Below, piece by piece: positions 1 through 64,000 of a DNA stretch of 64,000 nucleotides. Within the stretch, counting starts at the first letter, position 1, and every line of letters begins with the position of its first letter. Source of the stretch: Pseudomonadota bacterium (lineage in GTDB: Bacteria > Bdellovibrionota > Bdellovibrionia > Bdellovibrionales > SG-bin7); NCBI GenBank assembly GCA_034439715.1, contig JAWXAY010000100.1, forward strand, positions 32,001-96,000, read 5' to 3'. The notes under the pieces were generated by a model that saw nothing but the letters and a program-made list of their open reading frames with translations, was not told the origin of the DNA and did not search any database. The position numbers and the translations under genes were made by a program.

Positions 1-1
1 T

Positions 2-406
2 GGCTTAAATGTACCACTCATGGGCGGAGATGGTTGGGATTCGCCAAAGCTTCAAGAAATCGGCGGCAAGGCCATTGAAGGCAGTTATTTTTCAAGTCAT
101 TATTCGGCGGAAGACAAATCACCTATTGTACAAGAGTTTATTGAAAAATTTAAAAAAACCTACGGCATAGTGCCTGATGCATTAACGGCACTAGGCTACG
201 ACGCAGTTAAAGTTCTTGTTGAGGCGATGAAGCGCACCGACAATCTTGATACCACAAAAATTCGCAATGAAATTGCGAGCACCAAAAATTATCAGGGCGT
301 TACAGGATTAATTACGATAGATGAAAAAAGAAATCCCGTAAAGTCGGCTGTAGTTTTAAAAGTGGTAAGCACTGGGTTTAAGTATCAGACCACCGTGAAC
401 CCCTGA
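2..406 (+). CDS. livK: Branched-chain amino acid ABC transporter substrate-binding protein (C-terminal part, 5'-truncated by window)
   Basis: Frame open from position 2 (GLNVPLMGGDGWD...); ALGYDA and GVTGLITID motifs; directly upstream of livHMGF. Confidence 0.85.
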   Translation, partial: GLNVPLMGGDGWDSPKLQEIGGKAIEGSYFSSHYSAEDKSPIVQEFIEKFKKTYGIVPDALTALGYDAVKVLVEAMKRTDNLDTTKIRNEIASTKNYQGVTGLITIDEKRNPVKSAVVLKVVSTGFKYQTTVNP

Positions 407-1308
407 TGTCTGAGTTTCTCCAACACGTAATTAACGGTGTGTCTCTGGGTAGCATCTATGCCCTGATAGCGCTTGGTTATACGATGGTGTTTGGAATTTT
501 AGGCCTCATTAATTTTGCCCATGGTGAAGTTTATATGTTGGGGGCTTTTTCTGGTTATTATTTTTCACGCTGGTTTCATCTCCAAGAAAGCTCTTCGCCG
601 AGCGGATTATTTTTAGTACTTGCATTGTCTATGGCGACTAGTGGCTTGGCCGGATTTATTATTGAGCGCTTAGCCTACCGTCCCTTGAGACAATCCCCGC
701 GAATAAATCTTTTGATCACTGCCGTGGGGGTTTCATTATTTTTGCAGTTTTCGGGCCAAGTTATTTTTGGGGCTGACCCTCAATCGTTTCCACAAATTTA
801 CCAGCCGGCAGAACAATGGAATTTCGGCGATATAAGTATCAATCCACTTCAAGCAACAGTATTAGGGATTTCGATAGGATTAATGGCACTCCTTCAGTTT
901 ATAATTTATTTTACTCGCTTCGGTCGAGCCATGCGGGCCGTGAGTTTTGATCATAATCTCGCAAGCCTAATGGGTATTCCAACCAACCAAATTATTTCTT
1001 TTACATTTGTATTAGGTTCTGCGCTGGCGGGCGCGGCGGGGGTATTGGTGGGGCTAATTTATCCTCGCATTGAGCCACTCATGGGAGTGATGCCGGGATT
1101 AAAGGCCTTCGTGTCAGCGGTTTTAGGAGGGATCGGCAGCATCGTTGGCGCGGTGGTTGGTGCCATCACGCTAGGACTGGCTGAAGAATTTTTGGTAGGT
1201 TATTGGAAGCCCAGTTACCGTGATGCTTTGGCTTTTGCTGTCCTTATATTGATTTTACTTTTTAAGCCCACGGGTCTTTTTGGCAAAAAAACGAGCGAGA
1301 AGGTTTAA
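406..1308 (+). CDS. livH: Branched-chain amino acid ABC permease LivH
   Basis: GSIYALIALGYTMVFG..INFAHGE and GRAMRAV..LMGI motifs. Confidence 0.95.
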   Translation: MSEFLQHVINGVSLGSIYALIALGYTMVFGILGLINFAHGEVYMLGAFSGYYFSRWFHLQESSSPSGLFLVLALSMATSGLAGFIIERLAYRPLRQSPRINLLITAVGVSLFLQFSGQVIFGADPQSFPQIYQPAEQWNFGDISINPLQATVLGISIGLMALLQFIIYFTRFGRAMRAVSFDHNLASLMGIPTNQIISFTFVLGSALAGAAGVLVGLIYPRIEPLMGVMPGLKAFVSAVLGGIGSIVGAVVGAITLGLAEEFLVGYWKPSYRDALAFAVLILILLFKPTGLFGKKTSEKV

Positions 1309-1310
1309 AA

Positions 1311-2342
1311 ATGGAAGTCGAAAACTTTAGGACTAGATTTGGCCTTAACTCCCTGTGGATGTGGTTTTTCTTATTAGCGAACGTCATTCTCTTTCAAATA
1401 TTTTTTGTTGGTCACATTGCTCCTTACGCATTTTCAATTGTTATGTACGCAGGGATCAACATTATTTTGGCGGTTTCATTAAACTTAGTGAATGGCTTTA
1501 CGGGACAATTTTCGATGGGGCACGCCGGTTTTATGGCCGTTGGCGCCTACACGTCAGCCTTTTTGACGGGGTATTTTCAATTGCATCTGGGAGAGAGTTT
1601 TTCAAATCCGCTTATTTCAAATAGCCTGTTTTTTTTGGCTCTGGTAATTGGGGGACTTCTATCGGCCGGGTTTGGCTATATAGTGGGCCTGCCATCACTC
1701 AGACTTAAAGGAGACTACCTGGCTATTGTAACTTTAGGCTTTGGTGAAATTATTCGTGTCCTAATTTTAAATATGGATTTCTTAGGTGCCGCTCGAGGAA
1801 TGCCAGGGATAGCGGGTCTTTCCAACTTTGCCTGGGTTTATGGTTTAGTAGTTATAACAATCTTTTTTATTTCCAGAATAATTCAATCAGCTCATGGGCG
1901 GGCGTTAATGGCGGTTCGTGAGGATGAAATCGCAGCGCAAGCTATGGGAATAAATGTCACCCAAACCAAAGTGCGAGCTTTTGTTATCGGGTCCTTTTTT
2001 GCGGGAATTGCTGGCGGCTTATTTGCTCATTATTTAAGTTTTTTAAGTCCGGCAATTTTTGATTTTAACAAGAGCTTTGAAATAATTATTATGGTTGTAC
2101 TAGGGGGTATGGGCAGCATCACGGGATCTTTTATTGCCGCACTGTTTTTAACAGTTTTGCGCGAGGCCTTACGGGGACTGCAAGACATTACCAAGGTCGA
2201 TCTACGCATGGTAATCTATTCGCTGGTTCTTATCCTACTTATGTTAACAAGACCCAATGGACTTTTTGGCAAAAAAGAATTTTTTGATTTTCTGCCACGA
2301 CGAATACGGCATTTTTTTGGTCGAAGGGGTCCGGCAACATGA
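1311..2342 (+). CDS. livM: Branched-chain amino acid ABC permease LivM
   Basis: GQFSMGHAGF, RLKGDYLAIVTLGFGEI, AVREDEIAA motifs. Confidence 0.95.
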   Translation: MEVENFRTRFGLNSLWMWFFLLANVILFQIFFVGHIAPYAFSIVMYAGINIILAVSLNLVNGFTGQFSMGHAGFMAVGAYTSAFLTGYFQLHLGESFSNPLISNSLFFLALVIGGLLSAGFGYIVGLPSLRLKGDYLAIVTLGFGEIIRVLILNMDFLGAARGMPGIAGLSNFAWVYGLVVITIFFISRIIQSAHGRALMAVREDEIAAQAMGINVTQTKVRAFVIGSFFAGIAGGLFAHYLSFLSPAIFDFNKSFEIIIMVVLGGMGSITGSFIAALFLTVLREALRGLQDITKVDLRMVIYSLVLILLMLTRPNGLFGKKEFFDFLPRRIRHFFGRRGPAT

Positions 2343-3127
2343 GCAGCGCGATTTCACTAGAAAAACTAAGTATTCAGTTTGGCGGACTGAAAGCTGTTTC
2401 TGATCTCGACCTTAACGTGCCTAATGGCAGTATTTTTGGCCTCATTGGTCCCAATGGTGCCGGTAAGACTACAGTTTTTAATATGATCACGGGAGTGTAT
2501 CAACCTACCTCAGGGCAAATCAAAACATTTTCAGAATCACTCAACGGCTTAAAGCCTCATGAGGTTACGCGAAAAGGTTTGGCCAGAACGTTTCAGAATA
2601 TTCGACTCTTTAAAGAGCTAACTGTGCTTGAAAACCTACTGATTTCTCTGGATAACCATCAGGATGTAAAAAAGTATAATATTTTTACGTCAGTTTTTCT
2701 TGGTAAGTCAGTTTTGGAAAATGAGCTCGCTAAAATTAAAAAGGCATTTGAATTTCTGAAAATAATTAAATGTGAGGACCGCTGGCATTTGTTAGCTAAA
2801 AATCTGCCTTATGGTGATCAGCGTCGTCTTGAAATGGCTCGTGCCATGGCCACCGGGGCAAAAGTTTTACTACTAGATGAACCTGCTGCGGGGCTTAATC
2901 CTCAAGAAACAAATGGCCTAATGGAAACGATTCGGTCGATAAGAAAAAATCATAGTCTTACGATTTTTTTAATTGAGCATGACATGAAATTAGTCATGGG
3001 AATTTGTGAGCGGATTGCTGTTCTGGAGTACGGCATAAAAATAGCTGAAGGCACGCCACAAGAAATTCAGAAAAACCCAAGAGTGATAGAGGCTTACTTG
3101 GGAAAGGAGACGGTGACAAATGCTTAA
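2339..3127 (+). CDS. livG: Branched-chain amino acid ABC ATPase LivG
   Basis: GPNGAGKT Walker A, RTFQNIRLF, LPYG signature, LLLDEPAAG. Confidence 0.95.
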   Translation: MSSAISLEKLSIQFGGLKAVSDLDLNVPNGSIFGLIGPNGAGKTTVFNMITGVYQPTSGQIKTFSESLNGLKPHEVTRKGLARTFQNIRLFKELTVLENLLISLDNHQDVKKYNIFTSVFLGKSVLENELAKIKKAFEFLKIIKCEDRWHLLAKNLPYGDQRRLEMARAMATGAKVLLLDEPAAGLNPQETNGLMETIRSIRKNHSLTIFLIEHDMKLVMGICERIAVLEYGIKIAEGTPQEIQKNPRVIEAYLGKETVTNA

Positions 3128-3824
3128 GGTCGACAACCTTTCAGTCTCCTATGGCGCCGTCAAAGCGGTGAGGCATGTTTCTTTTGATGTGCCAAAAGGT
3201 AAAATAGTAACTTTGATTGGCGCTAATGGAGCCGGAAAGACTTCTGTTTTGCGCTCTATTTCGGGGCTGGTAAAACCTGAAGGCGGGCAGATAATATTTA
3301 AAAATCATTTGATCACAAAATTAAAAGCCCATGAGATAGTTAGAATAAAAATTACCCATGTACCTGAGGGTCGGGGAATTTTTTTAAATCTAACGGTCGA
3401 AGAAAATTTAGACCTCGGCGCCTGGACCGCGCCTGATAAAAACTCTCTTAAAGCTGATCTCGACTATGTTTTTGAACTTTTTCCGAGATTAAAAGAGCGC
3501 CTAAAGCAAAACTCAGGAACTTTATCAGGTGGCGAGCTTCAAATGTTAGCTATTGGGCGTGCGCTCATGAGTCATCCTGAATTACTTCTTTTGGATGAGC
3601 CAAGCTTAGGATTAGCGCCTCAAATGATTCAGAGAATTTTTGAAATTGTACAAAAAATTAACTCCCAGGGCACAACGATTTTGTTGGTGGAGCAAAATGC
3701 TTTGCAGGCTTTAAGGATTTCACATTTTGGAGTTGTGCTCGAGACTGGTACCGTTTTGTTAAAGGGTGAGGCCAAAGACATTTTGAAGTCAGATCAAGTA
3801 AAAAAAGCCTATTTAGGGGAATAA
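3120..3824 (+). CDS. livF: Branched-chain amino acid ABC ATPase LivF
   Basis: GANGAGKT, VPEGR, LSGGE, LDEPSLGLAP. Confidence 0.95.
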   Translation: MLKVDNLSVSYGAVKAVRHVSFDVPKGKIVTLIGANGAGKTSVLRSISGLVKPEGGQIIFKNHLITKLKAHEIVRIKITHVPEGRGIFLNLTVEENLDLGAWTAPDKNSLKADLDYVFELFPRLKERLKQNSGTLSGGELQMLAIGRALMSHPELLLLDEPSLGLAPQMIQRIFEIVQKINSQGTTILLVEQNALQALRISHFGVVLETGTVLLKGEAKDILKSDQVKKAYLGE

Positions 3825-3833
3825 AAAAGACCT

Positions 3834-5087
3834 ATGAAAAATCACGTTAGATTGCTCTTGGCACTTATATTGGGACTAGCGCTTGGTCTTTTTTCACATT
3901 CTTACAGTGACCAGGAGTTTTTGCAATTTTTAAGTACTAGCATCCTTGCACCTATAGGCAGAGTATTTTTACGCACTATTTTTATGGTTGTAGTACCCAT
4001 GGTTGTCTCAGCATTAATACTTGGAATTTATGAACTCACGCATTCTCAAGGGTTAGGGAAGATAGCCTTGACTACATTAAAATTTACAGTGATATCGAGC
4101 GCACTTTCAGTGATTGTCGGGATTAGTTTAGTGAACTTGGTCAAACCGGGTAAAATCTCATCTCTGGTTAGCATGGACGGCGGAATGGCTAATATTGACG
4201 ATATTGAAACTAAGGCCAGCGCCACAAAACCGCTCAGTGAAATTCTGGTGAGCATCATTCCCGACAATCCCTTGCGCTCGGCTTTAAATGCCCTTGAGGG
4301 AGAGATGCTCTCGCTCATGTTTTTTTCTCTGATTTTTGGTTTGGCATTTGGATTCACGGCCAAAGAAAATAAATATGGCGAGGGGGGGTTGTTTTCTGTA
4401 TTGGAGCAAGTTTACGCCACGTGTATGAAGATCGTAGAATTTGCCATGAGGCTGGCGCCACTTGCGGTGTTTTCGTTAGTGTTTAATTCAGCTTTTAAGT
4501 TCGGTCACGGAGTTTTTGTTTCTCTCTTTGCCTACATTTGCGTTGTTGTAGTGGGGCTACTTATTCAGCAATTTGGCGTTTATACTTTTTTATTAAAAAC
4601 GTTTACCAAGTGGTCACCAAGAGAATTTTTTGGTCACTGTCGCGAGGTTTATCTCTATGCTTTTTCGACAGCGTCTTCGAACGCAACGCTACCAAAAGCC
4701 CTAGCTACGGCTGAACACAACTTAAAATTGTCAAAAAAGATTTCGCGATTTGTTCTTACAATAGGTTCAACCGCTAATCAAAACGGCACGGCTCTTTTTG
4801 AGGGCGTAACCGTACTTTTTTTAGCCCAACTTTATAACGTTGATCTTTCGCTCGGCCAGCAGGTTCAAGTGGTATTAATGTCGATACTGGCTGGAATTGG
4901 CACGGCCGGAGTGCCGGGCGGCTCGCTTCCGCTTATTATGATATTGCTCAATCAGGTGGGGGTACCCGCTGAGGGGCTTGGCCTTATTTTAGGAGTTGAT
5001 CGGTTTCTTGATATGTGTCGTACTACGGTGAATGTTAGCGGTGATCTAGTCATTGCCGCCATTGTCGACGAAAGGTCTAAAACATGA
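3834..5087 (+). CDS. Dicarboxylate/amino acid:cation symporter (DAACS, GltP/GltT family)
   Basis: AFSTASSNATLP, NQNGTAL, GTAGVPG, DRFLDMCRT motifs. Confidence 0.92.
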   Translation: MKNHVRLLLALILGLALGLFSHSYSDQEFLQFLSTSILAPIGRVFLRTIFMVVVPMVVSALILGIYELTHSQGLGKIALTTLKFTVISSALSVIVGISLVNLVKPGKISSLVSMDGGMANIDDIETKASATKPLSEILVSIIPDNPLRSALNALEGEMLSLMFFSLIFGLAFGFTAKENKYGEGGLFSVLEQVYATCMKIVEFAMRLAPLAVFSLVFNSAFKFGHGVFVSLFAYICVVVVGLLIQQFGVYTFLLKTFTKWSPREFFGHCREVYLYAFSTASSNATLPKALATAEHNLKLSKKISRFVLTIGSTANQNGTALFEGVTVLFLAQLYNVDLSLGQQVQVVLMSILAGIGTAGVPGGSLPLIMILLNQVGVPAEGLGLILGVDRFLDMCRTTVNVSGDLVIAAIVDERSKT

Positions 5088-5530
5088 AAGTTTTTTTTAG
5101 GGTTTTTATTTTGAGTCTGAGTTTGGGGCTGAGTTCCTGTGCCCTTTTGTTTTTTAAAAACCCCGAATTGAAAGTAGAAAGTGTTGAACTTGAAAGAGTT
5201 GATTCAAAGGACCTTTTACTAAATGTTAAACTTCACGTTAAAAACCCTAATTCTTTTAATTTAGAAATTTCACAGATCGATTATAAAATTATTATTAACG
5301 AGAGCGCGGTGGCCGATAGTTCTGTCACCAAAAAATATGAAATACCTAAAGAGGGTGAGACTACTCTGACCCTTCCAGTAAAATTTAGTACAACGGATCT
5401 TATCGGCTCTGCCCTTGAAATATTAGTCTCGAAAAAGTTTAGTTATAAAATGGCAGGAGTCATTCGACACAAGGGTATGCGGGTGCCCTTTTCAAGTGAA
5501 GGTGATTTAAGAAAAAAGGTATTTCAATAG
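5084..5530 (+). CDS. LEA type 2 / WHy-domain lipoprotein
   Basis: Lipobox LSSC; V.NPN.F.L motif. Confidence 0.8.
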   Translation: MKVFFRVFILSLSLGLSSCALLFFKNPELKVESVELERVDSKDLLLNVKLHVKNPNSFNLEISQIDYKIIINESAVADSSVTKKYEIPKEGETTLTLPVKFSTTDLIGSALEILVSKKFSYKMAGVIRHKGMRVPFSSEGDLRKKVFQ

Positions 5531-5536
5531 AGAGTG

Positions 5537-6025
5537 CTAATCTCGCAAGTAATGACATGAAATTCCACCATTTCTTTCGAAATACCTCTGATGATATTCT
5601 TCGGCAGGGTAGAACTTTTGTGCGGGTGCAATTTCTGTCACAATAGGGTTTTTAAATTTGCCTGAGGCTTGCCATTTTTCTTTCGAGACTATAGCCTTTT
5701 TTTCCTGCTCTTCAGAGTGACAATAAATCACTGAGCGGTATTGAGTTCCTGAGTCTGGACCTTGCCGATTTAAAGTTGTGGGATCATGTAACCTAAAAAA
5801 ATAATCTAAAACAGTCTCAAATGAAATTTGTGTTGAATCAAATTCAATTTGAACAACTTCGGCATGGCCCGTTTGGCCAGTACAAATATCCTTGTATGAG
5901 GGGCTTTCGGTTTTTCCGCCACAATACCCACAGGTGGCGCTTAAAACGCCCTCAACTTTACGAAGAAGGTCTTCGACCCCCCAAAAACAACCAGCGCCTA
6001 AAGTGGCAAGCTCAGTGTTTTTCAT
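5537..6025 (-). CDS. msrA: Peptide methionine-(S)-sulfoxide reductase MsrA
   Basis: [32 protein letters not shown] at 6025 (alternative GTG at 6031). Confidence 0.96.
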
Positions 6026-6575
6026 CGCCACCCTTTTCTTTCACATTTTTAAACAAATCCAAGAACTCACCGTAGCCTTCTTCTTTTAGTTTGGCGATTG
6101 GTATAAACCTCATCGACGCAGAATTCATGCAGTATCTTTTTCCTGTAGGCTTGGGACCATCACTAAAAACGTGTCCCAAGTGGGAGTCACTATTTTTTCC
6201 ACGTACCTCTGTTCGGGGGTACAGGAGCTTCCAATCGGTTTTTGACAAAACATTTTCAGCGACTAGCGGTTTGGTAAAACTTGGCCAGCCGGTTCCTGAA
6301 TCAAATTTATCAAGCGAACTAAAAAGAGGATCGCCAGAAATGATATCCACGTAAATTCCGTTCTCCTTGTTATCCCAGTATTCGTTCTTAAAGGGTGGTT
6401 CCGTTCCCTCTTCCTGAGTGACATTGAATTGGACTATAGTGAGTTCTTTCCTTAAATCTTTGCCGATGAGACTTTTCTTCCATTTTGTTTGAGACACTAG
6501 TTTTTCCTCTGCTGCTACGCAACCCCACTGATAAAATATAATCATGACGATAACAAATAACTTCTTATTAATCAC
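6012..6575 (-). CDS. msrB: Peptide methionine-(R)-sulfoxide reductase MsrB with N-terminal signal/lipoprotein-like leader
   Basis: [28 protein letters not shown]; hydrophobic N-terminus ending WGC. Confidence 0.95.
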
Positions 6576-6617
6576 GGCTCGCCCCCTCCAGATACTCTAA
6601 AAAAAAACGAGTTAAAG

Positions 6618-8534
6618 TCAAGGTGCAAGAGTGTCCAACGGTTTAGTTAGGGATACGGATTTCATACTTAATGCTTTGGCAACATAATCTTTTTTGACAG
6701 TAGGCCTATGTACGGGTCTATCAAACCAAAACTGAAGTGGTTCGCTAAGGCCTATTCCGTGCATAAAATTATAAACGGCCTTTTTTAACCCCATTCCCAG
6801 CATATCATGATCGACAGGGGTGGGGTCGGTAAACGGAATTGCATTTTTCGCAAACACTCCTTCAAGGGGCACTTTTTGAGGTAAAAGTGAAATTCCAAAT
6901 TTTTCGGGATTTTTACCGACAGGGCTATGAGTAGTCGCCACAAAGCGATGCCAAAAAGCCGAATTGATACAGCCAAGAAAAAAAAGTTGCCGCACGACTT
7001 CAAGAGAATCTATTGTCTCTTGTTCGGTCTCAGTGGGAAAGCCATACATCAAATAGGCGTGAACCAAAATTCCCTGCTCGCTAAAATTACGAGTGACTTG
7101 GGCGACCTGTTCTATAGTTAACCCTTTGTTAATGAGATTGAGAATTCGCGGGCTAGCGACCTCAAGTCCTCCTGTAACGGCGACGCAGCCAGCGTCGGCC
7201 ATAAGTTCTGCCACCTCACTGGTGAATTGGCTGTCAAAGCGCAAGTTCCCCCACCAAGTGATTTTGAGGCCTCGATGTATGATGATTTCCGAGATACTTT
7301 TTAATAGTGCTGGGGGTGCGGCCTCATCGACAAAGTGAAAGCCCGTCTGCCCGGTTTCACGAATAATTTTTTCTATATTGTCGACAATGTGTTCGGCGCG
7401 CGCGGGTTCAAAACGACTGATGTAATCAAGACTTGTATCGCAAAAGCTACACTTCTTCCAATAGCAGCCATGGGCTAAAATCATTTTATTCCAGCGAAAG
7501 TCGGACCACATTCGATGCATCGGGTTCGGCAGTTCCATCATTGAAATATAATTGTCGAGGTTGAGGCCATCAAAAGTAGGCGCCGGAATGCTTTTAAATG
7601 AAATATTGCTGCCAACACCAGACTTATATTTCTTAATTTCGCCGCTTTCTAATGTCCAAGTACGAATAAGTGAGCTCTGAGGGGCTCGTTCGCCCAATAT
7701 TTCTAACAACTGCTGTAGCGGCTTTTCGCCATCATCAAAAACTAAATAATCAATGAACTCAAAAATACGCTTATCAGAAAGCTCTCGAAGTTCTGTGTTA
7801 ACAAAACCACCGCCCATTACGATTTTAATATCAGAGAATGTATTTTTAACCGTAGAGGCAATTCTCAAGGCTCCATAAAGATTTCCCGGAAAAGGCACGG
7901 TTAAACCGACGACGTCGGGTGAAATTTCAGTGAGATAAGTTTTGGTGAGCTCCTCGATCAATTCATCAATTAAGGTCTTTGGTGTTTTGAGATTTTCATA
8001 TAATGGAGAGAATGATATTTGCGAAGAAGCAAGTTCTTCGGCATAGCGAGAAAATTCAAAGCGAGGATCGATGCCAGACTTAATAACATCTGCGATGTCG
8101 TCTAAAAACAGACTGCCAATATATTTGGCCTTATCTTGCGTGCCCAGTACGCCAAAGAAGTCGTTAATTTGGGGATGGTTATTTAGATGAGTGAAGCGAG
8201 GTCCCTCAGGGACCAAATGTCTTTTGGCTAAGCGTAAAGAAACCGTCGGATTGTTGCCGCGCAGAAAATCGACTACGGATGAAATACAATCGCTGTAATC
8301 ACTAAAGGCGCTAATGAAAAATTGAATATTTTCTTTAGCTAAAGAGGACTCGTTTAAATTTTCTTTAATTCTTAATAGTCCTTTGGGAGAGAAAAGCGAG
8401 GAAGCCAAATCTAAACCGAGATCTCTTTGCTGAACCTCGTATCCTTGCTCGCGCAAGTAAGACGTCAAATACGCCGTTGCAGGATAGGGCGTGTTTATTT
8501 GGGTCATCGGGGGAGTTATCAGCAGGACTTTCAT
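6618..8534 (-). CDS. B12-binding-domain radical SAM protein
   Basis: CYWKKCSFC (CxxxCxxC); N-terminal PP..PYPATAYL and B12-binding-like GGGF segment. Confidence 0.88.
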   Translation of the reverse strand: MKVLLITPPMTQINTPYPATAYLTSYLREQGYEVQQRDLGLDLASSLFSPKGLLRIKENLNESSLAKENIQFFISAFSDYSDCISSVVDFLRGNNPTVSLRLAKRHLVPEGPRFTHLNNHPQINDFFGVLGTQDKAKYIGSLFLDDIADVIKSGIDPRFEFSRYAEELASSQISFSPLYENLKTPKTLIDELIEELTKTYLTEISPDVVGLTVPFPGNLYGALRIASTVKNTFSDIKIVMGGGFVNTELRELSDKRIFEFIDYLVFDDGEKPLQQLLEILGERAPQSSLIRTWTLESGEIKKYKSGVGSNISFKSIPAPTFDGLNLDNYISMMELPNPMHRMWSDFRWNKMILAHGCYWKKCSFCDTSLDYISRFEPARAEHIVDNIEKIIRETGQTGFHFVDEAAPPALLKSISEIIIHRGLKITWWGNLRFDSQFTSEVAELMADAGCVAVTGGLEVASPRILNLINKGLTIEQVAQVTRNFSEQGILVHAYLMYGFPTETEQETIDSLEVVRQLFFLGCINSAFWHRFVATTHSPVGKNPEKFGISLLPQKVPLEGVFAKNAIPFTDPTPVDHDMLGMGLKKAVYNFMHGIGLSEPLQFWFDRPVHRPTVKKDYVAKALSMKSVSLTKPLDTLAP

Positions 8535-8746
8535 GGGTTTGGATTTAACATAAGGGTAAGGTTTTGTCTAACTGAGGGACGAAGTATAAAATTTACAGCT
8601 TGTTGAGCGGGTTGGTCCTGAACTCAGCGTAAATGTATGCGGGCCCTGTACCAAAATCTTTAGGTTTATAACACTTGGTTCCAGTCCAACCTTAGTCCAG
8701 TTAACCACTCACTTTATCGCCTCCCCCACTAAGCCGATAAAGAGAC

Positions 8747-9217
8747 ATGATATTCGAAGATCTAGTTGGCAAGACTTTTCAAGAAAATGAATTTTACGAG
8801 TTATTGCTGTTCGATATTGAAGAGAACTTTGAGCAGTACTTTTCTAAATTTATTCACTTTTATTTTGATAGAATTGAAGACAAGAAAATTAGAATCAATG
8901 AAGTGGTTTACTTTATAGATTCAAAAGAATTAAACCAAAAAGGTCGAAAAATTGTCGAGAAAAGAGAGTGGTTTGAAATCGCTGAAAATCATAACCATTT
9001 CAATTTGCTACTTTGTCGTTTTGACAGAACTGGATTTGTCTCATCTATCTTTAAAGACTCAACTCGCACCGAAGAGTGGAAGCTTGGCTGGGCTGATGAG
9101 AGGCCTGACCTGGGACCTATGACACCTGAAGAAATTCGACAAGCGTTTCAGGAATTAGCAGGCATGTTTGAAGATCAACAGGAAAGACAAAAACTAAGAT
9201 CTAAAAAAGCCGTATAG
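8747..9217 (+). CDS. Hypothetical protein
   Basis: 156-aa ORF filling the gap; no recognised motif. Confidence 0.6.
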   Translation: MIFEDLVGKTFQENEFYELLLFDIEENFEQYFSKFIHFYFDRIEDKKIRINEVVYFIDSKELNQKGRKIVEKREWFEIAENHNHFNLLLCRFDRTGFVSSIFKDSTRTEEWKLGWADERPDLGPMTPEEIRQAFQELAGMFEDQQERQKLRSKKAV

Positions 9218-9498
9218 CTTAGACTCGTTATTAAAAACTCTGCCGGTGAGGGGTGTTTCAAGGACTCTTTTGCCAACCGATGGGATTTTGACATCAAACC
9301 TTCTCGTATTTTCTTTTGTTCAATATCTGAACACAAACTAAGTGCTTTCTTATGATCGTCATAGTCGTGCATTAACAGTTCATTGTTTGCGATACTAAAA
9401 TACAATCTTACAAACTCTCGACGCCGATTAATCTTGTATGTCCGAATTAATAGGTCTTTGAGTTCCGAAAATCCGGACACCAATTCTCGCTGTTGCAC
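9175..9498 (-). CDS. Hypothetical protein
   Basis: 107-aa ORF, GTG start after a G-rich SD-like run; overlaps the convergent ORF by 43 nt. Confidence 0.45.
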   Translation of the reverse strand: MQQRELVSGFSELKDLLIRTYKINRRREFVRLYFSIANNELLMHDYDDHKKALSLCSDIEQKKIREGLMSKSHRLAKESLKHPSPAEFLITSLSYTAFLDLSFCLSC

Positions 9499-9618
9499 TT
9501 AAACCCCCCAGTTAGGAAGAAGTTTAAAATTGCAAGAATTGAACTAATTTACTCGAACCAAGAAATAATGCATTTAGACGACGTTCGATTTCGGGCAAGG
9601 GGGTACGCCCCCCTTTTG

Positions 9619-10032
9619 CTAAATATTTCCATGACCGGCGATTTCAGGATTTTCCAAAATAAACTCTTCAAGCCGTGCCTTAATTGCATCCCGCACTTCA
9701 CGAAAATTCTCTAAAGAGCCACCAGGATCCTGAAATGGCCAATGAAGTTTTTTAGCCCGATTCAAAAAAGCAGGACAGACTTCATCCTGACAAAGTGTAA
9801 TTACTAAACTGATTTCTTGAGTCCCCACGTCTTCCACAGATTTAGATCGATGCCCGGATATATCAATCTCAATTTCTTTCATAACCGCAACGGCCAGCGG
9901 ATTTACTTTTGTAGCCTTGCATCCGGCGCTAAAAACTTGCGTGCTGGCGCCAAAAAGTTTTCGTGCAAGGCCCTCGGCAATTTGCGACCTTGCTGAATTG
10001 GCAACGCACAAGAATAATATCGTCATTGGCAC
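9619..10032 (-). CDS. arsC: Arsenate reductase ArsC (LMW-PTPase family)
   Basis: FLCVANSARSQ P-loop; CQDEVCP resolving cysteines; HW.F.DP. Confidence 0.85.
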   Translation of the reverse strand: MPMTILFLCVANSARSQIAEGLARKLFGASTQVFSAGCKATKVNPLAVAVMKEIEIDISGHRSKSVEDVGTQEISLVITLCQDEVCPAFLNRAKKLHWPFQDPGGSLENFREVRDAIKARLEEFILENPEIAGHGNI

Positions 10033-10145
10033 AGACTCCCATAGAACTAGCCACTAGTCGAGATAAGGCCTTCCTCGACCGTCAATTCCTTCGGATTATG
10101 TCAAATGAATATTAACATAAAGGCTGTACCTAATAGGAGGCCAAA

Positions 10146-10574
10146 ATGGGCAACAAAAAGACTGATAAGTTTCGTAAGAATCACGATACCTTGCTGCAAC
10201 TTCTAGAAAATCTAAAACTCTATCTTGAGGCTGATCGAGTTGCGAAAGAAGCAAAAGATGCCTGTCGGGTAGTGGGTAAAATCGCCGGCCTTTTAATTAT
10301 GAATATGGCACATGAAGATAAGAATCTTTTTCCTGAGCTACTCGGCTCAAGCAATAAACAAATAAAAGATGCCGCCGAAAAATTTGCTATCGAAACTAAA
10401 AATGTGCGTAAAGTGGCGGATAAGTTTATGTCTAAATGGGTAGTCATTAAAAATGTTCAAGCTCAACCGGTGGATTTTATTAAAGATGCGAATACGCTAA
10501 TTACGTCACTTTCCGAGAGTCTGGAAAAGAAAAACACCCAGTTTTACGACCTTGTAGATAAACACGCCGCTTAA
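10146..10574 (+). CDS. Hemerythrin-like four-helix protein (degenerate)
   Basis: Strong SD (AGGAGG); R..H..L and HED..LFPEL pattern; several metal ligands substituted. Confidence 0.55.
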   Translation: MGNKKTDKFRKNHDTLLQLLENLKLYLEADRVAKEAKDACRVVGKIAGLLIMNMAHEDKNLFPELLGSSNKQIKDAAEKFAIETKNVRKVADKFMSKWVVIKNVQAQPVDFIKDANTLITSLSESLEKKNTQFYDLVDKHAA

Positions 10575-10593
10575 AACGTGTGCGCTAAAATTA

Positions 10594-10965
10594 TCAGGGA
10601 ATTTCGAAATGTAAAGTGTCTTCTTTAGCTTTGTCCTTCAATTTCACATCTACACTATGTGCACTCTTGAAGGTTCTGTCGATTCGAAAATGATCACTTT
10701 CTTTGTACACAGTCAGCCGAACGCTTTTGCCTCCGATGTTGGCAAAAGCTTCCATACCTAAGTCATTAAACTTCAATCCTGCAGTCTTATAGCCAACCAC
10801 AAAAACATCTAAAGTCTTGGCTCCCGGGACGAGCTGAACGGTAAAAAGCTTTCCCTGTGCCTCCAGGCGTTTGGCAATTTCCTGCGTGTCATGTAAGTCG
10901 TCTGTTTGTGCATGAAGGTAAGAGGTCAAAAGTGATAGAATAAGTAAAAACATTAGTTTGTTCAT
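10594..10965 (-). CDS. Secreted hypothetical protein
   Basis: Signal peptide from MNKLMFLL...LHA. Confidence 0.65.
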   Translation of the reverse strand: MNKLMFLLILSLLTSYLHAQTDDLHDTQEIAKRLEAQGKLFTVQLVPGAKTLDVFVVGYKTAGLKFNDLGMEAFANIGGKSVRLTVYKESDHFRIDRTFKSAHSVDVKLKDKAKEDTLHFEIP

Positions 10966-11175
10966 ATAAGCCAATACGAGAGCAATTTTGATGCCACCCG
11001 TCTTCTCTTTAGTACCTACTTTTGGCGTCTTGTGGGACAACAATTCCCACAATCAGGGCGAAATGACCGAACTGGACCTGTGCCCAATCGATTTATTTTG
11101 TGACGCCAAATTATTCGTTTTAAGAACTCTCAAAAAAAGCTAACATAATTTCTTTGAGAACTAGGAATAAAAAAA

Positions 11176-11847
11176 TTGGATTATAGCCAGACCCCCGTAT
11201 TTGAGTTTTTGTCACAATATGCTTATCAGCCGGGACTCATCTACGGCTTAATTGTCGTTATGATGGTGGCGAGCGCCTTTGGCTTACCGCTGCCCGAAGA
11301 AATAACCATCATTAGTGTGGCGATTTTAGCCCATATGGGTGCACATCCTGACAGATTTCCACCACCCTTTCCTGATGCACCGGTAGTCAACAAGTGGACA
11401 GCATCAATAATCACTTTAGCCGCAGTTTTAATTAGCGACATTGTCGTTTACCAGATTGGGCGCAAGTCAGGTGCTTTGCTAACTACGCGGCCTACGTTTA
11501 AGAGATTTTTTGATCACGGAAAAATGCAGAAAGTAAAAAAATGGACTCATGACTATGGGGCTTGGGCAGTTTTCTTTTTCAGATTTATGCCGGGTATAAG
11601 ATTTCCAGGACATATTTTTTGCGGACTTATGAACCTGTCTTTTTGGAAATTTATCTTGATGGATTCCTTTGCTGCCCTAATTAGTATACCCACGCAATTG
11701 GTTTTTGTGGCGACTTATGGCGACGAAATAATTGCCAACATCATTAAGTTTAAGATTTACGTATTTGGATTTATCGCGATCGTAATCCTTGCTCTTATAA
11801 TGAAAAAAGTTTTTTTTTGGTCCGTCGCTAAAACTGATAATGTTTAG
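11176..11847 (+). CDS. DedA family membrane protein
   Basis: GLPLPEE, D...Y.IGR, FFFRFMPGIR motifs. Confidence 0.9.
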   Translation: MDYSQTPVFEFLSQYAYQPGLIYGLIVVMMVASAFGLPLPEEITIISVAILAHMGAHPDRFPPPFPDAPVVNKWTASIITLAAVLISDIVVYQIGRKSGALLTTRPTFKRFFDHGKMQKVKKWTHDYGAWAVFFFRFMPGIRFPGHIFCGLMNLSFWKFILMDSFAALISIPTQLVFVATYGDEIIANIIKFKIYVFGFIAIVILALIMKKVFFWSVAKTDNV

Positions 11848-12797
11848 GCCGCCCTCACTGCTGGCACACCCGAAGTTTTTGGAAGCTTAATTACAAATCG
11901 CGTATTGATACTCTCACTATCGAATTGAATCTCTCCATTGTGTTCTTTAATTAAGCTAATACAAATACTCAAGCCCAAGCCCGCTCCATTACCTATATCC
12001 TTTGTAGTAAAAAATGGCTGAAATATTTTTTCTCTTACTTCGAGTGGAATTCCTGGTCCCGAGTCCGTAATGCTTATCAGGACAAAATCACGCTGCTCAT
12101 TTACATCAATTCGAATCCAACGATGGTCAACTATCTTGACCGCATCAAAAGCATTGTAAAGTAAATTTAAAAATATCTGCGCAATTTGTACGGGCCGACA
12201 ATTCAGAGTAATATTGGGGTCTATTTCAGGGCAAGAGAGTTCTATGCCATGGCTCTTAAAGCGTGTCTTACAAAAATTTAAGGTGTCAGAAATAATTTTT
12301 TCGAGCGCAACCTTGGTCGTGGGCTCTTTGTCGCCTTCGCGGGAGAAAGATCTTAGCGCCCGTATTATTTTAGATATTCTCTCTGAGTTTTCGACGATTT
12401 TTTCAGCCAAATAAATATTTTTGGTGACATCCGATTGGTCGCGTTTTGCCATAGAAATTATTTGATGAGCAAAGCCCTCGATAATTGTAAGCGGATTGTT
12501 AATTTCATGAGCGATGCCGCTACTCATTTCGGCGAGTGACGCTAAGCGAGACCGATAGGCGCTTTTAATTCTCTCTTTTAAGACTTGCTGGATTTCTTTC
12601 TTTCGTAGTCCGTAAGCTACAAAATTTATGAGGGCAATTACAGTGGCGCCGGCTACAACTAATCTAGCCGCGGGTTTATTGAGATTATCAAATATCGCAA
12701 AAAATATTCCGACTGTAAATAAGAAACAAAGTAACTGCAAAAAACTACCGCGATTTACGCTTTTTGAAAGTGAATTTAGCCGCAAATATCTCATCAA
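11844..12797 (-). CDS. Sensor histidine kinase (two TM helices, minimal sensor region)
   Basis: GIAHEINNPL H-box, NLLYNA N-box, DSGPG, FQPFFTTK, GAGLGL. Confidence 0.92.
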   Translation of the reverse strand: MMRYLRLNSLSKSVNRGSFLQLLCFLFTVGIFFAIFDNLNKPAARLVVAGATVIALINFVAYGLRKKEIQQVLKERIKSAYRSRLASLAEMSSGIAHEINNPLTIIEGFAHQIISMAKRDQSDVTKNIYLAEKIVENSERISKIIRALRSFSREGDKEPTTKVALEKIISDTLNFCKTRFKSHGIELSCPEIDPNITLNCRPVQIAQIFLNLLYNAFDAVKIVDHRWIRIDVNEQRDFVLISITDSGPGIPLEVREKIFQPFFTTKDIGNGAGLGLSICISLIKEHNGEIQFDSESINTRFVIKLPKTSGVPAVRAA

Positions 12798-12860
12798 TTA
12801 TTTATCGGCCAAACCTTCAAAAATCTTTTGGCAATCTCAAATTGAGTCGGCTGATTGACA

Positions 12861-13751
12861 CTACTTTTGTTTTTGTTGAACGGGCTCGTTTACGAAAATC
12901 ACCAAATCTGAAATAGGGCCGTATATATAGTGATTGAGTAAGCCCAATAGCTCACTTTCTTTATATTCCGATGTGTCAATAATTCGAATCGAAAGAACAC
13001 CTGATGTCGGATTTCTCTTTTTGAGTCGCGAAATAGTTCCATCAAAAAAATCAGTGTGAAAATTGCCGGCTATAAAAAATCGGGGTACAGTAGAGATTTC
13101 ATTTTCAAGGGAGTAGGCCATCACATCGTCTGTCAAGCATTGTGCCTCAAAATAATTCTGGTGCTTTTCGGCAGGAACATGTTCCCCCATCGCCTTGGTG
13201 AAGCGTTCCCAATAATTTGCGCCGCCCATTTCAAAGCCAGGGGGAATCAGTTGGGGATCGGCAGACTTGATTCCTCCTTTTGTCACGGGTGCTTTTTCCT
13301 CGCGCGTAAGATTGATGCCTTTGAGATCTCCTTCAAACTTCTTTAGGGTTTCTAAAACAGGTACATAAAAAGGGGCGGTGGATTTACCAACGGTCGCAGT
13401 CAAAAATTCGAGTGCCGTTATTTTGCCACTCATAAAATCGCTGTAAAGCAACTTATTTTGCACCTTTTGGGTAACCGCTAAAAACTCCCAGCCCAATGAA
13501 AATCGGCCTTTAAGGTGAAGGCGGGTAACCACCTCTTCAATAATTCTAGCCTCCAAAATTTGTACTTCGGTTGTATTATGTAGTTCACCTATGGCAATAG
13601 TTTGGGAGACGGCGGCCCGAATGCTCAAATCTTCAAAGGTCAGTTCACTTAAAGTCTTTACGTCCAATATGCGGTGGTGCCAGGTGGCAGACGCCGCGGT
13701 AGCTACGGAAATACTTAACAACATTGCAATTGAAAAAATCTGTATTTTCAT
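12861..13751 (-). CDS. ChaN-family (heme/iron-uptake associated) secreted protein
   Basis: Signal peptide from MKIQIF; IGELHN, LGWEF, Q...D..MA, AGNFH motifs. Confidence 0.75.
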   Translation of the reverse strand: MKIQIFSIAMLLSISVATAASATWHHRILDVKTLSELTFEDLSIRAAVSQTIAIGELHNTTEVQILEARIIEEVVTRLHLKGRFSLGWEFLAVTQKVQNKLLYSDFMSGKITALEFLTATVGKSTAPFYVPVLETLKKFEGDLKGINLTREEKAPVTKGGIKSADPQLIPPGFEMGGANYWERFTKAMGEHVPAEKHQNYFEAQCLTDDVMAYSLENEISTVPRFFIAGNFHTDFFDGTISRLKKRNPTSGVLSIRIIDTSEYKESELLGLLNHYIYGPISDLVIFVNEPVQQKQK

Positions 13752-13752
13752 A

Positions 13753-14235
13753 TTATTGGTCCCCCAAACATTTGGCGTGGACATTATCGATTTGAGTTTT
13801 AATTTGTCGAAATTTAGAAAAAAACGTGAACCATTCAATCGTAGCACCAACCTGTAATTTCTCGACACCAGTAAGACCACAATAGCCATATTGTTTATAG
13901 CAAATGGCGTGTGAATCGAACGCGAACTCCTCAAGGGTCGTACAATTCGGAATGCGTGAAATTCGATTGTCGTAGAGCATTCCCATAAGACAAAGACCGG
14001 TATTATTGATAAAGTTACTTAGATCAGGATTCCAAACGGTCGCTTTTTCTTGGAATTTCAGGCAGTAAGGATAGGCAAAACTGGTAAGGTAATCGGAGCC
14101 GTTATCTTTGCAGTTTAAATGTCGCTCTAACTCTAGATAGTAATTACAGTCAAACTTGGTCGGCTGTGGCCACTCAGAGCTTTGAGCTGAATTTAAAAAA
14201 ACCGAAAAAAGAAGAGAAAGAATTTTTAAAGTCAT
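13753..14235 (-). CDS. Secreted cysteine-rich protein (stanniocalcin-like pattern)
   Basis: Signal peptide; C.YY..LE....C....Y......YC..F...CL...C..L...AF.SH..CY...G.C pattern. Confidence 0.6.
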   Translation of the reverse strand: MTLKILSLLFSVFLNSAQSSEWPQPTKFDCNYYLELERHLNCKDNGSDYLTSFAYPYCLKFQEKATVWNPDLSNFINNTGLCLMGMLYDNRISRIPNCTTLEEFAFDSHAICYKQYGYCGLTGVEKLQVGATIEWFTFFSKFRQIKTQIDNVHAKCLGDQ

Positions 14236-15620
14236 AAAACAATAGTCTTTTGCAGAGGTAAGTTGCCAATTTCAATCATTACAGCGTCGGTGGTTTTTTC
14301 TGGGGTTTCCACAATCAATTTATATACACCTGGATTTAGAATTATAAAAAAAGTGCCGTCGGGATTCACTCTATATGATTGAGTATACTTTTCGCCACTA
14401 ATTTTAAGAGTTGCATTTTTTACTGGTAAATTATTATCTATTACCTGGCCATAAAATCCTGCTTCTTCAAGACGTTTAAACAACAAAGTCCAGGCGGAGC
14501 GCAGCTTTTTTACAGTGGCGTCGCGGTATTTGCCGTATTCCGGTTGAAAATCCTGATTCAATTCAATAACGAATGGAATGACTTGGTATTCGTGATACAT
14601 CCAACTTATATCATCCCCATCCACTCCGTAGAGAATTTCCCAGGGGACCCCGGCCGTGTATGTTCCTCCCCCACTGTCAGATTTTATCCTGCTGGCCAAC
14701 TCCTGGCCAATAGGTTCCACGACAGATGCCGTTTCTACACGTTGACCATCACAGCCATAAGGATACAGCACAAGCTCGCCGTAGGAGTGGAATGAAATAT
14801 CAAACACAGGTCTAATTTGCGCCACTAAACCCATGAGCGCCTGTGTTTCGGGCTCAGATCCCGGTGATTCGCCACGGTAAGTGTCTGTGTTTTTATTACT
14901 ACTGGAGCCATTACAGCTGGCCCATCCGTAAGGATAATTACGATTGATGTCCACGCCATATCCGCCGCGAGTATTTTTTCGCCACCAATTATCCTCGGTC
15001 CAAACCTTGTTGTTTCCATCAACATTGAGCATAGGTACAACCCAAATCTCATAAGAATTTACCCAGCGGGTAAGTACGTCGTCTGACAAATAATTGTTGA
15101 TCAAGACTTCAATGAGGTCTAGCGGCACTTCGGGTGTCATGACCTCGCGTGCATGGTGCATTCCATTAAATAAAATAGCCGGCTCACCAACTTCATGCAC
15201 ATCGGGGTTGTCAGAAATTTTGAGCGCCCAAATGTCGCGGCCCTCGAGTGATTTTCCAATAGACACAAGTTTTGTAATGCCTGGATATCGCGAGCTATAA
15301 TCCTTAAGAAGGGCCTCAATTTCATCAGGTGATTTGTAATCTTCATCTACATTTTCAACTCTTATAATAATTTCGGGGTTAAAGCCCTGGGCTTTCAAAA
15401 ATTCAATCTGTTTTTCGTTGACTAGCACCTGCACACTCTTTTGACTATAATTTACTCCGGCGACATCTACTCCATGTTGCTGCAAAAATAAAATTTGGTT
15501 TTTGTAGTCTGTAAGCTGGAGGTTTGCGCGAAATCTTTTTGCGGGACTGACCATTGCGCCCATAAAAATGGCAAGGACAAATACGATTATAAATTTCAGC
15601 ACAAAATTATACTTTTTCAT
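14232..15620 (-). CDS. M14 zinc carboxypeptidase (carboxypeptidase T-like)
   Basis: HAREV, NVDG, RKN, GVDINRNY, SEPET, HSY; propeptide and C-terminal beta-sandwich. Confidence 0.92.
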   Translation of the reverse strand: MKKYNFVLKFIIVFVLAIFMGAMVSPAKRFRANLQLTDYKNQILFLQQHGVDVAGVNYSQKSVQVLVNEKQIEFLKAQGFNPEIIIRVENVDEDYKSPDEIEALLKDYSSRYPGITKLVSIGKSLEGRDIWALKISDNPDVHEVGEPAILFNGMHHAREVMTPEVPLDLIEVLINNYLSDDVLTRWVNSYEIWVVPMLNVDGNNKVWTEDNWWRKNTRGGYGVDINRNYPYGWASCNGSSSNKNTDTYRGESPGSEPETQALMGLVAQIRPVFDISFHSYGELVLYPYGCDGQRVETASVVEPIGQELASRIKSDSGGGTYTAGVPWEILYGVDGDDISWMYHEYQVIPFVIELNQDFQPEYGKYRDATVKKLRSAWTLLFKRLEEAGFYGQVIDNNLPVKNATLKISGEKYTQSYRVNPDGTFFIILNPGVYKLIVETPEKTTDAVMIEIGNLPLQKTIVL

Positions 15621-16863
15621 CTATTTTTTCTCCTAAATTTAATCGACGTAAATATAAAAGTAGCAACATTCCAGGAATGGCAGCTAATGTGCAGAACAAA
15701 AAGTAAGAAGACCAACCCATTTGCTTAGCCAAATACCCAGTAGGCGTTCCGATAATTACACGAGGGACACCAGCGAGACTCGAAAGCAGAGCATACTGAG
15801 TGGCAGTAAATTTTCGGCTAGCAGTATTTGACATAAAGGATACAAAAGCTATGGAGCCAACAGCCGCCGTTATATCTTCAAACGAAACCACAGCGCCATA
15901 AAGCCAAAGGTTTTTTTCTGCCAAGGCTACAAAAGTAAAACCAAAAGTAGATGCCGCCTGTAAAAATCCCGCAATCCACAAAGAGCCCCAGATTCCAAAA
16001 AAATACACAATTGAACCGCCTAAAATGGGACCGACCCAACTTAATGTAGGGGCAATGGTTTTGGCTATGATGGCGATTTCAGTTTTTGTATATCCCCTGT
16101 CAAGGTAAAAAGGGGCGAGCATATTTCCAGCCATGTTATCGCCAACTTTGTAAAGCACGATAAACAACAATATCACAATTGCGGATTTTCGATTAAAAAA
16201 TTCTTTAAACGGGAGAACGAGCGCTTCAGCCATAGTTTTTGGTTTTATATTTCCGGTTTTAGGTTCAGGCGCTTTGATGGTAAAAATAAGATTCAATCCC
16301 ATAATAGCAGCCATTATGAGATAGACATACTTCCAGGCCATATGATCCGCCAAGAGGAGAGCCAGGGCACCAGTAATCAGTAGGGCAATCTTGTAACCAT
16401 AAGTGTAAAGTGCAGTACCCAATCCTAATTCTTCATCCTTGAGAGTTTCTAGGCGGTAGGCATCGACGACAATGTCTTGAGTGGCGCTGAAAAAAGCGAC
16501 AAGCAGAGCCATTACAGCAAAGCCCCATAAGTGGTGAGCAGGGTTGATTAGCCCCAATCCACATATTAATACTGTGAGGGCCAGCTGTGAAAACGCCAAC
16601 CAACCTTTTCGATGTCCTAAAAAAGGTAAGGTGAAGCGATCCAAAAACGGTGCCCACAAAAACTTTAACGTATAAGGCAAGCCCACAATTGCAAAAATAC
16701 CAATGACGGTGAGGTCGACTCCGGCTTCCTTGAGCCAGAACTGCATTGTTCTAGAAGTCAAAAACAGTGGCATGCCTGAAGCAAATCCCATGAGAAGAGA
16801 ATAGAAGAATGGCGGTTGCTTTAACGCCACGACCATTTGTTTAAAGGAGTGCTTTTGCGCCAT
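15607..16863 (-). CDS. ampG: AmpG-family muropeptide MFS transporter
   Basis: GFASGMP, KFLWAPFLD, SATQDIVVDAY, ATQYALLSS. Confidence 0.92.
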   Translation of the reverse strand: MAQKHSFKQMVVALKQPPFFYSLLMGFASGMPLFLTSRTMQFWLKEAGVDLTVIGIFAIVGLPYTLKFLWAPFLDRFTLPFLGHRKGWLAFSQLALTVLICGLGLINPAHHLWGFAVMALLVAFFSATQDIVVDAYRLETLKDEELGLGTALYTYGYKIALLITGALALLLADHMAWKYVYLIMAAIMGLNLIFTIKAPEPKTGNIKPKTMAEALVLPFKEFFNRKSAIVILLFIVLYKVGDNMAGNMLAPFYLDRGYTKTEIAIIAKTIAPTLSWVGPILGGSIVYFFGIWGSLWIAGFLQAASTFGFTFVALAEKNLWLYGAVVSFEDITAAVGSIAFVSFMSNTASRKFTATQYALLSSLAGVPRVIIGTPTGYLAKQMGWSSYFLFCTLAAIPGMLLLLYLRRLNLGEKIDEKV

Positions 16864-16891
16864 ACCTTGATAGGGTAGGGCCAGATATTAG

Positions 16892-17599
16892 TTGTGGCAA
16901 GACCTTATTTACGGGAATATTAGGTCTGTGAAGTATACATATCTCCTGCTTTTATTTTGGATTAACAACGCTTTTTCAGAGATGCCCAACCCAGTTATCC
17001 GAGGAGATCGAAAGGTAGCAAAAGTGGCGTTAACTTTTGATGCTTGCCCAACAATTCCTCAGGGAAAACTTGAAGAGCGCGTGATAGAAATTTTAAAAAG
17101 AACTCAAACGCCGGCCACGCTATTTATTAGCGGGCGCTGGGCCAAAAAGCAAAAACGTCTGGTTAAAAAACTGAGTCAAAATCCACTTTTTGAAATTGCC
17201 AACCATTCTTATTCGCACCCACATTTTTTAGAAAAAAAAGATGAGGAAATAAAATGGGAGCTCGAAGAAACCCAAAAAATACTAAAATCAATCACGGGTA
17301 AAACGCCCACACTTTATCGTCCGCCCTTTGGTGAATATGACGAAAACACGGTTAAAGTCGCAAAGGAACTTGGGCTAACGACTGTTGAGTATGATTTGCC
17401 GTCGGGAGATCCTGACCCTAACTTTACAAAAGAAGTTTTAGAAAAATCAGTTGTCACAAAAGCCAGAAATGGTTCAATAGTAGTGATGCACATGAACACC
17501 AGGGGCATTCACACAGGAGAAGCTCTCGAAGAAATAATCAAGGGCCTAAAAAAAAGAGGCTTTACACTCGTTAAAGTGTCAGATTTATTTGATCGGTAA
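16892..17599 (+). CDS. Polysaccharide/peptidoglycan deacetylase (CE4, NodB domain), exported
   Basis: ALTFDA, NHSYSHP, YRPPFGE, IVVMH; signal-like N-terminus. Confidence 0.9.
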   Translation: MWQDLIYGNIRSVKYTYLLLLFWINNAFSEMPNPVIRGDRKVAKVALTFDACPTIPQGKLEERVIEILKRTQTPATLFISGRWAKKQKRLVKKLSQNPLFEIANHSYSHPHFLEKKDEEIKWELEETQKILKSITGKTPTLYRPPFGEYDENTVKVAKELGLTTVEYDLPSGDPDPNFTKEVLEKSVVTKARNGSIVVMHMNTRGIHTGEALEEIIKGLKKRGFTLVKVSDLFDR

Positions 17600-17708
17600 A
17601 AAGTCTAGTGCTGCCCGACGTTAGCCCGAAAATAAAAGCAGCCATAATGATTTGAAAGGTCTGTGCCGAATAGACTCGTGAGTTATCTAACTACTCAGGA
17701 GTGTTAAT

Positions 17709-18410
17709 ATGGCTATGGCAATCATTGGTTTTATATCTCTATATCATGTCGCCGAGTTTTTTATTGGCTTGGTAGGCGTCTTTGGAATTGCCCTCGTTTT
17801 AGAGCGATTCAAGGCCCTCTATTTTGTCTATCCTATCAAGACCAAAGAATTTATGGATCAAGTTTTAGACTTGCTTTCAAATGACAAACGAGAAGAAGCC
17901 ATCGCACTGTGTGCAACATATAAAGAAAAGCCTCTTCCCTACGTTATTAAACGAATTCTTGAGCGATCAGATAGAGACGATGAATCCATAAGGATGTCTT
18001 ATGATATTGGCACCTCAGAGGTAGCTCCTGGTATAATAAGACACCTCAATCACTTACCGATGATCTCAAATGTTGTAACTCTGATAGGTCTATTGGGGAC
18101 AGTTGCGGGTCTTATTATAGCGTTTGACGCCTTAAGCTTGGCCGATGCCTCTCAAAGAAATACCGTACTCACGCAAGGCATTTCGCTCGCCATGACTGCT
18201 ACGGCGGCCGGTCTTGCGGTTGCAATTCCTGTTATGTTTATATATTCCTTTTTATACACTCGCCAAACTAAACTTTTTTCAGAAATAGATAATAATGCTC
18301 TTAAAGTGATGGAACATCTTTTTGATCGTGGAAATGGTTTTGATGTTGATAAAGTGTATCCTTCACGAGGGTCAGCACCTCCGCCACCTAAAACTAAGCA
18401 GTCAGCCTAA
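17709..18410 (+). CDS. MotA/TolQ/ExbB proton channel protein (AglR-like)
   Basis: TLIGLLGTVAGLI and GISLAM.ATAAGLAVAIP. Confidence 0.9.
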   Translation: MAMAIIGFISLYHVAEFFIGLVGVFGIALVLERFKALYFVYPIKTKEFMDQVLDLLSNDKREEAIALCATYKEKPLPYVIKRILERSDRDDESIRMSYDIGTSEVAPGIIRHLNHLPMISNVVTLIGLLGTVAGLIIAFDALSLADASQRNTVLTQGISLAMTATAAGLAVAIPVMFIYSFLYTRQTKLFSEIDNNALKVMEHLFDRGNGFDVDKVYPSRGSAPPPPKTKQSA

Positions 18411-18422
18411 TCGAGGTCACAC

Positions 18423-18959
18423 ATGCGTTGGAAAAAGACTAGGGCCTCAGACAATACTTTTGATATTAATTTGGCTCCAGTTTTGGATATTATTATTTCA
18501 ATAGTATCGCTCTTACTTTTTAGCGTGGCGCTTATCGAAATCAAAATGATAGAAACATCCGTTCCTCAAGTCGTTAAGGACATGGTAGAAAAAATTGAAA
18601 AACAAGAAGAGCTGGCGCAAATTCAATTAAAAATGTCCAAGAAAAATGGTTTTACTTTTGAGATCGACAACAAAGGGAATAAAGAATCAGTGGCTGTGCC
18701 CCTTTCAACTGGTAAACCTGATTACGTGAAACTCCAAGAAGAAGGCAGCAAAATTAAGAAACGCTATCCCGCTGTATTTTCCCTTTCTGTTTTGCCCGAA
18801 AAAGATTGGTCCATGTCAGAAATTGTTTCCACTCTTGATCATGTTCGAAAAATGTCTCCTCAGCAGACAGTTGAAATTCAAGACCCGACAAATGGCAATA
18901 AAGTTTCTACGGATTTTATGTTTCCAAACGTGGTCTTTGCCAATATTTTAGGAGAGTAA
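18423..18959 (+). CDS. ExbD/TolR family protein (AglQ-like)
   Basis: DINLAPVLD TM segment with conserved Asp; C-terminal MFPNVVF. Confidence 0.82.
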   Translation: MRWKKTRASDNTFDINLAPVLDIIISIVSLLLFSVALIEIKMIETSVPQVVKDMVEKIEKQEELAQIQLKMSKKNGFTFEIDNKGNKESVAVPLSTGKPDYVKLQEEGSKIKKRYPAVFSLSVLPEKDWSMSEIVSTLDHVRKMSPQQTVEIQDPTNGNKVSTDFMFPNVVFANILGE

Positions 18960-18963
18960 TATT

Positions 18964-19467
18964 GTGGGAATGAAAAGGCATCTTGATCGCAGAAACTCTT
19001 CTAGTTTTAAAATTCAAATTACTTCACTTGTTGACGTTTTTGTAATTATGCTGGTGTTTTTGCTCAAAAGCTACTCTACAAATCCAATTGCTATCTCAGT
19101 CTCCAAAGATCTCACTTTGCCAGAGTCTTCAAGCACCGTAGATCCTAAAGAGATTATCAATCTTGTGGTAGCGCGCACCGGAATTTTTGTTGATAGTGAA
19201 AAAATTTTGGATCTTGTCGATGGGGTTATAAATCCAAAAGATGTGGATCCCAAAGATAACTCAAACTTACCGTTATTATTTAAAGTCCTCGACGATCACG
19301 CTGGTCGACTCAGAAAAATTGCAAACGTCAACGAAACTGTCGAATTCGACGGGAATGTCCTCCTTCAAGCAGATCGCTCTGTGCCTTATGAGCTTTTGCA
19401 AAAAGTAATGTACACTTCGATGATGGCTGGCTACGCCAACGTAAAGCTCGCTGTCTACGCAAAGTAA
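18964..19467 (+). CDS. ExbD/TolR family protein (AglS-like)
   Basis: ITSLVDVFVIMLVFLL; LQADRSVPY..L.KVM. Confidence 0.88.
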   Translation: MGMKRHLDRRNSSSFKIQITSLVDVFVIMLVFLLKSYSTNPIAISVSKDLTLPESSSTVDPKEIINLVVARTGIFVDSEKILDLVDGVINPKDVDPKDNSNLPLLFKVLDDHAGRLRKIANVNETVEFDGNVLLQADRSVPYELLQKVMYTSMMAGYANVKLAVYAK

Positions 19468-19537
19468 ATAATTAATTCGTTGACCGACCATCTCAAGTTA
19501 AACATAATCTCATTGAATTTTTATAATGGAGGAACTT

Positions 19538-20140
19538 ATGAAATTAAGAGGTTTTATTTTGTCATTGTTTTTATGCGGACAAACTTTTGCCGCTACTTAC
19601 ATTATCGATCCGGCTCATACCGGCGTGCAGTTTAAAATTAAGCATTTAATGGTCTCAAATGTGTCCGGGCGATTTGAGGGGTTTGAGGGAGCTTTCGATT
19701 TTGACGAAAAATCAGGAAAACTCGAAAAGGTGACTACAAAAATTAATATTGATACCATCGATACTAACGAGAAAAAACGGGACACTCACCTTAAAAGCCC
19801 AGATTTTTTTGGTGTGAGAGATGCTAAAAATAATCTTGTTTCTAAAAATCAATACATGACCTTTACAAGCAAGAAAGTTGAAATGTCAGGTGATAAGCCA
19901 ACTAAAGTTGTGGGCGATCTTTCGATGAACGGCATTACTAAAGAAGTGAGTCTCAATGTCGTTTATAATGGTGCCGCCAAAGATCCTTGGGGTAATGAAC
20001 GTATAGGTTTCGAGGCTACTACAGAACTTAAGCGTAAGGATTTTAACCTTACATGGAACAAAAATTTAGACGCTGGTGGAGTTGTGGTTGGTGATGATGT
20101 AAAAGTCATCATAGAAGGCGAAGCGATTAAGAAAAAATAG
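19538..20140 (+). CDS. YceI-family polyisoprenoid-binding periplasmic protein
   Basis: DPAHT.V.F.IKH, RDTHLKSPDFF, DPWGN.R.GF; SD GGAGG before ATG 19538. Confidence 0.93.
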   Translation: MKLRGFILSLFLCGQTFAATYIIDPAHTGVQFKIKHLMVSNVSGRFEGFEGAFDFDEKSGKLEKVTTKINIDTIDTNEKKRDTHLKSPDFFGVRDAKNNLVSKNQYMTFTSKKVEMSGDKPTKVVGDLSMNGITKEVSLNVVYNGAAKDPWGNERIGFEATTELKRKDFNLTWNKNLDAGGVVVGDDVKVIIEGEAIKKK

Positions 20141-20150
20141 GTATGATTTA

Positions 20151-20621
20151 ATGATGACAGCTTTGGTGTTTTTACATGCGAGTATTGGCGAGGTGGCCGC
20201 TTTAGCTTTTCTTTGGGTGTCAATCGAACTGTTTGAGCCAACCGCCACTCGAATTAAACGCGCCACGGCTGTTTCGTTGGTAGGGGTTATAGCCACGTTT
20301 TTGTGTTGGATACTTGGCGGAGCTTACTACGTGATTCATTATGTTGATTTTGTACGGCCCGTTATAAAGTCAGGGCCCTACCCATGGGCGCAAGAGATTA
20401 TGATGGAAATAAAGCAACATATTTTTTTGCTAATTCCATTTTTAGCTTTGATGGTCTATCTGCTTATTCGTCAATCTAGTCGAGAAATTATTTTAGATAA
20501 AACAATGCGACGTCGGACAATCGTCTTATCTTTGGTCACTTTCTTTTTATGTTTCTTGATGACGGCACTTGGTTACCTTACTTCGTTTGGAGCCAGGAGA
20601 GCACTTGAAGGACTCTTGTGA
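20151..20621 (+). CDS. Four-TM membrane hypothetical protein
   Basis: Hydrophobic segments; FLHASIGE and YY..HY...RPVIK.GP.PWA...MEIKQH. Confidence 0.7.
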   Translation: MMTALVFLHASIGEVAALAFLWVSIELFEPTATRIKRATAVSLVGVIATFLCWILGGAYYVIHYVDFVRPVIKSGPYPWAQEIMMEIKQHIFLLIPFLALMVYLLIRQSSREIILDKTMRRRTIVLSLVTFFLCFLMTALGYLTSFGARRALEGLL

Positions 20622-20923
20622 GTAACCGTAAAATTTCTAGCGCAGCGTTTGCCTTTTTTTCTGTTTGTTTTTTCTTAGTGGCTATTTCCTTCTTAGAAGG
20701 CCTTTCAATTTCACCTTATAATTTCATTCCTATAGCGAGAAAATACCCCTGGGTTGCAAAAAGCTTGTTTTTACTCGTCGTATTTTGGTTGATTTATGCG
20801 GGATCTTTGACAACCGGAAAGTCATTTAGTTTAAAACGTAGCGCCAATCTCGTAATTATAAGTTCCTTAGTCACAGTTATTACACTATCGAGTTTCTATA
20901 TCGTTATATATTTTATCCATTGA
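20618..20923 (+). CDS. Small membrane hypothetical protein
   Basis: Three hydrophobic helices; GTGA overlap with the upstream gene. Confidence 0.6.
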   Translation: MSNRKISSAAFAFFSVCFFLVAISFLEGLSISPYNFIPIARKYPWVAKSLFLLVVFWLIYAGSLTTGKSFSLKRSANLVIISSLVTVITLSSFYIVIYFIH

Positions 20924-21003
20924 CAAAAGGCCAGCTCATTTAGCAATGGGTTTAGCCGTTAGTTGCGTAGACCGATTGAAAAAGAATCCCTAAGATTTAA
21001 TAC

Positions 21004-21882
21004 ATGCATAAACTAATATTAGTTTCACTGTTGTTGGCACTTTCAACTCAGTCACATTCCGCATATCAAGATTATGACGAAATTCTTTCAAAAATTGCAA
21101 TCTTGGAGACAAAGTCGACTCATTTAAAATCATTTAAGTTGGGCTCGTCCAATGCCGGAAAAGAAATTGTCGGTGTTACAGTTGGAGTGGGACCCGTCAA
21201 TCACATCTTGGTTTCAACTCATCACGGGAATGAATATGGTTCGGCAGAGGTCGCGATGGCATTTATTGAAGAAGTTTCAGTGCGTCCCCTCGATGGCATT
21301 ACGTTACACATTATTCCTGTTTTAAATATCGAAGGGTATAATGATCGCGAGCGGCTTGAGCGTGCAAAAGGAAAATATTATGATCCCAACCGAGACTATC
21401 CGGGGCCGTGCGGATCAGCGGGACCTTTTAATTTAAAATCCACTCAAGCGTTGGCTGATTATATTGCTGCAACCAATATCGTAGCAAGCGCAACACTTCA
21501 TACTTTCTACCCTGCTGTTGTTTATCCCTGGGGTTTTTCGACAAGGGATACGGCAACTCCTTATGACGAGTTATTTAAGTTTTTAGGAGGGCTGGCTACT
21601 GAGTGGAGCAAATATACTGTAGGAAACTCGACAGAGGTAATTTACCCGGCTAACGGAACTTACGAAGACTACGCATTTTGGAAACACGGAATATGGTCAT
21701 TATTGTTTGAGCTTGGTGGATCTCATTCACCCACCGAAAGAGAAATCGAAACTATGAGCAGCGAAAATGTGCCAGGACTCGTAAAATTTTTTGCAGGTTC
21801 ACCTAAAGAGCGCGCAACGGATCACAATTTCAAGGGTAAGTGCGATTCATCCTTAAATGTTTTAGATCGGCATGACGAGTAA
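21004..21882 (+). CDS. M14-family zinc carboxypeptidase, secreted
   Basis: Signal peptide; HGNE, N.EG, DPNRDY, LHT, FELG. Confidence 0.85.
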   Translation: MHKLILVSLLLALSTQSHSAYQDYDEILSKIAILETKSTHLKSFKLGSSNAGKEIVGVTVGVGPVNHILVSTHHGNEYGSAEVAMAFIEEVSVRPLDGITLHIIPVLNIEGYNDRERLERAKGKYYDPNRDYPGPCGSAGPFNLKSTQALADYIAATNIVASATLHTFYPAVVYPWGFSTRDTATPYDELFKFLGGLATEWSKYTVGNSTEVIYPANGTYEDYAFWKHGIWSLLFELGGSHSPTEREIETMSSENVPGLVKFFAGSPKERATDHNFKGKCDSSLNVLDRHDE

Positions 21883-22022
21883 TCACATCGTGACTAGATT
21901 AAAGATCTGAAAAAGTCTTAATGATGGACCAAAGTCCAAAACAGGATAGCATAATCACTTAGAGCGGCTCTCTCTGTCGTATATACTATGGTGTATAAAG
22001 AAAATTCATTAATTTTAGGATC

Positions 22023-22598
22023 TTGAGAAGTGATAAAGGGAAAGGCAAAAAATTGAAAACGATTTTTGTGATATTGGCATTGGGCTTTTCACAAAATACA
22101 TCAGCACAGTCAGCCAGCGGTGCCGGCTATTTTGGATTTGCATATGGGCTTAGCGTGCCAGATGCGCAAAACACTGTTGATCATAGGCTATCGGGCGTTA
22201 TTGGCGGCGGTAAAGTTTCAGAAACAACCTCTTTTGGAGGATATCATTTGGAATCCACTAGTGAGGATGGCCCAAATAGCACTAAATTTAATTATGGAAT
22301 TACGGGCCTTGAAGGCCGCTTAAACCTCACAACGGGTGAGAAGCAGGTTTACATTGGCATTCGCACGGGAGTCGCTAAAATAAATACCGCAATTAGTGGC
22401 AATACCGTTGTCTTTTCGCCCTATCATTGGGGAATTATGGGGGGCTACAGTTACAATATTTATTGGCGCCTTAACTTTGGCATAGAGGGCAGCTATATAG
22501 CTTTTGAACGGTCCCAAACTTCAAGTGCAGGCACCGAAGTAGAGCTTCAGCCTTTTCATATCATCAATTTTTTGGCCATGATGACGGTTGCTTTCTAA
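22023..22598 (+). CDS. Outer-membrane beta-barrel protein (8-stranded type)
   Basis: Signal peptide, alternating aromatic/Gly strands, C-terminal Phe; true start probably TTG ~22053. Confidence 0.7.
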   Translation: MRSDKGKGKKLKTIFVILALGFSQNTSAQSASGAGYFGFAYGLSVPDAQNTVDHRLSGVIGGGKVSETTSFGGYHLESTSEDGPNSTKFNYGITGLEGRLNLTTGEKQVYIGIRTGVAKINTAISGNTVVFSPYHWGIMGGYSYNIYWRLNFGIEGSYIAFERSQTSSAGTEVELQPFHIINFLAMMTVAF

Positions 22599-22675
22599 AA
22601 TTCCCTCCTGATAGTGAAAAATATACCTGGCCATTAATTACCTTTTATGCGTGGCGTAGAAAAACGTCGTTTGGT

Positions 22676-23722
22676 GTGGTAAAACGCCTGATGCAAATCG
22701 TATTTAAACTTTTGATATTTTTGGCGGCCTTAGGTTTTTACCAATTTGATGTCGTGTTCGCGCAGGAGGACCAGAAAGAACACCAGCTGGAAATTATTTC
22801 TGATGTTCCACCTAGTGTGGATCTTCAAGAGCAACCCGACCGGATTTCTCTAGAGGTCAAAATTAATGACCGTTCGGTTAAGCTACTTAAGAGTTCAATT
22901 CCAACGGAAGCCTTAGAAAGTTTTACCCTGCTCGGTATAGAATCGCAGACAGCTTTTTTGAGTCACCGAAAGGAAATTTTGGAACTCATGTCCAAAACCA
23001 TATATTACCCGGCTCTTGCTGCGGGTGTTGGGGTCGTCACCAAGAATAAAATTGTGAAATTTTTTAAATCCGGGCAGCCCCAAACAAGCTTGGCTAACTC
23101 CTCTGATGAAATAAGAATTTCTTTTTTGCAAATGGTAGAGTCAACACTCTGGAGTAATATCAAGCTAGTGCAAGACTCAAACGAATATGGCCTGCATTTG
23201 AACGTGGGATTAGTAGGGGTGATGGGCGCTTTCAACAAGGGTCGCGGTGGTGCCTTGGGGCTATTTATGAATTTTTCTTATAACAAAGAGCAGAGAGCCC
23301 TAGCTTTTGAAATTGGTTTTGAGCAAGAAAGCTATCATCGTTCGGTGCCTGGCGCGGTGAACTTTGCTTTGTTTTGGAAGGCTTATCCTTATCTCAGTTA
23401 TGTAGACAAAAATAAGTTTCATAGCAGATCAAACGGTTTATCTAACTATCCCCCTGGCATTTTGGGTTCAACGACAATCGACAATAAATTTTTTGGATTG
23501 GGCTATACCGACTCTCCTATAGGATTTCCAAGTATTTTTTCGGCATTTATGTACTACCAAAATAAAGTCACAAGAACAACCTTGGTTCGATTTTCACTCT
23601 CTCGCTCGGGTGTTTCAATGAACTCCGTAATTACTGAGGTCGTATTTGAAAAAATCGCTCAATTGAAGGATATATTTAAATTGAAAGCAAAGGCCCTGCC
23701 ATCCTGCCACGGAATCTTCTAA
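22676..23722 (+). CDS. Secreted hypothetical protein
   Basis: Signal peptide ending VFA; C-terminus SCHGIF. Confidence 0.65.
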   Translation: MVKRLMQIVFKLLIFLAALGFYQFDVVFAQEDQKEHQLEIISDVPPSVDLQEQPDRISLEVKINDRSVKLLKSSIPTEALESFTLLGIESQTAFLSHRKEILELMSKTIYYPALAAGVGVVTKNKIVKFFKSGQPQTSLANSSDEIRISFLQMVESTLWSNIKLVQDSNEYGLHLNVGLVGVMGAFNKGRGGALGLFMNFSYNKEQRALAFEIGFEQESYHRSVPGAVNFALFWKAYPYLSYVDKNKFHSRSNGLSNYPPGILGSTTIDNKFFGLGYTDSPIGFPSIFSAFMYYQNKVTRTTLVRFSLSRSGVSMNSVITEVVFEKIAQLKDIFKLKAKALPSCHGIF

Positions 23723-24153
23723 TTTCCTAACGTACAGAAAAAACTTCGACGTTTGAATTCTTTTTCTCCACCATCGTTATCATAAAAACCAAAAGATATT
23801 GGCGTGTGATCTTTGTCGATATTTAGGGTAGCCATTGCCTTAGTCGCGCCAATATCGGTGGAATCTGCTTGATTGGGTTTTATGGTACTTCCGGTATACA
23901 TTTCTGGCACAGATCTAAAAGCGGTGTTTAGCTGCTCTATTGGATGAGTGAGACTAAATAAATCCTGGCTATAACTGAAAGTAACTTTAATCTGATGATT
24001 TGTTAGTAGTGATTCTTTCTCATTTTTTACTTCAATGATATTGACCCAACAAGGACTTTGATAATTATCAATTCCGGATAGTTTTCCTGTTTGAATGGCG
24101 GCCACTGAGTACGAGCCGGATAAGATTAAAACACCAGTTAATATAAACTTCAT
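23719..24153 (-). CDS. Secreted hypothetical protein
   Basis: SD GAGG, signal peptide, two Cys near the termini. Confidence 0.65.
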   Translation of the reverse strand: MKFILTGVLILSGSYSVAAIQTGKLSGIDNYQSPCWVNIIEVKNEKESLLTNHQIKVTFSYSQDLFSLTHPIEQLNTAFRSVPEMYTGSTIKPNQADSTDIGATKAMATLNIDKDHTPISFGFYDNDGGEKEFKRRSFFCTLGN

Positions 24154-24368
24154 TAGTCACCTCTTGGTGGACAAATCTATTGCAGGATATATGCCTGATT
24201 TTGAGAGGTTGAATAGAGATGAAAATCTGTAATTCAAATATAACATTTAGGAGCGACAAAAATAGTCATCAGCGGTCAATTTGGGGTCGCTTAGGAGATT
24301 GCCTGGACTAAAGACTTTGACGCGGGCTGGCCGTTGTGATCAATGCTCCCAAATGTCATAATTAAAAA

Positions 24369-25523
24369 ATGTATCCCATTTATATGGACAACCATGCGAC
24401 CACGAGAGTTGATGAACGCGTTTTAGCAGTAATGTTGCCGTATTTTTGTGAACACTATGGGAACTCCTCACTAACTATGCATCGCTATGCTCGGCGAGCG
24501 GAGAGTGCGGTAGATGGCGCTCGTCTTCAAGTAGCAAAAATCATAGGTGCGACCAAAGACGAAATATTTTTTACTGGCACTGCAACCGAATCCATAAATC
24601 TGGCCATCAAAGGGGCTGCGTTTGCAAACAAAAATCATGGCGAGCACATCATTACCTCGATGGCCGAACACAAGGCCGTACTAAATTCTTGCCAAAGCTT
24701 GGAGAAGCAGGGTTTTAAGGTGACTTACCTCAAGCCTGAAAGCGATGGGAGGATTCTGCCCGAAAAAGTTTTTACAGCAATCACCGATAGAACCATATTA
24801 GTAACTTTGATGCTCGCGAACAATGAAAACGGTGTCATCCATGATGTAAAAACAATTGGCAAGGAACTTTCGAAAAGAAAAATTTTATTTCACATCGACG
24901 CCGTCCAAGGAGTAGGAAAAATTCCTTTTGATGTGACATCTAGCCACTCCGACTATGTATCCCTTTCTGCACACAAAATGTATGGCCCAAAGGGTGTTGC
25001 TGCCCTCTTTATTCGTAAAAATCCGAACACATTAATGGAGCCACTAACTGATGGTGGTGGCCAAGAGCAGGGAATACGATCTGGAACTCACAATGTTTCA
25101 GGAATCGTAGGGTTTGGGGAGGCCTGTCGTATTGCGCAGGAAGAAATGCCTGAGGAGAGTCAGCGACTGCTTAATCTTCGCGAATCGTTGCATCAAAAAA
25201 TAATTAGTCAGCTCGACGGTGTTTTTCTTAATGGCCCCCTGGAAAACCGGTTACCTGGAAATCTCAATATGAGTTTTGCCGAAATTGAAGGAGATGTACT
25301 TCTCGCATCTCTCATAGAAATCGCAGTGTCCTCAGGTTCCGCTTGCTCTGCAGGTAATCAAAACAGCTCTCACGTTTTACGTGCCCAAGGCGTTCCTGAC
25401 GATTTAGCTAAGGCCGCCATCCGCTTCGGGTTAGGTCGATATAACACTCAGGAGGAAGTCGACTTTGCCGCACAACTTGTTATACGCCATGTAAAGCGAC
25501 TGCGCCAATTTTCTGCTTTCTAA
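24369..25523 (+). CDS. Cysteine desulfurase (group I, IscS/NifS-like)
   Basis: YMDNHATT, EHKAV, SAHKMYGPKG (PLP Lys), RSGT, SSGSAC (persulfide Cys); lacks the IscS C-terminal tail. Confidence 0.94.
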   Translation: MYPIYMDNHATTRVDERVLAVMLPYFCEHYGNSSLTMHRYARRAESAVDGARLQVAKIIGATKDEIFFTGTATESINLAIKGAAFANKNHGEHIITSMAEHKAVLNSCQSLEKQGFKVTYLKPESDGRILPEKVFTAITDRTILVTLMLANNENGVIHDVKTIGKELSKRKILFHIDAVQGVGKIPFDVTSSHSDYVSLSAHKMYGPKGVAALFIRKNPNTLMEPLTDGGGQEQGIRSGTHNVSGIVGFGEACRIAQEEMPEESQRLLNLRESLHQKIISQLDGVFLNGPLENRLPGNLNMSFAEIEGDVLLASLIEIAVSSGSACSAGNQNSSHVLRAQGVPDDLAKAAIRFGLGRYNTQEEVDFAAQLVIRHVKRLRQFSAF

Positions 25524-26347
25524 AATTTTTCGATAACTGAGGCGTGTAGTTTCTTATTCTCACCGGACAGATTATGCACAAAATAAACGTCTTCCCCAAC
25601 TTGATAAGCTTTTGTCTGCACGTAACATTCATCAAATAGAAAGTAAGCTTTTTTAAGTTCGGCATTTATTTTCTTTAGGGGATGACTAAGGCCTTTAAGA
25701 AGAGAATCTCCTTTGTCAGTATTTGCTTGAACTAGATTTTCGCGTCCTCTTCCAACGATACCCATGAGCTCTACGAAACACCATTGATCAGCAACTTCGC
25801 AAAGGTGGCGGTGAATTGTAAGTGAAATATTCCCCTCAGCTAAGATCTCCCCCGACGTTTCAATTTCGCTGAGAAGCACAGGAACAACCCTATCTGGTGT
25901 GGTATCATCTATTTCATCTGGTCGAAGTTTTTTTAGTAAGGACCCCTCAACTTTGCCAGTAACCCCGGCTAAAGAGGCATCTAAGTGCGCAACTTTAAGT
26001 GCAAATAAAAGTATTTTAACTTTAGCAATTTGTTTTTCCGCAGTTCTGAACTCTATATTAAAATCTAAGAGTGTTCCATTTTTGCGAAGGGTGGCACCCT
26101 TAACTTCGACAGTAAAACCATCATCGTCAAAAAAATCAACTCGGTCTTGATAAGCTATATCGATACCAACGATTACCCAACTCAGCCCGTGATTTTTAAC
26201 TCCATCCCGAAAGCTAACAAAGTGTGTTCGCAGCCACCCCCACATAACATTAAAACTGACAGATAATAAGGAGCGCGATTGAAATTGATGGGGAGTGAAT
26301 TGGCTCGTATCAAATGGGTAGTCGACAGTATGTGAACGCGGCATCAA
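25520..26347 (-). CDS. Putative double hot-dog fold (thioesterase/acyltransferase-like) protein, divergent
   Basis: GLSWVIVGIDIAY...F.D...VEV in half 1 and KINAELKKAYFLFDECYVQT in half 2 resemble hot-dog strands. Confidence 0.5.
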   Translation of the reverse strand: MMPRSHTVDYPFDTSQFTPHQFQSRSLLSVSFNVMWGWLRTHFVSFRDGVKNHGLSWVIVGIDIAYQDRVDFFDDDGFTVEVKGATLRKNGTLLDFNIEFRTAEKQIAKVKILLFALKVAHLDASLAGVTGKVEGSLLKKLRPDEIDDTTPDRVVPVLLSEIETSGEILAEGNISLTIHRHLCEVADQWCFVELMGIVGRGRENLVQANTDKGDSLLKGLSHPLKKINAELKKAYFLFDECYVQTKAYQVGEDVYFVHNLSGENKKLHASVIEKF

Positions 26348-26350
26348 CGA

Positions 26351-26620
26351 TTATCCTCCTGCAATCGCTGTTAAAATTTCTAAACAGTCCGTTTCTTGCA
26401 ATTGGCGCTTCATATCTTCAGGTAGAAGTTGCTCACCATTTAAAAATAACTGGTGGGCACCTCTCACGCTGCCATGGGTATCATAGAGAATAGATTTTAA
26501 CGTCGGATAAGTTGTCGTCAAAGAATCGAGAGCCGCCGTGATGGTACGAGCTTCACCAATGATATGCTCCTTTTTATAACCTACAAATCGCAACAGAGTT
26601 CCTGAAAGTTTAACTATCAT
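26351..26620 (-). CDS. ThiS/MoaD-family ubiquitin-like sulfur carrier
   Basis: 89 aa, LFLNGE, free C-terminal AIAGG. Confidence 0.92.
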   Translation of the reverse strand: MIVKLSGTLLRFVGYKKEHIIGEARTITAALDSLTTTYPTLKSILYDTHGSVRGAHQLFLNGEQLLPEDMKRQLQETDCLEILTAIAGG

Positions 26621-27762
26621 GGTGCCTTCTTCCTGTGTTGTCTTTGTTCAAAATTATGTGTGGCCCACACGCCAAGATCGACTTCAATGGTATCTTGGGC
26701 TCCAACGGTAGGGATTAGACCCGTAAAATCTCGTTGAAATCTTCCATACTGTTGGTCCTGAATATAACCTTTGCCCCCTGCCAATCGAAATACCTGTAGC
26801 ATGAATTGGTTAGCTTGATCGACGATATGATATTTCGTAGCAGTCAAGAATGGATCCCAAAGGGGTTCAATATTTTTGTCTCTTAATTTTTCTAATGCAC
26901 GATAAAGCATGGCCCGGCTTGTCTCGATAGAAACATACATCTTTCCTAAGAGAGATTGGACATTTTGCATGACTGTTAGGGGCCGCTCATATCGGGTGGT
27001 GCCTATCAGATTATTCATCAGGTCGTCGTAGATCGACTGCATTTTTCCAACCAGGCCACAAATGACAGAGATTCTTCTTAGGTTTAAAAAACGCTGAACG
27101 TGGCTGAGTCCATCAGCTGGTGTTAATATTCGGTTGGCATCCAGTACTATGTTATTGAACTTGAGCCCCGCCAGACCTACAGAGCGAAGGCCACTCATTG
27201 TGGTGAGTGGAATAATTTCAAGCCCGTCATCATCGCGTTCAATAAGAAAGGTAAGAAGATCATTTTTTTCGTCTCGTACGTAAACCATAAAGAGATCGGC
27301 CTGCATTCCGCCCATGACATAAAATTTTTCGCCATTTATAATATATTTATCGCCTTTTTTTTCGCACGAGGAGCGAAAAGAGAAAGGATCAGCCCCCTCT
27401 GTATAAGCAAATGAAGCTAAGCACTTGCCATGAACTGCAGGACGCAAGTAGCGCTCAATCATCCAAGGCGTCGCTGTTTCTTGAATTGTATTGGCAACAG
27501 CTGGAAAAAGTGAACTGAGCATAACAAAGGAAAAATCGGTGCTGTGTTTTCCTAAATCTTCTAAGAGTAGCCCATAACTCAATGGATCCAGGCCACCTCC
27601 ACCAATATTTTTAGAAAGTGAAGCAGAAAATAGACCTAACTCTGCGGACTCGATAAATATATCTTTGGGGATGGGAGTTGCCAACTGATCTCGGGTAATA
27701 ACATGGCGATTAACTTGTTCATCAAGAAAAGATCTCATCTTGGGATTTAGAGCACTTTTCAT
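26617..27762 (-). CDS. Acyl-CoA dehydrogenase-fold flavoprotein, non-canonical
   Basis: GGGGLD, FAYTE, INGEKF, GLRS, R...Q.VQ, GGKGY, RF.RD; ATG 27762 (ORF extends to TTG 27804). Confidence 0.88.
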   Translation of the reverse strand: MKSALNPKMRSFLDEQVNRHVITRDQLATPIPKDIFIESAELGLFSASLSKNIGGGGLDPLSYGLLLEDLGKHSTDFSFVMLSSLFPAVANTIQETATPWMIERYLRPAVHGKCLASFAYTEGADPFSFRSSCEKKGDKYIINGEKFYVMGGMQADLFMVYVRDEKNDLLTFLIERDDDGLEIIPLTTMSGLRSVGLAGLKFNNIVLDANRILTPADGLSHVQRFLNLRRISVICGLVGKMQSIYDDLMNNLIGTTRYERPLTVMQNVQSLLGKMYVSIETSRAMLYRALEKLRDKNIEPLWDPFLTATKYHIVDQANQFMLQVFRLAGGKGYIQDQQYGRFQRDFTGLIPTVGAQDTIEVDLGVWATHNFEQRQHRKKAP

Positions 27763-27869
27763 ATGAAAATTTATCGGGAAAGAATCAGGGGAACGGTAGG
27801 CCAAATCTGATGCCCAACATCAATGGGAAAACTGTAAAGTTTTGGTTACTTATGACGATAGAACGGAGT

Positions 27870-29030
27870 ATGCCCAGACCTTTATCCAGCACAGCGTTAA
27901 AACTCTCAAAAGAAGAAGTGCGTCGTTACAGTCGACATCTCTTAATGCCCCAGGTGAAAATGGAAGGTCAGCTCAAACTAAAAGCGGCACGTGTATTGAT
28001 TATCGGCACGGGCGGTTTGGGTGCGCCGTTAGGGTTATATTTAGCTGCGGCTGGAATAGGAATGCTAGGCTTGGTTGATTTCGATGTGGTCGATGCTAGT
28101 AACCTCCAGCGACAAGTTATATTTACCAATGATGATATCGGTCGCCCCAAGGTAGAGGCGGCACGTGACCACCTTTCAAAACTAAATCATTACATAGAAA
28201 TCATGTCGTATAATGAACTCTTCACAAGTCAAAATGCCCTCCGTATTATGCAGGAATACGATGTGATCGTAGATGCGACTGATAATTTTCCGACAAGATA
28301 CTTAATTAACGATGCCTGTGTGTTTACGCAGAAGCCCTATGTTTATGGGAGTATTTTTCAACATGAAGGACAGGTCACGGTTTTTGCGAAAAGTGATGGT
28401 CCCTGTTACCGCTGTTTGTTTCCGGAACCACCGCCGCCGGGAATGGTACCCAGTTGTGCCGAGGGGGGAGTGCTGGGAGTTTTGCCAGGAATCATTGGTT
28501 CCCTTCAAGCCAATGAAGCTCTCAATTTAATTTTAAATATTGGTGAGGGCCTAGCGGGCAGGCTTGTGAGGTTTGATGCTATCAATGTTCGTTTCAAAGA
28601 ACTAAAAATTAAAAAAAACCCAAACTGTCCTGTCTGCGGAGCGAATCCTTCGATTACCAAGCTTATCGACTATGAAGAGTTTTGTGGATTGTCCGATAAA
28701 AATGCCACTCACGAAGGCCAAGAAATTGAACCTATCCTACTAAAGCAATGGTTAGACCGAAACGAACAGGTGTCCCTAGTCGATGTAAGGGAACCCGGCG
28801 AGTACGAAATTTGTAATTTGGGCGGACAACTAATACCTTTATATGAAATACCATTGCGGATGCACGAATTTGATTCGAGCCTGCGAATTGTTATTTTATG
28901 TAGTGGTGGCCAGCGGTCAGCCCGTGCCGTAGAGTTATTACGAAAATCTGGTTTTAAAAATGTTTGGAATTTAAAAGGTGGTTTGTTTGCGTGGAGTGAC
29001 CAGATTGACCCGACTTTTGTGAAATATTGA
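27870..29030 (+). CDS. moeZ: MoeZ/MoeB-type adenylyltransferase with C-terminal rhodanese domain
   Basis: RYSRH, GTGGLG, SNLQRQ, CYRC/CPVC Zn motifs, PSCAEGG, rhodanese loop CSGGQRS; likely ATG 27870. Confidence 0.93.
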   Translation: MPRPLSSTALKLSKEEVRRYSRHLLMPQVKMEGQLKLKAARVLIIGTGGLGAPLGLYLAAAGIGMLGLVDFDVVDASNLQRQVIFTNDDIGRPKVEAARDHLSKLNHYIEIMSYNELFTSQNALRIMQEYDVIVDATDNFPTRYLINDACVFTQKPYVYGSIFQHEGQVTVFAKSDGPCYRCLFPEPPPPGMVPSCAEGGVLGVLPGIIGSLQANEALNLILNIGEGLAGRLVRFDAINVRFKELKIKKNPNCPVCGANPSITKLIDYEEFCGLSDKNATHEGQEIEPILLKQWLDRNEQVSLVDVREPGEYEICNLGGQLIPLYEIPLRMHEFDSSLRIVILCSGGQRSARAVELLRKSGFKNVWNLKGGLFAWSDQIDPTFVKY

Positions 29031-29035
29031 TTTTA

Positions 29036-29716
29036 TTAGGGCTTACCCGAAAGCACTCTTGTGCCTAAAGGCTTTGACGAACCACCCTTTGGTTCACGAG
29101 TAATTAAGATCGAAGAAAGTTTTTTAGGATCTGATATTGGTAATTCCTCCAATTTGAAAACTTTTAATTCTGGAGAGTCGACAGAAAAACTCATTAGATT
29201 TAGATTTACGGAGCCCTGTTGAACCATCCATAGCTGATATTCCGAGGTGTCGGCGTTGGATTTAAGGCCCGATACCAACAGGCTCGCTGTCTTAAGGCCG
29301 GGTACCCAAAAAAATTTGCCATTAGCTTTAGATTCAGGGTCAGAAGTTATCAACGGTATAATTTTGAGTTTTGAAGAATCCAGAATTGCGGTGAGTTCGC
29401 TAAACTTTTTACTTAAAGTCTCGAGATTTTCAATTTTGACTTGATCTTGAGCGGATTTCTCACTCGCCGCTGCTATCTGTTGTTCCATCCCCTTGGATTT
29501 TTGCCCAATTTGATCCAACTCGGACTGCAGTTGGTCAACTTCACTTTTTCTATTTAAAAGTTCTGAGCTTAAGTTGCCCAGCTGATTCCTTAACTCTCGA
29601 GCGCCCGTCACATAGTGTAAAGCAACAAACAGACACACTATAGCCAAAAAGTATCCTATAAAAATGGGACTCATAAGGCCTTTTAGTTTTTCAAACTTCT
29701 TTACTATTTCGTTCAT
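29036..29716 (-). CDS. RskA-type anti-sigma-factor domain protein
   Basis: Single TM, coiled coil, YQLW and ITREPKGGSSKP motifs. Confidence 0.8.
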   Translation of the reverse strand: MNEIVKKFEKLKGLMSPIFIGYFLAIVCLFVALHYVTGARELRNQLGNLSSELLNRKSEVDQLQSELDQIGQKSKGMEQQIAAASEKSAQDQVKIENLETLSKKFSELTAILDSSKLKIIPLITSDPESKANGKFFWVPGLKTASLLVSGLKSNADTSEYQLWMVQQGSVNLNLMSFSVDSPELKVFKLEELPISDPKKLSSILITREPKGGSSKPLGTRVLSGKP

Positions 29717-30117
29717 TGAATTGTGGGGACCACCGAGAATTTCATCTCATTTTTATCGCCATTAGACGAACCTACGGTAATTTCTGCTTCACCCCCATCA
29801 AGAGCAAAAATCTGAGGGGTAGAAATAATTTTTTTCTTACCATCTATCGTCTGACTTATGACGAAATTCATATTGATGCCTGCGATTGCGTCGACCTTTG
29901 TTTGTTTGGCATGAACTTCAATAAAGGTCTCATTGAACTCATTTATTTCTGTCGCGCGCTGCGAGATCATAGCTTTTTCTCCATCTAAAACCACGACGAC
30001 GGGAGCAGACACATCTCGACCATCGATCGTAAGTTTCATGTCAAGTTTTATCGATTTTGTCGCAGAAAACGCAAAGGAAGACGCAAAAAGAACGGCTAAA
30101 GTTAAAATATGTTTCAT
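29713..30117 (-). CDS. Secreted protein with a duplicated secretin-like beta motif
   Basis: SD GGAGG, signal peptide; SAPVVVVLDGEKAMI / STPQIFALDGGEAEI repeat. Confidence 0.65.
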   Translation of the reverse strand: MKHILTLAVLFASSFAFSATKSIKLDMKLTIDGRDVSAPVVVVLDGEKAMISQRATEINEFNETFIEVHAKQTKVDAIAGINMNFVISQTIDGKKKIISTPQIFALDGGEAEITVGSSNGDKNEMKFSVVPTIQ

Positions 30118-30218
30118 AGGGCCTCCGACTTATGATTGTCCGAATTGCACTAAGCTATTGTCAACAACGATCTTTATTAGTACAGTGAATGTTCTATCTT
30201 TTAGGGGAGCTATCACTA

Positions 30219-31007
30219 GTGCCAGCCGTTTTCATAGGTCACGGATCGCCCGCCATCGCTCTTGAGAAAGACGAATTTAACAGCAGTCTCCTAAAATTTT
30301 TTTCAAATTTAAAGCCCATGCCCAAAGCAATAATTGCACTTTCAGCCCACTGGCTGACCCAGGGAAATGAAATTCTAGTAACTGGTAAGTCTCAACTGAA
30401 CAGCATATACGACTTCTTTGGTTTTCCGGCCCCGCTTTATGATTTAAAGTACGAACCACAGGGAGATTTTCAGCTGGCCGAAAAAATTCAGGCAGAATTA
30501 GAAAAAAACGGGTTCGAGTGTAGTATAGATTTTAATCGCGGAATTGATCATGGCGTTTGGATACCACTATTAATTGGTAGACCACAGTGTGATTTTTCAG
30601 TTGTTGAGGTTTCTATACCAAATACCGACGATGCGAAAATACACTTTAAATTGGGTCAGTCGTTGGGAGCGCTATTAACAGACGAGGTTCTGTTACTTGG
30701 CAGTGGCAACTTAATTCATAATTTAGGAGAGGTATATTGGGATGAACCTCGTGGCGAGCCAATTCCGTGGGCTCAAGATTTTGAAAATTGGTTTTTTGAC
30801 ACCCTTAAAACTGGTGATTGGGAAAAATTATTTAATTGGCGACAAGAGGTCAGCGACCCGTCAAGAATTCATCCCAGTCCTGAACATTTTTACCCTGTAT
30901 TTTCGGTGTTGGGTGCTTGTCAAAAACGAGAATCCTTAAAATTCATTTATCAGGGCTTTCATAATCGCTCGGTCTCCATGACCAGCTTTAGTTTTGATTT
31001 AGTTTAA
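30219..31007 (+). CDS. DODA-type (class III) extradiol ring-cleavage dioxygenase, YgiD-like
   Basis: FIGHGSP, SAHW, YDFFGFP, DHGVW.PL, GSGN..HNL, HP.PEH. Confidence 0.92.
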   Translation: MPAVFIGHGSPAIALEKDEFNSSLLKFFSNLKPMPKAIIALSAHWLTQGNEILVTGKSQLNSIYDFFGFPAPLYDLKYEPQGDFQLAEKIQAELEKNGFECSIDFNRGIDHGVWIPLLIGRPQCDFSVVEVSIPNTDDAKIHFKLGQSLGALLTDEVLLLGSGNLIHNLGEVYWDEPRGEPIPWAQDFENWFFDTLKTGDWEKLFNWRQEVSDPSRIHPSPEHFYPVFSVLGACQKRESLKFIYQGFHNRSVSMTSFSFDLV

Positions 31008-31490
31008 TTCGTCGTAGCCAAAAATGCTAATTTTGGGTTCTTGCAGGGTTTCGTCGGTATAATTTATTTGCCACATTAGGCGACCCATGGTGTTCCGATA
31101 GATAAACCATTGTTGGCTAAAGGAAATAATTTTATTGCCATCGATTAATTTGCCATAGGTCTTAACATAAAGTTGGCGATCCTTACATTGGGCGACTTCA
31201 TAAACATCTTTGTAAAGGGCACCCAAATCTTTTGGTTGGGGATGCCCACTAGCTATTAGCTTCCAGTTCCAAACAGGTCCGTTTACCGAGGGCATCACGA
31301 GATTATAGACTTTATCGTCGCCTAACATATGCGTAGATATTTGCAGTTCGGCAGCTGTGGTCGATGGATACGTCTGCTTAAACTTTCCTTCAACATTGGG
31401 GCAAGTGTGGTCCGAAGTAAAGGCCGAAGAAAAAAACAGTGGAACAAAACCAAAAGTAACTACGACCATTGCGTTTTTTAATAGATTCAT
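30999..31490 (-). CDS. Secreted hypothetical protein
   Basis: SD AAGGAG before MNLLKN; signal peptide; CP...G.F. Confidence 0.6.
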   Translation of the reverse strand: MNLLKNAMVVVTFGFVPLFFSSAFTSDHTCPNVEGKFKQTYPSTTAAELQISTHMLGDDKVYNLVMPSVNGPVWNWKLIASGHPQPKDLGALYKDVYEVAQCKDRQLYVKTYGKLIDGNKIISFSQQWFIYRNTMGRLMWQINYTDETLQEPKISIFGYDELN

Positions 31491-31700
31491 ATTGATCTCC
31501 TTCTGTGAATTAGACAACCATTTTATAGTTGAGATTTAGTAGACTTTCACTCTAGAACTGGCTATTAGTGCGCGTCGTTATGATGGGGCAAGATACCCCG
31601 AAATGCCTTCAAGTCCTGGATTTTACTTGCCACAAATCCAGCTCACTTGGCATGATGAGCGGTGGCATCTACTTAATTTGGCCCTTGGGAGGAATTACTA

Positions 31701-33236
31701 GTGAGAGCAAGAATCACTGCTAAATATAAAGATAAAAAATTTTTTGGTCATCCGGCAGGACTTTGTATTTTATTTTGTGCCGAGATGTGGGAGCGAATGT
31801 CTTTCTATGGAATGAGAGCCTTGCTTGTTCTTTATATGGTAAAATATTTGTTTGTTGATCCCACCCGAATGGCAAATGTACTAGGATTCGATACATTAAG
31901 GTATATTCTTGAAACTGGATTTGGCCCACTTGAAAATCAGCCTTTTGCGTCGCACATTTACGGTCTCTATACTGGATTTGTTTATCTATCGCCTTTTTTT
32001 GGTGGGATTCTTGCTGACAAGATTTGGGGTAAACGAAAAAGTGTATATGTTGGTGGCGCATTAATGGCAATTGGTCACTTTTTAATGGCTTTTGAAAGTC
32101 TTTTTATTCCGGCCCTGTTCTTTTTGATTTTAGGTAATGGTGCTTTTAAACCAAATATCTCAACTCAGGTTGGTGCATTGTACAAAGCAGGGGACTCTCG
32201 TCGAGATGGAGCCTTTACAATATTCTATATGGGTATAAATCTCGGGGCTTTCTTCTCTCCATTCTTATGTAAAAACTTTGCTGTAAAGCTTTGTGAGTGG
32301 CTGGGTATTACAGATCCAGGTGCTCCGTGGCATCTTGGTTTTGCCCTTGCAGGAATTGGGATGCTTATTGGACTTTTTACTTATCACATCGGTCGTGGGC
32401 TGCTGCCTGAAGAAAACCTAACGACTCTCGCTCCTACGCCTAAGCGAAATCCCATATTATTAAAAACTGTTGGCGGACTCTTGGCTACCATGGCCGGCTT
32501 TTTAGCAATTCTTATGCTACCCGTTAAATATAAGGTTATAATTATTGTCGCAACGGTCGCTGGAATTATTTATTCTATTAAGAGAATTGCAGATGCCGGT
32601 GATCGCGCTAAAGTAGGAGCGCTCGTAACACTGTGTACGGCTACGATTTTTTTCTGGGCGATATTTGAACAGCAGGGCAATGCACTGCAGATTTGGGCAG
32701 ATGAAAAGGCTGATTGGGCAAGACTTGGTTTGGAAGCAGAAAATTATCAATCACTTAATCCATTTTTTATTTTCTTATTTGCCCCACTTCTAGATATGTG
32801 GTGGACCTTTCGGGCCACAAAGGGCGCTAGATCAAGTTCAATGCGTAAAATGGCCGTTGGCTCAAGCTTAGCTGGTGCGGCTTTTCTCATTATTCCGTTG
32901 GCTACAAATTTCATTACAATTGATAAATCTTTAACAAATATGTTCTGGCTAGCACTAACAACATGGATGTTCACTATGGGTGAACTTTATCTTTCACCAA
33001 TTGGCCTCAGTTTTGTTACAAAAGTCGCGCCGGTCAGGCTTATGTCAATGATGATGGGCATGTGGTTTGTGTCGTCATTTATTGGTAATTATTTAGCAGG
33101 GTATTTGGGGACATTTTACAGTACCATGTCACAGACAAATTTTTTCATGCTCTTTGCAGTAATGGGTTTTGTAATCGGTGTGTTTTTCTTTATCTCGGAA
33201 AAGAAAATTCAAGGTATTGTAGGAAACGACGTTTAA
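31701..33236 (+). CDS. POT/PTR proton-dependent oligopeptide transporter
   Basis: FFGHP, EMWERMSFYGM (ExxER), FYMGINLGAF, GELYLSPIGLS. Confidence 0.95.
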   Translation: MRARITAKYKDKKFFGHPAGLCILFCAEMWERMSFYGMRALLVLYMVKYLFVDPTRMANVLGFDTLRYILETGFGPLENQPFASHIYGLYTGFVYLSPFFGGILADKIWGKRKSVYVGGALMAIGHFLMAFESLFIPALFFLILGNGAFKPNISTQVGALYKAGDSRRDGAFTIFYMGINLGAFFSPFLCKNFAVKLCEWLGITDPGAPWHLGFALAGIGMLIGLFTYHIGRGLLPEENLTTLAPTPKRNPILLKTVGGLLATMAGFLAILMLPVKYKVIIIVATVAGIIYSIKRIADAGDRAKVGALVTLCTATIFFWAIFEQQGNALQIWADEKADWARLGLEAENYQSLNPFFIFLFAPLLDMWWTFRATKGARSSSMRKMAVGSSLAGAAFLIIPLATNFITIDKSLTNMFWLALTTWMFTMGELYLSPIGLSFVTKVAPVRLMSMMMGMWFVSSFIGNYLAGYLGTFYSTMSQTNFFMLFAVMGFVIGVFFFISEKKIQGIVGNDV

Positions 33237-33923
33237 TTGGAAATACGCCTCATGCAGTCAAAAGAATATTGGGATAAATACTATCAGGATTCACCTTTTC
33301 TAACCGGAAAGGCACCGCTTAAATTTTTGGTAGATATGTTCCCACGTTTGCAAAAAGGAAAGGTCTTAGACATTGGCATGGGTGAGGGTGCTAACGCCGT
33401 TTATCTGGCGCAAAAAGGCATGACAGTTAAGGGAGTGGATGTTTCGACTGTGGCCGTAGAGCGCGCCAATCAGTTGGCTCGAGATACTGGTGTGAGTATT
33501 GAGGCTAAGGCAACAGACCTTGATTTGTTTTTAATGGGGCTTATGGAGTATGACAGCATTATTATGACTTTTTTTAAACCATCGGTTTCCCGTTACTATT
33601 CCGAAATTATTCGGGCGCTCAAGCAAGGCGGAATGCTATTGGTTCACTCTTACATGATAGAAGAAATGAAAGTACCCATGGCGGCGGAGGACTATCGAAA
33701 TTTTTATTTTCATACGAATGAATTGTTAAGAGGCCTTCAGGGCCTCCAGATATTTTACTATAATGAAAGCGAAATTGACGGCAAATCTTGTGTGCAGTGC
33801 TTAGCTCGCAAGCCACTCGACAAGGATGCCGCTAAATATAATCTTTTTAATATGCAGTCGGCTCAAGAAAAACCAAAATCTACTCAGCGAGATCTCGCAG
33901 AGACACTGTTTAAGAAAAAATGA
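33237..33923 (+). CDS. Class I SAM-dependent methyltransferase (TehB-like)
   Basis: VLDIGMGEGANA.YLA, GVDVS, LKQGG. Confidence 0.85.
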   Translation: MEIRLMQSKEYWDKYYQDSPFLTGKAPLKFLVDMFPRLQKGKVLDIGMGEGANAVYLAQKGMTVKGVDVSTVAVERANQLARDTGVSIEAKATDLDLFLMGLMEYDSIIMTFFKPSVSRYYSEIIRALKQGGMLLVHSYMIEEMKVPMAAEDYRNFYFHTNELLRGLQGLQIFYYNESEIDGKSCVQCLARKPLDKDAAKYNLFNMQSAQEKPKSTQRDLAETLFKKK

Positions 33924-34639
33924 AACTCACTCACTGCCAAAAAAAAATTAAAAGTGTTGCCAGCCCTAGAAAGGGAATATTTCTGCAGCGTTTTTTCAAA
34001 ACAGGCAAAGGTCAGTATGGCTACGGCGATAAGTTTTTGGGGATTACAGTTCCAGTAATTAGACAAATTGCTAAAGAGTTTATGGATTTAAAGTTAGATG
34101 ATGTGGTGAAGTTACTAAAGTCGATTTGGCACGAAGAAAGACTTCTGGCGCTAATTATGCTAACGATGAGGTATGAACAGGCGGACCGCATGGGCCGCGT
34201 AAAAATTTATAAGACGTACTTCTCGAATCTGAGGTTTGTTAATAATTGGGATCTCGTCGATGCCACCACCCCTAATGTAGTTGGCAGACATATGTTTGAA
34301 GTTTTGGGTTTAAAAAAATCGAGACCCCTTCTGACAAAGCTCGCGCGATCCAAAATACTATGGGAGCGCCGAATTGCCGTGCTTGCAACGTTTTATTTTT
34401 TGAGACAAAAGCATTTTGCTGAGACTCTTCGATTGGCTGATCTACTTTTAAATGACAAAGAAGATCTAATGCACAAAGCAGTGGGTTGGATGTTGCGTGA
34501 AGTTGGCAAGCGTGACGAAAAGGTCTTAAAGGCTTTTCTCAAAAAGCGGTACGCAAAAATGCCGCGCACGATGCTGCGTTATTCTATCGAAAAATTTTCT
34601 AAAGTATTGAGGCAAAAGTACCTCTCTGGCCTCGTCTAA
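33920..34639 (+). CDS. DNA alkylation repair protein (AlkD-like HEAT-repeat glycosylase)
   Basis: RFFKTGKGQYG, NNWDLVD, LWERR, HKAVGWMLRE.GKR. Confidence 0.9.
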   Translation: MKLTHCQKKIKSVASPRKGIFLQRFFKTGKGQYGYGDKFLGITVPVIRQIAKEFMDLKLDDVVKLLKSIWHEERLLALIMLTMRYEQADRMGRVKIYKTYFSNLRFVNNWDLVDATTPNVVGRHMFEVLGLKKSRPLLTKLARSKILWERRIAVLATFYFLRQKHFAETLRLADLLLNDKEDLMHKAVGWMLREVGKRDEKVLKAFLKKRYAKMPRTMLRYSIEKFSKVLRQKYLSGLV

Positions 34640-34647
34640 AAGTATGT

Positions 34648-34782
34648 TTAGTGAGGAAATAGCATTTTCAAAAAGGCAGCACCTACGCCGATTGTCACAA
34701 CTGGTCCACATAACAAATTAATGTAGACGAACAACATAAACGAAAAGCCTAAAATCATTCTTACAGTACTTCTCAAGGTCAT
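34648..34782 (-). CDS. Small hydrophobic protein (44 aa), absent from the ORF track
   Basis: GGAGG SD upstream of ATG 34782; MTLRSTVRMILGFSFMLFVYINLLCGPVVTIGVGAAFLKMLFPH; fills an intergenic gap. Confidence 0.6.
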   Translation of the reverse strand: MTLRSTVRMILGFSFMLFVYINLLCGPVVTIGVGAAFLKMLFPH

Positions 34783-34929
34783 GGCCGCCCCTCCATGCCC
34801 TAAATTTGCTAGGTATTGCTGCCCTAGTCAAGCTGTGCTAGCCCTCTGACCCCACAAAATATGCCATTCAAAAGAGCAGTAGGCGCAAGGCACTTGAGTA
34901 AATTTGTGAATAGGGTATTTACTCGTCAA

Positions 34930-35640
34930 ATGCTGAATCAACTCCAAATTATCCTATCGCAACCCACTTACCCCGCTAACATTGGGGCAGTCGCACGGGC
35001 TTGCGCTAATTTTGGTGCAGAGAATCTCATTCTCGTTTCACCCAAATGTGATATCGATGTGAGTGACGCTCGAAAATTTGCTACATTTCACGGTAAAAAA
35101 ATACTGCTTAACGCACGTGTCGAAAATAGTTTAGTCAGTGTCTTGAGCGCCTCTCGTGCCGTAGTAGGCTTTACTGCCAGAGTTGGAACCGCACGTGTGC
35201 CAACGATTGCTGTCGGTCAGATCGGCAATTTTTTAAAAGGGGGTGTTGCGACTTCTCTTCTATTTGGAAACGAAGAAAATGGTTTAGATTCCCACGATAT
35301 TTCTCTATGCACTCATGTCTGCCAGATTCCAACGGTAAGGGAGCATGGCGCAATTAACTTAAGTCACGCTGTTGCGATAGTATTGTCTCGAGTATTTGAA
35401 GATGTCAGTGGGCTATCGCCCGAGAAAAGATTTGTCTTAGAACTTGCGAGCCAAAGTGAACTCCAAGTATTGGCTAAAAAAGTAAAGGGTCACTTTCAGA
35501 TTGAAGATGAACTCTCCGCACGAATTGAACGGATGATAAAGAAGGCCAACTTTACTTCGTCAGAGGTTCGATTAATTTATTTTTTGTTAGGGAAGGCCAA
35601 TGCTTTTAAAGTCTCAGAAAACACTAGTTTAAGTAGGTAA
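34930..35640 (+). CDS. SPOUT RNA methyltransferase, TrmJ/LasT-like
   Basis: P.YPANIGAVARA..NFG, LLFGNEENGL, INLSHAV. Confidence 0.88.
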   Translation: MLNQLQIILSQPTYPANIGAVARACANFGAENLILVSPKCDIDVSDARKFATFHGKKILLNARVENSLVSVLSASRAVVGFTARVGTARVPTIAVGQIGNFLKGGVATSLLFGNEENGLDSHDISLCTHVCQIPTVREHGAINLSHAVAIVLSRVFEDVSGLSPEKRFVLELASQSELQVLAKKVKGHFQIEDELSARIERMIKKANFTSSEVRLIYFLLGKANAFKVSENTSLSR

Positions 35641-35685
35641 TTTCGTCAATAATAGAACGATAATGTTTAAAACCAAAGGAAATCT

Positions 35686-36096
35686 ATGAAAAATTTAATG
35701 GGTTTGATTGCCGCAAGTATTTTATTTTTAGGTTGTGCTCATCACCAAGATGTACGCCCGGGTGCTGAGGGTGTTCATCGTGTTGTTATCCAAACGGATA
35801 ATGAGGACGAGGGAGAAAGAGGTGCTATCAGCCAAGCCAATCACTACTGTAAGGGACTGGGTAAATCCGCTGCGTTTATTGATGAAAATAAAAAGTACAC
35901 CGGAGACATGAGCGAACAAAAATACAAAGATGGCAAAAGACTCAGTAACGTGGCCAAAGTTGCTGGTGGCGCAACCTATGTAATGGGCGGAAGACGAGAA
36001 TCAAATCTCGGTGGAATAGTGGGTCTGGGTGGAGCCGTCGCCGATGCCGCTCTTGGCAAAGCTTATACTGTCGAGATGAAATTTAAGTGCATGTAA
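35686..36096 (+). CDS. Lipoprotein with glycine-zipper-like segment
   Basis: Lipobox FLGC; GGIVGLGGAVA. Confidence 0.75.
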   Translation: MKNLMGLIAASILFLGCAHHQDVRPGAEGVHRVVIQTDNEDEGERGAISQANHYCKGLGKSAAFIDENKKYTGDMSEQKYKDGKRLSNVAKVAGGATYVMGGRRESNLGGIVGLGGAVADAALGKAYTVEMKFKCM

Positions 36097-36203
36097 TATA
36101 AATAAAACCTACTACAATTATATAATTTATTAATTATATTTATAAGTAGGATGGTTATAGAGTTCTTCTGTGAAGAGTGGTAAACCAAAACCCGGAGGTC
36201 GAA

Positions 36204-36470
36204 ATGAAACTACTGATTTTAAATATTTTTGTTACCTTAATGACGTTTGGTCAAGCGCAAGCCGCCGATGGTGATTTTCATTTAAAGGAAATTATTCCCA
36301 CCGCTTACATGACAGAAGAAGATGGATTCAGATTGGCAGAAGGGGTCTTATTCAAAAAAGCCAGTCAAATTTGTGGCAAAATTATTGCGGTTAGAGTTAC
36401 TGACTTTATCGCTTCAAAACCGCATCCTTTTAGTGTTAGCCTTGAGGCTGATTTTCACTGTGGAATTTAG
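36204..36470 (+). CDS. Small secreted hypothetical protein
   Basis: SD GGAGG, signal peptide AQA, two Cys. Confidence 0.65.
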   Translation: MKLLILNIFVTLMTFGQAQAADGDFHLKEIIPTAYMTEEDGFRLAEGVLFKKASQICGKIIAVRVTDFIASKPHPFSVSLEADFHCGI

Positions 36471-36570
36471 CCAGTTGATTCTAAATAAAGCGAACACGAC
36501 CTCACCCTAGGTCACGTCCATAACACAAACTTGTGACCCCTCCTCCTAAAAGAGGACTAAACTGTAATCT

Positions 36571-37773
36571 ATGTCAGCCGCTCTGTTTTCTCGAAAAGAA
36601 AAAAGCCTTATTGCAGTTTGCGCAGTTGTGCAATTTAGTCACATCGTCGACTTTATGGTTATCATGCCTTTGGGTCCAACGCTGATGCGTTTATTCCAAA
36701 TTTCACCTGAGCAGTTTGGCCTTTTAGTATCTAGTTATACCTTTAGTGCTGCCATCAGCAGTTTCTTGGCGTCATTTTTTTTGGATAATATTGATCGCAG
36801 AAAGGCGCTTTTATTTTTCTATTTTGGTTTTGCCTTGGGTACCTTTATGTGCGCCGCTTCTCCCGGTTACTACTGGCTTTTAATCGCACGCTCGATCACG
36901 GGGATTTTTGGTGGGATTTTGACGTCGACCGTACTTTCAATAATAAGTGATACGATAGATTACCAGAGGAGGGGAACCGCACTAGGGTTTGTCATGGGTG
37001 CATTTTCTGTAGCCTCCGTCTTTGGAGTGCCATTCGGATTGTTACTTGCGAACCAAATAAGTTGGCATGCCCCCTTTATATTTTTGGCTACGATTTCAGT
37101 TATGGTTTGGCTGTTAGCGTTTAAAGCAATTCCAACGATGACTGCGCACCTTAAGGGTCCTCATGGTGAGCCTGCTTGGAATTCGATAATACATATTTTT
37201 AAATCTCCGCATCAGATGTGGGCTTTGGTATTTATGTTCTCATTAATTGTGGGCCACTTTACTATTATTCCATTCTTGAGTCCTTCATTTGTCGCCAACG
37301 TGGGTCTTTCTGAAAGTCACTTGGCTTTTGTCTATTTAATTGGTGGTTTGGTTTCCATGATTGCTTCTCCCACCGCTGGTAGACTTTCCGACAAATATGG
37401 CAAAAAGCCGGTGTTCGCAATTTCACTTGTTCTATCTTTGATTCCAATTTTTATTATCACAAATCTTGGGCGTCAGCCGGAGTGGCTACTATTAATAATT
37501 ACCAGTTCCTTTTTTTTGACGATGAGTGGTCGCATGGTGCCAGCAATGGCCATGCTTTCTGCTTCCGCTACACCTAAATATCGCGGAAGTTTTATGAGTA
37601 TCTCAGCTTCGTTTCAACAATTGGCCTCTGGCATTGCCAGTTTTATTGCGGGGCAATTGATCGTGAAAAGTTCTGACGGAACTTTACTTCACTATGATAA
37701 AGCGGGCTATATTGCAGTCGGTTCAAGTTTGGTAGCGCTAGTGATTGTCGGAAAACTTAGGCCTTCAGAATGA
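36571..37773 (+). CDS. MFS transporter (DHA1-like)
   Basis: About 12 TM; D.IDRRK and GRLSDKYGKK motif A. Confidence 0.9.
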   Translation: MSAALFSRKEKSLIAVCAVVQFSHIVDFMVIMPLGPTLMRLFQISPEQFGLLVSSYTFSAAISSFLASFFLDNIDRRKALLFFYFGFALGTFMCAASPGYYWLLIARSITGIFGGILTSTVLSIISDTIDYQRRGTALGFVMGAFSVASVFGVPFGLLLANQISWHAPFIFLATISVMVWLLAFKAIPTMTAHLKGPHGEPAWNSIIHIFKSPHQMWALVFMFSLIVGHFTIIPFLSPSFVANVGLSESHLAFVYLIGGLVSMIASPTAGRLSDKYGKKPVFAISLVLSLIPIFIITNLGRQPEWLLLIITSSFFLTMSGRMVPAMAMLSASATPKYRGSFMSISASFQQLASGIASFIAGQLIVKSSDGTLLHYDKAGYIAVGSSLVALVIVGKLRPSE

Positions 37774-37940
37774 TAAAAACTGTGTATTTTCAATGAGATA
37801 CATGATGTGCTAGATTTTTGTTCCGATTTTAAGATGAATCTGGTACATTGCCCGACAGGTTTAACTTAGTCGCAGATACGAGTCCTTGAGCGTTTTGTTC
37901 CAGTCTCCATCGCGGCACCCCGGCCAAATAAGGAGGCATC

Positions 37941-38273
37941 ATGGGTAAAAAGCTATACGTAGGCAATCTATCATACTCACTCGATTCTGAAGGACTTCAG
38001 AATCTTTTCACTCAATACGGTAACGTTGAGTCAGCGAACGTAATCACAGATCGTGATTCTGGACGCAGCAAAGGTTTCGGTTTTGTTGAAATGTCAACAG
38101 ACGAAGAAGCTAATGCAGCTATCGAAAAACTTAACGGTTCTGAAATTGAAGGACGTAAAGTTACTGTTTCCGAAGCAAAACCCCAAGCTCCACGTACAAA
38201 TCGTGCCGGTGGTGGTTTTAGCAGAGACAACAATCGCCCCAGCGGCGGCGGTTTCGGTAGAAATCGTTACTAG
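37941..38273 (+). CDS. RRM RNA-binding protein with Gly/Arg-rich tail
   Basis: RNP2 LYVGNL, RNP1 KGFGFVEM; SD AAGGAGG. Confidence 0.96.
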   Translation: MGKKLYVGNLSYSLDSEGLQNLFTQYGNVESANVITDRDSGRSKGFGFVEMSTDEEANAAIEKLNGSEIEGRKVTVSEAKPQAPRTNRAGGGFSRDNNRPSGGGFGRNRY

Positions 38274-38312
38274 TTTTTAGTACTTTGCGCGAAATTAAAA
38301 TTTTAGCAATTG

Positions 38313-38344
38313 AAAAAACCATCTTTAAAAAAGATGGTTTTTTT
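38313..38344. terminator. Bidirectional rho-independent terminator
   Basis: Perfect inverted repeat AAAAAACCATCTTT-aaa-AAAGATGGTTTTTT between convergent RRM and helicase genes. Confidence 0.85.
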
Positions 38345-38378
38345 GTATCTACTCTGGTTTAGCACTTTAGTTTAAAAA

Positions 38379-39539
38379 TTAATGCCTGGGGTGATGGGAT
38401 GAGCGAGCGCCCTTCCGCTGATGATTTCTTTCTAAGATATCACCACCTTTAATTTTGTATTTTTGCGCGAGGCTTTGCCAGGCCTTGTAGTCGTTTGGCA
38501 ATAGAAGTGTAATTGCCTCGCCACTGGCACCGGCGCGTGCGGTTCTGCCGACACGGTGAACGTAATCCTCATCGAACATTGGTAAATCATAATTCACAAT
38601 AAGGGCGATGTCGGGTACGTCAATGCCACGTGAGGCAATGTCCGTCGCTACTAGTATACGAAATTTTCCGTCGCGAAAACCTTTTAATGCTTGGTTTCTC
38701 TGGCCCTGTGTTCGACCACCATGAAGTGCAGCAACTGAATATCCGTAGGATAAAAGATGCCTGGCTATTTTATCCGTACGTTTTTGGGTTCTGGCAAAAA
38801 TGATGACTGAGCCTTTTCTAGCATTAAGCTCAATCATTAGCTGGTCATTTTTATTTTCCATCGTAACTCTGATGGCCTTTTGGCGAATTTTATCAACTGG
38901 CTGTGATTCGGGTCCGACCGTAATTGACACTGGTTTAGCAAGATAACTTTCGGCTAACTTTCTGACCTTTGCAGGCATCGTGGCAGAGAAAAGCATAGTT
39001 TGTCGCTGTTTGGGTAAAAATTTTAGAATTTCATTAAGTTGAGGAGCAAATCCCATATCGATCATGCGGTCGCCTTCATCAAGCACCAAAAACTTAGTGT
39101 TTTTTAGCGACAAGTAACCCCGGCGCAAATGATCGTTGAGCCGCCCTGGTGTAGCCACAATGATCCGAGGTCCTCGTCGAAGAGAGTTTACTTGCCGACT
39201 CATGTCAGATCCACCAATTATTAAGGCGTGCGTAAAGCCTGGAATGAAAGAAGTCAAATCTCTGATCACATCGCCAATCTGCTGCGCCAGTTCGCGCGTG
39301 GGTGCCAAAACTAAAGCCGAGGCCTCGAGATTTTCGCTAAGACGGGTAATTATAGGAATACAGTATGCCGCTGTTTTGCCAGAGCCCGTCTGAGCACAAG
39401 CAATAAGATCTTGATATTGAAGAGCCACGGGAATCGTTCGAGCCTGAATTTCGGTGGGCGTAATCCACTCTTGATTGCGAATGGATTTCTCGATCGGCTC
39501 CGGTAGTTTGAAATCAGAAAATTGGATCATTTGACTCAC
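38379..39539 (-). CDS. DEAD/DEAH-box RNA helicase (DEGD variant)
   Basis: PTEIQ, AQTGSGKT, PTRELA, TPGRL, DEGD, SAT, HRVGRTARAG. Confidence 0.95.
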   Translation of the reverse strand: MSQMIQFSDFKLPEPIEKSIRNQEWITPTEIQARTIPVALQYQDLIACAQTGSGKTAAYCIPIITRLSENLEASALVLAPTRELAQQIGDVIRDLTSFIPGFTHALIIGGSDMSRQVNSLRRGPRIIVATPGRLNDHLRRGYLSLKNTKFLVLDEGDRMIDMGFAPQLNEILKFLPKQRQTMLFSATMPAKVRKLAESYLAKPVSITVGPESQPVDKIRQKAIRVTMENKNDQLMIELNARKGSVIIFARTQKRTDKIARHLLSYGYSVAALHGGRTQGQRNQALKGFRDGKFRILVATDIASRGIDVPDIALIVNYDLPMFDEDYVHRVGRTARAGASGEAITLLLPNDYKAWQSLAQKYKIKGGDILERNHQRKGARSSHHPRH

Positions 39540-39613
39540 TCTTAACAGATTTTAAACTTCGGTGATATCAATTTTCTCAAATAACATATAGGGGGGCCCT
39601 AAGAGTAATTTCT

Positions 39614-40066
39614 TCATTTTTTACCTTTTAAGAGGGACTGAATGATTTGGTCAAGTGTAGATAAAAACTGCGAACGATTCATTTTTGTCATCGGTGCAGG
39701 ACCTGTTTTGGTGTCGCCTAGATTTCGTAAGTGTGACATGAGTTCGCGCGTACCAAGGATATCGCCAATATTTTCTTCGGTTAACTCGCGTCCTTTAGGG
39801 CCAAGTACTCGAGCTGCGCGCTTAATGGCCCGATCGGCCAGTAAAAGGTCTGACGTCACGAGAATGTCACCAACGCCAATATTTTCTGCGATCCAGTCGT
39901 CAGCGGCATCAAACGAACCTGACACTACTTGCATTTCAATATTTGCGTCTAAAGGAATTGTCAGAGCTTTGTTGGCCACCAGCTTAACTTTTAACTTATA
40001 TCGGGCCGCTACTTTATAAACTTCGTCTTTAACTGCGCAGCCATCGGCGTCGATGTAAATAATCAT
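39614..40066 (-). CDS. YaiI/YqxD family (DUF188, PIN-like) protein
   Basis: [23 protein letters not shown]. Confidence 0.9.
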
Positions 40067-40076
40067 ATTTGAAAAT

Positions 40077-40574
40077 TCAATCTTTTATCTCGTAGCGACA
40101 GGCAAGAACAAAGGTGCTGAGGCCACCCAATAAAAATAATCCGCCCATATAGCCAAAAATCGCAAAGGCCTCTTTAGCTTCGGCGCGTCCCATTTCGGGG
40201 CCGTATATTCCTGCGAACAGCCAAAGAAAAGGATAAAAGAACCCGCCGAGGGCGACAGCAAACGAAGATATTGTGACTAACCGCATGGGAGCCCTAAGGC
40301 GCTTTAGAAATAATAATAGACCCATCATCATCGCCGAAATTCCGTTGGCGTGAAAGTGAAAGCGCTGGTAATACCGCCAATTTTTATCAGCTTCGGAAGT
40401 CATTTTATCGGCACGCTTTGCGGGGTCTTCAATTTGTTGAATTTTAACGTTTTTTTCAAGACCAGATTTAATTTTATCTTTAAATATATCCTCATTAAGT
40501 CCGAACAGAATTGCAATAAACACTCCGCCAATTATTCCTAAAATCGCTAAAAGAAACGGAATCTTTCGAATCAT
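40077..40574 (-). CDS. Membrane hypothetical protein
   Basis: SD AAGGAG before MIRKIP; four [10 protein letters not shown]. Confidence 0.7.
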
Positions 40575-40649
40575 GATTGCTCCTTGTAATAATCCATTTA
40601 CTAGTATTAAACTCGACCCACATTGGCAACTCAGAAATAGCGAGGTTCT

Positions 40650-41156
40650 ATGCTTTACGAGATTACAATTCCTCAACACATAAAAATGCTTAAAAATCTA
40701 TCGGCCATTCTTGACAAGAGTGCCCAATATGCAGAAGCAAAAAAGTTTGAGATGGAGGTTTTACTTCAGGCGCGGCTCGCTCCCGATCAGTTTAATTTAG
40801 TAAAGCAGATACAGATAACCTGCGATACCGCCAAGCTCTGTGCCGCCCGTCTGACTGGCATAGACGCGCCAGTTCATCCTGACACCGAAAAAAGTCTTCC
40901 TGAGCTCCGAGCTCGAATTGCCAGTGTGGTTTCTTTTTTAGAAACTCTAACGGCTAAAGATTTTCTGGAATCAGAGGGCCGACGAATTTCCCAGCCGCGC
41001 TGGGAGGGAAAGTATCTCACTGGCGAAGAGTTTGCGTTTCAACACGCCATTCCTAATTTTTATTTTCATATGGCTACTGCATATTCGATTTTACGACATA
41101 ACGGAGTCGACGTCGGAAAAAAAGACTACCTCGGTAAGATGCCTTTTAAAAGTTAG
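40650..41156 (+). CDS. DUF1993 family protein (DinB-like fold)
   Basis: ARLAPDQF.L..Q, PNFYFH..TAY.ILRH.GV.VGK.DY. Confidence 0.9.
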   Translation: MLYEITIPQHIKMLKNLSAILDKSAQYAEAKKFEMEVLLQARLAPDQFNLVKQIQITCDTAKLCAARLTGIDAPVHPDTEKSLPELRARIASVVSFLETLTAKDFLESEGRRISQPRWEGKYLTGEEFAFQHAIPNFYFHMATAYSILRHNGVDVGKKDYLGKMPFKS

Positions 41157-41976
41157 AAAAGTTAGAAAAATATTTTTCGATTTGCGTATCAAATTTTGCC
41201 TGTTGTTCTATTTTGCAGTCGTAGGGGTAGCGAGCATTTGAGCGCTGCCACCTATCATACCATGGTTTATCTAGGGGTGATTTCAACATCGAAATATCAG
41301 TAGCTGCTTCAGTGGTCTGAGTTTTTAGTCCCGTAGATTTACCATATCCAACAAAAAACCCGGCATTAATGAGTGCGACCCGGACGCGTGTGGCTTGACT
41401 GTATGTATATAGCGATGTGCCTCCGTCCTTCAACTCGCGAGATATCCTGCGAATTTTTTCAAAACACTTGCTGGTCCACATCTCTTGATTCACATTTGGA
41501 GAATAGGGATCAAAGAAAATAAGGTGAGGTCTTTGAACTTCAGTAGCGATGGTTTCTAAAAATTCACCTTGGCGAAGTTCCCAAAATACTTTCTGGTTAG
41601 ACCAATAGCCTTGAGTTAAGATTGCCTCAATAGCTCCCTCAAATCCCCTGAAGTGTTCAAACTTTGCTGTATGATAATGGGCAAACTTGAGAAGTTCTAA
41701 ATCTCTTTCAAAACTTATGAGTCGGAGAGCACGAGTTCTAGCGCAAGATATAGCAGCAAGAGCGTTAGCCGCAGCACCTAGGCCAACATCAAATACTACT
41801 AATTCTTCAGTGGCAGATTCAGTTAAGCGCTGCTTGAGGTTAGATTGATCTATGTAAAGTGCGTTGGCCTCAATCCAGGGGCCGACGGGATTGTGCATGA
41901 TTTCGTTTACTTCGATGTTACGAATAGAAATCGCTCCAGTGGTAGTTGTTACAATTTCAAATTTAGGATTGTCCAA
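41146..41976 (-). CDS. Stand-alone MnmC(m)/MnmD-like tRNA methyltransferase domain protein
   Basis: MH..VGP..EA..LYI, DVGLGAA.N, FFDPYSP..N..MW, TYS. Confidence 0.75.
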   Translation of the reverse strand: MDNPKFEIVTTTTGAISIRNIEVNEIMHNPVGPWIEANALYIDQSNLKQRLTESATEELVVFDVGLGAAANALAAISCARTRALRLISFERDLELLKFAHYHTAKFEHFRGFEGAIEAILTQGYWSNQKVFWELRQGEFLETIATEVQRPHLIFFDPYSPNVNQEMWTSKCFEKIRRISRELKDGGTSLYTYSQATRVRVALINAGFFVGYGKSTGLKTQTTEAATDISMLKSPLDKPWYDRWQRSNARYPYDCKIEQQAKFDTQIEKYFSNFSNF

Positions 41977-42054
41977 GTGAATTTACCTCGAGCTTGGTCA
42001 TACCACGTAAGAGCCGTTTGTAGAAAGTAAAACTCCCTTGCCAACTGCCGTCAG

Positions 42055-43236
42055 TTGATGCAAAAAGTCCTTTCTATGTCAAAGCTGAAAATCAAGCTGT
42101 CAAAGAGTCTTCGTAAGACCATCATGCGTGGCCACCCATGGGTTTATAAAGAAGCGATTTTGCAACCAGGAATGGTTGAGCGAGCGCAACTTTGCGAAGT
42201 TGCAGATCCTAAGGGCGAGTTTGCCTGGGCAATTTTTGATCCTCATGGCCCGCTTTCTCTTCGTATTTTGAGTACGGCAAAAGCGGCGCCCACAAATATA
42301 TTTTTTGAAAAACGGTTTGTGCGCGCCTTTAATATTAGAAATAGCGTGAGGGCAGAGCACACTAATTCTTATCGTTTATTTAATGGTGAGGGAGATCTTT
42401 TGCCGGGACTTGTTTGTGATATTTATGGACCGGTAGCAGTTTTACAGTTTGACGGACAGGGTCCTAGCGAGTTTTGGGATAAAAAGTTTGTGGCCGACTG
42501 GTTGCTCAGTCGTTCGGGATGTCAAACAGTGATTGAAAAAACTCGGCGGAATACGGAACGAACGACGGAACATATTGCAGGCGATTCGACTGAGAATGAA
42601 GTGCTGATCAAAGAAAATGGCGTTCATTTTAAAGTGAATATCGAAAAGGGTCAAAAGACCGGATTTTTTTTAGATCAAAGAGAGAATCGAAACCACATAC
42701 GTCATTTGTGTGCCGGTAAAAGTGTGTTAAATCTTTTTAGTTATACCGGTGGTTTTTCTGTTTACGCAGGTCTTGGCGGCGCAAAACGAGTGGCAAGCCT
42801 TGATGTATCACGTGGTGCCATCAATATGGCAGAAGAAAACTGGGCGCTTAATGGACTTGATAAATCTAAACACACAGGTCTTTGCGTTGATGTCTTTGAG
42901 TATTTAAATGGCCCACGTGAAATGTGGGACCACATTATTGTGGACCCGCCCTCGATGGGTCATGCCGAAAATCAAAGGGAAATGGCAAAATTAAAATATG
43001 TCGAACTTTTTGCGGCGGCGGCACAACGGGTAAATTCGGGAGGTGCGCTAAGTTTAAGTTCTTGCTCCAGCCATGTTTCATTTAATGATTTTTTTGAAAT
43101 AGTTGATGAGGCCCTTTCAAATTCGCGAAGAACGGGGCAGATCCTGCGAGTGTCGGGTCAGGGCATTGATCATCCCTTTCCCCATGCCTGTCACGAACTT
43201 AGGTATTTAAAGTTCGTGCATTTAGTGCTTGATTAG
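42055..43236 (+). CDS. RlmI-like class I rRNA m5C methyltransferase
   Basis: GHPWVY PUA region, GEGD.LPGL, GQKTGFFLDQR, LNLFSYTGGF, DPP, SCS. Confidence 0.88.
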   Translation: MMQKVLSMSKLKIKLSKSLRKTIMRGHPWVYKEAILQPGMVERAQLCEVADPKGEFAWAIFDPHGPLSLRILSTAKAAPTNIFFEKRFVRAFNIRNSVRAEHTNSYRLFNGEGDLLPGLVCDIYGPVAVLQFDGQGPSEFWDKKFVADWLLSRSGCQTVIEKTRRNTERTTEHIAGDSTENEVLIKENGVHFKVNIEKGQKTGFFLDQRENRNHIRHLCAGKSVLNLFSYTGGFSVYAGLGGAKRVASLDVSRGAINMAEENWALNGLDKSKHTGLCVDVFEYLNGPREMWDHIIVDPPSMGHAENQREMAKLKYVELFAAAAQRVNSGGALSLSSCSSHVSFNDFFEIVDEALSNSRRTGQILRVSGQGIDHPFPHACHELRYLKFVHLVLD

Positions 43237-43382
43237 AGTTTGCAGTCTTAAGAAAGCACCGACGGCAAACAAAGTTGCTGCTACATTACGCCCACTCTTT
43301 CGCAGTGCTTCTTTAAAAAGAAACTGGTACCTTAGAGGCAAATTCACTATTCTTTTTTTAGAGATACCTAAGGGATTTTAAA

Positions 43383-44942
43383 TTGGATCAAGAAATATTT
43401 GAGTGGCTGCTTTTATTAGGTCGATGGCTTCATATCACTGTCGCCATGGCGTGGATTGGCGCTTCATTCTTTTTCATGTGGCTCGATCGTACGCTTCAAA
43501 ATAATGAACTCTGGATGGTCCACGGCGGCGGATTTTACCAAGTTAAAAAACATCTCATGGGTCCGACAAGGGTTCCCAATCATTTGCACTGGTTTAAATG
43601 GGAGTCGTATTGGACCTGGCTCAGCGGACTTTTTTTAGTCATTCTGGTTTTTTATACCGGTAATGGTACTTTTCTTTTAGATTCGTCGGTTTCACAGGTC
43701 ACTTACTGGCAGGCCGTTGGCATAAGTGTGGCATCGATGCTGGTATCCTGGCTGTATTATGATTTTTTATGGGAAAGTAAACTTGCTAAAAATAAACCTA
43801 TAGTTGGGCACTTGCTAACTTTGTTGTGGTTTGTGGGTATGTCTTACTTTTTATGTCATACTCTCAGCGGTAGAGCTGCGTATATTCATGTTGGTGGCAT
43901 GCTTGGTACCTGGATGACCGCTAATGTGTTTTTGCGAATCATTCCTCGTCAACTTAAAATGGTTGAGGCCGCAAAGCTTGGCGAGACGGTAAATCAAGAG
44001 TGGAGCAAGAACGCTAAGAATCGATCGACTCACAATACCTATTTTACCTTACCTGTGATTTTCATAATGCTCAGCAATCACTTTCCGATGACCTATGGTC
44101 ATAACTTCAACTGGCTCATTCTATTAGTTATCAGCGCGGCTGGTGCTGCGATTCGTGAGTATTTTGTAGTTCGTCTGCAAAACCCTATTCGTGCGAAAAT
44201 ATTCGCTGCCGTCGGGGTCGTGTTGATTTTGGGAGTTATGTTTTTTACCAAGCAGAAGACACTTGTTCCCATAGAAACATATTCGGCTAAAGTTTCTGTA
44301 GAAAATCTTGGTCCAACGGCAAATGTTAAAGGTGTTGTAAAGTTTGTAGGACCAGTACCGGTGGGCGAAAAGTTGCAGTTACCATTGGAGTGTAGGCAGG
44401 GCCGCGAGGGCGAGACTTTTTCAAATGAAGTTGTGGTTAATAACGGTAGGATAAAAAATGTACTGATAAGAATCACCAAGGGGCTTGAAGGCAAAGTTTT
44501 TGGCGATGTGCCCGAGACTCCCGTACTCTTGGATCAAATAGATTGTCTCTATGAACCAAGGGTGATTGGTGTTCGAGTTGGCCAAAAAATAGAAATTATT
44601 AATAGTGATTCTTTATTTCACAATGTGCGAGCGCTTACCAAAAACAATGAAGAGTTTAATATTTCAATGCCACAAAAAAACGATCGCTTTACTAAAGTAT
44701 TTATGAAACCCGAAGTATTTTTACAAACAAAGTGTAGTGTACATCCCTGGATGAGTGCCTATATTGCCGTTATAGAACACCCCTTTTTTAGCGTTACTAA
44801 TGATACTGGCGAGTTTTTGATTAAGGATTTACCTTATGGGAACTATGCACTTGAAATTTGGCACGAAGTGTTCGGCGTTCAGACAAAAGAGATATCAGTA
44901 ACTAAAGATCAGGATATTGAGTTTACCTTCAAAAGGGAGTGA
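43383..44942 (+). CDS. puuD: PuuD-type membrane urate oxidase domain fused to a cupredoxin/beta-sandwich C-terminal domain
   Basis: RWLH...AWIG, LWMVHGGGFY, LHWFKWE.Y.TWLSG, SGRAAY.HVG, NV...IIP.Q, RS.HNTY.TLPV...M.SNH; C-terminal HNV...CSVHPWM; no CxxCH. Confidence 0.88.
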   Translation: MDQEIFEWLLLLGRWLHITVAMAWIGASFFFMWLDRTLQNNELWMVHGGGFYQVKKHLMGPTRVPNHLHWFKWESYWTWLSGLFLVILVFYTGNGTFLLDSSVSQVTYWQAVGISVASMLVSWLYYDFLWESKLAKNKPIVGHLLTLLWFVGMSYFLCHTLSGRAAYIHVGGMLGTWMTANVFLRIIPRQLKMVEAAKLGETVNQEWSKNAKNRSTHNTYFTLPVIFIMLSNHFPMTYGHNFNWLILLVISAAGAAIREYFVVRLQNPIRAKIFAAVGVVLILGVMFFTKQKTLVPIETYSAKVSVENLGPTANVKGVVKFVGPVPVGEKLQLPLECRQGREGETFSNEVVVNNGRIKNVLIRITKGLEGKVFGDVPETPVLLDQIDCLYEPRVIGVRVGQKIEIINSDSLFHNVRALTKNNEEFNISMPQKNDRFTKVFMKPEVFLQTKCSVHPWMSAYIAVIEHPFFSVTNDTGEFLIKDLPYGNYALEIWHEVFGVQTKEISVTKDQDIEFTFKRE

Positions 44943-44943
44943 C

Positions 44944-45267
44944 ATGATAAGCACACATATTTTAGACACAAGTAAGGGCGTGCCAGCCGCAGGCATACCC
45001 GTTAAGTTAAGGTTTAGAAATGGGGACTCGTGGGCGGAGTTAGCGGTTGGAAAAACCAACTCTGACGGGCGATGCTCCTTTGAGTGCGAAATTGCTATGG
45101 GCATTTATAAAATTGTTTTTGAGGTGGAAGAATATCTCAAAAAACAAACTAAAGATTATTTTTACTCAAAAGTACCAGTCGTATTTAAGGTAACAGATGT
45201 TGGCCGCAAGTATCACGTGCCACTACTCTTGAATCCGTTTGGCTACTCCACTTATAGAGGTAGCTGA
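44944..45267 (+). CDS. uraH: 5-hydroxyisourate hydrolase (transthyretin-like)
   Basis: STHILD...G.PA, TNSDGR, YHVPLLL.PFGYSTYRGS C-terminal signature. Confidence 0.96.
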   Translation: MISTHILDTSKGVPAAGIPVKLRFRNGDSWAELAVGKTNSDGRCSFECEIAMGIYKIVFEVEEYLKKQTKDYFYSKVPVVFKVTDVGRKYHVPLLLNPFGYSTYRGS

Positions 45268-45306
45268 AATCTGAAAACAAGAGAGATTCCTTACTATCAA
45301 GACTAT

Positions 45307-48300
45307 GTGACAGATGCGTTATTGAATTATTTGAAGCGCGAAAGCCGTCCAGTTGTCGGCGTATCTGAGTTGATGGAAGTCGGAAAAGGAGGAGGACTTG
45401 AGAATAAAGAATCGTTAAAATTTTTGTGTGAATTATACGACCAGCTAAAAGAGAATCTTAATCAAGTTTTAAACCAGAGAAAAACTGATCGTCACTTTAT
45501 CGATCAGCGAACCCGCGCTTGTTATGAGCTCAATAAAAACCTTGGTATCGATTTTATATCTCCTCAATACGAAACAATTATTGGCCATGAGGATGCAAAT
45601 GGCCGAATCGTTATCGGCCCCAAAAATGATTTTTATGCAAAAAGTGGTGGCGGTAAACCTATTGCGCAATTGCCCGATTTTTTACAGGGTCACCACGTGA
45701 CTTTATTTGGTCCGCCAGATGATGCCAAACTTTCTATAAATGCCATGAATGCCTTTTATAGAAAAACCAAGGACGAACCTGAAATCGTATCGGAACTACT
45801 TTCAACCCACTTGAGTAATCCCAAGTGGGGTGCCGACGATGAAGATTCTAAGACGCCACTTAGAGCTGATTTAGTTGCGGCCGGTGAAAATCTTACCAGG
45901 TGTTTTGCTGGCGATCTTGAGTATACCGATCCCAAAACACAAAAAAAATATGCGCTAGAAAAGGGACGACTCGCTCTCCCTATTAAGCGATTCCCGGGTT
46001 TAGCTTTACCCTGTACTTTTCTGCTATATCGAGACAATCCGCTGCCGCTTCACCTTTACGATTTTGCTCTTCATCTTTTTGAGAATTGGCATAACGAACA
46101 AGCGTTATCGTTTTATGTGCCTAAGCTCGAAAATGAAGAAGAGGCCCGATATATTTACTTGATGTGCGACACTGCAGAGGCGATGATTCAAAAACTCCAC
46201 CCCGAGTATAAAAAGGGCGCCATCAGGCTGTTTGTCGTTCTAGAAAATCCTCGGGCGATTTTTCGTGTCAATGAAATCATGGATGCACTTTACCCTTATT
46301 TTGCTGGCGCCTCTCTAGGCTGGCACGATTATTTAAGCTCCGCCGCTCGTTTGTTTAAGAATGATGCTAACTATCGGATTCCTGTTAAAGCTGATCCAGA
46401 TATAGTAATTAAATATATTAAGGCTTCACATGATTTGCTGGCACAGGTTGTTGGTTCGCGTGGTGGAGTCAAAATTGGTGGAATGTACGGCGTTCTGCCA
46501 ATGGATAGTGATCTGTTTAGTCCCTCATACCAAATTGCCATAAAGGGTTTTATAAAAGATGTCGTTACCGAGCTTAAAAGAAATCTCTCAGGTTTTTGGG
46601 TGGCACATCCCGATTTTATTCGGTGTGCACTGGCCATAGTTGAAAGCTGGAAATTTTATCAGTCAGGTGATAAATCAAAACTAGATACCTTGGTCACCTG
46701 CCTTTTAGATAAAAAATACCATAAGGAAATTAGGGAGTTTATCCATGCCCGCGATTTGGCGGGACTCGACGTCAATGACCCGCTCTATGCAAGGTCATTG
46801 ATTGTCGCCGATATTAAAGAATCGACGTTTATTGCCAATAATCATCCCGATGAAATTCGTTACAATGTGTTTCAGTCTCTGCAGTATTTGACGGATTGGT
46901 TAAGTGGCAATGGTTGTGTGGCGTTACCAGCCGAAATAGAGGGTGTGCCGGTACGAGTAATGGATGATTTGGCTACGGCCGAACGCTCCCGGTGGGAGGT
47001 CTGGCATGAGCTGCACCACGGTCGCTTTAATCTAGAGGAATTTTTGAAAATTGCGCATGAAGAGATGATATTTATACGCAAAGATCTTTCGAACTCAAAA
47101 AAAATCGTACAGGTTAAGTGGAATGAGCGGACTGAAAAATGGTACCCAGTGGCCATGAGGCTAATGATTGAACTAATGACTAGCCCGGCGCCAGTTGAAT
47201 TTGCGACTGAGCTTTTAATGTCATTTACAGTGGACTCGATTAGGCAAGAAGCAGATCCTCTTTTGGCATTGAGTAAGATAGATCCCGGCAAACTTGCTTT
47301 GAATTCATATATAGAGCGCTTTAATTACTATTTTTTAATTTGCGGCAATCTTGTTTTTGCAAAGACGATGGCCCAAAATATATCGGTTGATTTAGCGCTG
47401 GCAGAAAAACTTATAAACAACTTTACTTTGGATGAAGTTAAGGCCGCCGCGTATTTTCATGGTGACATTGGCGAGAATAAGAAAACACTTGATGAAATGG
47501 CATCAAATGAGCAGGCGCTGGTGCTGAATGAGGACAATAAAATTAAGTCCGAGTTAGCCGATCTTGGTTTTAAATACCTGCAAAAATTTGGAGTAAAGTT
47601 TTTAATTTCTGCAAAAAACAAATCTGGAAAAGAAATAGTGTCAGCGCTTAGGACGCGCCTCGAAAATACGGCTTCACAAGAATTGATCAATGCCAAGTCT
47701 GCGCTTTGGGAAATTAGCCTTAAGCGATTAAAAACTCAAGCGGAGCAAAGCCTTCATCAGCAAATCGAGAGATTGCGAGCTATGCACAATATTGGAGATG
47801 CCGCAGTCAGTGTTTCATTGCCGGGGGGAAGTGGGCAATTGCTTTGTTTTGGTGGGGCGACCGAGCAAACCTGGTTTCAATATGCGTCTTTAAGTAAAAC
47901 GTTGTCCAGTTGTTTTGCCGTCGAATACTTTCACAATAAAAATATTTCTCTCGATACTCCCGTGGATTCTTTGTTAGAAAAAACAGAATCTGCATTTCGC
48001 ATAAAGTCTGCTGAGGTTACGCTCCGTCACCTTATGAATCACACAGCGCTAAACATGCATTACGTCAACGGAGTGCCAACAGCAGAAAAAATGCCAAATG
48101 TACGTGAGTTGCTTGACCCGATTGTCGTGACCAATGTGCCGGGCACGAGATTTCAGTATTCTGGCGGCGGATTTCTAGTGCTCCAACATCTTATCGAAGC
48201 TTTAGAAGGAAAAACTATTGTTGAGATTACCAAAACGTTTTTTGACAAGTTAGATTTAAAAAATTTAAGCTTTGCACCAGTGCCTGCTCCTAATATGGAA

Positions 48301-49848
48301 AAAATGTTCCCCGCTTTTGCGGCGGGCGTCCTAGGTACTGCCACTGACATGTCGCGATTTTTAGGGTGCCTCACTGGCGCCTATAAATCGTTAGACGGCG
48401 CGGGCCCCATTTCTCATAATACTGCGATAGAGATGTTACACGGTGCAGACGTTGGAAGTTTTAAGTTCATAGGAGCAAAAATGGGGCTCGGTGTTTTTAT
48501 AGCCGAAGCTGGCCCTAATCGCCTCATGTTACATCAGGGCGCGAATGATGGGTTCCGATCGGTTTTTGTTCACTGCTTTGATGGCCCCGATAGCGGCACT
48601 GGGTTTGTGGTGCTGTGCACTGGTGATTTTAATGGGGTCTTGTTTATTTCTGAAGTAGCGCAATTAATATTTAAGGAACTTAACCTAAAAGGTGTCGACA
48701 CAAATAAATTTCTGAATAAATTTGAACTCTTAAATATCCCGCCTGAGGAAGTAGTCAATCGAGCCTATAAAAATTTACTGTTTGATGCCTTTGAGCCAGA
48801 TTTGCCGGAAGTGATCAAACAAAAGGGCCCGCTTGACCCCCTCGCTTCAAAAAATCTCGCCGTAGGCGGTAAAATCGTAGAGACCAGCAATCAAGGCTTT
48901 GCCCGAGCTGAAAATCTTTTATCTCCGCACTTGCCGACATTTGATTCTGAGCTTTATGGCCGTCAAGGAAAAATAATGGATAGCTGGGAATCTGTACGTC
49001 ATAACCCTAATTCAAACGACTATCTCATTTTTGAGTTAAAAAAACCGTCAACAATTTCTCAGGTTTCTCTATCCACAAAATATCACCTCGGGAATCACGC
49101 TGAGGCAGTGGAAATCGAAGGTCTCGACAGTCAAGGGCAGTGGCAGAGAATTATCGCGAAAACTGAGTTAAATGGACATGCCATTAAATTTCTCCTATCG
49201 CTGGCTAATAAATCGATTTTTACGACTATTAAAGTTTCGATGTTTCCTGACGGAGGATTAACCCGATTGGGTCTCTACAAAGATGAGCTCCCGGAACAGC
49301 CAAAAAACCAGATTTTTAGTGAAGGCATTCCTCACACTAATAAGCCGCTCACACCTCAGTTTAAGGGAGCACCACGTTTTTCGTCTGGCATCGAAATAGA
49401 TATTGCCAGCCAGGCTTACGGCGGAAAAATAATTAGTGTGTCGAATCAGCATTATGGTCCGGCTTCTCAAATTATTTCACCCTATCCGCCAATCAACATG
49501 TTCGATGGTTTTGAATCTGCGCGCAGTCGAGAAGCAGATCATTTCGAAGATGTGATTATTGAACTGGGTCGACCCGCAAAAATTAGCCGTATCGAAATAG
49601 ATTTTACCTACTTTAAAAACAATAACCCTCGCGAATTAAGCATAGAGGGATTATCTAAAAATGGCTGGGTTGTTTTAGTGACAAAAACAAACGTCAAAGC
49701 GTATGCCGGTAATGTGGTAGAGTTTAAGCCAAAAAATACAGAGGAGATCAAACAAGTGAAAGTCGTGGTTTTTCCAGATGGCGGAATAAATCGGGTCAAA
49801 GTTTTTACGAGACCAGAGAAGAGACCTGAGAAGGGACCAGCAACATGA
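45307..49848 (+). CDS. Multidomain purine-catabolism protein: malate synthase + OHCU decarboxylase + beta-lactamase-fold serine hydrolase + allantoicase
   Basis: aa ~1-640 ADDED/FYVPKLE/WHDY/WVAHP/MDDLATAE; aa ~670-808 HGDIG/EQA/Y.QKFG..FLI/I...RL; aa ~817-1125 ASLSK/YSGGG/HQG; aa ~1183-1500 two allantoicase repeats (MDSWES.R..FPDGG, DGFESAR..FPDGG). Confidence 0.88.
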   Translation: MTDALLNYLKRESRPVVGVSELMEVGKGGGLENKESLKFLCELYDQLKENLNQVLNQRKTDRHFIDQRTRACYELNKNLGIDFISPQYETIIGHEDANGRIVIGPKNDFYAKSGGGKPIAQLPDFLQGHHVTLFGPPDDAKLSINAMNAFYRKTKDEPEIVSELLSTHLSNPKWGADDEDSKTPLRADLVAAGENLTRCFAGDLEYTDPKTQKKYALEKGRLALPIKRFPGLALPCTFLLYRDNPLPLHLYDFALHLFENWHNEQALSFYVPKLENEEEARYIYLMCDTAEAMIQKLHPEYKKGAIRLFVVLENPRAIFRVNEIMDALYPYFAGASLGWHDYLSSAARLFKNDANYRIPVKADPDIVIKYIKASHDLLAQVVGSRGGVKIGGMYGVLPMDSDLFSPSYQIAIKGFIKDVVTELKRNLSGFWVAHPDFIRCALAIVESWKFYQSGDKSKLDTLVTCLLDKKYHKEIREFIHARDLAGLDVNDPLYARSLIVADIKESTFIANNHPDEIRYNVFQSLQYLTDWLSGNGCVALPAEIEGVPVRVMDDLATAERSRWEVWHELHHGRFNLEEFLKIAHEEMIFIRKDLSNSKKIVQVKWNERTEKWYPVAMRLMIELMTSPAPVEFATELLMSFTVDSIRQEADPLLALSKIDPGKLALNSYIERFNYYFLICGNLVFAKTMAQNISVDLALAEKLINNFTLDEVKAAAYFHGDIGENKKTLDEMASNEQALVLNEDNKIKSELADLGFKYLQKFGVKFLISAKNKSGKEIVSALRTRLENTASQELINAKSALWEISLKRLKTQAEQSLHQQIERLRAMHNIGDAAVSVSLPGGSGQLLCFGGATEQTWFQYASLSKTLSSCFAVEYFHNKNISLDTPVDSLLEKTESAFRIKSAEVTLRHLMNHTALNMHYVNGVPTAEKMPNVRELLDPIVVTNVPGTRFQYSGGGFLVLQHLIEALEGKTIVEITKTFFDKLDLKNLSFAPVPAPNMEKMFPAFAAGVLGTATDMSRFLGCLTGAYKSLDGAGPISHNTAIEMLHGADVGSFKFIGAKMGLGVFIAEAGPNRLMLHQGANDGFRSVFVHCFDGPDSGTGFVVLCTGDFNGVLFISEVAQLIFKELNLKGVDTNKFLNKFELLNIPPEEVVNRAYKNLLFDAFEPDLPEVIKQKGPLDPLASKNLAVGGKIVETSNQGFARAENLLSPHLPTFDSELYGRQGKIMDSWESVRHNPNSNDYLIFELKKPSTISQVSLSTKYHLGNHAEAVEIEGLDSQGQWQRIIAKTELNGHAIKFLLSLANKSIFTTIKVSMFPDGGLTRLGLYKDELPEQPKNQIFSEGIPHTNKPLTPQFKGAPRFSSGIEIDIASQAYGGKIISVSNQHYGPASQIISPYPPINMFDGFESARSREADHFEDVIIELGRPAKISRIEIDFTYFKNNNPRELSIEGLSKNGWVVLVTKTNVKAYAGNVVEFKPKNTEEIKQVKVVVFPDGGINRVKVFTRPEKRPEKGPAT

Positions 49849-50627
49849 AAAAGTTACGGAGGTGGGTGATTAAGGCAGGTAGTAAAATGGTGTGCGATGG
49901 TGGTCCTCTCCTTTTACTGAGTTGGATGCGGCAAGTTGATGAGTTAAGACGCAAACATAAAATCGAAGTTATTTGGGTGACTTCAGGAGCCATTTCCTGG
50001 GCTGTGAATCGCACCAAGTTTAAAAAACTGAATCGTAAACTTCAGCAAAAGCAGGCACTAAGTGCCATTGGGCAACCGTTGGTAATGGAACAGTATAATC
50101 TGGCCCTTCATAAATTAAACCTATTGGGCTCTCAGGTTTTGTTAACAGCGGGAGACATGCGAGATCGCACTCGGCGGAGAAATTTACAAAATACGCTCAA
50201 TGAAATCTTACGCTGGAAGGTCACTCCAATACTCAATGAAAATGATGCTGTTGCCACCGAAGAAATCCAGTTTGGTGACAATGATTCATTGGCCTCGCAA
50301 GTAGCCATCATGATGAAAGCCGAACGTTTGGTATTGATGACGGATGTAGACGGTCTTTTCGATGATGATCCCAAAAAGAATAAGAGAGCTAAGTTGATCA
50401 ATTATCGGCGCCGAATTAGTAAAGTAGACCTTCGCTTAGCTCGCAAAAAATCTAAATCTCTGCAAGGCACGGGCGGAATGTTTTCAAAACTTTTGGCTGT
50501 CCGTAGAGCGAGTCGCTCAGGTGTCGTCTGCCATTTGGTGCGTGGTGACTCTCCTAAAAATCTGTTAGAGATTGCCTCTGACCGGTCGGTCGGCACTCAA
50601 ATAGGTGGACTCTATGAAAACAAATAG
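49845..50627 (+). CDS. proB: Glutamate 5-kinase (no PUA domain)
   Basis: VIKAGS, VTSGA, AIGQ, NEND, FGDND.LA, GTGGM.SK. Confidence 0.95.
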   Translation: MKKLRRWVIKAGSKMVCDGGPLLLLSWMRQVDELRRKHKIEVIWVTSGAISWAVNRTKFKKLNRKLQQKQALSAIGQPLVMEQYNLALHKLNLLGSQVLLTAGDMRDRTRRRNLQNTLNEILRWKVTPILNENDAVATEEIQFGDNDSLASQVAIMMKAERLVLMTDVDGLFDDDPKKNKRAKLINYRRRISKVDLRLARKKSKSLQGTGGMFSKLLAVRRASRSGVVCHLVRGDSPKNLLEIASDRSVGTQIGGLYENK

Positions 50628-51873
50628 CGAAATGGAGCAGGCGCTCGTGTCTCTCCGCCAAGGAAACCGTCAGCTGCGAGGATTAAGTGCTGCGCGAAAA
50701 AACAAAACGTTAATAAAACTAGCAGAGATTATAGAAAGCGAAGCTCCGACAATTTTGAGCGCAAATCTCATTGATCTAAAACAGCTACCCAAAGACACAA
50801 CAGCCGCATTTCGTGACCGACTTGCGCTAGATCAAGACCGTGTGTTGGCTATGGTGCAAAGTCTGAGGGAAGTGGCAAACCTCACTGATCCCGTCGGTGA
50901 AGTCATCGATGAAAAAACTCTTTCTAATAATTTAAGACTGAAGCGGGTGCGTTCTCCTTTGGGTCTTATCTTTATGATTTTTGAGTCCCGACCAAACGTG
51001 ATTCTTGAGGCCTTTTCGCTCGCATTTAAATCCGGGAATTCAATAATACTTCGCGGCGGGTCAGACTCAGGCGCCACGAGCAAAGTAATTTATGGGTTAA
51101 TGGCTAATGCCCTTTCAGAAAGTGGCGTGGAGTTTTCGGTATTCTATGGCTTGCAAGATTATGACCGAGGCATCGTCGAGAATTTGCTAAAAAGAAAAAA
51201 TCTTATCGATGTCGTTGTTCCGAGAGGTGGAGAAAAATTAATAGATTTTGTGCAGAGTCATGCTCTTATGCCAATTATTAAAAATGATCGTGGTCTATGC
51301 CATACCTATGTAGACGAAGACGCCGATCTCGAAATGGCGGTGCGAATTGTAGCAAATGCAAAAACTCAGAGGCCCGGTGTGTGTAACGCTCTAGAGACAG
51401 TTCTCGTTCACCAAAATTGCGCTAAGGATTTTATTCCTAAGCTTTACCAGGCAACCGAATCCGTAAAATTAACCTGGCGAGTGGACCAGGCGAGCCTAAG
51501 TATTTTAAAAAATGAATCACGTGTACAGTTGGCTTCGCCAGCGGATTGGGATACAGAGTATCTTGATCTTATCATGAATTGTCGTATTGTTTCTAATTTG
51601 GATAGCGCCATTGAGCATATTGAGCGACACGGCTCAAAACACTCCGAAGCCATTGTGACAAGTTCTGAAAAAAAAGCTCGGAATTTTCAAAATGAGGTCG
51701 ATGCGGCGGCCGTTTATTGGAATGCTTCGACTCGATTTACAGATGGTTTTGAGTTTGGTTTGGGGGGCGAGCTTGGTATTAGCACTCAAAAAATTCACGT
51801 GCGGGGACCGGTTGGACTTCGCGAATTAACTACTCCCCGCTGGATTATCGATGGCGACGGGCAAGTTCGGTAA
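50605..51873 (+). CDS. proA: Gamma-glutamyl phosphate reductase
   Basis: FESRPNV, PRGG, VCNALET, NASTRFTDG, GISTQK.HVRGP.GL; start may be ATG 50614. Confidence 0.96.
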   Translation: MDSMKTNSEMEQALVSLRQGNRQLRGLSAARKNKTLIKLAEIIESEAPTILSANLIDLKQLPKDTTAAFRDRLALDQDRVLAMVQSLREVANLTDPVGEVIDEKTLSNNLRLKRVRSPLGLIFMIFESRPNVILEAFSLAFKSGNSIILRGGSDSGATSKVIYGLMANALSESGVEFSVFYGLQDYDRGIVENLLKRKNLIDVVVPRGGEKLIDFVQSHALMPIIKNDRGLCHTYVDEDADLEMAVRIVANAKTQRPGVCNALETVLVHQNCAKDFIPKLYQATESVKLTWRVDQASLSILKNESRVQLASPADWDTEYLDLIMNCRIVSNLDSAIEHIERHGSKHSEAIVTSSEKKARNFQNEVDAAAVYWNASTRFTDGFEFGLGGELGISTQKIHVRGPVGLRELTTPRWIIDGDGQVR

Positions 51874-51876
51874 AGA

Positions 51877-52371
51877 CTAACTAGATTGATCCTTTTTTTG
51901 TTCAACAGCTTTAGCAGCAGGAGCTCCCGGATTGGCGCCTTTGGCATCCTTAGCGCCTTTATCTTTTGGGGGGCCTCGTCTGTCTCCGCCACCACCGCCA
52001 CGTCCACCACCACCACCGCGACCACCTTGACCTCCGCCGCGTCCACCTTTACCTTTGGGTGAGGGTGGTTTGATAAAAGGTACAACAAGCGATTCGGGCA
52101 TATAATAATGTTCTTCTACTTTAGCGGCTTTAGCTGGAACGCTTTCACCCTCTGCAAAAGTAACAACTAACACGCGCTTGAGATTTTCGAGATTTTTTTC
52201 GGCAACATCAATGGCGTTAATAAAATGCTTTAGTTTGTCGCCTTCGAATTTAAAAGTAGCGCCTAGGCCCGTTTGGATTTCTTCGGGCGTTTTGCCTTCA
52301 GCAGTAAGGGCCGTTTTAGAAGTAAGGGCTTGTTTTAGTGTGAAACTCGCAAATTCAGTTACTGATTTCAT
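51877..52371 (-). CDS. Hypothetical protein with RGG/Gly-rich low-complexity C-terminus
   Basis: SD GAGAGG; GKGGRGGGQGGRGGGGGRGGGGGDRRG. Confidence 0.75.
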   Translation of the reverse strand: MKSVTEFASFTLKQALTSKTALTAEGKTPEEIQTGLGATFKFEGDKLKHFINAIDVAEKNLENLKRVLVVTFAEGESVPAKAAKVEEHYYMPESLVVPFIKPPSPKGKGGRGGGQGGRGGGGGRGGGGGDRRGPPKDKGAKDAKGANPGAPAAKAVEQKKDQSS

Positions 52372-52460
52372 GGCATGAATCCTCTCAAAAAATTTAAAGG
52401 CAATACTGGGTATAATATTGATTGCTGTCAAATGAAACAGAAAAAATTATAGGGACTTGC

Positions 52461-52490
52461 TTGAACTTCCTTTGACCTTCTCTTGACCTT
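52461..52490. promoter_or_regulatory. Three TTGA(A/C)CTT direct repeats at 11-bp spacing upstream of copA
   Basis: TTGAACTT at 52461, TTGACCTT at 52472 and 52483, in the divergent intergenic region. Confidence 0.45.
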
Positions 52491-52517
52491 TTAAACAGGT
52501 GCGTGCACTTTGGGCAG

Positions 52518-54770
52518 ATGTTGATAGATCCTGTATGTGGCATGAAAGTAGATCCAGCAACCGCAAAAGGCGGTAGCAGCCAATATGGGGGCAAATCCTA
52601 TTATTTCTGTAATTCAAAATGCCAAGGTAAATTTATTGCTAACCCTGAGAAGTATCTAAATCCCACTTCTTCAAGTTCAGCAACTGTAGATAAGGAAACC
52701 ATTTACACCTGTCCCATGGATCCCCAAATCCGTCAAAAAGGGCCTGGCAATTGTCCTATTTGTGGCATGGCACTCGAGCCCGAAGAAGTTAGCCTCGAGG
52801 AAGTAGTTAATCCAGAACTCAAAGACATCACATTACGCTTAAAAATTTCTGTGGCACTGAGTCTTCCATTAATGGTTTTAGCCATGGGGCACCTCAGCGC
52901 CAAAATCCAATTTATTATGGCAACGCCTGTAGTGCTTTGGGGTGGCTTGCCATTTTTTATGCGTGGCTGGATGTCGCTAAAAAGCCGAAATCTAAATATG
53001 TTCACTCTCATAGGCATCGGAACAGGCGTAGCCTATATTTATAGTGTTATTGCCACTTTCTTTCCTGATTTATTTCCTAGGGAATTGCGAGTTCATGGTG
53101 GCGAACCTGCAGTCTATTTTGAGGCTGCGGCAATTATCGTGACTCTCGTTCTTTTGGGTCAGGTTCTGGAACTTAAAGCTCGTAATCAAACCGGTCAGGC
53201 ATTAAGGGCCTTATTGGGACTTTCTCCCAAAACCGCTCGCAAAATTGAAGCTGATGGGTCCGAAGTAGATACTCCTATTAGTCAAATTCAGGTCAGCGAT
53301 AACCTTCGTGTTCGGCCCGGAGAGAAAATACCCACTGACGGCAAAATAATTGAAGGAAAAAGTACGGTTGATGAAAGCATGATTACCGGCGAGCCCATGC
53401 CGGTTGAAAAGCTTTTGGATAGTGCCGTAACCGGCGCCACGGTAAATGGTTCCGGCAGCTTTATTATGCAGGCAACGCGGGTGGGTTCAAATACGTTACT
53501 CGCGCAAATTGTAAAGTTGGTATCTCAAGCGCAAAGAAGTCGTGCCCCTATTCAAAAACTTGTAGATATGGTCTCAAGTTTTTTTGTGCCAGTGGTTATT
53601 GGAATAGCGCTTATATCCTCAGTTGTCTGGTTTTTCTTTGGACCCTCGCCTTCGATATCCTATGCCGTGGTTTGTGCCGTAACTGTACTTATAATTGCCT
53701 GTCCGTGCGCACTAGGATTGGCTACCCCCATGTCGATTATGGTGGGAATTGGAAAAGGCGCGTCTTACGGCGTACTCATAAAAAATGCGGAATCATTAGA
53801 AGTGATGGAAAAAATCACCACTCTCGTAATCGATAAGACGGGAACTTTAACAGAAGGCAAGCCCAAGCTTTCTGAAGTAAAAGCTCTGAGTGAATTTGAA
53901 AGTGATTATCTTTTAAAACTCGTGGCTTCACTTGAAAAGGCCAGCGAGCACCCACTGGCTGACGCTATAATTCAAGGAGCAAAAGAGCGAAATTTAAAAA
54001 ATGTTTTAGTACAAAAATTTGATTCCATCGCGGGCATGGGTGTCAGAGGTGAACTCGAAAATAAAACAGTATTAGTAGGCAATAAAAAATTGTTAGAAAA
54101 ATTTAATGTGGTTACTGATCAGCTTTCGCCAATGGCTGAGGAGCTTCAAAAGCAAGGCCACGGTGTAATGCTCGTTGCGATTGACGGCCGCCCGGCAGGA
54201 GTGATTGCCGTTCGCGATCCGATTAAAAAGACAGCTCGTGAGGCCATTACTTATTTTCATGAGCGAGGAATCGAAGTCATGATGGTGACGGGCGACAATC
54301 AGCACACAGCCCAGGTTGTAGCAGTTGAGCTCAAGATTGATAGCGTGATGGCAGAAGTATTGCCGGAGCAAAAATTTGACATTATCAAAAAACTTCAGGC
54401 ACAAAGAAAAATTGTAGCTATGGCGGGCGATGGCATCAACGATGCGCCGGCGCTAGCTCTTGCCAATATTGGCATCGCCATGGGAACTGGCACTGACGTT
54501 GCGATGGAAAGCGCTGGCGTAACTTTGGTAAAAGGGGATCTCATGGGGATCGTGCGCGCGCATAGGCTTTCGCAGCAAACAATGAAAAATATTCGACAGA
54601 ATCTTTTCTTTGCATTTTTTTACAATGCGCTGGGTGTGCCTGTTGCAGCGGGTGTACTTTATCCCTTTTTTGGAATTCTTTTAAGCCCCATGCTAGCTAG
54701 CCTTGCCATGAGCCTCAGTTCGGTTTCGGTCATTGTTAATGCTTTGCGCTTGAGGGGTTTGCGACTTTAA
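52518..54770 (+). CDS. copA: Cu(I)/Ag(I)-translocating P1B-type ATPase with YHS and heavy-metal-binding domains
   Basis: DPVCGM (YHS), [46 protein letters not shown]. Confidence 0.93.
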
Positions 54771-54892
54771 CCAAGTTCCAGAATTAGCAAATTTTTCTTA
54801 AAATCTCTTTCGGGCAGTTTTAACTAGTAATTATTTAGGCAATGTACTAACTTGCGCCACAGTCAACCCCACCGACCATATATGGAGTAAAA

Positions 54893-56659
54893 GTGAATAC
54901 TTTCGATGATTTAGGCCTCAGCCCCGAAATATTAAGAGCCGTTCATGAACTTGGATATGAAAAGCCAAGCGCCATTCAAGCCGAGACGTTACCTATTTTA
55001 CTTGGCCCTCCATCAGACTTTATCGGAATCGCTGCCACGGGCACGGGTAAAACCGCTGCATTTGGCATTCCCATGTTAGAAAAAATTGATGCAACAAAAA
55101 AATCTGTGCAGGGGCTCATCATGTGTCCAACGAGAGAGTTGGCATTACAGGTATGTGGTCAAATCAATCTTTTGGGTAAATTTAGAGGTATCAAAGCAAT
55201 TCCAGTTTATGGTGGCGCTAGTTTAATGGACCAAGCCCGTGGACTACGTAATGGGGCGCAAATTGTTGTAGGTACGCCGGGGCGACTTATTGATCACTTG
55301 GAGCGCACAACACTTAAACTTCAAGATGTTCAAATGATCGTGCTTGATGAAGCTGACGAAATGATTTCAATGGGATTCAAAGAAGATCTCGAAACGATTT
55401 TACAAGCCTCTCCGCGCGAAAAATCACAAATCTGGTTATTTTCGGCAACGATGGACCGAGAAGTTTCTCGTGTGGCAGATACCTACTTACGAAATGCTAA
55501 GCAAGTAAAATCCAATCGCAACGAAATGTTATCTACAACCGTCGAGCAGATTTTTTATCCAACACGTGAAGGTGATAAACCTGAAATCCTCGTGAAAATT
55601 ATCGAAATGGCCGAAAAATTTTATGGCCTCATTTTTTGTCAAACAAAGGCCTTGGTTGTCGATCTAACTCACTATTTGAATAGTCGTGGGTACCGTGTCG
55701 ACTGCCTTCACGGTGATAAGACACAAAGTGATCGTGAGCGAACAATGCAATCGTTTCGCGATCGAAAAGTTTCTATACTCATTTGCACTGATGTAGCGTC
55801 GCGTGGTTTAGATGTTAAAGATATTACTCATGTGATCAATTATTCTATTCCGCGAGAGCTTGATGTTTATATTCATCGTATTGGCCGAACCGCACGAGTT
55901 GGTAAAGCCGGGGTCGCCATAAGTCTTGTGACACCCAGTCATCGAAATCTCGTTGGCCGAATAGAAAATATGACGAAAAGTAAAATTAAAGAAGGCAAAA
56001 TTCCGACGCGAAAAGATATTGGCAGTAAAAAAGTAGCTAAAATCTTGCCCGCCTTTCAAGCGCAAACTTTTTTTGCTCGTGCGGTTGAACATTTAGGTGA
56101 TGATTGGAAAGCCGTAATTGGTAGTATGCCCGTTGAAGAAGTGGTTGGCAGATTCTTAACTTTGATGTCTCCTGAAGTTTTCAAAGATCAAGAAAAACTA
56201 AAAATGTTGCAACAATCACCAGGCCGTCCGGAATTAGCGGACAGGTCGGGCTCGGACAAACGCGATCGCAATCGAGACCGAGACCGAGACCGAGACCGAA
56301 ATCGAGACGAGCGCGCGCCTCGCCGCGATGAACATCGCCCGCCTCGCCGCGAATTTAGTGGTCCCCCGCGCCGCGACCGTGATGACCGCGCGCCTCGCCG
56401 CGATGAACATCGCCCACCTCGCCGCGAATTTAGTAGTCCCCCAGCGCGTGATCGTGATGACCGCGCCCCTCGGCGTAGTGATGAAGCTCCGCCGCGGCGA
56501 ATTGCTGGTGCAGGTGTTGGTGGCGAAAGACCCCCGATTCGCAGCCAAAAAAATGACCAAAAAAATTACCAGAGACGCGATGAGCGCTCTGGCGAGCGCC
56601 GCGATAATCAGCATTGGAAAAAGAATAAACCCGCTGGAAGTCATCGCACCGATCGCTAA
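54893..56659 (+). CDS. DEAD-box RNA helicase (DeaD/CshA-like) with Arg/Asp-rich tail
   Basis: ATGTGKT, PTRELA, DEAD, SAT, HRIGRTAR. Confidence 0.95.
   Translation: MNTFDDLGLSPEILRAVHELGYEKPSAIQAETLPILLGPPSDFIGIAATGTGKTAAFGIPMLEKIDATKKSVQGLIMCPTRELALQVCGQINLLGKFRGIKAIPVYGGASLMDQARGLRNGAQIVVGTPGRLIDHLERTTLKLQDVQMIVLDEADEMISMGFKEDLETILQASPREKSQIWLFSATMDREVSRVADTYLRNAKQVKSNRNEMLSTTVEQIFYPTREGDKPEILVKIIEMAEKFYGLIFCQTKALVVDLTHYLNSRGYRVDCLHGDKTQSDRERTMQSFRDRKVSILICTDVASRGLDVKDITHVINYSIPRELDVYIHRIGRTARVGKAGVAISLVTPSHRNLVGRIENMTKSKIKEGKIPTRKDIGSKKVAKILPAFQAQTFFARAVEHLGDDWKAVIGSMPVEEVVGRFLTLMSPEVFKDQEKLKMLQQSPGRPELADRSGSDKRDRNRDRDRDRDRNRDERAPRRDEHRPPRREFSGPPRRDRDDRAPRRDEHRPPRREFSSPPARDRDDRAPRRSDEAPPRRIAGAGVGGERPPIRSQKNDQKNYQRRDERSGERRDNQHWKKNKPAGSHRTDR
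56273..56476 (+). repeat. In-frame repeats in the helicase tail: (CGAGAC)x4 and a 75-bp unit x2 plus a partial third copy
   Basis: Units start at 56312, 56387 and 56462; encode RAPRRDEHRPPRREFS.PP.RDRDD. Confidence 0.9.
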
Positions 56660-56680
56660 TTTGTGATCTAATATTCTCAA

Positions 56681-57913
56681 ATGAGTAATGAGTCTTTTAG
56701 CAAGGATCAAAAGCGAGCCTGGGAATTACTCCAGAGTGAATACAATGTTTTTGTGACCGGCGAAGCTGGTAGCGGCAAAAGTTATATCATCCGTCACTTT
56801 ATGTTAAACCGAGACGTTAAAAAATTTCCTGTTTTAGCTAGTACAGGCGCCGCTGCCGTATTAGTTGGTGGCCGCACCTTTCACAGTTTTATGGGGCTGG
56901 GAATTATGGAGGGAGGAGTTGATGCCACTGTGGAGCGAGCTCGCCTCGATCGTCGCTTACGTAAGCGATTGCGTGATGCTGAAGGCTTTATTGTTGATGA
57001 AGTTTCGATGTTGTCGGGTCCCATGTTGCAGGCTGCCGAGAGGATTTGTCGCATGTGTCGCGAGGTTGAAGAGCCATGGGGTGGACTGAGAGTGATTGCT
57101 GTTGGAGATTTTGCGCAGTTGCCCCCCGTTCAACAAGGAAACCAGCCTCGGTCTTGGGCCTTTTTGGATTCGGTTTGGGAGATGACAAACTTTCAAGCAG
57201 TGGTACTAAAGCAAAATATGCGAAGTGGTGACGGTGAATTTCTCACGATCCTCAATGATATTCGCCGTGGTAAAGTTAATGATGTCGTCGAGACTTTTTT
57301 GAATCGGAAAACGATAACTCCTGAAGAAATTTTTGAGGGAACTCGGCTTTTTCCAAGACGAATTCAAACAGATGCCTATAACAGTCGGGAACTTGAAAAA
57401 TTACCGGGTAATGTGACTTGTTTTCAATCGGTGTATTCGGGTAAGGCCAAAGCCATTGAACAATTAAAAAAACACTCGCCTTTACCCGATGAACTTTTTG
57501 TAAAAACCAATGCGTTGGTGATGTTGCGCCAAAATGATCCTAAGCAGCGCTGGGTTAATGGTAGCACGGGGTATATTCGTCAAATTTCAAAGATTGAAAT
57601 TTCAATTGAACTTTTAAATGGCCGCATGATCAAAATTGAACCGGCGAGTTTTTCATTACTTGATGCCGAAGGTATTCCTGTCGCAGCGGTTACCAACTTT
57701 CCGATTTCATTAGCTTACGCAGCGACTATTCACAAAGCGCAGGGCATGACACTCGATCGCTTAATGGTAAACCTCAATGCCTTGTGGGAACCCGGGCAAG
57801 CTTATGTAGCTCTTAGTCGGGTGATTGATCCCGTTCATTTACGGATTGAAGCCTGGCAAGAAAAGTCGATTAAGGCCGACCCCATTGTCGAAAAATTTTA
57901 TCAGAGTTTATAA
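56681..57913 (+). CDS. Pif1-family (SF1B) DNA helicase
   Basis: TGEAGSGKS, ASTGAAA, G.TFHSF.G, DEVSM, GDFAQLPPV, VNGS.G, TIHKAQGMTL, GQAYVALSR. Confidence 0.92.
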   Translation: MSNESFSKDQKRAWELLQSEYNVFVTGEAGSGKSYIIRHFMLNRDVKKFPVLASTGAAAVLVGGRTFHSFMGLGIMEGGVDATVERARLDRRLRKRLRDAEGFIVDEVSMLSGPMLQAAERICRMCREVEEPWGGLRVIAVGDFAQLPPVQQGNQPRSWAFLDSVWEMTNFQAVVLKQNMRSGDGEFLTILNDIRRGKVNDVVETFLNRKTITPEEIFEGTRLFPRRIQTDAYNSRELEKLPGNVTCFQSVYSGKAKAIEQLKKHSPLPDELFVKTNALVMLRQNDPKQRWVNGSTGYIRQISKIEISIELLNGRMIKIEPASFSLLDAEGIPVAAVTNFPISLAYAATIHKAQGMTLDRLMVNLNALWEPGQAYVALSRVIDPVHLRIEAWQEKSIKADPIVEKFYQSL

Positions 57914-58440
57914 CGTTTAATTTCAGTCTGCTCACTTTTATTTCCCGCACTTATAGTGAGTAATTGATCATCGTAAAGTAGTTGCCAGCGTACGTCTCGG
58001 GGCAAATCCACTCCCAATGCTTCTAAAAATTTTGGCTTAAAGGCATAAATTTCAATTTTTTCAGAGTTATGAATTTCTTTGGACTGTGCTTCACGCAAGA
58101 TATGTTCAGGATCTTTATAGGTATATATTTTTACTTGGGCAGCGGCCTTTGCAGCTTTATGAAGTTTTCGTGCGCTGGGATTTCCGATTTCAATCCACAG
58201 ACTGATTCGGCCATTGGCGTGATTTGCTGATATCGATGGACCCTCGGGATCACTTAAACCACTACGCGAAAACTCCAATCCTTCTTGCGTATTTAAGCAA
58301 AATGCTAAAACGCGCGTCAGCAGATACAGCATTGATTCTGACGGATGCATTGCTAAGCGAAAATCCAGTTTTTCGTAAACTCCGCGCTCGATGTCAGAGA
58401 CATCAATACGAAATCGATACAATGTTGTTGAGACGCTCAT
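57901..58440 (-). CDS. yaeQ: YaeQ family protein
   Basis: SD.ERG.Y, AMHPSE, GLS...P, WIEIG.P. Confidence 0.88.
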   Translation of the reverse strand: MSVSTTLYRFRIDVSDIERGVYEKLDFRLAMHPSESMLYLLTRVLAFCLNTQEGLEFSRSGLSDPEGPSISANHANGRISLWIEIGNPSARKLHKAAKAAAQVKIYTYKDPEHILREAQSKEIHNSEKIEIYAFKPKFLEALGVDLPRDVRWQLLYDDQLLTISAGNKSEQTEIKRYKL

Positions 58441-59091
58441 CTATAGATCGATTCCTAATGATAGATTTTCGGCAATCTTTGCATTTTTAGCGAGGATTTC
58501 AACGCCAATTGCATTGAACCCGAGTTCATTTGCAACAGCTAGAACTGCGCCGTGTCCACAAAAAGGATCGACTATAGTGCGTGTGTTTGTGTGTTCCAAA
58601 ACAAACTGGCAGGCCAGACGACAGGCTTCAACACCCATGCCACGAATCCACGTGACGTTTCCGGCGGTAGGCAAAACGTCAGCTGAAGGTTTGGAAATGT
58701 CGGGGCGAATGTTTTTAGAAAAACAAAGTAAGTGAGAATAGCTGGGCCGACCACGCGTTGTTATGCCGGCCGGTACACGACAAACAATTTTGTGACCTAT
58801 TAACTCATGACCAACTTGTTCGGCAGCTTTTTGGATGAGGTAAGATTTGTCGATCCAAGCGCCTTGAACCTTAATGTCCGACTGATAGAAAATCGTAACA
58901 CCATCATCGGAACATCGAGAAAGTACTAATGCCGCTGTGCTGACAAACCAAGTCTTCCATTCGCTGAGATTGAATTTAGGAAATTCAGAAATGTCGGGCA
59001 GCGAGGTAATAATCGAACAACCCACCAGCGTGGTTTGGTTTTCAAGCCAGCTGAGTGCATCGGCATGATGAATTATACGTGTTGTTTCCAT
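58441..59091 (-). CDS. SAM-dependent methyltransferase, N4/N6 DNA-MTase-like architecture
   Basis: N-terminal IITSLPD (motif IV position); C-terminal VDPFCGHG..L.VA..G....GVE (motif I). Confidence 0.7.
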   Translation of the reverse strand: METTRIIHHADALSWLENQTTLVGCSIITSLPDISEFPKFNLSEWKTWFVSTAALVLSRCSDDGVTIFYQSDIKVQGAWIDKSYLIQKAAEQVGHELIGHKIVCRVPAGITTRGRPSYSHLLCFSKNIRPDISKPSADVLPTAGNVTWIRGMGVEACRLACQFVLEHTNTRTIVDPFCGHGAVLAVANELGFNAIGVEILAKNAKIAENLSLGIDL

Positions 59092-59163
59092 ATATTTTGT
59101 GGATTTCCTTTGTCATTTTAGGCTTACATAAATTCCCTAACAGGGCTAGTTTAAACTTAGATT

Positions 59164-60255
59164 ATGTGCTACAGATTCGTTATGTCGCCATTGTCGATTT
59201 CAAAAACTAAATCGTTTAAAAATAAGCCTAGTGCCAGAGATCTTGGTTTTGGTAAGTATTTTTCCGACCATATGTTCCAAGTAAATTATTCCGAAGGTAG
59301 GAGCTGGCATTCACCACGAATTACTCCGTATGAACCACTACTTATTGAACCTGGCGCTTCGGTGTTGCATTATGGACAAGCGTTATTTGAGGGAATGAAG
59401 AGCTTTAGACAAACAGATGGCACCACCATTTTATTTCGTCCTGAATTCAATGCCAAAAGACTACAAAGTGGCGCTGAGCGGCTTTGCATGCAGGTGCCGC
59501 CAACCGAGCTGATGCTTGAGGGAATTCGTACTTTAGTTAAGACGGATCAAGACTGGATTCCTCGAGAGAAGGGGACATCTTTATATATTCGGCCCACGTT
59601 AATTGGGACGGAGTCATTTTTAGGCGTCAGGCCGTCAAAAGAATATTTATTTTATGTGATTTGTTGTCCTGTGGGCTCATATTATGCGACAGGTGCTGAT
59701 CCCATAAAAATTTGGGTTGAAGACAAGTATGTGCGCGCTTCGCTGGGCGGCTTAGGTGCCACTAAAGCTGGGGCCAATTATGCCGCCAGTCTTAAGGCAG
59801 CTCTTGAAGCTAAGAAGAGGGGCTATGCTCAAGTATTGTGGCTCGACGTCACTCATCAGTACATCGAAGAAGTTGGCACCATGAACGTTTTTTTTGTTTT
59901 CGAAAACGAGATTGTGACACCAGCCCTTAACGGATCTATTTTGTCGGGTGGAGTTCGTGATTGTGTGATTACATTGCTCAAACATTACGGTTTAAAAATT
60001 ACAGAACGTGAATTGTCTATGCAAGAAGTTATTGAGACCCACGCTGGTGGAAAGCTTAAAGAAATCTTTGGTACTGGCACTGCGGCAGTGATTTCTCCAG
60101 TAGGTGAGTTAGCCTCAGAAAAATTTGATTTAAAAATAAATAGTGGCGTGCGTGGCCCCATTGCCGCTCGTCTTTATCAAGACATAAGTGATATTCAATA
60201 CGGTGATAAACCTGACCTGTTTAAATGGACCGAAAAGATTTTTAGAGCTACCTAG
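59164..60255 (+). CDS. ilvE: Branched-chain amino acid aminotransferase
   Basis: LHYGQ.LFEGMK, LYIRP, KAGANYAAS (PLP Lys), EEVGTMN, GTAAVISP. Confidence 0.95.
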   Translation: MCYRFVMSPLSISKTKSFKNKPSARDLGFGKYFSDHMFQVNYSEGRSWHSPRITPYEPLLIEPGASVLHYGQALFEGMKSFRQTDGTTILFRPEFNAKRLQSGAERLCMQVPPTELMLEGIRTLVKTDQDWIPREKGTSLYIRPTLIGTESFLGVRPSKEYLFYVICCPVGSYYATGADPIKIWVEDKYVRASLGGLGATKAGANYAASLKAALEAKKRGYAQVLWLDVTHQYIEEVGTMNVFFVFENEIVTPALNGSILSGGVRDCVITLLKHYGLKITERELSMQEVIETHAGGKLKEIFGTGTAAVISPVGELASEKFDLKINSGVRGPIAARLYQDISDIQYGDKPDLFKWTEKIFRAT

Positions 60256-61390
60256 ATATAGCTTTTGCGGTATTTTTTGTTTTAGCGCGAATACTGTCTA
60301 AACGGTCGACCAGATTCTGATCCCGTTCAGTCACAAAATTGACAACCAAACCTTTACGACCTGCACGTGCTGTACGGCCTACTCGGTGAATGTAGTTCTC
60401 CATCTGATGAGGCATGTGATAGTTTATCACGCGACCAACACATTCTAGGTCTAATCCTCGCGATGCCAAGTCGGTAGAAATTAACAGGCCGATTTTACCG
60501 TCACGGAATTCTTTTAGGTTAGAGCGACGTTCGACTTTGTCCATCTCACCTCGGTAAATGGCACATTTGCGGCCAGTTTGCTTGATGAGGTCGGCAAGTT
60601 TATCGCATTGTTCGCGAGTGTTGGTGAAGATCAATGTACCCCCTTTTACAGGGTCGCTCAATAAGTCTTCGAGGATAGGTAAGCGCTTGCCGTCAATGAC
60701 GATTTGATTTCTCGTAGTCAGACTTGGTACCACTCGATGATGGCCCTCGCTGCGGATTACTTCGGCTTCTGAGAAAAGTTCATTCATGAGTTCCTGCACA
60801 GCGGGCGATATAGTTGCCGAGAATAAAGCGAGTTGGCGTTCGGGAGGGCAGTCCTTAACAATTCGCGTGGCGTCGGGCAGAAAGCCCTGGTCCAACATTT
60901 GATCGGCCTCGTCGAATACAAGGACGCGAATGTCGCTTAAATTTATTAAACCGCGCTCAAGGAGCTTTACTAAGCGTCCTGGGGTGGCGACTAGAATCTC
61001 GAAGGGTCCCTTAATATTATTCTTAGCGACGTCTAAAGTGGTGCCGCCAAGAACCGATCGCACACGCAGGCGCGTCGTATGAGTAAAAACTTTAAATACT
61101 CGAGAGACTTGCTCTCCGAGCTCACGGGTGGGGACAATCACTGCCGCACGAGGTTGGCTATCTTTCGTGACCGCTTGCCCAGAACTTTCTAATCGCTTTA
61201 GCATATTCAAAACAGGTAGTGCATAAGCTAAGGTCTTGCCACTGCCGGTTTCAGCCACGCCCACTACAGAGCGTCCGCCCAAAAGTGCGGGAAGCGCCCG
61301 ATTCTGGATTTCGGTGGGTTTCGCCATGCTCTTTTCGCTCAATGTCGCTTGGAGAGTTGGGAGTAAGTCGAAATCAGTAAATTTGCTCAT
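60248..61390 (-). CDS. DEAD-box RNA helicase
   Basis: PTEIQ, AETGSGKT, PTREL, DEAD, SAT, HRVGRTARAG. Confidence 0.95.
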   Translation of the reverse strand: MSKFTDFDLLPTLQATLSEKSMAKPTEIQNRALPALLGGRSVVGVAETGSGKTLAYALPVLNMLKRLESSGQAVTKDSQPRAAVIVPTRELGEQVSRVFKVFTHTTRLRVRSVLGGTTLDVAKNNIKGPFEILVATPGRLVKLLERGLINLSDIRVLVFDEADQMLDQGFLPDATRIVKDCPPERQLALFSATISPAVQELMNELFSEAEVIRSEGHHRVVPSLTTRNQIVIDGKRLPILEDLLSDPVKGGTLIFTNTREQCDKLADLIKQTGRKCAIYRGEMDKVERRSNLKEFRDGKIGLLISTDLASRGLDLECVGRVINYHMPHQMENYIHRVGRTARAGRKGLVVNFVTERDQNLVDRLDSIRAKTKNTAKAISR

Positions 61391-61432
61391 TGGTAAGGAA
61401 GTAGCAGGTTATATATATTCGGTCATGTAAAA

Positions 61433-61978
61433 CTAGGCCGAACAACACTTTTTATATTTTTTACCGCTGCCACAAGGGCAAGCGTCATTGCGGCCGACCT
61501 TGGCGGACTCTCGTACCATTGGCTGAGTTTTTTCATGGTGATGTTGGTGGCCTTCTCCGTCTTCGTGAGTATGAGACTCCCCATCAACAAAACGCCACTC
61601 GCCTTTTCCATTTCTTTGGAACTGAGACACTTCGTGATGCTCATAAGTCTTTTCTTTGTGGCTATAGGTCGCCGCAAATTCAACAGTGCCAGTTTTGTCG
61701 GACTCTTTACCCAAATCGGTCGAAATAATTTTCAAGCCCTTCCACTCTGACTGATTAGCCCACTCCTTGGCAGCGACTGGGTCAAAATCTTTCGAGGAAG
61801 CGGTGGCCAGAGTCTTTTTAATATAGTCGAGTTCGGAAATCGCGTAGGCTGTGTACCTCGAACGCATCAAGGCCTCTGCCGTGGGCGGCAAGGATTTGCC
61901 GCTAATAAATGGCGCGCAGCAGGTTTCATAATCTCGCTCGGTGCCGCAAGGGCAGAGTTTTGAATCTTTGTTGTTCAT
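61433..61978 (-). CDS. ychJ: YchJ-family protein with SEC-C motifs
   Basis: N-terminal [20 protein letters not shown]-terminal [17 protein letters not shown]. Confidence 0.92.
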
Positions 61979-62712
61979 TGTTTAAACCTCGGTGAAATTA
62001 AGTCTACCACATGAATACCTTGGTCAACAATCTGCCATTGCACGTCGAAGTCAAAAAGTCTAAAGGCAAACTTGCGACCTTCACTTTCAGGCTCAATTAT
62101 CGGAAGGGCTTGCCGCTGAGAGGTGGGTCGGGGATCTAATTCTAGCATTTGTACTAGCAATTCTTTGAGATCAGGATGTTGGGAAGTTGCAGACTGTTTA
62201 ATCGCTGACAGACTTCGGGATGAAAAAGTTACCGGGTATTTGGGAATCGCATTTATAGCCCAACCTGATTTAGCCTCGGGAATGCTGTCGGCATATGAAA
62301 GATAGGGCTTAATGTCGAGAAGGGGCGAACCATCCAAAATATCAAGGCCACTGACATGAATTTCAATTCCGTTTTTGGCCACTAAATCAATTCGTTCAAG
62401 TTTTAAAGCTGACTGACCAATGGGATTGGGTCGATGGGGAGAGCGAGAGGCAAAAACCCCGACGCGGTTGGGTCCATCGAGTCGAGGCGGGTTTACTGTG
62501 GGATGCCAAGGCGTTTCAATATTTTTATGAAAAACATAAAGAACCCAAACATGAGAAAATCCTTCTAGATCTTTAACCGCAAGAGAGAAAGCAGGATTTG
62601 GATCTAACTTTAGTACGCCAAGTGCCTGACTCATCATTAAAGATTGGCGAGCCACCCCAAATTTTTCTTTAAAACAACTATGTATAACTCCGATCTGAGA
62701 AAATTCAAACAT
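61975..62712 (-). CDS. trmO: tRNA m6t6A37 methyltransferase TrmO (TsaA)
   Basis: [45 protein letters not shown]. Confidence 0.92.
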
Positions 62713-62715
62713 TGG

Positions 62716-63291
62716 CTATTTCACCATGGTCTCTTCGATTCGCCGGTCTGGGATTAGCCACATTATCGTCACAAAGATATAAAAAACTATGGCCAACCAT
62801 GAAACAAAAAACGAAACAAGAATGGCCAGTGCATAGATGCCCAGAGAAATTCTACCTTTAGTGTCGCTGCCAAGCGCCTTACTTAAAGTAGAGTTTGCGC
62901 CGTGGTGAGCGAGTAGAGTTTGGCTAAGAAAAAAATATGCGACAGCAGTAAAAAAAAGAACTACCCCATAAAGTGCTACGGGTAGTGCCGCAAAGTTACT
63001 CTCACTCATCCAGTTGGTAACAAAAGGAACAAGGGAGAGCCAGAACAGCAAATGCATGTTTGCCCAAAGAATCGGGCCATTCACTTTGTGGGTAGCTTGC
63101 AACAAGTGGTGGTGGTTGTTCCAATAAATACCTATAAAAACAAAACTCAAAACATAACCCAGAAAGACAGGTAAGATGGGTTTTAAAGATTCAAAATCAT
63201 GGCCAAGTGGAATTTTCAGCTCCAAGACCATAATAGTAATAATGATCGCAATAACTCCATCACTGAAAGCTTCAAGCCGATTTTTACTCAT
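62716..63291 (-). CDS. TMEM175-family (DUF1211) potassium channel
   Basis: RLEAFSDGVIAIIITIMVLE; YW.NHH. Confidence 0.92.
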   Translation of the reverse strand: MSKNRLEAFSDGVIAIIITIMVLELKIPLGHDFESLKPILPVFLGYVLSFVFIGIYWNNHHHLLQATHKVNGPILWANMHLLFWLSLVPFVTNWMSESNFAALPVALYGVVLFFTAVAYFFLSQTLLAHHGANSTLSKALGSDTKGRISLGIYALAILVSFFVSWLAIVFYIFVTIMWLIPDRRIEETMVK

Positions 63292-63334
63292 AAAGCCTCC
63301 CAGAGTGAATGCTGTCTCTGATTAAATTTAAAAA

Positions 63335-64000
63335 TTAATGAATAATCACTGCGCCCATTTCGGCAAACTGTCTTAACTCGTAGCTACTAAACGGAGCCGC
63401 AATAACAGAGGCAGTGGCCGGACGAATAACTCTTTCAATGATATTTCGAACATCATAAGCACTGTAGGGTGCTCCCAATATAACAGAGCCTCCCATTTCT
63501 GCAAAGCTGCGGCAATCATAGGTGCTAAATTTTCCGCAACGAACCGAAACGCGACTATGTCCAATACCTATAAAAGTTTTAATATCATAACTACTATATT
63601 CATAACCTACTACGACCGAGCCACCTTTCTCGAGCCGTTGTCTAATTTCATAGGCACTGGTATTGGGATTTTGTTGTCCATCAATGCCTGCGCCCATTTC
63701 TGCGAATTGTCGCAGCTCATAGTCACTGTAGCCATGGGCCATTACAATGGCCGTTGCAGGACTAATAATTTCTTCTAGTATTATACGAACTTCGTAAGCG
63801 CTGTAGGGTTGGCCTAAAATCGTAGATGCACTTTTTTCTGCAAACCCTCGGCAATCATAGACACTAAATCCAGCACCACATCGTACTGTTACTCGGCTTT
63901 TACCGATATCTATGAAAGTCCCCACCTCATAAGTACTAAATTCGTTTCCAACAACGACTGATCCCCCAGCTTCAAGCTCTTGACGAATTTCATAGGCGCT
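63335..64000 (-). CDS. Tandem-repeat protein of unknown family (5'-truncated by window)
   Basis: Frame open to the window edge (SAYEIRQELEAGGSVVVG...); ten ~21-25-aa S.Y[ED].R repeats. Confidence 0.8.
   Translation of the reverse strand, partial: SAYEIRQELEAGGSVVVGNEFSTYEVGTFIDIGKSRVTVRCGAGFSVYDCRGFAEKSASTILGQPYSAYEVRIILEEIISPATAIVMAHGYSDYELRQFAEMGAGIDGQQNPNTSAYEIRQRLEKGGSVVVGYEYSSYDIKTFIGIGHSRVSVRCGKFSTYDCRSFAEMGGSVILGAPYSAYDVRNIIERVIRPATASVIAAPFSSYELRQFAEMGAVIIH

Follow-up and report, generated by a model that had tools for sequence, protein, structure and literature searches.

A PuuD-family membrane protein of Bdellovibrionota with a predicted type-1 copper domain in the position of cytochrome c

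Introduction

Which carrier takes up the electrons of urate oxidation when a protein of the PuuD family has no cytochrome c? This question is raised by a 519-amino-acid open reading frame in a Bdellovibrionota genome (GCA_034439715.1, 95.7% complete), located on contig JAWXAY010000100.1, of which a stretch of 64,000 nt (hereafter the window) was analyzed. Among Gram-negative bacteria the main urate oxidase is PuuD, which has never been purified (Doniselli et al., 2015; PMC4562309). In the description of this enzyme the cytochrome is argued to be essential since it is always present, although its role in electron transfer is itself a deduction and azide gave no specific inhibition (PMC4562309). 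A first-pass annotation of the window had proposed that in the present protein the electron-acceptor module was swapped from heme to copper, giving a copper-dependent urate dehydrogenase. Here, we describe the protein, its operon, and the distribution of its C-terminal domain, and discuss the alternative roles this domain may have.

Gene structure and membrane domain

The features of the locus are given in Table 1. In a Pfam scan of the complete protein, the match to Urate_ox_N covers profile positions 3-292 of 295, and an AlphaFold model of the reading frame (mean pLDDT 83.9, with a low-confidence linker and an all-beta tail) has 8 long helices within aa 3-289; the first-pass assignment of aa ~1-290 to the multi-spanning domain of PuuD thus stands. 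As had also been noted there, the protein lacks the CxxCH motif of haem c, and the motif is likewise absent from 120 out of 120 close homologues. These are the best 120 of 5,740, with identities of 60-100% over 98-100% of its length; since they were chosen by full-length score, they inform on conservation and not on frequency. Those bearing a name belong to the Bdellovibrionota. Two contigs from different runs, both possibly from the source of this DNA, span positions 43000-45600 of the window with zero differences, so that the fusion is not a misjoin; together with the full-length homologues, these unbroken contigs rule out an assembly chimera. A promoter and terminator scan 5' of puuD gave nothing usable.

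Table 1. Features of the puuD locus (positions in the window).
Feature	Position	Strand	Remarks
puuD, copper-type	43383..44942	+	519-aa ORF, TTG start, AGGGA-like ribosome site just 5'
DUF989/Urate_ox_N membrane domain, aa 5-287	43395..44243	+	Pfam 342 bits, E 3e-102; 8 predicted helices
Variable linker, aa ~290-311	44250..44315	+	predicted flexible; mean conservation 0.25 vs 0.64-0.82 elsewhere; pLDDT ~54
Transthyretin-like (carboxypeptidase-regulatory-like) sandwich, N-terminal half, aa ~312-377	44316..44513	+	invariant C337; 5aq0 alignment
Cupredoxin domain, aa ~378-466	44514..44780	+	predicted type-1 site H413 (codon at 44619), C451 (44733), H454 (44742), M457 (44751); N414; invariant C388
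Transthyretin-like sandwich, C-terminal half, aa 467-519	44781..44939	+	invariant H494-E495; CarboxypepD_reg E 5e-5, below cut-off
uraH, 5-hydroxyisourate hydrolase	44944..45267	+	1 base past puuD stop; TIGR02962 128.8 bits, cut-off 87.45
Fusion of malate-synthase-like, OHCU decarboxylase (UraD), beta-lactamase-like and allantoicase domains, 1513 aa	45307..49848	+	Pfam, NCBIfam

Conservation of the membrane domain was tabulated for 132 sequences, 85 of them haem-type. Residues invariant in haem, copper and tail-less PuuD alike include R14, H17, H47, H69, R164, M178, M229, H233, and R258, while 5 positions were found to be diagnostic between copper-type and haem-type membrane domains. We know of no cofactor or relay in the DUF989 domain. 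A relation to HemJ, and with it the idea of a haem b, found no support (profile comparison probability 0.8%, E 0.07, 21 columns), and neither a relative of solved structure detectable by sequence nor a usable Atlas match was found for this domain. Lys and Arg are concentrated in the loops after helices 1, 3, 5, and 7, with almost none after helices 2, 4, and 6. These loop charges and the 8 helices fit the N-out/C-out topology model of PMC4562309, in which the tail would be periplasmic; the signal-peptide-like starts of free-standing homologues, read by eye, agree with such a location.

A predicted cupredoxin inserted into a transthyretin-like sandwich

Residues H413, C451, H454, and M457 are present where the first-pass annotation had placed them, and in sequence alignments they fall on H53, C92, H95, and M98, the copper ligands of amicyanin, as the names of its mutant entries also indicate. 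When aa 301-519 were shuffled 100,000 times, the pattern H-N-x(30-45)-C-x2-H-x2-M arose once, and the only one of the 2,815 genome ORFs of at least 150 aa to contain it is copper-type puuD. All four ligands are invariant in the 120 homologues, as are N414, C337, C388, H494, and E495, against a mean conservation of 0.64-0.75 for the module. The invariant Cys pair C337/C388, which the earlier annotation did not mention, could form a disulfide. Comparison of 8 sequence pairs indicates that the module is under purifying selection (pN 0.08-0.18, pS 0.65-0.83).

When modelled alone, the tail reaches a pLDDT of 96.4. The predicted model matches electron-transfer cupredoxins at Z 11-13 with rmsd 1.6-2.1 across 82-96 residues, and Foldseek agrees. 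In VIA-align the leading matches are effectively tied: the tethered cupredoxin of the Thermus nitrite reductase NirK (6hbe; Z 12.8, rmsd 1.9, 96 aligned), plastocyanin (1b3i; Z 12.0), a Nitrosopumilus cupredoxin (Z ~12.0), and amicyanin (1aac; Z 11.6). The transthyretin-like domain of carboxypeptidase D (5aq0) also aligns with model residues 313-519 (Z 9.9-10.4, rmsd 2.1), and because this match spans the entire tail with only ~78 aligned residues, the cupredoxin is inserted into the sandwich. The first-pass annotation had described a soluble beta domain followed by a sandwich; both parts are there, but the cupredoxin sits inside the sandwich, whose halves are aa ~312-377 and ~467-519. A function of this sandwich as 5-hydroxyisourate hydrolase was rejected, as the fold match (Z 8.0-8.7) is all that speaks for it and a separate uraH exists.

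The first-pass annotation had proposed a profile scan for Urate_ox_N and for a cupredoxin or MauL family. The former was recovered; the amicyanin family TIGR02657 gave 17 bits (E 0.006) against a cut-off of 110.2, so that the tail does not qualify as a member. Carboxypeptidase-regulatory-like Pfam matches were weak and below cut-off, and no family named MauL occurred among the Pfam and NCBIfam matches of the protein, a comparison made by family names alone. From ligands and model together, aa ~378-466 are likely a type-1 cupredoxin with the complete amicyanin-type ligand set.

Purine degradation and respiration in the host genome

The gene directly behind puuD encodes the next enzyme of urate degradation, and this arrangement is common: uraH lies beside 31 of 35 copper-type loci, and the four-part fusion gene with UraD and allantoicase is found near haem, copper, and tail-less puuD alike. 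The host genome contains one full PuuD, XdhB and XdhC above cut-off, XdhA just below it, and an adenine deaminase. Uricase (PF01014) was found in none of 401 genomes of the phylum including the host, while 3 of 14 control genomes were positive. None of the host's 5 flavoprotein candidates for HpxO scored above the cut-off, which no control genome passed either. Oxidation of urate by the copper-type protein is suggested by the lack of a detected uricase, by the adjacent uraH and uraD, and by the Agrobacterium puuD knock-out reported in PMC4562309.

The cytochrome c oxidase subunits CoxA and CoxB of the host are above cut-off. Haem c is evidently available to this organism: CoxB carries CxxCH, as do 55 ORFs in total (many of them not cytochromes), and multihaem and alternative-complex-III-like genes as well as a CcsB-like gene (160 bits, below the cut-off of 187.6) are present. 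As the host makes haem c, a swap forced by its absence is ruled out. The first-pass annotation had regarded a separately encoded cytochrome c, if consistently required, as evidence against its reading; no such gene was seen beside puuD in 13 tail-less loci, where the sole CxxCH match is an alcohol-dehydrogenase-like ORF.

Several further observations concern the neighborhood and the host. In the 1513-aa fusion, the beta-lactamase-like part, in which SxxK is present, occupies the place of allantoinase in the pathway order, and none of the 7 amidohydrolase and 3 deacetylase candidates in the host genome reached the cut-off for an AllB or PuuE allantoinase; the domain is a candidate non-homologous allantoinase. 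proB- and proA-like genes (window 49845-51873, plus strand) overlap the end of the fusion gene, a link that is absent from the 13 related loci listed and is therefore probably local. Elsewhere in the host genome, a short DUF989-type gene (L172:6102-7120, corresponding to G000:C22:30101-31119) has an apparent frameshift near an A run at ~L172:6450. A small cytochrome c ORF with CxxCH comes next, and the two may be a split pair of DUF989 and cytochrome.

Distribution of haem, copper, and absent tails

The 401 genomes of the phylum were surveyed for PuuD at a score of at least about 95 bits, which gave 95 genes in 94 genomes; 4 N-terminal halves of split genes and short DUF989-like matches below 65 bits, including 228 unlisted ones, were set aside. 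The copper module was present in 58 of these 95 genes and a cytochrome c in 23; 12 genes have no tail, and the remaining 2 are truncated at contig ends. For the haem and tail-less classes the assignment was made on the DNA itself, and so it was for roughly half of the copper class, the others being assigned from in-frame coordinates. In every full-length gene read, haem and copper tails are mutually exclusive. The haem tails of the tree set all have CxxCH and a Met 25-50 residues downstream (85/85), and the copper module shares position and linker with them. The first-pass idea of a swapped acceptor module is borne out insofar as the cupredoxin fills the place of the cytochrome c and the two exclude each other; that the change went from haem to copper, and by direct exchange, is an inference, the trees being unrooted.

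Outside the phylum, the best 80 of more than 600 candidate loci include one from Acidobacteria and one labelled Lysobacteraceae with the copper module, and the other 66 are haem-type. In the Lysobacteraceae-labelled contig (L033), the copper-type puuD lies in an operon of Bdellovibrionota type, and the contig is either part of a mislabelled bin or the result of horizontal transfer. Two copper-type genes, L044 and L130, lie outside purine operons. The former is the last of a series of genes for a transporter and for glutamine-synthetase-like, dehydrogenase, and amidotransferase-like proteins (L044:1287-7680; identified by eye from ORF starts), and no uraH lies nearby. The latter is a divergent copper-type gene without purine genes nearby in a genome (G270) that also contains a haem-type puuD in a purine operon (L129/L130 pair), and it may act on another substrate. 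In a further genome (G212, L126:4354-5984), copper-type puuD lies in two overlapping frames near residue 113, by a frameshift or an assembly error.

Phylogeny of the membrane domain and of the module

In a quick, unrooted IQ-TREE tree of 132 membrane domains, all 35 copper forms and 5 tail-less forms lie on one side of a branch with an SH-aLRT support of 93 (95 without the long branch L130), while the other 7 tail-less forms are a separate group (SH-aLRT 99). In the tree of the modules, 26 fused copies group (support 95), and among them fall two proteins from short contigs, probably fragments. The simplest reading of these unrooted trees would be that the fusion arose once and the tail was later lost at least twice. 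An origin of the fused module from the phylum's own ctaA-linked free-standing copies is unsupported, since these form a clade of their own that is not the direct sister of the fused modules.

PuuD without a tail

The tail-less proteins end cleanly after helix 7 or 8, and the next gene begins immediately. They retain the core residues that are invariant across the family, and 8 of the 12 loci are in purine operons with uraH. Selection on them is purifying, with pN 0.05-0.19 against pS 0.57-0.87 in 4 pairs, a ratio that is imprecise because synonymous sites are near saturation. Four genomes that are 97-99% complete (G306, G348, G066, and G133) contain uraH and a tail-less PuuD; neither a uricase, nor HpxO above cut-off, nor the module was found in them, apart from one weak match of 132 aa in G133. 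The tail-less forms among the 95 genes and these four genomes together argue that a tethered carrier is not universally needed. The argument from an invariant cytochrome in PMC4562309 fails in view of the tail-less forms. The epithet "copper-dependent" of the first-pass annotation is likewise overstated, because tail-less PuuD, 5 of them inside the copper clade, keep the core residues under a pN far below pS.

These observations bear on an alternative that we consider unlikely but worth weighing, namely that the copper module is a real redox centre with an accessory function. The membrane domain would then oxidize urate and deliver the electrons to the quinone pool or to a soluble carrier in the periplasm, and the tail would only tune the rate or scavenge superoxide. 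Tail-less forms that arose at least twice within the copper clade and once more as a separate clade, and that stayed conserved in purine operons, speak for it, and PMC4562309 raises the possibility that the cytochrome serves instead to scavenge superoxide. Against this, a tail is retained in 81 of 93 classifiable genes, its ligands are invariant, and the module is itself under purifying selection. In family f16, moreover, all 8 tail-less genomes encode the module as a separate protein, which could act in trans, although 24 of 34 f16 genomes overall do so, with or without PuuD.

The free-standing module family

Outside PuuD, the module is known from exported proteins annotated as "carboxypeptidase regulatory-like domain / plastocyanin" in Acidobacteriota, Planctomycetota, Nitrospirota, Omnitrophota, and other phyla. 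They resemble the tail over the whole module (32-49% identity) with the four ligands kept, and differ in being free-standing with a signal-peptide-like start, as read by eye. Proteins of 220-280 aa consisting of the module only occur in records of Omnitrophota, Latescibacterota, Gemmatimonadota, and Planctomycetota, and module-only Atlas clusters, none of them named, in Acidobacteriota, Nitrospirota, and Planctomycetota. The full ligand motif is kept in all 42 free-standing sequences of the module tree.

In Bdellovibrionota the free-standing copies mostly lie beside genes of oxidase assembly. Of 19 such loci examined in this phylum, all from kin genomes, 16 have ctaA and ctaB, and 14 have in addition an ABC permease and sco1; neighbors were checked by Pfam in L154 and by BLAST for the rest. 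In L153-L170 (families f16 and f28) the module gene comes first and is directly followed by an ORF for a small membrane protein, then ctaA, ctaB, an ABC transporter, and sco1. Gene neighborhood thus suggests that the free-standing family is connected with haem-copper oxidases, either as an electron carrier or in their assembly; on a side reading, the free-standing module would belong, still without a name, to a gene cluster for the biogenesis of cytochrome oxidase.

Discussion

The protein resembles PuuD of Agrobacterium fabrum (Atu2314; COG3748; DUF989/PF06181) in its 8-helix DUF989 domain, variable linker, C-terminal redox-type domain, and linkage to uraH/uraD, and both genomes lack a detected uricase; it differs in a ~210-aa cupredoxin-in-sandwich module in place of the CxxCH cytochrome c (Doniselli et al., 2015; PMC4562309). 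As a cytochrome c with CxxCH and axial Met is absent, it is not a PuuD as originally defined, although it likely works like one. Since the membrane domain persists without it, the copper module is most plausibly an exchangeable carrier and not the catalytic centre. That its task is electron transfer is argued from what haem and copper cofactors have in common.

We hold with moderate confidence that this PuuD-family protein oxidizes urate and passes the electrons to its tethered, predicted type-1 copper domain and from there to the respiratory chain. Urate from xanthine dehydrogenase would be oxidized to 5-hydroxyisourate at the cytoplasmic face of the membrane domain, near UraH and UraD, and the electrons would cross to a periplasmic copper centre on a flexible tether. 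As one-electron acceptor, this centre would replace the cytochrome c of classical PuuD and hand the electrons to the cytochrome c oxidase of the host; routing them into respiration would avoid H2O2.

A reversed flow, in which PuuD would be an O2-using hydroxylase that reduces O2 to water as urate is hydroxylated, with the tail as electron donor, seems improbable to us. Urate has a one-electron potential above that of typical blue-copper sites, which counts for a donor; on the other hand, a one-electron carrier of high potential in the periplasm is poorly suited to reduce O2 for its activation at the cytoplasmic face. Tethered cupredoxins of nitrite reductases, which are donors, are among the closest structural matches, but the best sequence matches include amicyanin, the acceptor for a dehydrogenase. 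Databases label the family "urate hydroxylase," yet the membrane domain showed no motif for an oxygen-activating cofactor. PMC4562309 reports classical PuuD without detectable H2O2 and from aerobes only, which fits either direction.

That the module is a copper chaperone or store loading a metal site is highly improbable: while the oxidase-assembly neighborhood of the free-standing copies, the match to the cupredoxin-fold chaperone CupA (Z 9.8), and the invariant His and Met of the membrane domain speak for it, each module takes the place of one cytochrome c, whose haem could not deliver copper, the type-1 His/Cys/His/Met set is complete in 120/120 fused and 42/42 free-standing sequences, electron-transfer cupredoxins match better (Z 11.4-12.8), and the 5 positions that separate copper-type from haem-type membrane domains include no His, Met, or Cys.

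The module resembles amicyanin of Paracoccus in fold (rmsd 1.9 over 86 residues), in the short C-x2-H-x2-M loop, and in the upstream His-Asn, but it is ~22% identical, inserted into a sandwich, tethered to a membrane enzyme, and equipped with one more pair of invariant Cys. Other systems are known in which haem c and cupredoxin can substitute for each other as carriers, so that the surprise is moderate. Copper nitrite reductases provide a precedent for such an exchange (PMC13324648), with a fused partner that is either a cupredoxin (NirK of Thermus scotoductus, 6hbe) or a cytochrome c (Ralstonia pickettii), although these are soluble reductases with an unrelated catalytic core, in which the tether is a donor. 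The same source cautions that the tethered partner of NirK is not always the working redox partner (PMC13324648).

Copper-type PuuD is a real and conserved protein, and apparently a variant new to the literature. No copper or tail-less PuuD was found described in the literature covered, which consisted of papers outside subscription; supplement 2 of PMC4562309 may list such genes, its supplement 1 has 0 mentions of copper or plastocyanin, and no PuuD variant appears in the passages considered of PMC13751858 and PMC12186688. The automatic JGI label "uncharacterized membrane protein/plastocyanin" already captures the architecture.

The tail-less forms show the membrane domain to be the conserved core of the family. 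Minimal PuuD proteins of 300 aa, and a soluble, predicted copper domain that should report by its color and is free of haem c maturation, offer handles for experiments, and the fused protein is the first clue to what the unnamed, widespread family of cupredoxins may do. A wider reading is possible, though we put it forward tentatively: the DUF989 domain may be a self-contained urate dehydrogenase with plug-in carriers, which would be haem c in most bacteria, blue copper (commonest in Bdellovibrionota), or, in tail-less lineages, a carrier in trans, and the module may be the first to which a task can be assigned within a large family of periplasmic cupredoxin-in-sandwich proteins feeding haem-copper oxidases. 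Free-standing genes among ctaA, ctaB, and sco1 fit copper delivery equally well. If this wider reading is true, predatory bacteria would burn the purines of their prey through a copper wire into respiration.

Follow-up and report, generated by a model that had tools for sequence, protein, structure and literature searches.

Ring opening of (S)-allantoin is carried out in AllB/DAL1 (TIGR03178) by a TIM-barrel amidohydrolase with a carbamylated lysine, two metals and a metal-activated water. PuuE/HpxB (TIGR03212), a metal-independent enzyme of the polysaccharide-deacetylase fold, provides a precedent for the recruitment of a non-homologous protein to the allantoinase step, and was found by pathway-hole logic. 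Consecutive ureide enzymes also occur fused, as in the bifunctional allantoicase/OHCU decarboxylase (NF010371) and in the multi-domain Urah-Urad 'allantoin synthase' fusions (reviewed in PMC13751858); these fusions skip the allantoinase step. In contrast, a 1513-residue protein encoded in the 64,000-nucleotide stretch of DNA analysed here (the window) has a beta-lactamase-fold (BL) module in that gap and a malate-synthase-like (MS-like) module in addition.

The BL module resembles AllB/DAL1 in its proposed reaction and in its equivalent operon place beside allantoicase, and the two alternate by genome; it differs in that a serine nucleophile is proposed for it. Its fold is not that of PuuE/HpxB, and is shared with the PF00144 relatives, comprising class-C beta-lactamases, the Streptomyces R61 DD-peptidase, the family VIII esterases IS11 and EstB, LACTB and D-aminopeptidase/alkaline D-peptidase, whose S-x-x-K and Tyr motifs align with those of the module. 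Its H-x-G third motif presumably resembles the HTG of R61. The BL subfamily differs from these relatives in its extra invariant residues H912, H918-Y919, N1080 and R1084. A further comparison concerns the neighbouring MS-like module and not the BL domain. Zebrafish DrMSL is a ureidoglycolate lyase that keeps the glyoxylate/Mg site with Arg276 substituted (Dembech et al. 2023, PMC10120013), and the MS-like module has the same two features and sits in a purine-degradation protein. The replacing residue is Ile in DrMSL but Trp in the module from the window, which keeps Trp365; according to that paper, its ureidoglycolate lyase group comprises eukaryotic sequences only.

A urate-degradation cluster with a four-module fusion protein

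The cluster comprises three genes on one strand (Table 1).

Table 1. Coordinates of the cluster, and of the modules and motifs of the fusion protein, in the window.
Feature	Position	Strand	Evidence or remark
puuD, PuuD-type membrane urate oxidase, 519 aa	43383..44942	+	PF06181 Urate_ox_N E 3.1e-102, residues 5-287; first gene of cluster
5-hydroxyisourate (HIU) hydrolase, 116 aa	44917..45267	+	PF00576 Transthyretin/HIUase E 6.8e-35; overlaps puuD 3' end
Four-module fusion ORF, 1513 aa (MS-like, OHCU decarboxylase, BL-fold, allantoicase)	45307..49848	+	Stop-free translation
MS-like module, residues 1-640	45307..47226	+	PF01274 + PF20659
OHCU decarboxylase module, residues ~660-812	47284..47742	+	PF09349 E 4.1e-17
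BL serine hydrolase module, residues 813-1165, candidate allantoinase	47743..48801	+	PF00144 E 9.1e-24
S-L-S-K motif, S861 (presumed nucleophile) and K864	47887..47898	+	Alignments of homologues
Y951-S-G motif, putative counterpart of class-C Y-x-N	48157..48165	+	Aligned with Y-N-N of IS11
H1076-Q-G-A-N-D-G-F-R motif, putative counterpart of KTG/HTG, predicted beta-3 strand	48532..48558	+	Strand from AF2 model
Allantoicase module, two repeats, residues ~1185-1513	48859..49848	+	PF03561 E 1.6e-56, two stretches; TIGR02961 196.9 bits

Pfam domain coordinates (MS_TIM-barrel/MS_C 229-635, OHCU_decarbox 699-809, Beta-lactamase 820-1109 and Allantoicase from 1187) place the BL domain between allantoicase and OHCU decarboxylase, the step whose product is (S)-allantoin, as the initial annotation had described. 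The OHCU decarboxylase module matches the solved OHCU decarboxylases 5UOU and 3O7H (E 1.5e-12). AllB itself (TIGR03178) was considered as a component of the fusion and rejected, the 1513-residue protein having no amidohydrolase domain. Fused homologues number 617, with lengths of 832 to 2648 residues, and PF09349, PF00144 and PF03561 are all present in the 120 of these that were listed. The fused allantoicase repeats are divergent, scoring ~100 bits against ~185 bits for stand-alone allantoicases.

The MS-like module is the most conserved of the four, with 36% of its positions at least 97% conserved among 109 full-length homologues. Comparison with E. coli malate synthase A (3CUZ) reveals that the equivalents of E250, D278, R166 and D447 are kept, while R276 is replaced by W339 and W277 by H340. 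These substitutions, read alongside zebrafish DrMSL, point to a module that is probably a ureidoglycolate lyase rather than a malate synthase.

The host genome, 95.7% complete, encodes PuuD, HIU hydrolase, OHCU decarboxylase, allantoicase and a xanthine-dehydrogenase-type Mo subunit. The initial annotation had named in advance, as a test of its reading, the lack of allB and puuE elsewhere in this genome, and neither is found there over the curated cut-offs: the best AllB match reaches 279.5 bits against 357.85 and is classified as a dihydroorotase, and the best PuuE match 20.9 bits against 424.6. The same genome search found neither hydantoinase A nor the classical ureidoglycolate lyase (PF04115).

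Predicted fold and catalytic motifs of the BL module

The BL module scores 84.7 bits on PF00144, whose cut-off is 27. In the AlphaFold2 model, residues 810-1180 (pLDDT 92.1, pTM 0.91) have the class-C beta-lactamase/DD-peptidase two-domain fold, alpha/beta plus all-alpha. Foldseek returned at least 500 matches at E <= 0.001. IS11 esterase, LACTB, R61 DD-peptidase and AmpC head the list with TM values of 0.63-0.70, and identity to any solved structure is only 16-21%. Assignment as a class C beta-lactamase proper was rejected, the module scoring 20.7 bits on NF033085 (bla_class_C) against a cut-off of 415.

The motifs ASLSK (S861, K864), TLRHLMNHT, FQYSGGG (Y951) and HQG (H1076) stand in the translation at the residue numbers first given for them. 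The location proposed for the domain (47755-48680, residues 817-1125) was likewise sound, but its end was set too early: a conserved (I/V)VN..(Y/L)K..(L/V)F.AF stretch, also present in stand-alone homologues, extends the domain to ~1165. In the third motif the His is invariant but the Gly is not, and the motif is better written H-Q-G/A, taking the form H-Q-G in fused bacterial proteins, and mostly H-Q-A with some H-H-G/A in stand-alone, largely eukaryotic ones.

Among the 109 full-length homologues, conservation reaches at least 97% at each of S861, K864, Y951, S952, G953, H1076, Q1077 and G1078. S-L-S-K is invariant in alignments of 25 and 28 rows, and S861-x-x-K864 aligns with the S-x-x-K of IS11 esterase (7spn). 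In the 28-row alignment Tyr951 is kept in 27 rows, the exception being a protein from a genome that also has AllB (G236); the third-motif His and N1080 are present in all 28 and R1084 in 27, the latter two residues being specific to the BL subfamily. Y951 aligns with the Tyr of the IS11 Y-N-N, and the Asn position of Y-x-N is Gly953 in the BL module. From its position along the sequence and the predicted strand, H1076-Q-G may be equivalent to KTG. The active-site motifs thus depart from those of characterised relatives in having Y-S-G, not Y-x-N, and H-Q-G/A as the third motif.

Alternation of the BL module and AllB across genomes

We surveyed 301 Bdellovibrionota genomes (minimum completeness setting 90), of which 295 reach 90% completeness or more with contamination of no more than 5%, calling the BL subfamily at E <= 1e-30 and AllB over its curated cut-off. 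Allantoicase was found in 73 genomes, BL in 44, AllB in 29 and PuuE in none of the 301. Cross-tabulation of the lists by hand showed that the 73 allantoicase genomes divide into 43 with BL only, 28 with AllB only, one with both and one with neither; BL or AllB occurs in none of the 228 genomes that lack allantoicase. BL and AllB therefore replace each other almost perfectly across allantoicase-bearing Bdellovibrionota (Fisher exact p = 6.7e-18 on the 2x2 table, a value overstated because related genomes are not independent). The absence of AllB and PuuE that had been predicted for homologue-bearing genomes is borne out in this sample, with AllB lacking in 43 of the 44 BL genomes. The one genome with both, G236, has a BL domain with Y951 changed to F, H918 to S and S863 to T; the one with neither (G271) is 90% complete, in 520 contigs, with its allantoicase in a 184-residue frame. 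Genera g85, g97 and g141 each contain both types in different genomes, which indicates that the switch happened repeatedly. Beyond this sample, five more genomes with BL, all of unstated completeness and three of them Planctomycetia MAGs, have neither AllB (0/5 over cut-off) nor PuuE (0/5).

The BL subfamily forms a clade apart from generic BL proteins (SH-aLRT 100), with PF00144 scores of 50-100 bits, where the nearest generic proteins reach 140-470. Its fusion partners, in the proteins seen, are only ureide enzymes: allantoicase and, in some proteins, also OHCU decarboxylase, ureidoglycolate lyase or the MS-like module. BL-allantoicase and OHCU-BL-allantoicase proteins were found as well, and dinoflagellate transcript P0170 encodes BL-ureidoglycolate lyase (PF04115)-allantoicase. 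Every fused form seen carries allantoicase, which agrees with the tie to purine catabolism that the initial annotation had set as a further test. The named sources of stand-alone BL proteins are protists. Of 97 stand-alone members of the subfamily with lengths of 380-500 residues, 42 have a peroxisomal PTS1-type C-terminus, [SAC][KRH][LM], against 0 of 15 generic BLs. Urate degradation is peroxisomal in many eukaryotes.

Proposed reaction and competing explanations

The fold and motifs of the BL module, its position between OHCU decarboxylase and allantoicase, the surrounding urate cluster and the complementarity with AllB lead us to propose that residues ~813-1165 are probably a serine-nucleophile allantoinase, a third non-homologous route from (S)-allantoin to allantoate. 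Comparative genomics thus supports the interpretation first suggested for this sequence. In the proposed mechanism, S861, activated by K864 and Y951, would attack the hydantoin ring at its C4 carbonyl, in the way that related enzymes act on a beta-lactam or a D-Ala-D-Ala amide; breakage of the N3-C4 bond would give an allantoyl-enzyme ester, from which a Y951-activated water would free allantoate for the adjoining allantoicase module, and the MS-like module would split ureidoglycolate into glyoxylate and urea. We know of no case of hydantoin hydrolysis in the beta-lactamase-like superfamily (PF00144); a literature search found no hydantoin-hydrolysing member of it, and no publication on the BL subfamily.

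Five of the six AllB-type loci examined share a set of (PuuD), AllB, allantoicase, (OHCU decarboxylase), (HIU hydrolase) and DUF6986, all six parts being shown only by L089 and L093; the sixth, L094, has AllB and allantoicase only, with DUF6986 elsewhere on the contig. The counterpart in the window is PuuD, HIU hydrolase and the MS-like-OHCU-BL-allantoicase fusion, so that in AllB-type operons AllB stands in for BL, and the MS-like part has its counterpart in DUF6986 or classical ureidoglycolate lyase. Of the 29 AllB genomes, 24 carry DUF6986 and another four carry PF04115; the 43 BL-only genomes lack both. On phyletic pattern alone, the pair {BL, MS-like}, always found together in bacteria, replaces the pair {AllB, DUF6986/ureidoglycolate lyase}. 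This by itself leaves the two roles unseparated and, with BL associated with the whole pathway, would also agree with a different reading, in which the module is a ureide-pathway hydrolase acting on ureidoglycolate, ureidoglycine, an alternative ring-opened OHCU product or a side product, and allantoin is opened otherwise. The divergent allantoicase repeats fit such a reading too, as the fused pathway might handle a somewhat different intermediate. We nevertheless regard it as unlikely. Every other step has its own module or gene and allantoinase alone is missing; the module order OHCU-BL-allantoicase mirrors that of the pathway; in P0170 the partners of BL are allantoicase and a ureidoglycolate lyase of the classical type; and zebrafish MS-like proteins are ureidoglycolate lyases (PMC10120013). 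DUF6986, the partner of AllB, gives weak PF01274/PF03328 matches, carries 'citrate lyase beta' names and reaches an hhalign E of 0.002; by these comparisons it belongs with the MS/CitE TIM barrels, at weak similarity. It would therefore pair with the MS-like module, leaving BL to pair with AllB. The one-to-one pairing of BL with AllB rests on chemistry, the zebrafish result, the weak DUF6986-MS similarity and a single dinoflagellate fusion.

Less probable still is that the BL module is a non-catalytic scaffold, oligomerisation or ligand-sensing module, with allantoin hydrolysed by a promiscuous enzyme. The host has three cyclic amidohydrolases scoring 180-280 bits on the AllB model (a PRK09060-type dihydroorotase, a D-hydantoinase and a pyrC-type dihydroorotase), of which the first two would be the candidates, and filament formation occurs in some BL-fold proteins, LACTB among them (title of entry 7ulw). 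Conservation of the catalytic Ser, Lys, Tyr and His across bacteria and eukaryotes would, however, be needless for a scaffold, and AllB is kept where BL is lacking. The PRK09060-type enzyme is over cut-off in three of four allantoicase-less relatives and absent from one AllB-type genome, and so does not follow the pathway; the D-hydantoinase sits among pyrimidine-catabolism genes. An accidental fusion of an ordinary peptidase, esterase or beta-lactamase with no purine role, as the Pfam and NCBI labels (beta-lactamase or serine hydrolase only) and the nearest solved structures (esterases, DD-peptidases, AmpC) would allow, is highly improbable given the separate, low-scoring clade, the allantoicase in all 44 BL genomes, the BL match within a frame of at least 1400 residues in 41 of them, and the conservation of the fusion in several hundred proteins.

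If the allantoinase assignment is correct, the 1513-residue protein would lead from OHCU through allantoin, allantoate and ureidoglycolate to glyoxylate. Opening of the allantoin ring has been thought to be limited to two unrelated enzymes; the BL module would be a third kind, housed in a giant protein for uric-acid breakdown from a bacterium of predatory type.

Architecture and conservation of the fusion protein

The four modules of the 1513-residue protein lie in a single uninterrupted reading frame, and the beta-lactamase-fold (BL) module, residues ~813-1165, sits between the OHCU decarboxylase and allantoicase modules, an arrangement proposed in the initial annotation and confirmed by the order of the Pfam domains (see table). 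NCBIfam models agree with these assignments, with each module scoring far under its equivalog cut-off; the score on the class-C beta-lactamase model, for instance, is 20.7 bits, with the cut-off at 415. The motifs ascribed to the BL module, ASLSK (S861/K864), TLRHLMNHT, FQYSGGG (Y951) and HQG (H1076), were all found at the residues named for them.

Features of the fusion gene, its neighbourhood and the related loci
Feature	Position	Strand	Basis or remark
PuuD-type urate oxidase	43383-44942	+	immediately upstream of fusion gene
HIU hydrolase	44917-45267	+	immediately upstream of fusion gene
Four-module fusion ORF, 1513 codons, uninterrupted	45307-49848	+	translation
Malate-synthase-like (MS-like) module	45307-47226 (residues 1-640)		N-terminal module of fusion
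Malate synthase TIM-barrel	residues 229-444 of 1513-aa protein	+	Pfam
Malate synthase C-terminal domain	residues 515-635 of 1513-aa protein	+	Pfam
OHCU decarboxylase	residues 699-809 of 1513-aa protein	+	Pfam
Beta-lactamase PF00144	residues 820-1109 of 1513-aa protein	+	Pfam, E 9.1e-24
Allantoicase, two repeats	residue 1187 onward in 1513-aa protein	+	Pfam
proB (glutamate 5-kinase), then proA	49845-51873		downstream of fusion gene
DUF6986	L089:11588-12937		closes AllB-type ureide operon
DUF6986	L090:11071-12477		closes AllB-type ureide operon
DUF6986	L091:10761-12116		closes AllB-type ureide operon
DUF6986	L092:10842-12260		closes AllB-type ureide operon
DUF6986	L093:11062-12420		closes AllB-type ureide operon
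G236 BL-allantoicase protein, 772 aa	L095:2303-4621	+	
G236 AllB-OHCU decarboxylase fusion, 617 aa	L097:7383-9236	-	adjoins HIU hydrolase

A search confined to residues 815-1130 gave 617 proteins of 832-2648 aa; in the 120 of these that were listed, OHCU decarboxylase, beta-lactamase and allantoicase domains occur together, in most cases with malate synthase domains as well. The named sources of the listed proteins are Bdellovibrio, Bacteriovorax and their relatives, and the database labels are 'serine hydrolase' or lists of domains. Bdellovibrio sp. HCB2-146 and Peredibacter sp. HCB2-198 are named as isolates with the fusion. Conservation was assessed in 109 of 121 proteins, those of 1400 aa or longer; S861, K864, Y951, S952, G953, H1076, Q1077 and G1078 are each at least 97% conserved, as are H912, H918, Y919, N1080 and R1084. 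An AlphaFold2 model of residues 810-1180, calculated from a 28-row alignment, has a pLDDT of 92.1 and a pTM of 0.91, and its Foldseek neighbours are IS11 esterase, LACTB, the R61 DD-peptidase and AmpC (TM 0.63-0.70, 16-21% identity). Sequence matches in the PDB are weak (best E 1.8e-5), with the S-x-x-K and Tyr motifs in register in the best alignment, and a protein atlas search returned generic beta-lactamase clusters only.

The start codon of proB overlaps the stop codon of the fusion gene (ATGA) and proA overlaps proB, an arrangement that suggests co-transcription or translational coupling of proline synthesis with the urate-degradation genes. The C-terminal domain of PuuD is a cytochrome c. 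The C-terminal third of the PuuD reading frame found here differs from it: this part (44700-44942) has weak CarboxypepD_reg-like Pfam matches, all below cut-off, and by eye carries a His ... Cys-x-x-His-x-x-Met pattern resembling a putative type-1 copper (cupredoxin) site. A separate reading frame running off the window end (63335-64000, reverse strand) encodes repeat units of ~35-40 aa (…SAYE(V/I)R…, …YDCR(S/G)FAE(K/M)…).

Distribution of the BL module and of the known allantoinases

By current understanding, allantoinases come in two unrelated forms, AllB/DAL1 and PuuE. The accessible text of a 2026 review of urate catabolism names only Zn-dependent and metal-independent allantoinases (PMC13751858), and full-text literature searches, with subscription journals outside their coverage, found no report of a BL-fold or serine allantoinase. 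An allB or puuE gene elsewhere in the genome had been named in the initial annotation as evidence against such an enzyme; neither has a match over its cut-off in the assembly (3.26 Mb, 95.7% complete), where the best PuuE score is 20.9 bits against 424.6. Three cyclic amidohydrolases are encoded, all under the AllB cut-off and assigned by NCBIfam as a PRK09060-type dihydroorotase, a pyrC-type dihydroorotase, and a D-hydantoinase that adjoins a methylmalonate-semialdehyde dehydrogenase and a carbamoyl-amidase-like gene, a context of pyrimidine catabolism. The PRK09060-type enzyme is unlikely to be a hidden allantoinase: three of four relatives lacking allantoicase have it over cut-off, one AllB-type genome lacks it, and it is therefore untied to ureide breakdown. 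Ureidoglycolate lyase PF04115, hydantoinase A and a malate synthase outside the fused module were not found in this genome; a xanthine-dehydrogenase-type molybdenum subunit is present.

We surveyed 301 Bdellovibrionota genomes selected at a minimum completeness of 90, of which 295 reach 90% completeness with contamination of 5% or less. The BL subfamily (query P0121; E <= 1e-30) is present in 44, AllB over its cut-off in 29, allantoicase in 73 and PuuE (E <= 1e-40) in none. A manual cross-tabulation of the genome lists placed every one of the 44 BL and 29 AllB genomes among the 73 with allantoicase, which comprise 43 with BL only, 28 with AllB only, one with both (G236) and one with neither (G271; 90% complete, 520 contigs, allantoicase in a 184-aa frame); neither BL nor AllB occurs in the 228 genomes that lack allantoicase. 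For these 73 genomes, a 2x2 table of BL against AllB gives p = 6.7e-18 by Fisher's exact test, a value that overstates the case because related genomes are not independent. More telling are three genera (g85, g97 and g141) in which BL-type and AllB-type genomes occur side by side.

For 41 of the 44 BL genomes, the open frame that contains the BL match is 1400 aa or longer, and frames of roughly 1540-1570 aa surround it in two metagenome loci (L102, L103). Outside the sample, five further BL genomes (labelled as three Planctomycetia, one Lysobacteraceae and one Myxococcales; completeness not given) have neither AllB over cut-off nor PuuE (0/5 each), and the two that were opened contain ORFs of 1623 and 1405 aa. 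Among the loci opened there is no clear example of an unfused bacterial BL gene in an operon. P0125, considered as a stand-alone bacterial BL protein, was rejected: its ORF runs off the contig end, and coding signal is poor upstream of it.

The sole genome of the 301 with both systems, G236, encodes its AllB as a fusion with OHCU decarboxylase and also has a stand-alone allantoicase. A separate cluster comprises PuuD, the BL-allantoicase protein, a one-repeat allantoicase, two class-V aminotransferases and a stand-alone MS-like gene. The BL module of G236 has Y951 replaced by F, the only one of the 28 aligned without the catalytic tyrosine, together with H918->S and S863->T. The substitutions, in this single case, fit the pattern expected if selection on a redundant enzyme had been relaxed.

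Replacement of operon members and a candidate ureidoglycolate lyase

Six AllB-type loci were examined (G004, G059, G077, G178, G187 and G250). All but G250 share one order, PuuD, AllB, allantoicase, OHCU decarboxylase, HIU hydrolase and DUF6986; all six parts were seen only in G004 (L089) and G187 (L093), with some members unseen in the other loci, and the G250 locus (L094) has AllB and allantoicase only, DUF6986 lying elsewhere on the same contig. The allantoicase of these operons is a stand-alone protein of ~340 aa, and DUF6986 (PF22484) is ~450 aa long. The window cluster encodes the same enzymes, with BL for AllB and the MS-like module for DUF6986.

Of the 73 allantoicase genomes, 24 encode DUF6986, and every one of these is of AllB type (24 of the 29 AllB genomes); PF04115 occurs in four other AllB-type genomes, in G271 and in one genome that lacks allantoicase. 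Each AllB genome thus encodes one, and no more than one, of DUF6986, PF04115 and an MS-like protein (the stand-alone gene in G236), and neither DUF6986 nor PF04115 occurs in any of the 43 BL-only genomes. The more than 8000 homologues of DUF6986 carry source names such as 'citrate lyase beta subunit' or 'phosphoenolpyruvate kinase', and a full-text search, with subscription journals outside its coverage, found no paper that mentions DUF6986. DUF6986 proteins often have weak malate-synthase and HpcH/CitE Pfam matches. BLASTP against the MS-like module gives E 0.46, and hhalign aligns the core strands (E 0.002, 13.5% probability), a similarity that is weak alone and was accepted only together with the Pfam co-matches.

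Zebrafish MS-like proteins are ureidoglycolate lyases by experiment, with the glyoxylate-site Arg276 substituted (PMC10120013). Within the window's fusion, conservation is highest in the MS-like module, where 230 of 640 positions are at least 97% conserved versus ~20% in the other modules. Relative to E. coli malate synthase A, the MS-like module keeps the equivalents of E250, D278, R166 and D447 and has Trp339 in place of Arg276 and His340 in place of Trp277. Because the equivalents of the malate synthase catalytic Asp and Arg are kept, the module may have genuine malate synthase activity. Taken together, the DUF6986-malate synthase similarity, the zebrafish result and the residues of the MS-like module pair this module with DUF6986 and ureidoglycolate lyase, and therefore BL with AllB; DUF6986 is a candidate for an unrecognised bacterial ureidoglycolate lyase.

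Protist homologues, proposed mechanism and significance

When 1.84 billion representatives were searched exhaustively with the BL module, 4269 matched at E <= 1e-3, and 81 of these reached E <= 1e-30. In a Pfam scan that covered 62 of the best 150, the close set scored about 30-100 bits on PF00144, with P0174 below the scan threshold, and the generic beta-lactamases that came next scored about 140-470 bits; the close set comprised BL-allantoicase, OHCU-BL-allantoicase, four-module and stand-alone forms. The stand-alone homologues are largely from EukProt and MMETSP transcriptomes, and also from Amorphochlora, Prymnesium parvum and Effrenium. P0291 is listed among the protist members, which include an MMETSP BL-allantoicase protein. 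A transcript of the dinoflagellate Polykrikos kofoidii (P0170) encodes a BL-ureidoglycolate lyase (PF04115)-allantoicase fusion, seen once and independent of the bacterial fusion; as it contains a classical ureidoglycolate lyase, BL cannot stand in for that step there. In a tree of 89 domains, a random subsample of 273 profile-covering sequences plus the window's own, the subfamily is set apart from 10 generic beta-lactamases (SH-aLRT 100); inside it, 36 rows form a fused clade that is mostly bacterial (support 90) and 40 rows a clade of mostly stand-alone proteins (support 83).

Urate-degrading enzymes are peroxisomal in many eukaryotes. A strict PTS1 end, [SAC][KRH][LM], is found in 42 of 97 stand-alone subfamily proteins (380-500 aa) and in none of 15 generic beta-lactamases in that length range. 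The ends SKL, SRL, ARL or AKM occur among the protist stand-alone proteins (P0145, P0146, P0157-P0159, P0165, P0169 and others listed). For zebrafish, a peroxisomal location of the urate-degrading enzymes is described in a further study (PMC8919083).

By analogy with class-C beta-lactamases and DD-peptidases, (S)-allantoin would be delivered to the BL module by the preceding OHCU decarboxylase module, and S861, activated by K864 and Y951, would attack the C4 carbonyl of its hydantoin ring. Breakage of the N3-C4 amide would leave an allantoyl ester on the enzyme, and hydrolysis of this ester would release allantoate to the following allantoicase module. The subfamily-specific invariant residues H912, H918/Y919, N1080 and R1084 are candidate binders of the ureido groups and the nascent carboxylate.

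The initial annotation's suggestion of a third, Ser-nucleophile allantoinase is the best-supported reading of the BL module, on the strength of the AllB/BL complementarity and the operon swap; the activity is a predicted one, and we regard it as quite probable. A wider reading, which we favour with somewhat less confidence, is that BL-fold serine-nucleophile allantoinases form a third class that repeatedly displaced AllB in Bdellovibrionota and that serves marine protists (haptophytes, dinoflagellates and chlorarachniophytes) as a peroxisome-targeted stand-alone or allantoicase-fused protein; that the MS-like module and the DUF6986 of the sister operons are unrecognised bacterial ureidoglycolate lyases; and that the 1513-aa protein is a single-chain 'ureide metabolon' converting OHCU to glyoxylate and two urea.

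Testing is straightforward, as the protein is one ORF with a known substrate and a predicted nucleophile, and it would offer a case of repeated non-orthologous displacement within single genera that can be tested directly. If the reading is true, hydantoin ring opening by covalent catalysis would be new chemistry for the beta-lactamase/DD-peptidase superfamily. Such an enzyme would also supply the missing pathway step in hundreds of bacterial genomes now annotated just 'serine hydrolase', and probably the same step in several marine algal and protist groups, where ureide use matters for nitrogen cycling.

Follow-up and report, generated by a model that had tools for sequence, protein, structure and literature searches.

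A four-enzyme fusion protein in a putative bacterial urate-degradation operon, with a candidate serine-type allantoinase

The window, i.e., the whole 64,000-nucleotide stretch of DNA analysed, carries a puuD-type membrane urate oxidase gene, uraH, and a long gene whose product joins malate-synthase-like, OHCU decarboxylase (UraD), beta-lactamase-fold and allantoicase domains (Table 1). An uninterrupted 4542-nt frame and four domains had been claimed in the initial annotation, and both were borne out: the annotated frame contained no internal stop, and five Pfam families matched above their gathering cut-offs (MS_TIM-barrel at residues 229-444, MS_C at 515-635, OHCU_decarbox at 699-809, Beta-lactamase at 820-1109 and Allantoicase twice, with the first repeat at 1187-1324). 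The second allantoicase repeat was placed at about residues 1364-1500 by alignment to yeast allantoicase. All residues are numbered from the annotated GTG. A further 12 codons are open 5' of it and encode the conserved N-terminal motif of the family (present in 93 of 119 homologues), which makes the CTG, three bases beyond the uraH stop, the probable true start. The ORF finder begins uraH at 44917. Each of the four domains scores below its NCBIfam equivalog cut-off, and all are therefore divergent.

Table 1. Genes and domains of the locus (positions within the window)
Feature	Position	Residues	Strand	Evidence or remarks
puuD-type membrane urate oxidase	43383..44942		+	C-terminal cupredoxin; H413, C451, H454, M457 invariant
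uraH, 5-hydroxyisourate hydrolase	44944..45267		+	107 aa from ATG 44944; TIGR02962 over cut-off
Four-enzyme fusion gene	45271..49848		+	Annotated GTG start 45307 (1513 aa); probable start CTG 45271 (1525 aa)
Malate-synthase-like domain	45307..47286	1-660	+	Pfam; conserved residues
OHCU decarboxylase (UraD) domain	47299..47742	about 665-812	+	Pfam; H718, E735
Beta-lactamase-fold serine hydrolase	47749..48810	815-1168	+	Pfam; S861-x-x-K864, Y951, H1076-Q-G
Allantoicase jelly-roll repeat 1	48820..49296		+	DSWE..RH, PDGG
Allantoicase jelly-roll repeat 2	49390..49812		+	DG.E..RSR, PDGG

That the long frame is an artefact of assembly or gene calling is refuted by its conservation, and we give this explanation practically no weight. 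The best 119 of 636 non-self matches, mostly from Bdellovibrionota, all contain the five Pfam families listed above and are 56-66% identical to the fusion, with catalytic residues invariant across the 120 fusion proteins. Among the best 80 GTDB loci, 69 carry all segments in one ORF, nine are cut by a contig end and two are split by a stop, which is the one observation in favour of an artefact. The architecture is also found in the complete isolate genomes of Bdellovibrio sp. HCB337 and Peredibacter sp. HCB2-198. Stops or misassembly at the domain junctions were likewise not seen in contigs assembled from four sequencing runs: a single contig from run X1, which may be the source sample, covers 43300-48957 and all three junctions, an X4 contig crosses the first two, and X6 and X7 contigs cross the third, with no differing letters, indels or joints listed against the window. 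These four runs may belong to one campaign, as they share year and habitat.

The domain calls of the initial annotation hold. PF09349 matched the UraD domain at 63.6 bits (cut-off 24), and H718 (in HGDIG) and E735 (in EQA) lie where the initial annotation had put them. At the aligned positions the OHCU decarboxylase of Klebsiella has HPRIG and EQ; both residues are invariant in 120/120 proteins and correspond to the catalytic His and Glu of UraD enzymes. The first 40 N-terminal model positions of the segment are divergent, and it scored 78.1 against 139.4 bits for TIGR03180 and 28.6 against 96.25 bits for TIGR03164. The two jelly-roll repeats claimed for the allantoicase part are likewise present with their WE..R and PDGG motifs; PF03561 matched in two stretches (190.8 bits), yeast allantoicase was the top match by both sequence and fold, and TIGR02961 gave 203.5 against 277.9 bits.

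The upstream gene had been named puuD, which holds for its membrane domain (Urate_ox_N, E 3e-102). Its C-terminal domain is a cupredoxin rather than a cytochrome c, with amicyanin/plastocyanin fold matches, a His-Cys-His-Met set and no CXXCH, and it thus departs from canonical PuuD. The PuuD of Agrobacterium fabrum has the same Urate_ox_N domain and cluster, whereas CXXCH is reported for all PuuD sequences in PMC4562309. Across 65 neighbouring loci, the cupredoxin motif occurred in 47 and CXXCH in 18.

The third domain had been called only a serine hydrolase. The fold stands; what was missed is that the three genes lack an allantoinase and a ureidoglycolate lyase, and these gaps, which the two odd domains appear to fill, are the real finding here. 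PF00144 matched at 84.7 bits (cut-off 27), which places the domain within the PBP/beta-lactamase fold, and of 251 full hydrolase domains 249-251 retain each of S861, K864, Y951 and H1076, in keeping with S-x-x-K, Y-x-x and H/K-x-G, the motifs of serine hydrolases of this fold. The family adds residues of its own (H918, Y919, N1080, R1084) and invariant motifs (HY.G, YSG.G, P..AAG, HQ.AN.G.R). An AlphaFold model of residues 690-1505 (pLDDT 94.5, pTM 0.92) matched DD-peptidase/AmpC folds with TM-scores by target length of about 0.6-0.7. AmpC, R61 DD-peptidase, D-amino-acid amidase, LACTB and family VIII esterases have fold and catalytic motifs in common with the domain, but identity is 12-20%, and the domain is internal and tied to purine genes. 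AmpC also opens a cyclic amide. Membership of class C beta-lactamase was rejected (NF033085, 20.7 bits against an equivalog cut-off of 415), as was membership of AllB (no TIGR03178 match of the fusion; cut-off 357.85 bits).

The domain is probably a third, non-homologous allantoinase, undescribed before; a literature search found no description of this candidate or of the four-enzyme fusion. AllB (a binuclear-metal amidohydrolase, TIGR03178) and PuuE (metal-independent, polysaccharide-deacetylase fold, TIGR03212) catalyse the reaction proposed for it and occupy the same cluster place, between uraD and alc, but have no homology to its serine DD-peptidase/class C beta-lactamase fold with S-x-x-K, Y and H-x-G. 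In the genome carrying the window (95.7% complete), nothing scored over cut-off for PuuE, AllB or AllA; the best PuuE match there reached 20.9 bits against 424.6. This genome encodes three related amidohydrolases, namely two dihydroorotases and a dihydropyrimidinase that belongs to a pyrimidine operon, and its best TIGR03178 matches (279.5 and 276.6 bits) are a dihydroorotase and the dihydropyrimidinase, not AllB. PuuE, AllB over cut-off and AllA were each found in 0/50 fusion genomes, a count that, like the other absences, comes mostly from incomplete MAGs, with related genomes non-independent and a few members shared between genome sets. The two best sub-cut-off matches there were dihydroorotases. 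Dihydropyrimidinase, a possible moonlighter, is present in some fusion genomes, including that of the window.

In a sample of 251 genomes of the phylum, 55 encoded UraD. The hydrolase occurred in 32 of these and in no other genome of the sample. Of the 55, 31 had the hydrolase without AllB, 23 AllB without the hydrolase, one both and none neither; PuuE was absent from all 55. Three families contain both states. The genome with both, which carries AllB-UraD and hydrolase-allantoicase, counts against exclusion. The cluster of Pseudobacteriovorax L174 reads xdhABC, puuD, uraH, uraD, allA and a hydrolase-allantoicase fusion, and no PuuE or AllB was found in that genome. In the dinoflagellate Polykrikos kofoidii, hydrolase, ureidoglycolate lyase and canonical allantoicase form one chain ending in SKL. 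A PTS1-like end, a peroxisome signal, was found in 30 of 68 stand-alone hydrolase homologues, compared with 1/120 fusions; among internal tripeptides the frequency is 0.24%. A canonical PTS1 is thus missing from the majority of stand-alone hydrolases, and other hydrolases, too, reside in peroxisomes.

The malate-synthase-like domain is 25% identical to E. coli AceB. It keeps R228, E313, D341, C537 and D554, equivalent to AceB R166, E250, D278, C438 and D447, the first three of which we take to be catalytic or Mg residues. A role for D447 is described in the accessible part of PMC3112382, as is an acetyl-CoA pocket of T95, G96, M102, M330, P369 and C438; of these residues G96, M330, P369 and C438 are identical here, M102 is L/M and T95 is F, so that the pocket is largely retained, and P97 and the adenine-pocket residues are likewise kept. 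The glyoxylate site, in contrast, is remodelled, with invariant R276W, W277H, A331Y and L252P/P253R, an active-site loop insertion of 8-13 residues, and G-W-H-D instead of G-R-W-D in 120/120 proteins. The domain scored 142.6 bits for malate synthase A (TIGR01344, cut-off 594.5), and a long branch with 100/100 support divides its family from canonical AceB in a tree of 18 rows.

Malate-synthase homologues can act as ureidoglycolate lyases, and the zebrafish protein DrMSL/UGL is one, within a group that comprises only eukaryotes in the accessible text of PMC10120013. The domain resembles it in its malate synthase A fold, its link to allantoicase, the replacement of R276 and the AllA slot that it fills. 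It differs in being bacterial and in having Trp rather than the zebrafish Ile in place of R276. Of the three published hallmarks of the lyase it shows only the R276 change: W365 is kept (as W431), and so is most of the acetyl-CoA pocket. Its loop insertion is longer than the 2-residue insertion of the eukaryotic group. Among 80 stand-alone malate-synthase-like loci, 22 have the family with allantoicase next to allB, and three have it next to puuE; the hydrolase, allA and aceA adjoined it in none. Forty of these loci have no purine neighbour within 8 kb. AllA was found in 1/50 genomes with such loci, and the family was absent from 3/3 AllA genomes tested. AllB-type clusters without AllA exist, 14 of 16 having DUF6986 instead. 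Since AllA is replaced in clusters and the acetyl-CoA pocket is kept, the domain is probably a ureidoglycolate lyase or a combined lyase-synthase. A lyase is not strictly needed, as ureidoglycolate decays spontaneously (PMC3793230, accessible text). Isocitrate lyase occurs in 12/31 fusion genomes, and a second, canonical malate synthase in the same 12 and no others, a weak test because the operon pairing of aceA and aceB would predict this.

The assignments of the two odd domains have to be weighed against two others. Were the hydrolase an allantoinase and the N-terminal domain an ordinary malate synthase, the latter would consume glyoxylate released by spontaneous decay or by allantoicase, giving the malate end product of the initial annotation, much as in yeast DAL7. 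This fits the retained G96, P97, M102 (L/M), M330, P369, C438, D447 and W365, the window's genome, where neither a further malate synthase nor a glyoxylate carboligase match turned up, and yeast, where malate synthase (DAL7) clusters with allantoin genes (PMC3646786, accessible text). We regard it as unlikely in view of the invariant changes and loop insertion at the glyoxylate site, the long branch, and the mutual exclusion with AllA, whereas yeast DAL7 adjoins its lyase. Somewhat less probable still is that the hydrolase has another job (ureidoglycolate hydrolysis, racemisation or side-product removal) and that a moonlighting dihydropyrimidinase or dihydroorotase, or an unknown gene, opens allantoin. 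Its Pfam family is very promiscuous, AllB accompanies it in one genome, and a dihydropyrimidinase is encoded in the window's genome and, in another genome, about 5 kb from the fusion. However, a real ureidoglycolate lyase adjoins or is fused to the hydrolase elsewhere, 41/50 fusion genomes lack any amidohydrolase match at E<=1e-80, Oligoflexus tunisiensis (195 bits) and Pseudobacteriovorax L174 (182 bits) have a single weak match each, and 80 loci examined showed no recurring unknown neighbour.

We favour, with moderate confidence, a puuD-uraH-fusion operon with a serine-type allantoinase and a malate-synthase-like domain at the ureidoglycolate step. What we observed is the frame with its domains and conserved residues, the surrounding genes and the patterns of exclusion, whereas all enzyme activities of this compact urate-degradation route are inferred; a xanthine dehydrogenase gene lies elsewhere in the genome. 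Urate would be oxidised by PuuD, electrons probably passing via the type-1 copper domain, and UraH would produce OHCU, which the UraD domain would convert to S-allantoin. The beta-lactamase-fold domain, unrelated to AllB and PuuE, would open the allantoin ring to allantoate, possibly by way of an acyl-enzyme at Ser861, Lys864 and Tyr951 serving as acid/base. Allantoicase would yield ureidoglycolate and urea, and the malate-synthase-like domain would free a second urea to give glyoxylate, whose condensation with acetyl-CoA to malate we consider an even call. The earlier proposal of a route from urate to malate plus urea stands as to purine degradation; its end product is plausible, given D447 and the pocket, but the glyoxylate site is remodelled. 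Neither urease nor urea carboxylase was found over cut-off in 5/5 genomes searched, so nitrogen would leave as urea. The cell would then profit in carbon, electrons and the disposal of purines, as would suit a predator digesting prey nucleic acid. Only tentatively, at less than even odds, do we suggest the full scheme: one chain catalysing five reactions from OHCU to malate, with a serine allantoinase (also a peroxisomal enzyme in algae and protists), a bifunctional lyase-malate synthase and a copper-type PuuD feed. Under this scheme, bacterial predators would obtain carbon and electrons from the purines of their prey and lose the nitrogen as urea. In the accessible text of PMC10120013 a bifunctional ureidoglycolate lyase-malate synthase is only hypothesised, as an ancestor.

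Why the enzymes are fused is a separate question from what they do. Allantoin and allantoate are stable compounds, which counts against channelling. The initial annotation had envisaged a single-chain metabolon channelling intermediates between active sites, and the full fusion is indeed stable over many genomes, with UraD, hydrolase and allantoicase in pathway order within one confidently placed predicted unit (pTM 0.92). This claim nevertheless found no support, and we think it unlikely: UraH, the enzyme that forms unstable OHCU, is not part of the fusion, the malate-synthase-like domain adjoins UraD in the chain although the two act last and first in the pathway, and modules also occur apart or re-paired (hydrolase with allantoicase, malate-synthase-like with UraD, AllB with UraD, Alc with UraD). 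Known two-enzyme fusions follow the same principle of pathway enzymes on one chain, i.e., Urah-Urad allantoin synthase (PMC13751858), Cryptococcus Dal2,3,3 (PMC3646786) and allantoicase-UraD (NCBIfam PRK13797), whereas the present one has four enzymes, two in slots without a known gene; even for Urah-Urad, channelling is not demonstrated according to the accessible text of the 2026 review (PMC13751858).

The window's copy is unusual at residues 985-1003 (48259-48315), where it has 19 residues and 97/120 proteins have 35; the roughly 16 missing residues are a glycine-tyrosine stretch common in homologues. The family reading could be right and this short loop still impair the hydrolase domain of this copy. 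We think this improbable, as the frame is unbroken and no invariant residue is lost, the contig of a second run has the identical sequence, the AlphaFold model is confident over the site, no other allantoinase emerged from the genome search, and this copy is one of four among 251 domains with <=21 residues there. Impairment would be favoured, on the other hand, by its allantoicase linker, which is shorter than in any other of the 120 proteins.

As the initial annotation had proposed, the fusion is a single uninterrupted frame. It is open across 1513 codons and flat in base composition. Its domain calls were also borne out: the malate synthase TIM barrel and C-terminal domains, OHCU decarboxylase (UraD), beta-lactamase and two allantoicase repeats each exceed the Pfam gathering score, and all lie below the NCBIfam equivalog cut-offs. 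Contigs from four runs, possibly of one campaign, showed no conflict at the domain junctions, each of which is bridged by at least two contigs. Misassembly or read-through is ruled out by these junction-spanning contigs and by the same architecture in homologues and GTDB loci, and the single stops flagged in two compared genomes (G024 and G015) each end an intact ORF. Since the frame is open for 12 codons further upstream, where it encodes the family N-terminal motif, translation likely starts at a CTG. A promoter and terminator scan gave nothing usable. The proB-like and proA-like genes directly downstream are absent from the recurring neighbours in 80 GTDB loci.

Coordinates of the fusion, its surroundings and the features compared with it
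Feature	Location	Remark
puuD	window 43383-44942	
uraH	window, ending 45267	
Probable CTG start of the fusion	window 45271, in 45268-45306	3 bases past the uraH stop; GAGG about 10 bases upstream
Fusion ORF	window 45307-49848 (+)	residues numbered from 45307
Malate-synthase-like domain	residues 1-660	
Hydrolase (beta-lactamase fold)	residues 815-1168	
Modelled segment	residues 690-1505	
proB-like (AA_kinase) and proA-like (Aldedh) genes	window 49845-51873	former overlaps the fusion stop by 4 bases
Reductive pyrimidine degradation operon, complete (L025)	G000:C16:15000-29000	mmsA, dihydropyrimidinase, nitrilase-family amidase, aminotransferase, preT/preA-like, NCS1 permease
DUF6986 (PF22484) gene	L291:11587-12942	
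Malate synthase and isocitrate lyase matches	G212:C4:45265-47670	shared 991-codon open frame; possible aceB-aceA fusion

Searching with the whole length retrieved 636 proteins. Leaving out the query, the 119 best of them hold the same set of five Pfam families, at 56-66% identity, with named carriers mostly in Bdellovibrionota; in the 120 aligned proteins, none of the four domains varies at its catalytic positions. A single-sequence locus scan gave no match, and alignments were required. Scanning GTDB with two short patterns found 197-198 loci. Among the best 80 of these, all segments lie in one ORF in 69, nine are cut by a contig end and two are split. Carriers named by the tools include Bdellovibrio, Bacteriovorax, Peredibacter and Oligoflexus, as well as MAGs labelled Planctomycetia, Myxococcales and Chlamydiales. 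Across the 80 loci, the genes that recur nearby are puuD (65), uraH (65), xdhC (27), xdhB (25), xdhA (23) and a deaminase (8). In a locus labelled Singulisphaera (L230), the four-domain fusion is accompanied by a cofactor-free uricase gene in place of puuD. Two-domain malate-synthase-like and UraD fusions of 830-860 aa occur in three Verrucomicrobia-labelled loci (L337, L348, L358); such a module, once linked to a hydrolase and allantoicase module, may have given rise to the four-domain protein.

In the textbook order, OHCU is converted to glyoxylate by a decarboxylase, an allantoinase, an allantoicase and a ureidoglycolate lyase. The fusion domains name only the first and third of these four steps; the pathway is well known, and the fusion points to new enzymes for the other two. 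In the window's own genome (G000), neither the known allantoinases PuuE and AllB nor the lyase AllA was found over cut-off, and tblastn with E. coli AllA, AllC, AllD, AllE, Gcl and AceA gave no match. Its AllB-like matches comprise two dihydroorotases and one dihydropyrimidinase, the latter encoded in the pyrimidine operon; another genome (G030) has a comparable operon about 5 kb away from its fusion. Among the 80 fusion genomes, 50 were examined, with PuuE, AllB over cut-off and AllA each in 0/50. A hidden allantoinase was rejected for the 4 + 2 amidohydrolases classified among the matches near or over 270 bits, every one of them a dihydropyrimidinase or dihydroorotase.

There is a strong case that the hydrolase occupies the allantoinase slot and is a candidate new enzyme type. 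In a phylum sample of 251 genomes at least 90% complete, UraD was found in 55 and the hydrolase in 32, all 32 within the 55. AllB was searched for in these 55 genomes, the remaining 196 being UraD-negative: 31 fusion genomes had none over cut-off and the other 24 all had it, with PuuE in 0/55. Absences resting on MAGs are soft, and both states occur inside three families, although kin are not independent. Speaking against the hydrolase as allantoinase, one of the 24 AllB genomes (G312) also has a hydrolase-allantoicase gene and thus both systems. There (L280 and L281), an AllB-UraD fusion shares one contig with uraH, and another carries puuD, the hydrolase-allantoicase gene, an isolated single allantoicase repeat, a malate-synthase-like gene of the stand-alone kind and two class V aminotransferases. 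The 19-residue hydrolase loop of the window copy, against the 35 residues usual in homologues (97/120), likewise counts against an allantoinase reading of this particular copy. The alternative that the hydrolase is the ureidoglycolate lyase was rejected on account of its co-occurrence with a real one. Three settings single out the swap of allantoinases. The stand-alone malate-synthase-like family lies beside alc with allB or puuE, and in none of 80 loci beside the hydrolase. In Pseudobacteriovorax (L174), every gene needed between xanthine and glyoxylate is there, allA among them, apart from one for an allantoinase, and the hydrolase is present joined to allantoicase; an independent three-enzyme fusion in a Polykrikos kofoidii transcript protein (P0381) joins the hydrolase to a PF04115 ureidoglycolate lyase and a canonical allantoicase, ending in SKL.

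Stand-alone members of the hydrolase family occur in haptophytes, chlorarachniophytes and dinoflagellates. Scored against the PTS1-like consensus, the C-terminal tripeptide matched in 30/68 stand-alone hydrolases, several of them from algae and protists, versus 1/120 fusions. Part of algal purine degradation is peroxisomal according to PMC9244630. The predicted model of residues 690-1505 (pLDDT 94.5, pTM 0.92) matches yeast allantoicase and the DD-peptidase/AmpC folds, the latter at 12-20% identity. Of the 251 full hydrolase domains, at least 247 retain S861, K864, Y951 and H1076, along with H918, Y919, N1080 and R1084; judging from the fold, the allantoin ring would be opened via a serine acyl-enzyme. 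Ser-Lys catalysis on cyclic ureides has a precedent in cyanuric acid hydrolase. An ESM Atlas search returned generic beta-lactamase clusters only.

Sixteen of the 23 AllB-only clusters were examined, and all contain allB, alc, uraD and uraH. DUF6986 lies downstream of these in 14 (L291 among L282-L297) and is missing from the 2 with allA; it is a candidate further ureidoglycolate or glyoxylate enzyme. A DUF6986 protein had no tblastn match in G000, and no paper on DUF6986 was found in a search mostly without subscription journals.

For the remaining step, we infer that the malate-synthase-like domain acts like a ureidoglycolate-step enzyme, whether as lyase-synthase, lyase alone or synthase alone. 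According to PMC10120013, zebrafish have a malate-synthase-like ureidoglycolate lyase that carries R276I and W365M and has lost the acetyl-CoA site; a bifunctional ancestor is proposed there. The domain falls outside this eukaryotic lyase group: it retains R166, E250, D278, D447 and W365 of E. coli AceB, and the AceB pocket residues named in PMC3112382 except T95. It differs from AceB by R276W, W277H, A331Y, L252P/P253R and a longer loop preceding D447. In a tree of 18 rows, a long, fully supported branch separates the fused and stand-alone forms from canonical AceB. The malate-synthase-like family numbers 407 GTDB loci. Neighbours of 80 stand-alone genes were counted and checked by tblastn with our own thresholds, since an ORF filter had dropped the malate-synthase-like ORF in 15/80 GC-rich loci. 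Purine neighbours flank 40/80 of these genes (alc with allB in 22, alc with puuE in 3, the hydrolase in 0); allA was near none of the 80 and in 1/50 of their genomes. Conversely, the family is missing from the three AllA genomes that were checked. Isocitrate lyase is found in 12 of the 31 fusion genomes, the same 12 that have a second, canonical malate synthase. These residues, the tree, the exclusion of allA and the latter pattern together argue for a ureidoglycolate-step role outside the eukaryotic group. Stand-alone malate-synthase-like proteins with 61-64% identity (P0258, P0259, P0269) come from Desulfosediminicola and Desulfogranum by source names, as sulfate-reducer relatives.

The initial annotation knew of no description of the architecture, and literature searches, mostly without subscription journals, agree, finding neither it nor a beta-lactamase-fold allantoinase; databases carry the domain string through automatic listing. 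The words 'lactamase', 'PuuD' and 'Bdellovibrio' do not occur in a 2026 review (PMC13751858). A serine allantoinase, if true, would be a third independent solution to the reaction and new chemistry for the beta-lactamase fold, and would rename a family of about 198 GTDB loci (two short patterns) that databases at present call 'serine hydrolase', 'beta-lactamase class C family' or 'malate synthase'. The 407-locus family would allow a direct test of the proposed lyase-synthase ancestor, and a natural four-step chain could be a template for engineered uricolytic enzymes. The earlier suggestion of single-chain channelling was not supported: nothing positive beyond the compact model was found, the OHCU producer is unfused and the modules recombine freely. 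According to PMC13751858, channelling is not demonstrated in a related fusion either.

The xdhABC genes of G000 lie on a different contig from the fusion. Neither urease nor urea carboxylase was found over cut-off in any of the five genomes tested, so nitrogen would be excreted as urea, with glyoxylate carbon and electrons as the presumed gain. A class V aminotransferase match (32% identity, tblastn) offers a putative alternative glyoxylate route. Copper PuuD was found in no paper by a search mostly without subscription journals, and PMC4562309 gives CXXCH in all PuuD sequences. In contrast, the PuuD upstream of the fusion has a cupredoxin (His-Cys-His-Met) replacing cytochrome c, an assignment of its C-terminal domain also obtained from fold matches, and 47/65 neighbouring loci share this form.
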